Of a stretch of 10,543 nucleotides of DNA, positions 1 through 10,543 are shown one piece after another (within the stretch, counting starts at the first letter, position 1; every line of letters begins with the position of its first letter). The notes under the pieces are model-generated. The model had not been told where the DNA came from. It did no database searches and worked only from the letters and a program-made list of their open reading frames with translations. The stretch lies in the UHGV virus genome UHGV-0380619; one strand, given 5' to 3'. Origin of the DNA: a virus. Made by a program: the position numbers and the translations under genes.

Positions 1-3
1 CCT

Positions 4-186
4 TCACGATTTCAACGCAATGACCAGTTTTGCCAGCCCATACAGCATCGGGGACACAGCAACACCGACCGCCACCCACTTAATGGCAAAAGCCAGTGCT
101 CTGCTGATGTCATCAGTTACAGGCGCTTTCAGTTCAAGGCCGTTTTTCATAGTCAACCTCAACAGAATTCGTTTATACTTTTCCAT
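4..186 (-). CDS. Small hypothetical protein (about 60 aa) with a hydrophobic C-terminal segment, downstream of the endolysin
   Basis: Complete ORF with stop at 4-6. ATG at 186..184 is preceded by AGGGAG but with only 3-nt spacing. Alternative starts: GTG at 219 (track start) or ATG at 150 preceded by GAGGT. C-terminal stretch AFAIKWVAVGVAVSPMLYGLAKLVIAL is hydrophobic. No family recognised. Confidence 0.3.
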   Translation of the reverse strand: MEKYKRILLRLTMKNGLELKAPVTDDISRALAFAIKWVAVGVAVSPMLYGLAKLVIALKS

Positions 187-220
187 GTTCTCCCTTGCCT
201 TATCCAAGGTCAGAAACACA

Positions 221-253
221 AAACCCCGCTTGCAGCCAACAAACGGGGTTTTT
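221..253. terminator. Putative bidirectional intrinsic terminator between the endolysin and the small ORF
   Basis: Hairpin CCCCGCTTG/CAAACGGGG at 224-248 (9-bp stem, one mismatch, 7-nt loop), flanked by AAAA upstream and TTTTT (249-253) downstream on the plus strand; the minus-strand copy is followed by TTTTGTGTTT. Confidence 0.45.
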
Positions 254-342
254 ACTTTTATTCACTTAGGTTTTGCCAGTTCTCAGGATTTCGTGTTATC
301 CGTCCGCATTAGCCAACGTCATTTTTCAACAAAATATTCTGC

Positions 343-876
343 TTATTTGTCAATTCCCCAGCACGCCAGCGCGCTCTCCTGGTCACGCCGTGAGACCTGT
401 CCATAGCAGTTATTTGAACGAATACGGCAGTCTCTGCCACCGTCCTTAATCCACCAGCGAATCGCCTCACATGCTCCCCTGCGATCGCCAGCATTAATTC
501 GTCTGTAAAACGTCGACGGGAAACACTTACCGGGACCAATGTTGTACGGACAGAATGACGCGATCCCCGCTTTCTGGGGTTCGGTCAATGGCACTTTGAT
601 GTTTTTCTCCACCCATGCCAGCGCCTTATCACGCTCAATGGCGTTAACCCGGTCGCATTTTTCCTTCGACAACTTCATGCCCGGAACGACAGGTTTGCCA
701 TCCACCAGGATGGCACCGCGGCAGATGGTCCAGATACCCGCGCCATCACGGTATGCCGTGGTGTGGTTACCTTCCTTTTCATCCAGAAACTGGTCGAGAA
801 TGTCAGGCGCAGGCGCACCAGCGGCAATCAGCGCCAGAACGGCAGCCGACAGGCCGTATCTGATTTTTGCGTTCAT
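343..876 (-). CDS. R: SAR endolysin (T4-lysozyme-like muramidase, phage 21 R type)
   Basis: 177-aa ORF. N-terminal Gly/Ala-rich weakly hydrophobic signal-anchor-release segment (GLSAAVLALIAAGAPA). Catalytic triad spacing E-8aa-D-5aa-T (EGNHTTAYRD GAGIW T). Strong recalled similarity to P21 R / DLP12 RrrD. Confidence 0.9.
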   Translation of the reverse strand: MNAKIRYGLSAAVLALIAAGAPAPDILDQFLDEKEGNHTTAYRDGAGIWTICRGAILVDGKPVVPGMKLSKEKCDRVNAIERDKALAWVEKNIKVPLTEPQKAGIASFCPYNIGPGKCFPSTFYRRINAGDRRGACEAIRWWIKDGGRDCRIRSNNCYGQVSRRDQESALACWGIDK

Positions 877-981
877 GGATATTTATCAGGATTTATCGGT
901 TTCTGAGCCCTGGATATGTTTATCAGTTCCAGCCTGTTGCCTCAGGCTGCTAACAGGTCAATACAATCATGAGGATTATTT

Positions 982-1107
982 ATGGACAATAACACCATTT
1001 CTCTACAGGAGTTGCTCGACAGCATTTCCAGGCTTCGGGAAGACGTGAATACCCTTACCGTCGCCTTCTCATATCTGGCATTCTCAATTCCAAGGGAACA
1101 GATGTAA
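982..1107 (+). CDS. Candidate small ORF (41 aa) on the opposite strand, between the endolysin and DUF1327 genes
   Basis: ATG at 982 preceded by GAGGA (971-975) at 6-nt spacing; translation MDNNTISLQELLDSISRLREDVNTLTVAFSYLAFSIPREQM; TAA at 1105-1107. Possible sigma70-like promoter upstream (TTGCCT 937-942, TACAAT 962-967). Below the ORF-track size cutoff. Unverified. Confidence 0.2.
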   Translation: MDNNTISLQELLDSISRLREDVNTLTVAFSYLAFSIPREQM

Positions 1108-1219
1108 TCAACGCTGGCATCAATCCAGTTTGAATCATGCAATCCCAAATGGTCTCAGGAACAACAAGACTCTTTCAGGCGGCTTGCTGTATTACTGGAT
1201 GAAAAATATGCTGGTAAAA

Positions 1220-1564
1220 TTACCATTTCGGCGGACTCTTCAGAGAACCCGTAATTATTCCCGGTAGTTTTCCTCTGTAGGTTATCAACACATCCTGCGC
1301 CTCTAAAATTACGGGGCGCTTTTCCGGCGACTGCTCATCCCCTTCACATAACCCGGCAGCAACATCCAGGAAGACCTGTCTGATGCTCCTTCTGGCTGCT
1401 GCCTCATAAAACTCCAGCGCGGCACCTTCAACACGGTCCAGCGAGATGTCCAGGTCAAAAATTTCACCGTCAAAGCGTTTTTTGTCCCGTAACGCTAAAG
1501 TTACCGTAACTTTATTCTCAAAATTGCGGATCCCTTTCACAATCAGTTCATAGTTTTGAGTCAT
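1220..1564 (-). CDS. DUF1327-family protein (YdfR-like) inserted between holin and endolysin
   Basis: 114-aa ORF. ATG at 1564 lies 4 nt after the holin stop and is preceded by GGGGAGAG. Translation MTQNYELIVKGIRNFENKVTVTLAL... resembles my recollection of YdfR, which sits between essQ and rrrQ in Qin. Family assignment is from memory. Confidence 0.6.
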   Translation of the reverse strand: MTQNYELIVKGIRNFENKVTVTLALRDKKRFDGEIFDLDISLDRVEGAALEFYEAAARRSIRQVFLDVAAGLCEGDEQSPEKRPVILEAQDVLITYRGKLPGIITGSLKSPPKW

Positions 1565-1568
1565 TGAA

Positions 1569-1784
1569 TTACTCTCCCCGTGCAGCCTTACGCTTGTCTT
1601 CTCTGATTTTGAAGTACAGATTTGTCAGATAAGTCAGGAAGCCCAGAACCAGACTCCCCAGTACACCAATCGCAGCCCACTGTGACGGACTGACCTGATC
1701 AAGCCACTGTAAAAACCAGTAGCCAGCACTGCCTGCGGAGGTGCCGTAGGCAATGCCCGTTGAAATTTTGTCCATGGATTTCAT
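1569..1784 (-). CDS. S: Class II pinholin (phage 21 S21 type, 71 aa) with dual-start motif
   Basis: Translation [71 protein letters not shown] is near-identical in pattern to S21/EssD as recalled. Dual start Met1-Lys-Ser-Met4. Strong SD GGAGGTGA upstream of ATG at 1784. Two transmembrane segments. Confidence 0.85.
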
Positions 1785-1921
1785 AGCCTCACCTCCGCAG
1801 CGAACGGATGGCGTAGTTATAAGGGGAGCGAAAAAGAAAGAATGCGCGATTGCGCAATATGGTAACGTCAGGGTATTATCCACTGGCTGAATAGATCACT
1901 TCACGTTTTTTGTTCCTTGCC

Positions 1922-1949
1922 GCCCGTATCCATATGCGGGCTTTTTTTT
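1922..1949 (+). terminator. Plus-strand intrinsic terminator (hairpin plus T8)
   Basis: GCCCGTAT..ATGCGGGC hairpin at 1922-1941 followed by eight T at 1942-1949 on the plus strand. Confidence 0.45.
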
Positions 1950-1955
1950 GCATGT

Positions 1956-1985
1956 AAAAAGGCCCCAACACATGTGCGTGGGGCC
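1956..1985 (-). terminator. Minus-strand intrinsic terminator upstream of the holin gene
   Basis: Hairpin GGCCCCA...TGGGGCC at 1961-1985. On the minus strand it is followed by UUUUU (plus-strand A run at 1956-1960). Confidence 0.5.
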
Positions 1986-2185
1986 TGAGAGTATACATGG
2001 TTTCAGTCAACTGCATGGTGCCGGGTGCCTCCCGGTGAATTCAGTACCAGCACCTGAATCCGCGATTATCCCATATACCTACTCGCTGATTGCCCATCCG
2101 CACAGGGGGATTCACCATGCCAGTTTCTTTTAACAAACTCCCCGCAAAACAGACAACTGTCAACCGTCTGAATTGTGAGACATTT

Positions 2186-2211
2186 AAAAAAAAGGCCCGC
2201 AAAAGCGAGCC
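2186..2211 (-). terminator. Minus-strand intrinsic terminator immediately 3' of the tRNA cluster
   Basis: On the minus strand: GGCUCGC-UUUU-GCGGGCC (7-bp stem with one G.U, 4-nt loop) followed by U8 (plus-strand A8 at 2186-2193). Confidence 0.45.
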
Positions 2212-2225
2212 GGGAAAAATAAGTC

Positions 2226-2302
2226 TGGCGCGTTGTACTGGATTCGAACCAGTGACCGATTGCTTAGAAGGCAATTGCTCTGTCCGGTTGAGCTAACAAC
2301 GC
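2226..2302 (-). tRNA. tRNA-Arg (anticodon UCU)
   Basis: Reverse complement folds as a cloverleaf: acceptor GCGTTGT/ACAACGC, anticodon stem ATTGC/GCAAT with loop CTTCTAA (anticodon TCT), T-arm ACTGG-TTCGAAT-CCAGT, 3' GCCA. Confidence 0.9.
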
Positions 2303-2315
2303 AGGGTACAGATAA

Positions 2316-2392
2316 TGGACCGCCATCGAGGACTCGAACCCCGCGCAACCAGCTTCGAAGGCTGGTGCTCTATCCTGATGAGCTAATGGCGG
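2316..2392 (-). tRNA. tRNA-Arg (anticodon UCG)
   Basis: Reverse complement: acceptor CCGCCAT/ATGGCGG, D-arm GCTC..GAGC, anticodon stem CCAGC/GCTGG with loop CTTCGAA (anticodon TCG), T-loop TTCGAGT, 3' TCCA. Confidence 0.85.
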
Positions 2393-2399
2393 TATGTGA

Positions 2400-2475
2400 T
2401 GGTGGCCCTTGCTGGATTTGAACCAGCGACCTGGCGATTATGAGTCGCTCGCTCTCACCACTGAGCTAAAGGGCC
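2400..2475 (-). tRNA. tRNA-Ile2 (anticodon CAU, lysidine type; alternatively tRNA-Met)
   Basis: Reverse complement GGCCCTTTAGCTCAGTGGTGAGAGCGAGCGACTCATAATCGCCAGGTCGCTGGTTCAAATCCAGCAAGGGCCACCA: anticodon loop CTCATAA, T-arm GCTGG-TTCAAAT-CCAGC. Closely resembles E. coli ileX as recalled. Confidence 0.85.
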
Positions 2476-2515
2476 GGGAGCCGCATAATAACGACGCGTA
2501 ATTAATTCTTCAATA

Positions 2516-2794
2516 TCATCCGTTCTGGCTGACTAAATCCTGTACTTCCCGAACCGTCTGCTCAAAACGTTCAGTCTCCAGCTCAACGCCAATTGCACGA
2601 CGCCCGAGCGCCAGTGCCGCTTTCACTGTCGAACCCGACCCCATGAAAAAATCTGCAATCAGGTCACCCGGACGACTGCTAGCGCTGATTATCTGCTGCA
2701 GCATTTCTGCCGGTTTTTCGCACGGATGTTTCCCGGGATAGAACTGCACCGGTTTATGCGTCCAGACATCGGTATACGGCACCTGCGCCGTCAC
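2516..2794 (-). pseudogene. Truncated N6/N4 DNA methyltransferase remnant (C-terminal portion only)
   Basis: Translation carries the C-terminal AdoMet-binding motif region (DLIADFFMGSGSTVKAALALGRRAIGVELE). No DPPY-containing N-terminal half; the reading frame closes at a stop at 2876-2878 and the first candidate start is GTG at 2794. Confidence 0.7.
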
Positions 2795-2852
2795 GCCAAA
2801 ATACCGCCGCAGTCGGCATTCACAACCACCAGCGCATTTAACGTTCAGCCAT

Positions 2853-2877
2853 AAAAAAACCCGCTCGCGGCGGGTTT
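2853..2877 (-). terminator. tR'-like intrinsic terminator downstream of Q
   Basis: On the minus strand: AAACCCGC-CGCGA-GCGGGUUU hairpin followed by U7 (plus-strand A7 at 2853-2859, hairpin 2860-2874). Confidence 0.55.
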
Positions 2878-2945
2878 AAGCTGTGTGGCGAAGTAACCAC
2901 TCTTAACATACTGACATACTTTTTGCGGACCGCACTAATCATTTT
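2878..2945 (-). promoter_or_regulatory. Candidate late promoter / Q-utilisation region (pR'-qut-like), position inferred
   Basis: Directly downstream of the Q stop. On the minus strand there are tandem -10-like hexamers TATGTC and TATGTT (plus-strand direct repeat ACATACT-G-ACATACT at 2906-2920), followed about 40 nt later by the terminator. No convincing -35 found. Confidence 0.25.
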
Positions 2946-3326
2946 TTACTTTTTTAGCAGCCAGTCGTCCATCTCCAGTCTTACCCCCAGCACAGACAAA
3001 CATCCGTCAATAAACCCTTCGGCTATCTGCATCTCAATTCGTATTGCTTTTTCGCTTTTCTTTCTCGTCCTGGCTATCTGTCTTTTTGATATTCGCAACA
3101 AATAATGAGCAATGAGAAGCGAATACTCCTCAGGTTTTTTCTGCTTCAGACGAGCAAGACAGTTTTCAATGATAAGTCCGTCATCATCGCAGCAGGCCGG
3201 ACGTGGTTTAGTGGCAGATGGTAAAAGTCCTTTGAATCCGGCAGCGATCGGAGAATAGTCCACCCCGGTGTTACCACTTGCAGCCCATGCCCCCCAGCGT
3301 TCAAGAACCATCTGAATATCACGCAT
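2946..3326 (-). CDS. Q: Late-gene antiterminator Q (phage 82/21 / QuuD-like family)
   Basis: ATG at 3326 (MRDIQMVLERWGAWAA...) preceded by GGAGAAAG; the track's upstream start at 3341 is TTG. Cys-rich motif ACCDDDGLIIENC. Position immediately upstream of the tR'-like terminator and late region. Confidence 0.8.
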   Translation of the reverse strand: MRDIQMVLERWGAWAASGNTGVDYSPIAAGFKGLLPSATKPRPACCDDDGLIIENCLARLKQKKPEEYSLLIAHYLLRISKRQIARTRKKSEKAIRIEMQIAEGFIDGCLSVLGVRLEMDDWLLKK

Positions 3327-3343
3327 CAACTTTCTCCACAAAA

Positions 3344-4339
3344 TCAGGCCAGCACGCCAATTGCCAGCGCACGATCGATAAAACGAAATATCAGCTCCAG
3401 CTGGGAGCCATACTTCTCTTCAAATGCCACGGTATCCGCATGCAGCTCGTCGTGATGCTTTCTGCACAAAGGCAACACAAAGAGGTCATGCGCTTTTGTA
3501 CCCATTCCCCCCTGACCGTGGCCTATCAGGTGGTGGGGATCATCAGCTGGCTTTCCACAACATGCACACGGCTGTGTCTTAACCCAGCGCGTGTACTTTT
3601 CATTAACCCAGCGGCGACGTTTTGGGCGTAACATAAAAGACTCCGGCGACTCCGGATCCACTTTCAGCGCCAGCACCTTTTTCGCTTTATCCTGGATAAT
3701 GCTGGTGGCAGGAACCGAAGGAACAAGGTCACTCTCCCGGGTGACAGACGGCACAACAGGCTTCGGTAATCTCAGTGCCTTACGGGCTGCACTTTCCGGT
3801 AAGGCATCCGCCAGGTCATTACGAATCAGCCACCAGCACAGTTCCGGCATTGTCACAACGTGACTGTCATCAAAACCGAGATCACGGCGCACAACAGATA
3901 ACACCCAGCGGGCACAGTTATCCGTTGCCATTGATTCCAGCCGTTCCGTGAACTGATCGCGCAACTGGTTATCGCAGTGCCAGCACAGACGGATTGCGCC
4001 CGGAGCGTGCCGCATTGTGGTCATGTTCTCGCTGTGCCAGTCGGAATGAGGCCACTGGCAGCCTTTTTCACGAAGTAACCAGCTTTCAAGACATTCCACG
4101 CCACCAGCACGACGGATCACTGCCTCATTGCGGAACACGGCCCGAACGGCAGGATCATCCGCCAGCGGTTGTGATGCCGCCGGAACGGCACCACTGGCGA
4201 AAGATGAATAACGCTCCGGCTCAGGCTCCAGCAGGACACGCCCCTGCATAAACAGGGGCATCAGCTCTGAACCTGGCCTGAACAATACGATCCCCATACG
4301 CGGGGCAATTTCAGGGGTCAGTAGTGCTCTCACAGTCAC
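3344..4339 (-). CDS. DUF968-family phage protein with HNH-like Cys/His motif (YdfU-like)
   Basis: 331-aa ORF. C-terminal CACCGKPADDPHHLIGHGQGGMGTKAHDLFVLPLCRKHHDELH motif. Sits immediately upstream of Q as ydfU does in Qin. Start uncertain: the first codon at 4339 is GTG; internal ATGs are possible. Confidence 0.7.
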   Translation of the reverse strand: MTVRALLTPEIAPRMGIVLFRPGSELMPLFMQGRVLLEPEPERYSSFASGAVPAASQPLADDPAVRAVFRNEAVIRRAGGVECLESWLLREKGCQWPHSDWHSENMTTMRHAPGAIRLCWHCDNQLRDQFTERLESMATDNCARWVLSVVRRDLGFDDSHVVTMPELCWWLIRNDLADALPESAARKALRLPKPVVPSVTRESDLVPSVPATSIIQDKAKKVLALKVDPESPESFMLRPKRRRWVNEKYTRWVKTQPCACCGKPADDPHHLIGHGQGGMGTKAHDLFVLPLCRKHHDELHADTVAFEEKYGSQLELIFRFIDRALAIGVLA

Positions 4340-4340
4340 C

Positions 4341-5183
4341 TCAATGAACGGTATCGAGCAGCTTTAACAGCTCAGGAAATCGGGATTCGAAGAAATGCGG
4401 CTGCGTCTCGCGCGGATTTGCAGGACTGGTGATGTTCTTGCCGAACATGCAGCCTTTCGCCGTCAGCGACCAGAATTTTTTGATGTTGTTAATCGCGGTA
4501 CGGCTGTATCGTTCGCGTTGTTCAACGATCCCCAGCTTCACCATCTGGTGATATGCCTGATTAGCCGTCAGGCGGATACCATACTGTTTCAGCAGTGCAC
4601 TCAGCGACAGCGTGGGGCGACTTGAGCCATCAGGCGCGTCAGCAGGAGCATCAATGGCATAGCGCGGTGCCAGATTCGGTAAGCCAACAGCCTCCTGAAG
4701 CTTCTGACAGGCTCCAAGCACTGATGAGTTAGACAGGTTTAATTCCCGGCGCATAAAGTCCAGCAGGATCACGCCAGCCTGCATCTTGTCAGCAGCCTGC
4801 CCGGATAATTTTTCCGGTGTGCTGGTTACCATATCGAAAGTACGGATCACCTTCAGATGGAATGACGGGCTGATCCACATTGCATAGGCATACACCAGTT
4901 CATTGCAGACATACGTTCCTCCATTCCGCCCTTCTATTTTACTTACTGGTTTACTACCCAAATTTTGGGTAGTTTCATTGAATGAACCGACACCCAAATT
5001 TTGGGTATCGATCAATTCCTGAACCAGCTCAGTAATCTGTTGGCTGGAAAGAAACTTTCCCGGCTCCTTAGTTCTGGCATTTGCACCAGATGCAACAGCA
5101 GCCCGATGCAGATCGTTCAGGCTGTAACGCCCATAAGCATCACGACGAACTTCAATACCATCAATGACCATCAGATTATTCAT
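4341..5183 (-). CDS. KilA-N domain protein with KilAC/ANT-like C-terminal domain (antirepressor-like)
   Basis: ATG at 5183 (MNNLMVIDGIEVRRDAYGRYSLNDLHRAA...) preceded by GAGGAG. N-terminal KilA-N-like region and C-terminal antirepressor-like region, joined by a linker encoded by the palindromic repeats. Confidence 0.75.
   Translation of the reverse strand: MNNLMVIDGIEVRRDAYGRYSLNDLHRAAVASGANARTKEPGKFLSSQQITELVQELIDTQNLGVGSFNETTQNLGSKPVSKIEGRNGGTYVCNELVYAYAMWISPSFHLKVIRTFDMVTSTPEKLSGQAADKMQAGVILLDFMRRELNLSNSSVLGACQKLQEAVGLPNLAPRYAIDAPADAPDGSSRPTLSLSALLKQYGIRLTANQAYHQMVKLGIVEQRERYSRTAINNIKKFWSLTAKGCMFGKNITSPANPRETQPHFFESRFPELLKLLDTVH
4955..5008. repeat. Two copies of a 16-bp element ACCCAAATTTTGGGTA, each an inverted repeat, 36 bp apart, inside the KilA-N gene
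   Basis: Copy 1 at 4956-4971 (extended palindrome TACCCAAA-T-TTTGGGTA at 4955-4971); copy 2 at 4992-5007. They encode the repeated peptide TQNLG in the linker. Confidence 0.8.
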
Positions 5184-5202
5184 ACTTCGTTTCTCCTCTT
5201 GA

Positions 5203-5592
5203 TCAGGCGGCTGCACCCGCCGTTTTCTCGTACTTACTGATAGTGATCTCGACCTTCCCTTCCGGGATAACCGGTCCCCACTCCACCAGCATTCTTTTCA
5301 CCTGGCTGTCGTCTTCCCACACACCCGCGTGGGTCAGGGCGTCAAACAGCGCCTTGTTATAGTTGTCCAGATCGCGGATCCGGTTATCCGGAGGAAACAA
5401 CACGATCTCCACTGAAGCAGGTGCCGACGTTGGTTTCGGCAGACGACGTAACTGCTCAACTATTGCTGTGCACGCCGCACTCTGGAATTTTCGCCCCGCC
5501 GCGCTTATCAGGCTCTTACCAGCAAATGCCCCTTTGTTGGGGTGTCGCCAGTAGGTGTTCACGCTGGGTGGAAAAGGCAGAATCAGCTTCAT
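5203..5592 (-). CDS. rusA: RusA-family Holliday junction resolvase
   Basis: 129-aa ORF MKLILPFPPSVNTYWRH...RDLDNYNKALFDALTHAGVWEDDSQV, matching the RusA motif pattern. The start ATG overlaps the upstream gene's stop (ATGA). Confidence 0.88.
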   Translation of the reverse strand: MKLILPFPPSVNTYWRHPNKGAFAGKSLISAAGRKFQSAACTAIVEQLRRLPKPTSAPASVEIVLFPPDNRIRDLDNYNKALFDALTHAGVWEDDSQVKRMLVEWGPVIPEGKVEITISKYEKTAGAAA

Positions 5593-5915
5593 ACTTTCAG
5601 CCCCCTCTCATGTAACCAGTGGGCTGCACGCAGCCTGGCGTTTTCCTCACCAGCAAGCAGTGCGCGGATAATCCCGGCCACCTCGCTGTCGTCGTCCTTC
5701 ACCGCGGTATGAAGCGTGATGCCCCGGGCCACGCCACGCTTTATCGTGATGACGCCTTTTTTCTCCAGTGCGCGAAGATGCTCCACCGCTGCATTCACTG
5801 AACGGTATCCCAGCATGGTAGCCACCTCCTGATTGGTTGGCGGGAAGCCACGTTCTTTCTGGTAAGAAATCAGCATATCCAGCACCTGCTGCTGGCATTG
5901 AGTTAACGTCGTCAT
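5589..5915 (-). CDS. LexA N-terminal DNA-binding-domain-like protein lacking the S24 peptidase domain
   Basis: From ATG at 5915: MTTLTQCQQQVLDMLISYQKERGFPPTNQEVATMLGYRSVNAAVEHLRALEKKGVITIKRGVARGITL, which aligns by eye with the LexA N-terminus. No Ser/Lys protease domain. Start overlaps the upstream stop (TAATG); stop overlaps the rusA start. Confidence 0.75.
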   Translation of the reverse strand: MTTLTQCQQQVLDMLISYQKERGFPPTNQEVATMLGYRSVNAAVEHLRALEKKGVITIKRGVARGITLHTAVKDDDSEVAGIIRALLAGEENARLRAAHWLHERGLKV

Positions 5916-6403
5916 TAAGCCCCCACGTAATTCCCTGACAGATACCACTCTTCACCCGATACAGCGCGCTTGCTGCTTTTCCGTAAACACCGCTCACGAC
6001 GCGCAAGAAAATTGTTTCGCTCTTGCTGGGAGTGGCTTTCACGGAATGCCGCCATCCACACCGTTGCAGCACGACGGTATAAGCCCCTGGACTCCAGTTC
6101 TTCAGCCTGACGGGTCAGGCACAAAATCACCCAGGGGTCGTTAGTGCCGACATAGAAATTGCTCACAGGTATGGTTTCAAGAACAGGTTGCAGTTTCTCC
6201 TCCTGCGATATCTCAGCCTGGTGTGGGAAATGTCTGCGTGTTTTCCCTTCACAACGGTGAGCCACACGCCCACTCTGACGTAACTTGCTTGCTGACTGCA
6301 GTACGCGCTGCCGTGAGTAACCTGCAAAAGCATCCGCAATGTCTCCGGAAGTACAGCCCGGATGGGCTTCAATGAATTTCTGAACTTCATTCAAAAGACT
6401 CAT
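5915..6403 (-). CDS. PerC-family transcriptional regulator-like protein (YfdN-like) with an N-terminal HTH-like region
   Basis: C-terminal LTRQAEELESRGLYRRAATVWMAAFRESHSQQERNNFLARRERCLRKS resembles PerC/Pch proteins. ATG at 6403 preceded by GGGGGTG; the track start at 6409 is GTG. Confidence 0.6.
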   Translation of the reverse strand: MSLLNEVQKFIEAHPGCTSGDIADAFAGYSRQRVLQSASKLRQSGRVAHRCEGKTRRHFPHQAEISQEEKLQPVLETIPVSNFYVGTNDPWVILCLTRQAEELESRGLYRRAATVWMAAFRESHSQQERNNFLARRERCLRKSSKRAVSGEEWYLSGNYVGA

Positions 6404-6405
6404 GA

Positions 6406-7347
6406 TCACCCCCTGAATCCTTCCGGGATCTGGCTGTAGTCCACGTTGTCGTAACTGGCTTTGAAGTACGGGTCCTCACGTTTTTCTGTGTGCGTGCTGA
6501 CGGACGGCGATAAGCGCAGGGAAAGCTCATCCCATTTTTCCCGCAACTTCGACGGGCTGAGCACGTTACGGCACCAGAACGGATCACGGCTGACGCGGCT
6601 GTACATCTCGCAGATTTGTTTGTGAGTACGACCATCCTGCACACACATCAGGCGAATTTCGTTTGCCCATGCTGTCCAGTTCGGTTCTTTGGGACGAACC
6701 ACCTCGCCGTCACATTCGGCGGCCTGCTCGTACAGGGCGATGATTTTTTTCCAGAGCCACTGTGCGCAGGTCAAATCATCCTGCGTTCCCCACTGGCGCT
6801 TTTTAGGGCTGAATACAACCGCATCAGGATGGCGAGTTAAAAAATCCTGTTCAGCCGTCTGCGTGTCCGGTTGCAAAGCGTCCGGACGAGAAGGTTTTTT
6901 ATCTGACGGATCATGTTTTGATTTTACTGACGGATCCCCGCCAGATTCTGACGGGTGAAAACACGCTTTTTTGCCAGATTTCGACGCATCAAATTTTGAC
7001 GGGTCAGATTTTGATGCGTCAGATTTTGACGGGTCAGAATCTGACAGTTGAGAAAATGCCGCAGCCTGAAGCTTCGCAACGTTAAGCTGATAAACATTCG
7101 ACGCATTGCGGTTACCCTGGCGACGCGCCTTACGCGTTAACCAGCCTTCTGCTTCCAGCCGTGCGATAGCCGTTCTGACGGTACTCATCCCCGCGCCAAT
7201 CTGGCGGGCAATGGTTTCAATTGATGGCCAGCACACACCCTCGTCATTACTGAAATCAGCCAGACGGGCCATAATTGCCACACTGGATAATTTCATGCCT
7301 GACGCTGCGCAACCATCCCATACATAGCCGGTTAATTTGGTGCTCAC
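6406..7347 (-). CDS. Replication initiator (lambda O-like; HTH replisome-organiser N-domain with low-complexity linker)
   Basis: GTG start at 7347 preceded by a strong SD AAGGAGGTG with an in-frame TAA immediately upstream. N-terminal HTH region (LTGYVWDGCAASGMKLSSVAIMARLADFSNDEGVCWPSIETIARQ). Central pentapeptide repeats (SDPSK/SDASK) encoded by iterons. Confidence 0.8.
   Translation of the reverse strand: MSTKLTGYVWDGCAASGMKLSSVAIMARLADFSNDEGVCWPSIETIARQIGAGMSTVRTAIARLEAEGWLTRKARRQGNRNASNVYQLNVAKLQAAAFSQLSDSDPSKSDASKSDPSKFDASKSGKKACFHPSESGGDPSVKSKHDPSDKKPSRPDALQPDTQTAEQDFLTRHPDAVVFSPKKRQWGTQDDLTCAQWLWKKIIALYEQAAECDGEVVRPKEPNWTAWANEIRLMCVQDGRTHKQICEMYSRVSRDPFWCRNVLSPSKLREKWDELSLRLSPSVSTHTEKREDPYFKASYDNVDYSQIPEGFRG
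6901..7048. repeat. Origin-like iteron array inside the O-like gene (about 8 copies, consensus AGATTTTGACGGGTC, 15-bp period in the core)
   Basis: Repeated TCTGACGG(G/A)TC-type units at about 6903, 6926, 6947, 6980, 6996, 7011, 7026 and 7041. Each unit contains a short inverted repeat (TCTGAC..GTCAGA). An AT-richer stretch follows at 6891-6930. Confidence 0.7.
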
Positions 7348-8201
7348 TTACGCACCTCCTTATGCTTTTCGTTCAGTTCCGAGTCCACCAGCCCGGCAAC
7401 GAATACACCATCGTTGATGTAGTCGTAGAGCGATGAAGCCAGCGGAGACTGAACTGAAACCAGCATCGGATAAAGTTGTTCTAACCAAACGCGGTGAATT
7501 TCAGCCATGTAGAGGTAAACAACGTGGGCATTGTGCGCGACACATGAAGTATCAACCTTTCCGATCAGCGCCTGTTCCATCTGGTTAAAGGCATTGATGT
7601 ATGCCTCTTTGAACTGGGCAGCACGTTTACCCGTGAAACCCATAGCAAGAAACGCAAAGCCATCGCGGGTTATTTGATAGCAAGGTAGTTTGCGAGTACC
7701 GCCGTTGGGCTGGCGTACCAAAATTGATGTCTCCGCAAAATTGCGGGCACAAAACTCTGGAGAACAATCCAAAATGCGAATCTTTTTCAGAACATCGTCA
7801 TGACGTTTAGAGAAGAAGTCAGCAACAGCCAAAGAAGATGTAACAGCCTGACCATCAACGATGGCAATTTCAGGTTGAGAGAGGGTTGGGAGAGTAGTCA
7901 TAGTGACAGCCCCGGTAGTCAGTTTTTTAGAAAACTCACCACATGGGACGCCAATCACAGAGGTGGTGAGACGTACAGGGTTGGCGTTACCGGAGACTAC
8001 CGAACCCGGCCCGACCGAAGTCGGCCCTGTACGCCCCACCATAATTTGGGCGTAGCAATGCTCATGACACGAAAAAACCGCATGAGCGCGGTTATGCTCA
8101 GTAATCAATTTCAGGACGCCAATCCCGGCAACGGATTTTGCCGCTGCCAGAACAATATAACGCCCAGAATTATCAGAATCAATCATTACTGGTTTGCTCA
8201 T
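7344..8201 (-). CDS. Rha-family phage regulatory protein with an unassigned ~100-aa N-terminal extension
   Basis: Rha-like core from about residue 101 (MTTLPTLSQPEIAIVDGQAVTSSLAVADFFSKRHDDVLKKIRILD...). ATG at 8201 preceded by AAGGGA; alternative internal start ATG at 7901. The N-terminal 100 aa have coding-like codon usage. Stop overlaps the O-like GTG start. Confidence 0.65.
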   Translation of the reverse strand: MSKPVMIDSDNSGRYIVLAAAKSVAGIGVLKLITEHNRAHAVFSCHEHCYAQIMVGRTGPTSVGPGSVVSGNANPVRLTTSVIGVPCGEFSKKLTTGAVTMTTLPTLSQPEIAIVDGQAVTSSLAVADFFSKRHDDVLKKIRILDCSPEFCARNFAETSILVRQPNGGTRKLPCYQITRDGFAFLAMGFTGKRAAQFKEAYINAFNQMEQALIGKVDTSCVAHNAHVVYLYMAEIHRVWLEQLYPMLVSVQSPLASSLYDYINDGVFVAGLVDSELNEKHKEVRK

Positions 8202-8210
8202 GATCGTCCC

Positions 8211-8549
8211 TTATCTCCCTGAACTTTTGCCTGAAATGCTCAAGCGGGCTGAAGCATTCATGTTCATAGCCTTCACGGAGGTAGATAACCCGTTGTGTTT
8301 CCGGCTCCCAACGAATGACTCTGACGGGCACTCCGTAGTGATCTTTGAACCAGCGGTTAACTTGTCGCAAAGGACTGTCTCCTTCTGCCGGTTGAAATCC
8401 CCCACAGCCCACTCTGCAAAGCAGTGGGTTACAATTTCCCTGTCACCTGGTACATTCACTGCATAGCAATACTCCACCTTCGCTTTTCCACCCGGTACAG
8501 GAAGCGCAATCAGTTGCGAGCGACGGTAGTGTGTTGTTAAACTGTTCAT
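8211..8549 (-). CDS. Hypothetical protein (112 aa), translationally coupled to the upstream gene
   Basis: ATG at 8549 overlaps the upstream stop (ATGA) and is preceded by GGAGAAA. It overlaps in a different frame with a second protein-like ORF at 8179-8412, so the assignment is ambiguous. Confidence 0.4.
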
Positions 8550-9187
8550 GCGTTAGTTTCTCCACAACCAGAAGCAATCGACGCCACGACGCCCGGAGCT
8601 GCACACTCGCGGGCGTTACTCTTTTCCGGCGCACAAAAAACACGAAATAACAGTGTTAAATGCTCCTGCCACTTCGCCATTACTTGGTAGCTGTTCTCTT
8701 CGATTTGCTCACGCTCAGCTTGGTCAATAACTCCATCAGCAGTTGCCTTGCGTAAGTACTGGGAATGCTTGCCAATCCATTCTATTGACTCCATCAGCCG
8801 CTGATTAATGTCACCATTGTCAATGTCATCAATGACCACCAGCGGCACAAACACCCCATTACTACGACGGGCTATTGCATCCGTTACATGCCTGGTACCA
8901 CTGGCATCCTGTAAAACCATGGCCCACTCAAGTGGAAAAATTTGATCCCCACCGCTACGCAGTCTGTTATGCAATTGATCTTTTGCTGGGGTGATATCAT
9001 CAGATTTATACAAACCAAGAATTTCTGCTGCTTCCTCATAGCCATGAGGTAAATCAGCAATCGTTCTTCGTATTGCTGCCACCAGCCATGCTGGTTGCTT
9101 ATCAACTTTCCATTCAGGTTCTTTACCCACGTTTAAGCCCTCATATCTGTGGTTTCTGTAAATCGATTTATCCATTAGATTTTTCAT
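8546..9187 (-). CDS. CII-like / YdaT-like early regulatory protein (family uncertain)
   Basis: Long ORF immediately downstream of the Cro-like gene. Start not resolved: ATG at 9187 or 9175, both with weak SD; the track start at 9244 is GTG and would overlap cro extensively. Confidence 0.5.
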
Positions 9188-9368
9188 AAAGCTCAGGTTT
9201 AAATGGCAACCGTCCGCAAGTTCTATATGCAGCCTCTGCTGCACGTCCTTTTGGAATTAACTGGCCAGGACGGTTTCGCCACTGATAAACGGCTTCAGTT
9301 GTTATGCCGAAAAAAGCAGCAACTTTCTCAATGCTGCCGAAGTAGCTTTCGATATCGTCAGTCGTCAT
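9168..9368 (-). CDS. cro: Cro-like repressor (YdaS-type HTH)
   Basis: 66-aa ORF. ATG at 9368 preceded by GGAGGG. Motif VAAFFGITTEAVYQWRNRPGQLIPKGRAAEA resembles the YdaS/Cro family. Divergent from the CI gene across an operator-rich intergenic region. Confidence 0.75.
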   Translation of the reverse strand: MTTDDIESYFGSIEKVAAFFGITTEAVYQWRNRPGQLIPKGRAAEAAYRTCGRLPFKPELYEKSNG

Positions 9369-9465
9369 ATGCCCTCCAAACTAAGTTTTATTAGATGTTA
9401 ATTATCAATCTATCTTAGGTCAATAAAAACTAAGATTACTTAGTAATTAAAGAAATGGTGCTCCT
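9369..9465. promoter_or_regulatory. Immunity-region control region: three operator-like 18-bp sites plus candidate pR (and implied pRM)
   Basis: Sites AACTAAGTTTTATTAGAT (9379-9396), AACTAAGATTACTTAGTA (9428-9445) and a weaker reverse-orientation site ACCTAAGATAGATTGATA (9403-9420), with centres 24-25 bp apart. Candidate minus-strand pR: -35 TTGACC (9418-9423), 17-bp spacer, -10 TAACAT (9395-9400). Confidence 0.55.
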
Positions 9466-10092
9466 ATGGAAACGGTTGGTCAGCGTATAAAAGCTCTGAG
9501 AAGAGTTACCAGAACGTCCCAGAAAGAATTGGGTAAATTTTGTGGAGTAAGTGACGTTGCTGTGGGGTACTGGGAGAAAGACATCAATGTCCCTGGTGGG
9601 GAAGCACTTTCAAAATTAGCGAAGTTCTTCAATACGTCAATAGATTACATTCTTTATGGTGCGGAGTTTGAAGGCAAACTCGTCACAAACATGCGCAGAG
9701 TTCCTGTAATCTCGTGGGTTCAGGCTGGGCAGTTTACTGAGTGCAGGACAGCAGAAGTGTTTAGTGAAGTAGACAAGTGGGTAGATACATCATTAAAGAT
9801 TGGTGATAACTCATTTGCATTGGAGGTTAAAGGCGACTCCATGACTAACCCTAACGGCCTCCCAACAATACCAGAAGGCGCAACAGTGATTGTAGATCCT
9901 GATGCAGAACCCCGGCATGGAAAAATAGTCATCGCTAGACTTGATGGAACAAACGAAGCCACAGTAAAAAAATTAGTTATCGATGGCCCTCAAAAGTTTT
10001 TAGTGCCATTAAATCCCCGGTACCCCAACATCCCGATCAATGGTAATTGCCTCATCATTGGTGTAGTCAAAGGAGTTCAATACGAACTCTAG
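9466..10092 (+). CDS. cI: CI-type prophage repressor (HTH-XRE N-domain plus LexA-like S24 autopeptidase C-domain)
   Basis: 208-aa ORF. N-terminal HTH (QKELGKFCGVSDVAVGYWEKD). C-terminal S24 motifs: GDSM (Ser nucleophile) and VKKL (Lys), with a QAG candidate cleavage region. Confidence 0.9.
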   Translation: METVGQRIKALRRVTRTSQKELGKFCGVSDVAVGYWEKDINVPGGEALSKLAKFFNTSIDYILYGAEFEGKLVTNMRRVPVISWVQAGQFTECRTAEVFSEVDKWVDTSLKIGDNSFALEVKGDSMTNPNGLPTIPEGATVIVDPDAEPRHGKIVIARLDGTNEATVKKLVIDGPQKFLVPLNPRYPNIPINGNCLIIGVVKGVQYEL

Positions 10093-10112
10093 CCCCCCTT
10101 TTCTCTAACCAA

Positions 10113-10148
10113 AACACCGAACTAAGAAAAGTTTGGTGTTTTCTCTTG
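10113..10148 (+). terminator. Intrinsic terminator downstream of cI
   Basis: AACACCGAAC / GTTTGGTGTT stem (10113-10122 and 10131-10140, one G.U), 8-nt loop, followed by a T-rich run TTCTCTTG. Confidence 0.55.
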
Positions 10149-10180
10149 CCATCAAAACTAAGTTAAGTTAGATTTTATAT
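10146..10180 (+). promoter_or_regulatory. OL-like operator with candidate pL
   Basis: AACTAAGTTAAGTTAGAT at 10156-10173 shares the AACTAA-N6-TTAGAT pattern with the OR sites. Candidate -35 TTGCCA (10146-10151), 17-bp spacer, -10 TAGATT (10169-10174). Confidence 0.4.
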
Positions 10181-10281
10181 CAAAGATAACGAACAGGCAG
10201 GACGCCCACGAAGTAGCCGCCCGGGGCATATGAAGTCCAGGATGATTCGTTAGCAACAAAAAAGCGCCCTACAGGACGCTT

Positions 10282-10293
10282 AGCTCTTTAACA
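10282..10293 (+). promoter_or_regulatory. boxA-like antitermination element (GCTCTTTAACAA) downstream of the candidate pL
   Basis: 12/12 match to the rrn-type boxA core as recalled. A GC hairpin (about 10262-10279) lies immediately upstream rather than downstream. Confidence 0.35.
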
Positions 10294-10543
10294 ATCTTGG
10301 TATCCCCGTAACAAAAGAGGGTTCTATGGTCATATTCTGTGCTTACGTTCATCCTAATGGATTTTTTATCAGCACCAACCAACAAGACGAATTCTGGATT
10401 CTATGAACCGCCCCGGGTTTCCTGGAGAGTATTTTATCTGTGAACTCAGGCTGCCAGATCATCGTTTCCGATGGAAGCATAATAAGCTTTTTCTGCTTCT
10501 GCCGGAGGAGTATGGCCCAGCCTTTCCAGCAATCGTCGATTGT

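Follow-up and report, generated by a model that had tools for sequence, protein, structure and literature searches.

The early operon and its genes

The window, a stretch of 10,543 nt from virus genome UHGV-0380619, carries two genuine minus-strand ORFs at 8546-9368, a Cro-like gene (9168-9368) and an ORF with its end at 8546 that corresponds to ymfL. The operon extends past this interval, which ends before its third gene, ymfM (8211-8549). Its gene order is cro, ymfL, ymfM, and it is the rightward early operon in the switch of a lambdoid E. coli prophage of the mEp460/e14 type. An earlier note on this DNA had placed the first two genes in an early-right operon. This is borne out, and the immunity region is lambdoid, with a divergent CI-like immunity repressor of the LexA/S24 type on the plus strand (9466-10092). 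This LexA-type self-cleaving repressor matches Pfam Peptidase_S24 (1.6e-27) and HTH_3 (3.5e-09), is named a LexA family protein by PGAP, and shares 42% identity in its C-terminal domain with e14 YmfK. The region is 100% identical to E. coli ECSC054 and 99% identical to phage mEp460_4F5, where the genes are annotated as Cro/CI and YmfL. Comparisons described below draw on a set of about 70 related loci, with counts that vary by element.

The cI-cro intergenic control region (9369-9465) was analysed by a promoter scan and a repeat search. The scan placed a pR-like promoter for cro on the minus strand (TTGACC 9423-9418, 17 bp, TAACAT 9400-9395), and the search found repeated CTAAG/CTTAG dyads, for instance CTAAGATTACTTAG at 9430-9443, which are operator-like in appearance.

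The first gene of the operon encodes a small single-domain HTH protein of 66 aa and is divergent from the LexA-type repressor gene, with the pR-like promoter between the two. Its identification as Cro-like is confirmed by a score of 42.8 bits against P22_Cro (PF14549; cutoff 30.2) over residues 3-61 of 66, and the protein, a distant relative of YdaS and DicC, also matches phrog_409 and phrog_35 and is named a Cro/CI family regulator by PGAP (WP_000205494.1). The description of this gene as YdaS-type holds at the level of the superfamily and fails at the level of the family, because the protein scores 19.5 bits against YdaS (PF15943, YdaS_toxin), below the cutoff of 30; the Rac YdaS control scores 107.7 bits against the same profile. 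Direct BLASTP between the Cro-like protein and Rac YdaS gave no alignment, and the NCBIfam DicC score was 32.6 bits against a cutoff of 130.

The start of the second gene, reported earlier as overlapping the 3' end of cro and not resolved, can be assigned from the Shine-Dalgarno sequence and from conservation. As read from the sequence, ymfL is a 194-aa gene (8546-9130, minus strand) that starts at GTG 9130, 7 nt downstream of a GAGGG Shine-Dalgarno, and both PGAP and the mEp460 record annotate it as 585 nt. YmfL family members across many genera begin MG(N/K)EPxWK, and a GTG at the aligned start together with a conserved Shine-Dalgarno occurs in about 66 of 70 independent loci, several of which have an in-frame stop just 1-3 codons 5' of the GTG. 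The upstream candidates GTG 9244 (232 aa, the longest ORF), ATG 9187, and ATG 9175 all lack a Shine-Dalgarno and were rejected; many homologous loci, moreover, have stops that close the upstream frame within 1-14 codons. Overlap with cro arises for these three starts only, and is an artefact of maximal ORF extension; with the start resolved as GTG 9130, cro and ymfL are separated by 37 nt (9131-9167). At the other end of the gene, the stop of ymfL and the ATG of ymfM share 4 nt (ATGA).

The third gene, ymfM (112 aa, minus strand), is a homologue of the SOS-inducible cell-division inhibitor of e14, with 96% identity to e14 YmfM and a match to phrog_1170 (1e-64). Overexpression of e14 ymfM causes filamentation, and overexpression of e14 ymfL gave no filamentation in an assay with cell length as its sole readout (bioRxiv 10.1101/2020.11.19.390815). 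A DUF4222 gene (8179-8370, minus strand; PF13973, 6.9e-18) lies in another frame within the 3' half of ymfM, is annotated by PGAP in place of ymfM, and is 60-80% conserved, compared with about 35% for the YmfM frame over the same DNA. This overlap of ymfM with the DUF4222 gene, and with the regulatory DNA discussed below, matters when the results of ymfM cloning or knockout are read.

YmfL and the CII protein of phage 186

Membership of the YmfL family is well supported, with a score of 180.5 bits against NCBIfam NF041471 (equivalog cutoff 90), 56% full-length identity to e14 YmfL, and a match to phrog_101 (5e-62). The product is a YmfL-family, 186-CII-like regulator, and the match to Phage_CP76 (PF06892) is marginal, at 28.2-28.8 bits against a cutoff of 26 and covering profile positions 47-135 of 146 only; among the matches listed, about 118 of 120 homologues carry a precomputed PF06892 match. 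An AF2 model of moderate quality (pLDDT 71, pTM 0.52), built from an alignment that left out the K-12 sequence, predicts an HTH at residues ~30-58, in which NRLR is invariant, then a pair of long helices and, at residues 168-194, a disordered tail. When this model was compared with the PDB by Foldseek, the six best matches were all 186 CII (6vli/6vpe, probability 1.0, target-normalised TM 0.62-0.69), with the next ones at E >= 0.7. On this moderate-confidence model, YmfL has the same fold as 186 CII and is a distant homologue of that lysogeny-establishment activator.

The link to 186 CII rests on Pfam and the fold search, since in hhalign the YmfL profile aligned only weakly with 186 CII (E 0.08, probability 0.7%). 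A sequence search of the PDB with YmfL returned only spurious Bcl-w matches, and a profile search of the PDB returned none. Membership of the second gene in the CP76 CII family, one that the earlier note named for checking, is supported by a PF06892 score just above cutoff and the 186 CII fold match. The alternative label offered at the same time, YdaT-like, finds no similarity by any route: YmfL has no match to PF06254 (YdaT_toxin) at E <= 1, where the Rac YdaT control scores 44.7 bits, BLASTP against Rac YdaT gave nothing, hhalign gave a probability of 0.5%, and no YdaT entry appears among the PDB fold matches. Rather than a toxin-antitoxin module of the YdaS/YdaT kind, Cro and YmfL form an ordinary pair of lysis-lysogeny switch genes, and YmfL most likely works as the CII protein of 186 or lambda does.

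Dyads, predicted leftward promoters and an antisense RNA

An invariant dyad, (A)ACCACAG-N14-nnGTGGG, is present in two copies, one at the ymfL start codon and the other inside ymfM. Site 1 (AACCACAG-N14-ACGTGGGT in the minus-strand reading, 9125-9154), a predicted YmfL site, lies over the ymfL Shine-Dalgarno and GTG, and its ACCACAG half is invariant; in 64 of 69 loci it lies 23 nt 5' of the GTG, irrespective of the upstream cro type. Conservation of the right half-site is confounded, because the start codon, a Gly codon, and Shine-Dalgarno spacing coincide there. A similar geometry is seen in phage 186, where the site annotated for CII, ATGTTTG-N14-CAAACAT, extends over the cII start codon. 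Site 2 (ACCCACTG-N14-CTGTGGGG in the minus-strand reading, 8400-8429) has the same spacing within the core of ymfM, and 54 loci carry it, at +661 to +678 relative to the start of ymfL; the window's copy has a T at A5 (plus-strand A at 8423), otherwise at least 97% conserved. Synonymous positions across site 2 are frozen, with Asn always AAC, His always CAC, and Val always GTG (45/45 each), and Ser encoded by AGY only. In 20 kb of the closest prophage, CCAC-N18-GTGG occurs at sites 1 and 2 only, and no further dyad copy, such as a pI analogue near int, was found in that context.

The identity of the protein that would bind these sites is suggested by covariation, as the invariant NRLR of the recognition helix goes with the invariant DNA motif. 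A homologue in Yersinia phage YeP1 with 29% identity has NRVR, and its locus retains the motif with the 23-nt spacing and the -10 offset; the locus of a Klebsiella phage homologue with NNLY has no motif. CI and Cro are excluded as binders of the dyads, because the immunity proteins vary and the motif does not.

Next to each dyad is a predicted leftward promoter on the plus strand. P1 (9153-9188), directed towards cI, consists of a -35-like TTTCTG (9153-9158), a 17-bp spacer, and a -10 TAGATT (9176-9181), with a start near 9188, and is predicted to be activator-dependent, antisense to cro and sense for cI, as an analogue of pRE/pE. Of 63 non-redundant junctions, 49 have an antisense TAnnnT at the P1 offset, where the background mean is 0.54, and it is present in 29 of 33 sequence clusters, over Cro tails that end in different frames. 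P2 (8428-8463), a second putative promoter inside ymfM, has a -35 GTTACA (8428-8433), 17 bp, a -10 TACATT (8451-8456), and a CAT start at 8463. Its antisense TAnnnT has the P1 offset in all 53 non-redundant loci, with a conserved CAT 7 nt downstream, and the -10 of P2 is kept through rare codons (xTA, AGA, TAT) and frozen synonymous codons. An alternative -10 beside the dyad (x = -1) was considered and set aside, being present in 25 of 63 loci and weaker than the x = -23 position (49/63 at site 1, 53/53 at site 2). The predicted dyad centre, at -48.5, and that of 186 pE, at about -37.5 as placed from the TACAAT hexamer, are about one helical turn apart. Between P1 and cI, a weak terminator-like hairpin (9228-9243) is specific to the sequence of the window, and no conserved terminator was found in that interval.

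A third plus-strand unit, at 8514-8628, resembles the OOP RNA of lambda in its organization. Its promoter, P3 (TTGCGA 8514-8519, 18 bp, TAAACT 8538-8543), has both hexamers in 46 of 46 loci and would produce an RNA from ~8547 that ends at a hairpin (8588-8617, -27 kcal/mol) followed by UACUCUUUUCC, antisense to the ymfM RBS and start and to the 3' end of ymfL. Compensatory changes are found at 7 of 10 pairs of the hairpin across 50 loci. The homologous position in K-12 (NC_000913.3 1203709-1203824) is occupied by ECS003, known there as a 116-nt read cluster with a ~70-nt Northern band. Position, promoter, and terminator assign the unit to the OOP type, and its RNA may have a regulatory effect; its sequence is not homologous to lambda oop and corresponds to no family in Rfam. 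A transcript from P2 would reach the OOP-like terminator after about 160 nt. The 9-of-12 rule of the promoter/terminator scanner and the bulge in the stem explain why P1, P2, P3, and this terminator were not flagged. Conservation of the disordered YmfL tail may reflect this antisense terminator on the other strand rather than a role in proteolysis.

A probable CII-type switch and its alternatives

From these elements, we infer that YmfL binds both dyads and that P1 and P2 depend on it, and we give a probability of about 60% to the scheme as a whole, a CII-type switch in which YmfL on two dyads activates P1 and P2, with an OOP-like RNA. Cro would be made first from pR, followed by YmfL after the 37-nt gap, and then by YmfM. 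YmfL, probably a tetramer like 186 CII, would bind both dyads, whose CCAC/GTGG cores are about two helical turns apart, and from sites 1 and 2 would activate weak leftward promoters that have the dyad centres near -48.5. The P1 transcript would be complementary to that of cro and carry the gene for the CI-like repressor in sense orientation, which would establish lysogeny, and the P2 transcript would be antisense to the 5' region of ymfM. A precedent exists for a protein encoded in the cII position that activates a promoter between cro-like and cII-like genes (PMC8630535). The constitutive OOP-like RNA, with its terminator inside the 3' end of ymfL, would probably damp expression of ymfL and ymfM. 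Finally, the disordered C-terminal tail of YmfL may be a protease-recruiting degron as in 186 CII, the instability of which is mediated by its C-terminal region (PMC7708051).

It is also conceivable, if unlikely, that YmfL acts at both dyads as a repressor or roadblock, of its own translation or transcription at site 1 and of rightward transcription into ymfM, DUF4222, and the replication genes at site 2, with the -10 elements belonging to constitutive or otherwise regulated antisense promoters. Site 1 does overlap the ymfL Shine-Dalgarno and start, site 2 is within the transcribed operon, and the neighbouring P3 fires in the absence of YmfL in a repressed lysogen of K-12. However, both dyads are at one fixed distance from a -10 that is paired with a weak -35, the usual layout of activator-dependent promoters, and the structural relative 186 CII is an activator in spite of a site over its own start codon (PMC7708051).

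Rather improbable is a reading in which the ACCACAG...GTGGG elements are not YmfL sites at all, and are kept instead by another factor (a host protein or YmfM), by an RNA-level helix, or by recombination at a module boundary, with YmfL regulatory in some other way. The CCAC can pair with the GUGG of the start codon, but a 4-bp helix that closes a 16-18 nt loop is unstable, and such an mRNA hairpin was rejected as too weak at site 1 and as inapplicable at site 2, which has no start codon to occlude. Likewise, similarity among loci stops directly upstream of the site 1 motif, as expected of a boundary, yet site 2 is in conserved coding DNA away from any module boundary and its synonymous positions are frozen all the same. 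The motif also tracks the sequence of the YmfL recognition helix in distant homologues.

The toxin-antitoxin-like pair suggested in the earlier note, in which a toxic second ORF is neutralised by the Cro-like protein, can be dismissed as highly improbable: it draws on the sub-threshold YdaS match of the first gene and on Pfam names that are still YdaS_toxin and YdaT_toxin, and against it are the lack of YdaT similarity in searches with working positive controls, the literature on true YdaS and YdaT, which are themselves Cro/CII analogues and not a toxin-antitoxin pair (PMC8630535), and the e14 overexpression results, in which ymfL did not cause filamentation and the toxic product of the operon is that of the third gene, ymfM.

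More tentatively, at somewhat short of even odds, YmfL-type CII proteins may run a compact and hitherto undescribed circuit that is embedded in coding DNA, where two dyads, one with the family's near-universal GTG start as part of a half-site and the other in the core of ymfM, each drive a leftward promoter, and where the terminator of the OOP-like RNA is encoded by the conserved though disordered YmfL tail. If so, the YmfL tail and the N-terminus of YmfM would owe much of their apparent protein conservation to constraint at the level of DNA or RNA, and YmfL would turn a division inhibitor off while turning the repressor on.

Comparison with known systems

The Cro/YmfL pair is already annotated and belongs to a common E. 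coli prophage, and what is new are the conserved binding sites, leftward promoters, and OOP-like antisense RNA that the comparison suggests around ymfL. So far YmfL has been known as a "putative regulatory protein" to which neither sites nor targets were assigned, although it is widespread in enterobacterial lambdoid prophages, among them e14, ST64B, SfV/SfII, and Stx2-converting phages, and holds the cII position in many of medical relevance, such as the Stx2-converting and Shigella serotype-converting ones. The exact predictions of sites, promoters, and RNA make the lysogeny-establishment circuit of this group testable, and the orphan K-12 antisense RNA ECS003 would be explained as an OOP analogue.

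The e14 ymfK-ymfT-ymfL-ymfM segment has the same gene order and orientation as the window, together with both dyads, P2, P3, and the antisense terminator, and it is where ECS003 was detected. In contrast, the Cro of the window has no detectable similarity to YmfT, the CI proteins are alike in the S24 domain only, and relative to e14 YmfL, that of the window carries 8 extra residues inserted in the HTH turn. Furthermore, the e14 prophage is defective; the window, in contrast, matches a phage record, mEp460_4F5, with 99% identity in this region.

The YdaS-YdaT genes of Rac and CP-933P are positional, and probably functional, analogues, with a Cro-like gene followed by a CII-like gene and PRE between the two. 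Rac YdaS also matches P22_Cro, and the Cro-like proteins share one HTH superfamily, but the window's Cro is below the YdaS threshold, and Rac YdaT and YmfL are unrelated by profile and fold search.

Lambda is alike in position, with cro followed by a lysogeny activator, and functional parallels may be drawn for each predicted element. P1 can be likened to pRE, an activator-dependent leftward promoter at the cro/cII junction over the 5' end of the activator gene; P2 to paQ, another antisense promoter that depends on the activator, in a gene further downstream; and the P3 RNA to OOP, a short constitutive antisense RNA over the 3' end of the activator gene. Lambda CII, however, has neither sequence nor fold similarity to YmfL and recognises direct repeats (TTGC-N6-TTGC), and unlike lambda, the 37-nt cro-ymfL spacer of the window is without nutR/tR1.

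The closest parallel in fold is phage 186, even though identity between 186 CII and YmfL is ~16-20% only and the half-sites differ (ATGTTTG vs CCAC/GTGG). The dyad of the window lies upstream of and across the start codon, whereas that of 186 runs from the start codon into the gene, and two sites are predicted here, compared to one known site in 186. The genomic settings differ as well, the window being lambdoid, with a P22-type Cro and a LexA-type CI, and 186 being P2-like, with Apl and 186 CI. Nevertheless, 186 CII (PF06892; PDB 6VLI/6VPE/6VMH) belongs, by the marginal match, to the same Pfam family as YmfL and is its sole significant fold match, with an HTH towards the N-terminus, long helices, and an unstructured C-terminal region. 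In both phages a cII-type gene directly follows the gene for Cro or its analogue, a dyad of ~7-8 bp half-sites 14 bp apart takes in the start codon of the regulator, a leftward promoter (pE in 186, predicted here) lies beside the dyad, and the next gene is a division inhibitor, fil in 186 and ymfM in the window.

The Cro-like gene, ymfL and ymfM

Two minus-strand ORFs are evident both in the raw sequence and in the ORF list: a cro-like gene of 66 aa (9168-9368) and another whose end is at 8546. Divergent from cro is the gene for a LexA-type, CI-like repressor (9466-10092; Peptidase_S24, 1.6e-27; HTH_3, 3.5e-09). A prophage of E. coli ECSC054 matches the 1.95 kb of 8150-10100 at 100% identity, and phage mEp460_4F5 does so at 99%; in these records the genes are labelled LexA family protein, Cro/CI family regulator and YmfL family putative regulatory protein, with either a DUF4222 protein or a hypothetical protein of 112 aa next. 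The pairing of Cro with YmfL is ordinary, and is annotated already.

The earlier note described the first gene as Cro-like and YdaS-type, of which the first part holds (Pfam P22_Cro, 42.8 bits, threshold 30.2) and the second does not (Pfam YdaS, 19.5 bits, threshold 30); the match to DicC is far under cutoff. The Rac YdaS control scored 107.7 bits with YdaS_toxin and also 36.8 with P22_Cro, showing that the two families are related. For the second ORF, the CII-like character is borne out by matches to NF041471, the YmfL family (180.5 bits, cutoff 90), to phrog_101, a 'CII-like transcriptional activator' (5e-62), and, marginally, to Phage_CP76 (28.2-28.8 bits, threshold 26; 163.6 for the 186 CII control), and it is 56% identical to YmfL of e14, a prophage of E. 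coli K-12. The proposed likeness to YdaT is not, as neither Pfam nor BLASTP found a YdaT signal in YmfL and hhalign gave 0.5%, while the Rac YdaT control scored 44.7 bits with YdaT_toxin. In a PDB fold search with an AlphaFold2 model built from 30 homologues (pLDDT 71; residues 168-194 a disordered tail), the best six matches were all chains of 6VLI or 6VPE, 'Regulatory protein CII' of phage 186, with probabilities of 0.99-1.0 and target-normalised TM of 0.40-0.69, the top three being at 0.62-0.69; ferritins came next, at E of at least 0.7. Sequence-level links to 186 CII outside Pfam are weak, and the probable relationship draws on the marginal Pfam score and this moderate-confidence model. 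Eight residues, YKSDDITP (41-48; 9085-9108), that e14 YmfL and about half of the family lack are inserted in the window's YmfL at the turn joining the two predicted HTH helices, and are modelled as a small beta-hairpin.

At its greatest extent the second ORF runs from GTG 9244 (232 aa), and its overlap with the 3' end of cro is an artefact of ORF extension. Among four in-frame start candidates, GTG 9130 is alone in having a Shine-Dalgarno sequence (GAGGG, 7-nt spacer); the gene is 585 nt long in both the PGAP annotation and the mEp460 record, homologue lengths cluster at 176-195 aa, and all aligned members, from many genera, begin MG(N/K)EPxWK. Comparison of one genome per species recovered 73 loci, 70 of them usable, and in about 66 of the 70 a GTG preceded by AAGGGG or AGGAG stands at the aligned position, with an in-frame stop 1-3 codons upstream in several (L008, L013, L015, L019, L054, L064, L075). 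Thus, ymfL is 8546-9130 on the minus strand, encoding 194 aa, with 37 nt between it and cro.

The ATG of the third gene, ymfM (8211-8549, minus strand; 112 aa, 96% identical to e14 YmfM), overlaps the ymfL stop. When e14 ymfL and ymfM were cloned separately, only ymfM caused filamentation, and ymfL-induced cells were of normal length (Ansari et al., bioRxiv 10.1101/2020.11.19.390815); the ymfL/ymfM region was also picked up by an earlier library screen. Even the true YdaS/YdaT proteins are Cro/CII analogues and not a toxin-antitoxin pair, YdaT activating PRE, sited between ydaS and ydaT (Jurenas et al., PMC8630535). The suggestion of a toxin-antitoxin-like module is therefore unsupported, and the growth-affecting product of the operon is that of ymfM, outside the region first singled out. 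A DUF4222 gene of 63-77 aa (within 8179-8549, minus strand; PF13973, 6.9e-18) overlaps ymfM in a different frame, and most of it would lie within the published ymfM clone. Across loci, YmfM has a conserved core of ~58 aa and occurs in short (58-67 aa) and long (~108-114 aa) forms, the latter reading through DUF4222; where the two genes share DNA, conservation is 60-80% in the DUF4222 frame and about 35% in that of YmfM. Of the two, PGAP marks only DUF4222 in ECSC054, and the K-12 annotation has only ymfM.

Two dyads and their predicted leftward promoters

In 64 of 69 aligned cro-ymfL junctions, an invariant ACCACAG lies exactly 23 nt before the GTG, downstream of diverse cro genes. It belongs to an imperfect dyad, AACCACAG-N14-(C/A)CGTGGGT (site 1, 9125-9154), that includes the start-codon region and has its CCAC and GTGG cores 22 bp apart. 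Because this motif is invariant while CI and Cro vary among loci, neither of these is the binder. The predicted recognition helix of YmfL has an NRLR motif that is family-invariant; a Yersinia phage YeP1 homologue of 29% identity retains NRVR, with ACCAC 23 nt before its GTG and antisense TAGTCT at the -10 offset, and a Klebsiella phage homologue with NNLY starts at ATG and lacks the ACCAC motif.

On the antisense strand of the junctions, a TAnnnT hexamer follows 17 bp downstream of a dyad-abutting TTAnnn, in 49 of 63 non-redundant sequences, where other positions average 0.54, and, after clustering at 60% identity, in 29 of 33 clusters. Some Cro types supply its TA through a stop codon and others, in a different frame, through Pro-Asn or Ser-Asn codons, so that the constraint lies at the DNA level. 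The predicted plus-strand promoter P1 (TTTCTG 9153-9158; TAGATT 9176-9181; start near 9188) points through antisense cro towards cI. Between P1 and cI, within antisense cro, the window has a weak terminator-like hairpin (9228-9243, plus strand; TGCAGCCTCTGCTGCA then CGTCCTTTT), and e14 has one (AGCCAGCACAAAACTGGCT then TTTTTATAG) about 61 nt downstream of its predicted P1 start; their position is not conserved across loci, and in these two prophages they could curb transcription running from P1 into cI. Three loci (L039, L047, L074) lack the motif at the ymfL start and use ATG; these starts lie at locus position ~2986-3001, with a GC-rich, hairpin-bearing insert upstream. L047 and L074 carry a whole site-1-like sequence (CCACAG...GGGGTTAACCGTGG) about 460 bp upstream of the start, which suggests that an insertion split the original junction.

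Inside ymfM, 661-678 nt past the ymfL start, stands a second match to the pattern CCACNG-N13-15-CNGTGG (site 2, 8400-8429), spaced identically to site 1 (GTG at +23); 54 loci carry it by a looser pattern. In 20 kb of the closest prophage, CCAC-N18-GTGG occurs at these two sites only. The DNA of site 2 encodes the YmfM core motif NHS...VG, and its synonymous choices are frozen: Asn is AAC, His CAC and Val GTG in 45/45 each, and Ser is AGY and never TCN, the AG being retained even in Ser-to-Arg replacements, with the flanking codons (Cys, Arg, Ala, Ile, Gly, Val, Tyr) freely variable. At the P1-equivalent offset, 53 of 53 non-redundant loci carry TAnnnT on the antisense strand, with CAT 7 nt downstream, both maintained by rare codons (xTA, AGA, TAT); the predicted plus-strand promoter is P2 (GTTACA 8428-8433; TACATT 8451-8456; start 8463). 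The left half-site reads ACCCACTG in the window, ACCCACAG in K-12 and AACCACAG in other loci. The window has T at the nearly invariant A of motif position 5 (at least 97% conserved; plus-strand A at 8423), changing a YmfM Ser to Cys, and this substitution may weaken site 2 in its prophage lineage.

An antisense RNA and neighboring elements

ECS003, a 116-nt RNA with a ~70-nt Northern band, lies opposite ymfL and ymfM and was the most abundant among cis-antisense candidates with predicted sigma-70 promoters (Shinhara et al.). The published sequence maps to the minus strand of NC_000913.3 (1203709-1203824); its first bases are complementary to the ymfM ATG, and it extends into the 3' end of ymfL. 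The window matches it at 94 of 116 positions, the first 70 nt being identical. Its promoter, P3 (TTGCGA 8514-8519; TAAACT 8538-8543; plus strand), is conserved as antisense TTGnnn-N18-TAnnnT in 46 of 46 loci. Folding of the window's RNA gives a GC-rich hairpin of 11 bp (8588-8617) with UACUCUUUUCC after it; among 50 loci, compensatory changes occur in 7 of 10 stem pairs and few pairs are broken. No Rfam family matches. The hairpin DNA encodes the YmfL tail, a strongly conserved peptide yet predicted to be disordered, and some family members have similar-looking DNA there, perhaps read in another frame. Together, these features suggest that RNA-level constraint contributes to conservation of the tail. 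From one homologue to another, the tail (residues ~165-194; 8546-8640) varies like frameshifted readings of similar DNA (for instance, ...DAGELQLPASRRV...), consistent with the hairpin, and not the peptide, as the conserved entity.

Two further minus-strand regions hold RNA genes. Rfam matches to isrK (8071-8147, 68.6 bits) and C4 antisense RNA (7959-8046, 82.3 bits) fall in the 5' third of a 285-aa ORF (7344-8201) annotated 'Rha family phage regulatory protein', where Pfam Phage_ASH also matches. The segment 7959-8147 resembles an antirepressor cassette under isrK/C4 control; the annotated ORF, and possibly the Ash 'domain' too, may extend too far, across RNA genes. At 1950-2475, the sRNA STnc100 (133 bits) and tRNA genes Arg-tct, Arg-tcg and Met-cat lie between a Q-like antiterminator gene and the lysis genes, as is typical in late regions of Stx-type lambdoid phages.

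YmfL as a putative establishment activator

The best-supported model is that, in this phage group, YmfL would serve as an establishment activator of the CII type, binding the dyads and activating leftward promoters. P1 would be the pRE/pE analogue, P2 a promoter resembling paQ and antisense to ymfM, which encodes the division inhibitor, and P3/ECS003 the OOP analogue, with the caveat that P2 transcripts would run into the OOP terminator. These are precise regulatory predictions, open to testing, for an uncharacterised but widespread CII family.

Lambda OOP is an antisense RNA of like position and form to the ECS003-type RNA. In 186, the CII site ATGTTTG-N14-CAAACAT lies over the cII start codon, and the predicted YmfL dyad likewise has N14 at the ymfL start. 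Furthermore, 186 pE is leftward with the division inhibitor fil as the next gene, as predicted P1 is leftward with ymfM next. The recognition sequences differ, being RNKLN with site ATGTTTG in 186 CII and NRLR with the putative site ACCACAG in YmfL, and the predicted YmfL dyad centre, at -48.5, and that estimated for 186 pE are about one helical turn apart.

Follow-up and report, generated by a model that had tools for sequence, protein, structure and literature searches.

What do the dyad repeats on both sides of a CI-like repressor gene do in the virus genome UHGV-0380619, and to which known switch do they belong? The window, the whole stretch of 10,543 nucleotides that was analysed, carries them between the repressor gene and a cro-like gene and again downstream of the repressor. 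They are very probably the CI and Cro operators of a P22-type (immC-like) lysis/lysogeny switch. Its immunity specificity would be separate from that of P22, since the half-site AACTAAG differs from ATTTAAG of P22 at positions 2 and 3. The preliminary description had proposed a lambda-like O_R/O_L logic with an operator sequence of its own; the relatives support this arrangement, but on sequence comparison the closest homologue of the switch is P22 immC, not lambda.

Two genes frame the question:

9466–10092, plus strand: CI-like repressor gene, 208 aa, with a P22-C2-like HTH domain and an S24 autocleavage domain.
9168–9368, minus strand: cro-like gene, 66 aa, P22_Cro family (ORF list; Pfam P22_Cro, E = 4.4e-11).

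The two ORFs are divergent with 97 bp between them, as in lambdoid switches. The CI-like protein contains Pfam HTH_3 and Peptidase_S24 and is a homologue of P22 C2 in both of its domains, with 47% identity across 205 aa (E = 1e-65). Its N-terminal domain matches that of P22 C2 (E = 6e-10), along with PDB entries 1ADR, 2R1J and 3JXB, and its C-terminal domain that of lambda CI (E = 3.6e-28). Residues Ala87-Gly88, Ser125 and Lys168 are unchanged across an alignment of CI, P22 C2 and relatives, which suggests an intact autocleavage domain of LexA/S24 type. The Cro-like protein is 30% identical to P22 Cro (E = 4e-9), and its orthologues, 61–85% identical, adjoin CI in 14 relatives. Helix 3 of CI reads SDVAVGYWEKD, where P22 has SNVAISQWERS. 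CI (GYW, with G34 and Y35) and Cro (YQW) each carry a tyrosine that their P22 counterparts lack.

The repeat was initially described by the pattern AACTAANNNNNNTTAGWW. It matches exactly at 9379–9396, 9428–9445 and 10156–10173 and nowhere else in the 10.5-kb window: three occurrences against about 0.01 expected, a count of at least three being reached in none of 200 shuffles. All three flank the CI-like gene, the first two between the Cro-like ORF (minus strand) and the CI-like ORF (plus strand). The pentamer CTAAG, at 10 copies against 13 expected, is not enriched in the window and was rejected as a signal by itself; the signal is the dyad. On the aligned sites, the motif is better written AACTAAG-N4-CTTAGTT (7+4+7), a dyad of 18 bp centred on A/T pairs. 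Its symmetrised consensus is AACTAAG-TTAA-CTTAGTT. The CTAA/TTAG core is richest in information, at 1.7 bits per position; the variable, A/T-rich centre, which in the window is TTTT, ATTA or TTAA, holds little. A first position weight matrix (PWM) contained the window's own sites; a second one, trained without any E. coli locus, served as a check on circularity and gave the same ranking. The top three of about 10,500 window positions are then O_L1, O_R3 and O_R1, at 28.9, 24.4 and 22.9 bits. In relatives, scores of at least 10 bits fall almost all within the immunity region.

Downstream of cI the following features are found:

10111–10142, plus strand: intrinsic terminator hairpin of cI, 13-bp stem, followed by UUUUCUCUU (folding and conservation).
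10120–10137, no strand: candidate O_L2 inside the terminator, AACTAAGAAAAGTTTGGT (the sole extra match at 2 mismatches).
10146–10151, plus strand: pL −35 hexamer TTGCCA (promoter scan).
10156–10173, no strand: O_L1, AACTAAGTTAAGTTAGAT (exact motif match, top PWM score of the window).
10169–10174, plus strand: pL −10 hexamer TAGATT (promoter scan).
10283–10294, plus strand: boxA-like element GCTCTTTAACAA in the pL leader (sole match in the window).

The downstream site had been said to overlap a candidate pL, and indeed O_L1 lies 3′ of the pL −35 and overlaps the −10 with its right end, as in P22 pL/O_L1; a putative operator of the same class sits over a predicted early-left promoter downstream of cI. 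Enterobacter, Kosakonia, Kluyvera and Rahnella have the same 16-bp core, ACTAAGTTAAGTTAGA, from which Serratia sp. Ag1 departs by a single change, and positions 10158–10174 show no variation among 40 E. coli variants. The −35 of P22 pL, TTGACC, has the same position relative to O_L1. Relatives carry TTGACC, TTGACA or TTGAAT there, all stronger than TTGCCA of the window; because of this weaker −35 and an IS3-family element that disrupts the pL operon, the window's prophage copy may be defective. The boxA-like element supports pL as the early-left promoter. P22 nutL contains CGCTCTTTAAC, the P22 and window leaders share CAGGACGC...GTAGCC, and the block 10188–10314 is conserved in many lambdoid phages. 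Two other candidates in this region were rejected: an Rfam match to Phe_leader in 10090–10420 (pL leader and terminator region) was sub-threshold (E = 0.16), and an antisense RNA from a minus-strand terminator at 10281–10262 is unsupported, the minus-strand fold of 10245–10345 being no better than shuffles (z = −0.78).

The terminator of cI is strong (ΔG −15.6 kcal/mol, z = −5.08; none of 200 shuffles folds as well). A consensus hairpin is shared by 9 relatives; its stem shows wobble changes and a single compensatory pair. The CTAAG noted earlier in its loop is present at 10122–10126, at the top of the hairpin. This half-site is probably part of an O_L2, a reading suggested by its context: the candidate scores 6.8 bits (P = 7e-4, AT-rich null) and lies 36 bp upstream of O_L1, flanking the pL −35, whereas O_L2 and O_L1 of P22 are 35 bp apart. 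That the match is instead a chance by-product of the hairpin's symmetry, O_L then being a single site, is a serious possibility, although we hold it to be somewhat improbable. Its right half, GTTTGG, is also needed by the terminator as the descending stem that pairs with CCGAAC, so the partial match may owe its existence to the hairpin; this half agrees with the motif at only 3 of 6 positions, and 6.8 bits compares with 23–29 for the strong sites. Against this stand the equivalence in position to O_L2 of P22 and the relatives, among which Yersinia, Providencia and Proteus/Morganella have clean second sites 34–35 bp from O_L1, while Enterobacter, Kosakonia, Kluyvera and Rahnella score 10.7–17.8 bits at the position itself. 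The bases also vary as in an operator and not as in a free loop: CTAA is the same in all nine aligned sequences and the unpaired AAG in eight of them, whereas the central four bases vary.

A joint reading of these data, which we put forward tentatively as close to an even call, is that the cI terminator doubles as O_L2, the same ~20 bp forming, as RNA, the hairpin at which the cI transcript stops and, as duplex DNA, a weak site for the repressor. Within the same tentative reading, O_L2 would cooperate with O_L1 across the pL −35, and the E. coli/Enterobacter/Kluyvera/Rahnella branch would have gained the overlap by evolution, starting from a separate terminator and a clean O_L2, an arrangement still seen in Yersinia, Providencia and Proteus.

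On the other side of cI, the intergenic features are:

9379–9396, no strand: O_R1, AACTAAGTTTTATTAGAT (exact motif match, 22.9 bits with the non-E. coli PWM).
9395–9400, minus strand: pR −10 hexamer TAACAT (promoter scan).
9403–9420, no strand: putative weak O_R2, TATCAATCTATCTTAGGT (position in register and PWM).
9418–9423, minus strand: pR −35 hexamer TTGACC (promoter scan).
9428–9445, no strand: O_R3, AACTAAGATTACTTAGTA (exact motif match, 24.4 bits with the non-E. coli PWM).
9431–9436, plus strand: putative pRM −10 TAAGAT, by homology to P22 pRM, inside O_R3.

Column by column, the region aligns with O_R1, O_R2, O_R3, pR −35 and pRM −10 as annotated in P22: two strong sites and a putative weak one in register, with pR detected by the scan and pRM predicted by homology to P22. 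A minus-strand pR-like promoter (−35 at 9423–9418, −10 at 9400–9395) does overlap the sites, as first described. O_R1 extends over the region where pR starts and over the final 2 bp of the −10, which in relatives reads TAATAT or TAGCAT; its core bases show no variation among 16 E. coli variants. The pR −35 covers the final 3 bp of O_R2, as in P22, and its TCAA is unchanged across nine aligned O_R regions, P22 among them. The 16-bp core of O_R3, ACTAAG-ATTA-CTTAGT, is a perfect palindrome. Since the fit of O_R3 to the consensus is no worse than that of O_R1, a lambda-like affinity order O_R1 > O_R3 cannot be assumed. TAAGAT occupies the same place in O_R3 of P22, where it lies at the downstream end of the annotated pRM, 6 nt ahead of the annotated RM transcript start, and it is unchanged in the O_R alignment (A3). 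The consensus promoter scan did not pick up pRM, as expected for an activator-dependent promoter. Transcripts would begin close to 9388 (minus strand) from pR, 9442 (plus strand) from pRM and 10181 (plus strand) from pL.

Of the three intergenic sites originally claimed, two match the pattern; the middle one (9403–9420) is degenerate, missing 4 of the 12 specified positions and giving no match even at 2 mismatches. The claimed 24/25-bp spacing holds when this site is included by register, and compares with 23/25 bp for the annotated O_R1–3 of P22 and 24/25 bp in the Photorhabdus/Xenorhabdus group. The middle site scores 1.0 bit (P = 0.004, AT-rich null, pre-specified position), only marginally above background, and the overlapping pR −35 and pRM −35 region could explain part of its conservation. 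Position and PWM are the grounds on which we retain it as a putative weak O_R2.

It is unlikely, though worth weighing, that O_R consists of two operators only, O_R1 and O_R3, the middle stretch being unbound and its similarity coming from the pR −35 and the pRM −35/spacer alone. Besides the poor match itself, this would agree with PWM scores that are negative in 9 of 16 relatives, with the identity of the best-conserved middle bases, GGTCAA, to the pR −35, and with TTAG of the window being a minority allele: of 16 distinct E. coli variants, at least 9 carry another base at 9417, and the reading in most relatives is CTTTGG. Such an O_R would work without cooperative filling of O_R1 and O_R2, as reported for the 933W repressor, a lambdoid repressor without cooperativity (PMC3317979). 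However, the middle site is in exact register with the experimentally defined and annotated O_R2 of P22, and clear middle sites occur in Photorhabdus/Xenorhabdus (ACTAAAGGAATCTTAAGT) and at the same position in Rahnella (ACTAATCTTTATTAGG, 10.3 bits). Its retained bases are dyad-symmetric beyond the −35 (C4, A6, A7 / T14, T15, G17; 20-mer register), and in all but one of 16 relatives it ranks 6th–35th among about 5,600 positions. The C-terminal domain of CI, the part that mediates cooperativity in lambda CI, is also closely lambda/P22-like. An intrinsically weak O_R2 is usual in lambdoid phages (PMC3317979).

A search for the motif in related prophages, as the preliminary description had suggested, was positive. 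In the near-identical set of 82 loci (80 IMG/VR contigs and two GenBank phages, CI 97–100% identical), the O_R3 core CTAAGATNNCTTAG occurs once per locus, 36 bp before the CI ATG, in 82/82. The 58 loci with a best CI match of at most 50% identity all lack it, as does P22; most of the other relatives carry it. The IMG/VR search with CI returned only 98–100% identical copies, which were used for fine-scale variation and are uninformative on divergence; the graded series came from a search of a genome collection with CI. At the fine scale, the E. coli variants (16 for O_R, 40 for O_L) differ in flanks and centres but share the same core bases. Outside E. coli, 18 loci from nine genera (Enterobacter, Kosakonia, Kluyvera, Serratia, Rahnella, Yersinia, Rouxiella, Providencia and Proteus) all have O_R1 and O_R3 at a distance of exactly 49 bp. 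Their CI proteins are 63–90% identical and keep helix 3 as S[DG]V[AST]VGYWEKD; most of these relatives also retain O_L1.

Where helix 3 changes, the half-site changes with it. In the two distant sub-groups inspected, SHVA[IV]SQWEKE pairs with ATTTAAG-type sites and NRVTVTGWEKG with ATGTAAG-type sites, both with the same 24/25-bp O_R and ~35-bp O_L geometry. It is this co-variation that supports binding by CI. It is very improbable that the dyad is bound by another protein (Cro alone, a cII/YmfL-like protein or a host factor) or reflects shared promoter architecture: Cro co-occurs with CI in most relatives and is hard to separate from it, and the sites overlap promoter hexamers, but the motif stays with CI where no Cro or cII-like neighbour exists (Serratia aquatilis, Rouxiella), switches along with the recognition helix, has the dyad symmetry and geometry of P22 operators, shares far more among its three copies than −35 and −10 hexamers, and is unlike the LexA box, CTGT-N8-ACAG. 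Indeed, in Serratia and Rouxiella loci without a Cro gene the sites still adjoin CI. As a further part of the tentative joint reading that includes the terminator overlap, the three helix-3 classes (SQW, GYW and TGW) and their half-sites (ATTTAAG, AACTAAG and ATGTAAG), all on one architecture, would form a natural specificity series on the P22 C2 fold.

The putative operators of the window resemble those of P22 in several respects. Operators of the P22 family have 18-bp rotational symmetry, contacts at positions 2–7 and 12–17, and an uncontacted, A/T-rich 4-bp centre (PMC4267663). The window's repressor is homologous to C2 over its full length and both domains, its Cro is of the P22_Cro family, and its sites are likewise 18-bp dyads in which 7 contact positions, 4 uncontacted A/T positions and 7 contact positions would follow one another. 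In both, O_L1 overlaps the pL −10, O_L2 (a candidate in the window) lies about 35 bp upstream across the −35, and the similar pL leaders carry boxA. The immunity specificity of P22 (ATTTAAG; helix SNVAISQW) is not that of the window (AACTAAG; SDVAVGYW). In the P22 operator, a T-to-C change at position 3 abolishes specific binding of the P22 repressor (PMC4267663); the window's sites have C at this position. Four other differences concern layout and readout. A leader of ~24 nt with a Shine-Dalgarno-like GGTG precedes CI here, whereas O_R3 abuts the ATG in P22; P22 has O_L1–3, whereas no O_L3 is recognisable here; the O_L2 candidate overlaps the CI terminator here; and E44, the acidic residue that the P22 repressor needs for readout of the central bases (PMC4267663), is Val in the window's CI. 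Owing to this replacement the details of indirect readout may differ from P22; the A/T centres of the sites are compatible with indirect readout of the P22 type.

With lambda, the window shares the divergent cI and cro, O_L over pL, and a homologous CI C-terminal domain that carries Ala-Gly, Ser and Lys for autocleavage; its O_R over pR and the predicted pRM would be tripartite like that of lambda, with a putative weak middle site. Its N-terminal domain and Cro, however, are not of lambda type, rexAB is missing, and O_L is only ~730–780 bp from O_R. Lambda operators are 17 bp long, with a central base pair and the consensus TATCACCGCCAGTGGTA, whereas the window's dyads have an even length, 18 bp, and an unrelated sequence. 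Phage 933W is another lambdoid example: its operators have a sequence of their own and its O_L has just two sites, apparently the number here too. Its repressor reportedly binds without cooperativity and in an unusual order of affinity (PMC3317979). The published description sets 933W apart, as the window gives no sign of either trait.

The same switch occurs in Escherichia phages mEp460_4F5, vB_EcoS-569R4 and vB_EcoM-689R6, where the whole CI–cro region is 95–99% identical in nucleotides with the same operators, while the flanking modules differ (mosaicism). The match to phage Kati starts at the CI start codon and leaves O_R outside the matched stretch; phage LLS matches only through the CI N-terminal domain (89% identical). 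In the records of these phages CI is annotated as LexA-like protein or cI, and operators are unannotated. Four operator strings occur in no paper of the literature library that was searched, and among the 15 matches listed of 63 papers that mention mEp460, none deals with its operators. The immunity type appears to be common but previously undescribed; its mechanism is not new.

By analogy with P22 and lambda, from which binding, cooperativity, affinity order, pRM activation and Cro binding are all carried over here, the switch may operate as follows. Each monomer of a CI dimer would read one 7-bp half-site, AACTAAG, with four uncontacted A/T base pairs between. In the lysogen, CI on O_R1, and cooperatively on the weak O_R2, would block pR and keep Cro and the early-right genes off, while contact from O_R2 would probably stimulate pRM, whose −10 lies inside O_R3. 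At high CI concentration O_R3 would fill and pRM would be turned off. O_L1 and the probable weak O_L2 in the CI terminator would block pL. RecA-stimulated self-cleavage of CI at Ala87-Gly88 would release repression, after which Cro, on the same sites, would shut pRM.

No new regulatory principle is revealed. What the analysis provides is an assignment of putative operators, promoters and immunity specificity to a prophage repressor found in 513 of the 5,426 complete E. coli genomes (~9%), where prophages match the CI–cro region at 90–100%, and in several sequenced phages, mEp460_4F5 among them, where it is currently annotated as a LexA-family protein with its operators unmarked. This would allow homo-immune co-resident or incoming phages to be predicted and reporter or induction constructs to be designed. 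It also offers a natural test of how two or three residue changes in helix 3 may re-target a P22-type HTH from ATTTAAG to AACTAAG.

The 97-bp gap between the Cro and CI ORFs and the region downstream of CI hold the only three exact matches to AACTAA-N6-TTAGWW in the 10,543-bp window. They are the predicted operators O_R1 (9379-9396), O_R3 (9428-9445) and O_L1 (10156-10173); about 0.01 matches would be expected, and three were reached in none of 200 shuffles. With two mismatches permitted, a single further match appears, at 10120-10137 within the CI terminator; CTAAG by itself is not enriched. The 18-bp operator motif that the preliminary description saw flanking cI thus stands on its three exact sites and is weakened at the third O_R site: the middle intergenic candidate O_R2 (9403-9420, TATCAATCTATCTTAGGT) misses 4 of 12 specified positions and keeps the 24/25-bp register. 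The proposed overlap with promoters is borne out: a consensus scan of 9100-10543 returned two promoter-like sites, each overlapping motif copies. The features of the region are:

8546-9244, minus strand: CII/CP76-like gene, next after Cro (domain search)
9168-9368, minus strand: Cro, 66 aa
9423-9418 (-35, TTGACC) and 9400-9395 (-10, TAACAT), minus strand: predicted leftward promoter pR (consensus scan)
9466-10092, plus strand: CI, 208 aa
10146-10151 (-35, TTGCCA) and 10169-10174 (-10, TAGATT), plus strand: predicted rightward promoter pL (consensus scan)

CI carries HTH_3 and Peptidase_S24 domains (Pfam). Comparison with solved structures pairs its C-terminal domain with lambda CI (E 3.6e-28) and its N-terminal domain with the P22 repressor C2 (E 6e-10); full-length identity to P22 C2 is 47% (E 1e-65). 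An alignment with P22 C2 and relatives shows no variation at the Ala87-Gly88 cleavage site or at Ser125 and Lys168. From these domains, homologies and residues, CI is thus predicted to be an inducible, LexA-like self-cleaving repressor. The 66-aa protein is a Pfam P22_Cro member, 30% identical to P22 Cro.

We compared loci at two distances. An IMG/VR scan kept 80 loci with CI 98-100% identical; a search of one genome per species gave a graded divergence series. Twenty loci of the latter encode a CI that is 63-90% identical and has a constant helix 3, S[DG]V[AST]VGYWEKD; they come from Enterobacter, Kosakonia, Kluyvera, Serratia, Rahnella, Yersinia, Rouxiella, Providencia, Proteus and an uncultured gammaproteobacterium (L104). 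In 19/20, a CI-proximal site reading ACTAAGAT..CTTAGT with at most one mismatch lies 36-49 bp upstream of the ATG; the exception, an uncultured Serratia MAG (L095), has one site only, 83 bp upstream. A Cro-proximal site, nCTAAGTT...TTAGA, follows exactly 49 bp further upstream in the 18 tabulated loci, and AACTAAGTTAAGTTAGATT, between a -35 and a -10 downstream of CI, is kept in most. A PWM trained on non-E. coli sites only ranks the window's three sites 1st to 3rd (28.9, 24.4 and 22.9 bits) among ~10,500 positions, and in the relatives' 3.8-5.6-kb loci scores of at least 10 bits occur almost exclusively at the same immunity-region positions. Near-identical E. coli prophages have invariant CTAAG/TTAG cores with variable flanks and centres (16 distinct O_R and 40 distinct O_L variants). 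O_R1 and O_L1 consistently read ACTAAG on the left and TTAGAT on the right across genera, and O_R3 is symmetric (ACTAAG...CTTAGT); the asymmetry could come from overlap with the -10 hexamer, or from differential CI/Cro preference as in lambda.

The sites also change with the recognition helix. In Photorhabdus/Xenorhabdus, the helix SHVA[IV]SQWEKE, resembling P22's SNVAISQWERS, accompanies ATTTAAG-N4-CTTAAnT at -67, -43 and -18 (spacing 24/25 bp). In Proteus/Morganella, NRVTVTGWEKG accompanies ATGTAAG-N4-CCTACAT; there, a pair of O_L sites at a distance of 35 bp spans a -35. The O_R3 core CTAAGATNNCTTAG occurs once, at the expected position, in 82/82 near-identical loci and in most relatives that share the helix; it is found in 0/58 loci whose best CI match is at most 50% identical, and P22 lacks it too. 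The search in related prophages thus agrees with the preliminary description: the outcome it named as refuting, absence of the motif from phages with near-identical repressors, did not occur. Serratia aquatilis and Rouxiella have the sites next to CI, with a Q-like neighbour and no Cro. Because of this co-variation, the core's distribution and the Cro-less loci, the motif appears to follow the repressor. These loci (L088 in Serratia aquatilis, L091-L093 in Rouxiella), and L104, pair the same CI type and two O_R-like sites with a Q-like antiterminator gene, without a Cro gene or O_L sites; L104 has an extra pair of strong sites ~480 bp upstream, at -569 and -520. They may be remnants, or another element type with CI directly controlling Q.

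The architecture resembles that of P22, whose record gives O_R1-3 (66 bp) and O_L1-3, the promoters pR, pRM and pL, and where the RM transcript starts. Oriented as in the window, P22 O_R1 (ATTAAAGAACACTTAAAT), O_R2 (ACTAAAGGAATCTTTAGT) and O_R3 (ATTTAAGATGACTTAACT) start 23 and 25 bp apart, and in a nine-sequence alignment the window's three O_R sites fall on them. Invariant columns are TCAA (pR -35), TAAGAT (the -10 end of annotated P22 pRM, inside O_R3) and CTTA. The overlap of the pR -35 with the final 3 bp of O_R2 is common to the two phages, as is that of the pL -10 with the right end of O_L1. By homology with P22 pRM, we infer a pRM -10 at 9431-9436 and a start near 9442; this would give a leader of ~24 nt, unlike P22, in which O_R3 directly adjoins the ATG.

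P22 repressor has six symmetric 18-bp binding sites, with contacts at positions 2-7 and 12-17 and indirect readout of the central 4 bp, where it prefers A/T; replacing T·A by C·G at position 3, together with the symmetric position 16, lowers binding to the non-specific level (PMC4267663). The central 4 bp of the window's three sites are all A/T (TTTT, ATTA, TTAA). Since the half-site, AACTAAG against ATTTAAG in P22, differs at positions 2 and 3, the latter critical for P22 repressor, the predicted operators would have an immunity specificity of their own within the P22 C2 family. Helix 3 has a Tyr in both CI (GYW vs SQW) and Cro (YQW vs SQW) where the P22 counterparts have none, which is suggestive only.

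O_R2 scores 1.0 bit (P=0.004, AT-rich null, pre-specified position), and its position ranks 6th to 35th of ~5,600 in 15/16 relatives, with a clear site in Rahnella (10.3 bits). Its TTAG is a minority allele, most relatives having CTTTGG, and conservation here possibly reflects promoter elements alone. In well-studied lambdoid phages O_R2 is intrinsically weakest and cooperatively filled (PMC3317979); a weak O_R2 is therefore expected.

The O_L2 candidate (10120-10137; 6.8 bits, P=7e-4) lies in a terminator with a 13-bp stem (dG -15.6 kcal/mol, z -5.1), which relatives maintain with wobble changes and a single compensatory one. As its right half doubles as hairpin stem, its status is uncertain, and the match may be a by-product of the hairpin. 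Against this, it starts 36 bp ahead of O_L1, where P22 has O_L2 (35 bp ahead, across the -35 TTGACC) and where Yersinia, Providencia and Proteus have clean second sites, and its left-half loop bases are conserved though unpaired, while the central four vary.

Most likely, by homology, the predicted operators form a switch of the P22/lambda type. With CI dimers on O_R1 and O_R2, pR would be repressed and pRM probably activated; CI at O_R3 would auto-repress pRM, and at O_L1, possibly with O_L2, would repress pL. RecA-stimulated CI autocleavage would induce the prophage, Cro then occupying the same sites. The affinity order is not deducible, because O_R3 is no worse a match to the consensus than O_R1. 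The CI-cro region occurs in 513/5,426 complete E. coli genomes and in phages mEp460_4F5, 569R4 and 689R6; Kati and LLS have the same CI type. The examined records carry no operator annotation, the operator strings were not found in searchable literature, and the mEp460 papers listed do not treat its operators. The kind of system is thoroughly known; what is new is the specificity.

Further features of the prophage are:

1950-2149 and 2229-2475, minus strand: STnc100 sRNA (133 bits) and three tRNA genes
7344-8201, minus strand: 285-aa ORF with Ash and Rha antirepressor-like domains (ORF and domain search)
7959-8046, minus strand: C4 antisense RNA (Rfam, 82 bits)
8071-8147, minus strand: IsrK RNA (Rfam, 68.6 bits)
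10262-10281, minus strand: predicted intrinsic terminator, a hairpin then TTTTTGTTGCT
10283-10294: rrn-like boxA in the pL leader, GCTCTTTAACAA
~10401-10543: end of an IS3-family insertion sequence, TGAACCGCCCCGGG..., matching copies on thousands of enterobacterial plasmids at 99% identity

The pL leader (10188-10314), which the P22 leader resembles, recurs, 84-98% conserved and unannotated, in many lambdoid phages whose immunity types differ (SfII, SfIV, SfV, ST64B, phiNP, Yersinia and Klebsiella phages). Its hairpin precedes, and does not follow, boxA; no convincing boxB comes after boxA, and no Rfam family matches the leader. The same hairpin as a minus-strand terminator hints at a transcript antisense to the leader, for which no upstream promoter was found and the fold of 10245-10345 (minus strand) is no better than shuffles. 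The IS3-family end truncates the pL operon within its first small ORF (ATG at 10327), so this copy of the prophage probably lacks its early-left genes; E. coli E2863 (CI region 100% identical) has HTH and yfdP/Q/R genes in place of the element. STnc100 and the tRNA genes are flanked by the lysis genes and a Q-like antiterminator gene (2946-3341, minus strand); the ORF at 2516-2794 (minus strand) looks like a truncated DNA methyltransferase.

Both C4 and IsrK lie inside the 5' third of the 7344-8201 ORF, so that this third may be RNA-coding instead of protein-coding. The region resembles a secondary immunity module of the P1/P7 immI or Gifsy-1 IsrK kind, placed in the early-right operon; if so, immunity of the prophage may rest on more than CI and its operators.

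Follow-up and report, generated by a model that had tools for sequence, protein, structure and literature searches.

How lambdoid phages that lack N sustain transcription of their early-left genes is not settled, whether in SfV, ST64B, phiNP, LLS and e14 or in many prophages, and N-less phages of the e14/SfV/ST64B type are very common. The question is raised by a 10,543-nt stretch of the virus genome UHGV-0380619 (hereafter, the window), which is part of a lambdoid prophage and which, near its end, carries a candidate pL promoter, a boxA-like motif and several short or incomplete open reading frames (ORFs). The preliminary description of this DNA considered these ORFs as possible starts of an N-like early gene and placed the motif where a nutL site would be expected. 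We find that positions 10146-10403 are best explained as the promoter-proximal leader of the early-left (pL) operon in a lambdoid prophage of the e14/SfV/ST64B type, in which three signals appear to be stacked, namely, a structured RNA that we denote R1, the opposite-strand terminator of a convergent ‘moron’ gene, and a consensus boxA (Table 1). The leader thereby provides two concrete candidates that can be mutated, the covarying R1 RNA and a boxA of rrn grade.

Table 1 Positions and strands of the features of the window
Feature	Position	Strand	Remarks
Lysis genes, three tRNAs, Q, DUF968, KilA-N, RusA, methylase		-	genes in order from left to right
PerC, replication HTH protein, Rha, DUF4222, YmfL, Cro		-	continuation of the row above, left to right
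cI-like LexA-family repressor gene	9466-10092	+	Peptidase_S24 and HTH domains
pL-like sigma70 promoter	10146-10174	+	TTGCCA-17-TAGATT; directly 3' of the cI-like gene, same direction
Operator-like palindrome	10157-10172		ACTAAGnnnnCTTAGT; overlaps the pL spacer and -10
R1, conserved structured RNA	10189-10250	+	~62 nt; 5' end of the pL transcript
R1 helix P1	10189-10193 with 10246-10250	+	
R1 hairpin P1a	10196-10198 with 10204-10206	+	3 bp
R1 helix P2	10220-10224 with 10237-10241	+	2-bp extension, 10218-10219 with 10243-10244
Intrinsic terminator	10252-10281	-	stem 10281-10262 (AAGCGUCCUGUAGGGCGCUU) and U-tail 10261-10252
boxA	10283-10294	+	GCTCTTTAACAA; single exact copy in the window
26-aa ORF	10326-10406	+	not a gene: truncated non-coding ORF, stop from IS629
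IS629 (IS3 family) right end	10404-10543		terminal inverted repeat TGAACCGCCCCGGG from 10404
IS629 OrfB C-terminus	10543 down to 10446, stop codon included	-	translation ends in ...NRRLLERLGHTPPAEAEKAYYASIGNDDLAA and the stop

The location and orientation first proposed for pL hold up, with a promoter and an operator-like palindrome lying right after the cI-like gene. The candidate promoter occupies the position of pL in lambda and, judging from the palindrome, appears to be controlled by the repressor. With up to two mismatches, the palindrome matches the window three times, at 9380, 9429 and 10157, where 0.22 matches are expected and none of the 200 shuffles reached three; the copies at 9380 and 9429 are both located between cro and cI, and the window contains no further copy. 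We infer that pL transcription starts near 10181. The promoters found at this position in relatives are better than that of the window, with TTGACA-16-CATAAT in both SfV and K-12 e14.

The apparent small genes downstream of the leader are artefacts of an insertion sequence. The segment 10404-10543 is 96.6-99.3% identical to annotated copies of IS629, and the homology to uninterrupted prophages ends at 10403 (Megablast against phages and 5,426 complete E. coli genomes), with the best 14 records covering 9400-10403 at 95.2-99.5% identity. At the junction point, an uninterrupted locus of E. coli O177:H21 reads ...GGATTCTA and continues directly with CTTAGTAAGC. Given that the right end of IS629 begins at 10404, both the TGA of the 26-aa ORF (10404-10406) and the ATG at 10403 were created at the insertion junction. 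Thus, the three ORFs that had been listed are present as letters but not as genes. The 26-aa peptide contains no arginine and owes its stop codon to IS629; its uninterrupted form in relatives is 97 aa long, is antisense to a real minus-strand gene and belongs to no Pfam or PHROG family. The ORFs starting from ATG 10403 (except for the first A) and from ATG 10512 (in its entirety) belong to IS629, where they run antisense to the part that encodes the OrfB C-terminus. Neither the 26-aa ORF nor these two ORFs, therefore, can be the start of an N-like gene, as had been proposed, and a search for an Arg-rich product detected none among the first genes after R1 in 125 related loci. The best explanation for the layout of the window is that IS629, inserted at 10404, has severed pL from the downstream genes of its operon. 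In comparison with annotated IS629 ends, the one in the window is ordinary, the other end of the element being located beyond 10543; only the junction is not matched elsewhere, its exact form being absent from the 5,426 complete E. coli genomes, from species-representative genomes and from IMG/VR.

The boxA close to pL is genuine and conserved, and is predicted from its sequence to bind NusB/NusE. The match is perfect, as originally described, but it had been reported at 10282-10293, and its true position is one base to the right (Table 1). In the whole window, 0.06 boxA-like matches with no more than one mismatch are expected by chance. The motif is located ~100 nt 3' of the pL-like promoter and agrees in 12 of 12 bases with the rrn boxA core (UGCUCUUUAACAA); the boxA of lambda, CGCUCUUA, is weaker than this full rrn-type boxA. 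Moreover, GCTCTTTAACA (10283-10293) fits GYTCTTTAANA, the consensus of functional gamma-proteobacterial boxA elements derived by Baniulyte et al. (PMC5725501). Of 148 loci that carry R1, 37 contain this consensus on the + strand in the 150 nt that follow R1, and none contains it on the minus strand of these stretches, compared to a background of 12 matches in 2 x 1.43 Mb. The conservation of boxA in related phages, which had been named beforehand as a test of the motif, thus held, with the same place and orientation in all 37 leaders. In Kati, vB_EcoM-689R6, SfIV, PhiR29 and other phages, the sequence of the window is retained from pL to 3-20 nt past boxA, after which the divergence is complete, and among the relatives compared, there is no conserved sequence 3' of boxA.

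Like lambda nutL, this boxA belongs to the promoter-proximal part of a pL transcript, in a cI-pL arrangement and roughly 100 nt from the start, that is, in the place where nutL is expected. This part of the original interpretation stands, but the step from there to a nutL of the lambda type, with boxA followed by boxB and an N-like antiterminator encoded just downstream, does not, and we consider such a site extremely improbable. No clear boxB had been noticed in the window, and indeed, the segment 10283-10403 folds no better than shuffled sequences (z = +0.70). The structured element of the window lies 5' of boxA rather than 3' as in lambda, the short GNRA-like boxB hairpin and the N protein are both missing, and conservation stops just past boxA. 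The candidate ORFs either result from the IS629 insertion or are non-coding antisense ORFs that belong to no family, and the fraction of related loci with an Arg-rich first gene is 0 of 125. Furthermore, SfII, SfV and SfIV have been reported to lack N, cII and cIII in the analysis of the SfIV genome (PMC3851460); all three carry R1, and SfIV carries boxA as well.

The hairpin that immediately precedes boxA is selected as a minus-strand terminator of a convergent gene. On the minus strand, it consists of an 8-bp stem plus UUUUUGUUGCU. For 10 of the 11 sequence variants, the hairpin is much more stable on the minus strand (-7.4 to -12.8 kcal/mol) than on the + strand (-1.1 to -6.9 kcal/mol), and in two variants (L108 and L079), pairing is maintained on the minus strand only, through G.U pairs. 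In uninterrupted relatives, the hairpin is the first terminator 3' of a convergent minus-strand gene of the phrog_3983 family (167 aa, E = 2.6e-59), which has a promoter-like site of its own. The variants that pair only on the minus strand also rule out that this hairpin serves as a + strand boxB, whether of the rrn or of the lambda kind. The preliminary description had passed over both R1 (10189-10250) and the role of 10262-10281 as a minus-strand terminator.

Between pL and this terminator lies R1, for which a genuine secondary structure is supported by covariation. Across 88 distinct copies aligned without gaps, 98.1% of the cells in the proposed pairs are paired, double changes occur in 8 of the 10 pairs, and compensation is seen in 225 cells; no shuffle out of 500 was as good, and the slid controls reached at most 47%. 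RNAalifold independently recovered P1 and P2 and added P1a as well as the extension of P2. Mutual information shows the P1 and P2 pairs only, with no further pairs and no pseudoknot. In mEp237, the otherwise invariant closing pair of P2 changes from C-G to U-A, which makes an additional compensated pair, and variants of the P1a loop that differ in size (AGGAC, AAGGAAA, AGGGAAA and ACGGAUA) leave the GGC/GCC stem unchanged. The copy in the window scores 90.8 bits with the covariance model; its C.A mismatch at the second pair of P2 (C10222 with A10239) occurs in no other of the 88 copies. R1 begins at about +8 of the pL transcript in the window and in each of the relatives inspected by eye; P1 of the window starts 14 nt past the -10 element, and in these relatives R1 starts 13-16 nt past it. 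A mini-ORF inside R1 (AUGAAGUCCAGGAUGAUUCGUUAG) was rejected as a coding sequence: its AUG is not conserved (UAUG, UACG and UAAG occur at column 50), and the variation is base-pair compensation.

In R1, 26 or more unpaired bases are constant across phages whose first genes, repressors and operators differ. Scanning IMG/VR for a 21-nt core pattern recovered at least 120 contigs, with 95 distinct versions among the matches listed. Part of the invariance of the core is imposed by the search pattern, but the flanking AGGCA, the loop GGCRUAUGAA and the junction AUGA are nearly invariant although the pattern did not impose them.

R1 is widespread in Enterobacterales. A blastn search showed that the ~60-nt stretch just after pL is conserved at 81-98% across enterobacterial phages, including Shigella SfV, SfII and SfIV, Salmonella ST64B, SPN3UB and SEN34, Citrobacter phiNP and Pectobacterium ZF40, along with phages of Klebsiella, Yersinia and Pantoea; R1 was also found in mEp237 and in the K-12 prophage e14. 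The e14 copy, which is somewhat degenerate (74.6 bits), is located between ymfK (cohE) and ymfJ, upstream of the latter; the ymfJ leader maps to the minus strand of NC_000913.3 at about 1,202,106-1,202,182. Of the complete E. coli genomes, 1,518 of 5,426 (28%) contain R1, and in 1,096 of these, the match also spans the hairpin and boxA; none of the 12 matches listed from this set is annotated at R1. Species-representative genomes were scanned with a 17-mer, which yielded many chance matches in high-GC phyla, and then with the covariance model, which only Enterobacterales passed (Escherichia, Enterobacter, Leclercia, Kosakonia, Phytobacter, Pseudocitrobacter, Pantoea, Serratia, Rouxiella, Xenorhabdus and Photorhabdus). 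In the 50 loci searched with the covariance model and in the window, R1 occurs exactly once each, invariably on the side and strand of pL, with no second copy on the pR side. A copy is also present in a virulent, T5-like phage of Providencia.

No Rfam family covers R1, even at E-values up to 10; the matches to Phe_leader and other families near 10255-10334 are far below the threshold and are caused by the terminator. Given that the put RNA is missing from Rfam too, this absence is no proof that R1 has not been described. A text search of the literature for the core sequence returned no match, figures not being searchable. Newly found put-like RNAs are reportedly the subject of King et al. 2011 (J Bacteriol 193:5784). 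R1 is apparently undescribed, with the comparison to put covering HK022 and HK639. For this comparison, the HK022 putL was taken from the genome, with a numbering that agrees with that of the cryo-EM paper (PMC9378689), and the HK639 sequence is the annotated putL-like RNA. Compared by eye, the put sequences of HK022 and HK639 resemble each other and not R1. The possibility that R1 is a member of the put family was rejected because the R1 covariance model matches neither the HK022 nor the HK639 put region, even with filters off.

R1 and put nevertheless have much in common. Both are cis-encoded RNAs of about 60-75 nt that start a few bases from the pL start in lambdoid phages without a functional N, and both combine many conserved unpaired bases with a restriction to enterobacterial hosts (PMC9378689; HK639 annotation). 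The differences concern architecture and context. Whereas put consists of two tandem stems, R1 is nested, its closing stem enclosing both a small hairpin and a further hairpin, and the put residues that contact the zinc-binding domain of beta' (CGGCAA 59-64, U28 and G35) have no counterpart in R1. Put acts without Nus factors, whereas R1 is often followed by boxA, and the put RNA of the HK022 type has a second copy downstream of pR, unlike R1.

The constancy of the unpaired bases across differing phages and host genera (E. coli, Shigella, Salmonella, Klebsiella, Citrobacter, Enterobacter, Pantoea, Serratia, Yersinia, Pectobacterium, Xenorhabdus and Photorhabdus), together with the copy in the T5-like phage, suggests that R1 interacts with a conserved host component rather than with a phage protein, and, by analogy with put, the elongation complex appears to be the most economical candidate for this partner. 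Among the 125 related loci, there is no conserved first gene after R1, the first genes being mutually unrelated, and no phage protein is common to all R1 loci or shared with the T5-like phage. We tentatively propose, at clearly worse than even odds, that R1 represents a new class of cis-acting leader RNAs that would guard RNA polymerase started at pL against Rho and pausing without the help of a phage protein, either alone or with the Nus complex recruited by boxA; R1 would then be the functional equivalent of put in the N-less lambdoid phages of the e14/SfV/ST64B type and in at least one T5-like phage. In a similar vein, the authors of a 2025 genome study on LLS, an N-less phage related to ST64B and phiNP, guessed at a put-like mechanism but identified none (PMC12315714). 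Within 3.5 kb after R1, strong co-directional intrinsic terminators are found in 9 of the 97 distinct loci. With such terminators being rare, read-through is not obviously needed, which weakens the case for a put-like role; the need to read through intrinsic terminators was accordingly dropped as an argument for this role. Should RNA polymerase be the target of R1, just one other kind of protein-free antiterminator RNA would be known in phages; with another function, R1 would still be a widespread, unannotated structured RNA.

Two such functions have to be weighed against the proposed action on the elongation complex. R1 could be a protein-binding leader that governs the stability or translation of the first pL gene, with a site for a CsrA-type regulator or for a phage protein, a reading that we regard as doubtful. 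It would fit the conservation of GGA in every variant of the P1a loop, the GGAUGA at the P2/P1 junction, the rarity of strong co-directional terminators downstream and the location of the first ribosome-binding site (RBS) just 15-35 nt after R1 in many relatives. The first gene, however, can lie as little as about 15 nt or over 1 kb away from R1, and these genes are unrelated. Phages of the ZF40 type lack the second GGA (AGAUGA), and a CsrA site leaves most of the invariant bases (CCCACGAAGUAGCCGC and GGCRUAUGAA) unexplained; as for a phage protein, none is common to the loci, as indicated above. It appears highly improbable that R1 is a riboswitch or attenuator sensing a metabolite or another signal, even though the variable helices surrounding a highly conserved junction and loop are reminiscent of an aptamer. 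A conserved expression platform is lacking, the sequence after P1 being wholly different between phages; a terminator on the + strand is usually missing, selection on the hairpin downstream of R1 in the window acts on the opposite strand, and there is no match in Rfam.

What pL transcription has to traverse can be gleaned from the genes that follow the leader. Opposite-strand terminators after R1 are present in 58 of the 97 distinct loci, so that pL transcription often crosses convergent genes as untranslated antisense RNA. The first downstream ORF is on the minus strand in 15 of the 18 boxA-bearing leaders versus 21 of the 79 leaders without boxA (p = 1.3e-5, a value that ignores shared ancestry and relies on mechanical ORF calls). 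This link between boxA and a convergent ORF is in keeping with a requirement for shielding untranslated antisense RNA against Rho. The established biochemistry of boxA is the recruitment of NusB/NusE, which, together with NusA, NusG and SuhB, results in protection from Rho.

We estimate the probability that the leader controls elongation independently of N, through R1 and a Nus-factor boxA, at about one half. Under this scheme, boxA on the nascent pL RNA would load the host NusB/NusE(S10)-NusA-NusG-SuhB complex, as in rrn operons, and the complex would shield RNA polymerase from Rho across the untranslated antisense stretch between pL and the first early-left genes of this lineage. R1 would act in cis by binding to a conserved host component, for which the elongation complex itself is the most plausible candidate, and would play the part of the HK022 put RNA with a different fold. 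The rrn leader is similar to that of the window in that boxA comes after a structured element, a phage protein is not needed, and the expected role is the shielding of untranslated RNA from Rho. It differs in its boxB-boxA-boxC order, with NusA/B/E/G, SuhB and S4 as the factors involved: no boxC was identified in the window, the hairpin preceding boxA is selected on the opposite strand, and rrn leaders contain nothing equivalent to R1.

Outside rRNA, a consensus boxA standing alone in an mRNA leader has precedents in suhB and in the gene for a ParE-like toxin of Citrobacter koseri (PMC5725501). In the suhB case, the Nus complex promotes Rho termination (PMC5725501; PMC12360218), so that boxA can act either way, and that of the window may act with either sign. 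Accordingly, boxA might not serve antitermination at all, being either a passenger of the minus-strand terminator block or a negative element as in suhB, where a Nus complex near the first RBS would repress translation, promote Rho termination and damp early-left expression. We consider this unlikely. The passenger version draws on the fact that, in most of the 37 boxA-bearing leaders, the A-run, the hairpin and boxA form one block of ~50 nt, but it does not account for the recurrence of boxA after R1, always on the transcribed strand, in three unrelated contexts that have no hairpin, namely, Xenorhabdus ehlersii, Photorhabdus cinerea and the T5-like Providencia phage PR1, with R1-to-boxA spacers of 31, 59 and 9 nt, respectively. 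The negative version is compatible with phages of the Kati type, in which the first gene starts ~45 nt past boxA, within the range described for the negative mode (PMC5725501). However, no credible gene start is found near boxA in the lineage of the window, and the association with convergent ORFs fits protection better than repression.

The preferred reading, an elongation-control leader that combines R1 with boxA, is supported by the recurrence of boxA after R1 in four unrelated spacer contexts. Several observations speak against it, among them the lack of resemblance between R1 and put and the absence of a pR-side copy. Three quarters of the R1 leaders contain no boxA, so that R1 and boxA are separable. 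Part of the conservation of boxA could be due to hitch-hiking with the terminator in the shared ~50-nt block. In a Klebsiella phage, the hairpin-boxA block is located 3' of a pL-like promoter without R1.

Together, the conserved structured RNA of about 62 nt found at the 5' end of the pL transcript (R1) and the boxA that follows it form a module that extends beyond temperate lambdoid phages, given that it is also present in the virulent T5-like Providencia phage vB_PreS_PR1. In the terminal repeat of this phage, boxA (GCTCTTTAAAA) begins 9 nt after R1, and the pair is preceded by a sigma70-like promoter and followed by small genes that themselves precede the A2 DNA-transfer gene. Another R1 copy, not annotated in RefSeq, lies in the ymfK(cohE)-ymfJ intergenic region of the cryptic prophage e14 of E. 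coli K-12, differs by a one-base insertion and a changed P2 loop, and provides a convenient experimental handle.

Features of the window and of related loci (scores from covariance models)
Feature	Location	Strand	Score or remark
R1 then boxA, terminal repeat of phage vB_PreS_PR1	L129 1497-1590		R1, 69.2 bits
R1, prophage e14	L254 6107-6183 (MG1655 NC_000913.3, about 1,202,106-1,202,182)	-	74.6 bits
STnc100	window 1950-2149	-	133 bits, strong match
STnc100-like element, weaker	L003 (E. coli O177:H21) 5688-5890; L004 (SfV) 3638-3853	+ in both	36-39 bits, below Rfam's cut-off
Convergent 'moron' genes, function not known	L003 5061-5564; L001 1053-1487	- in both	phrog_3983, phrog_5286
Conserved non-coding stretch (…AACGCGCAUCAGGUGUAAACGUUCCGCUGGCCGGCG…)	L128 2440-2500; many IMG/VR loci, e.g. 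L028, L030, L150		after 'CCACC-type' R1 copies
C4 antisense RNA	window 7959-8046	-	82.3 bits
isrK	window 8071-8147	-	68.6 bits

Immediately after the pL leader, the same slot is occupied by different convergent genes in different lineages, and those of phrog_3983 and phrog_5286 are each predicted to use the conserved minus-strand terminator adjoining boxA. The IS629 insertion of the window (10404-10543 and beyond) falls within the 3' untranslated region of the phrog_3983 gene, 55 nt beyond the stop codon as placed in relatives; the same insertion was not found in the complete E. coli genomes, species-representative genomes or IMG/VR contigs searched. Among 88 distinct R1 copies, only that of the window has its second P2 pair (10222/10239) mismatched as C.A, the others having U-A or a compensated pair at this position. 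The unique mismatch and the IS629 insertion together suggest that the prophage is decaying.

The STnc100 match of the window belongs to the late-operon leader, where it directly follows three tRNA genes (2229-2475) and precedes the holin gene. Relatives have the STnc100-like element in their pL operon, where it occupies a non-coding gap of about 450 nt upstream of yfdP, a region conserved in 64 of the 125 loci, so that the late and the pL operon may be served by related leader RNAs. The stretch following CCACC-type R1 copies, which Klebsiella phage Kp4882-1, a phage that lacks R1, also carries in its pL leader, might be an additional leader element.

In the pR operon of the window, C4 antisense RNA and isrK are adjacent, near the 5' part of a Rha-family (antirepressor-like) gene, and the same pair is contained in orf37 ('immunity region') of SfV (L004 813-1001).
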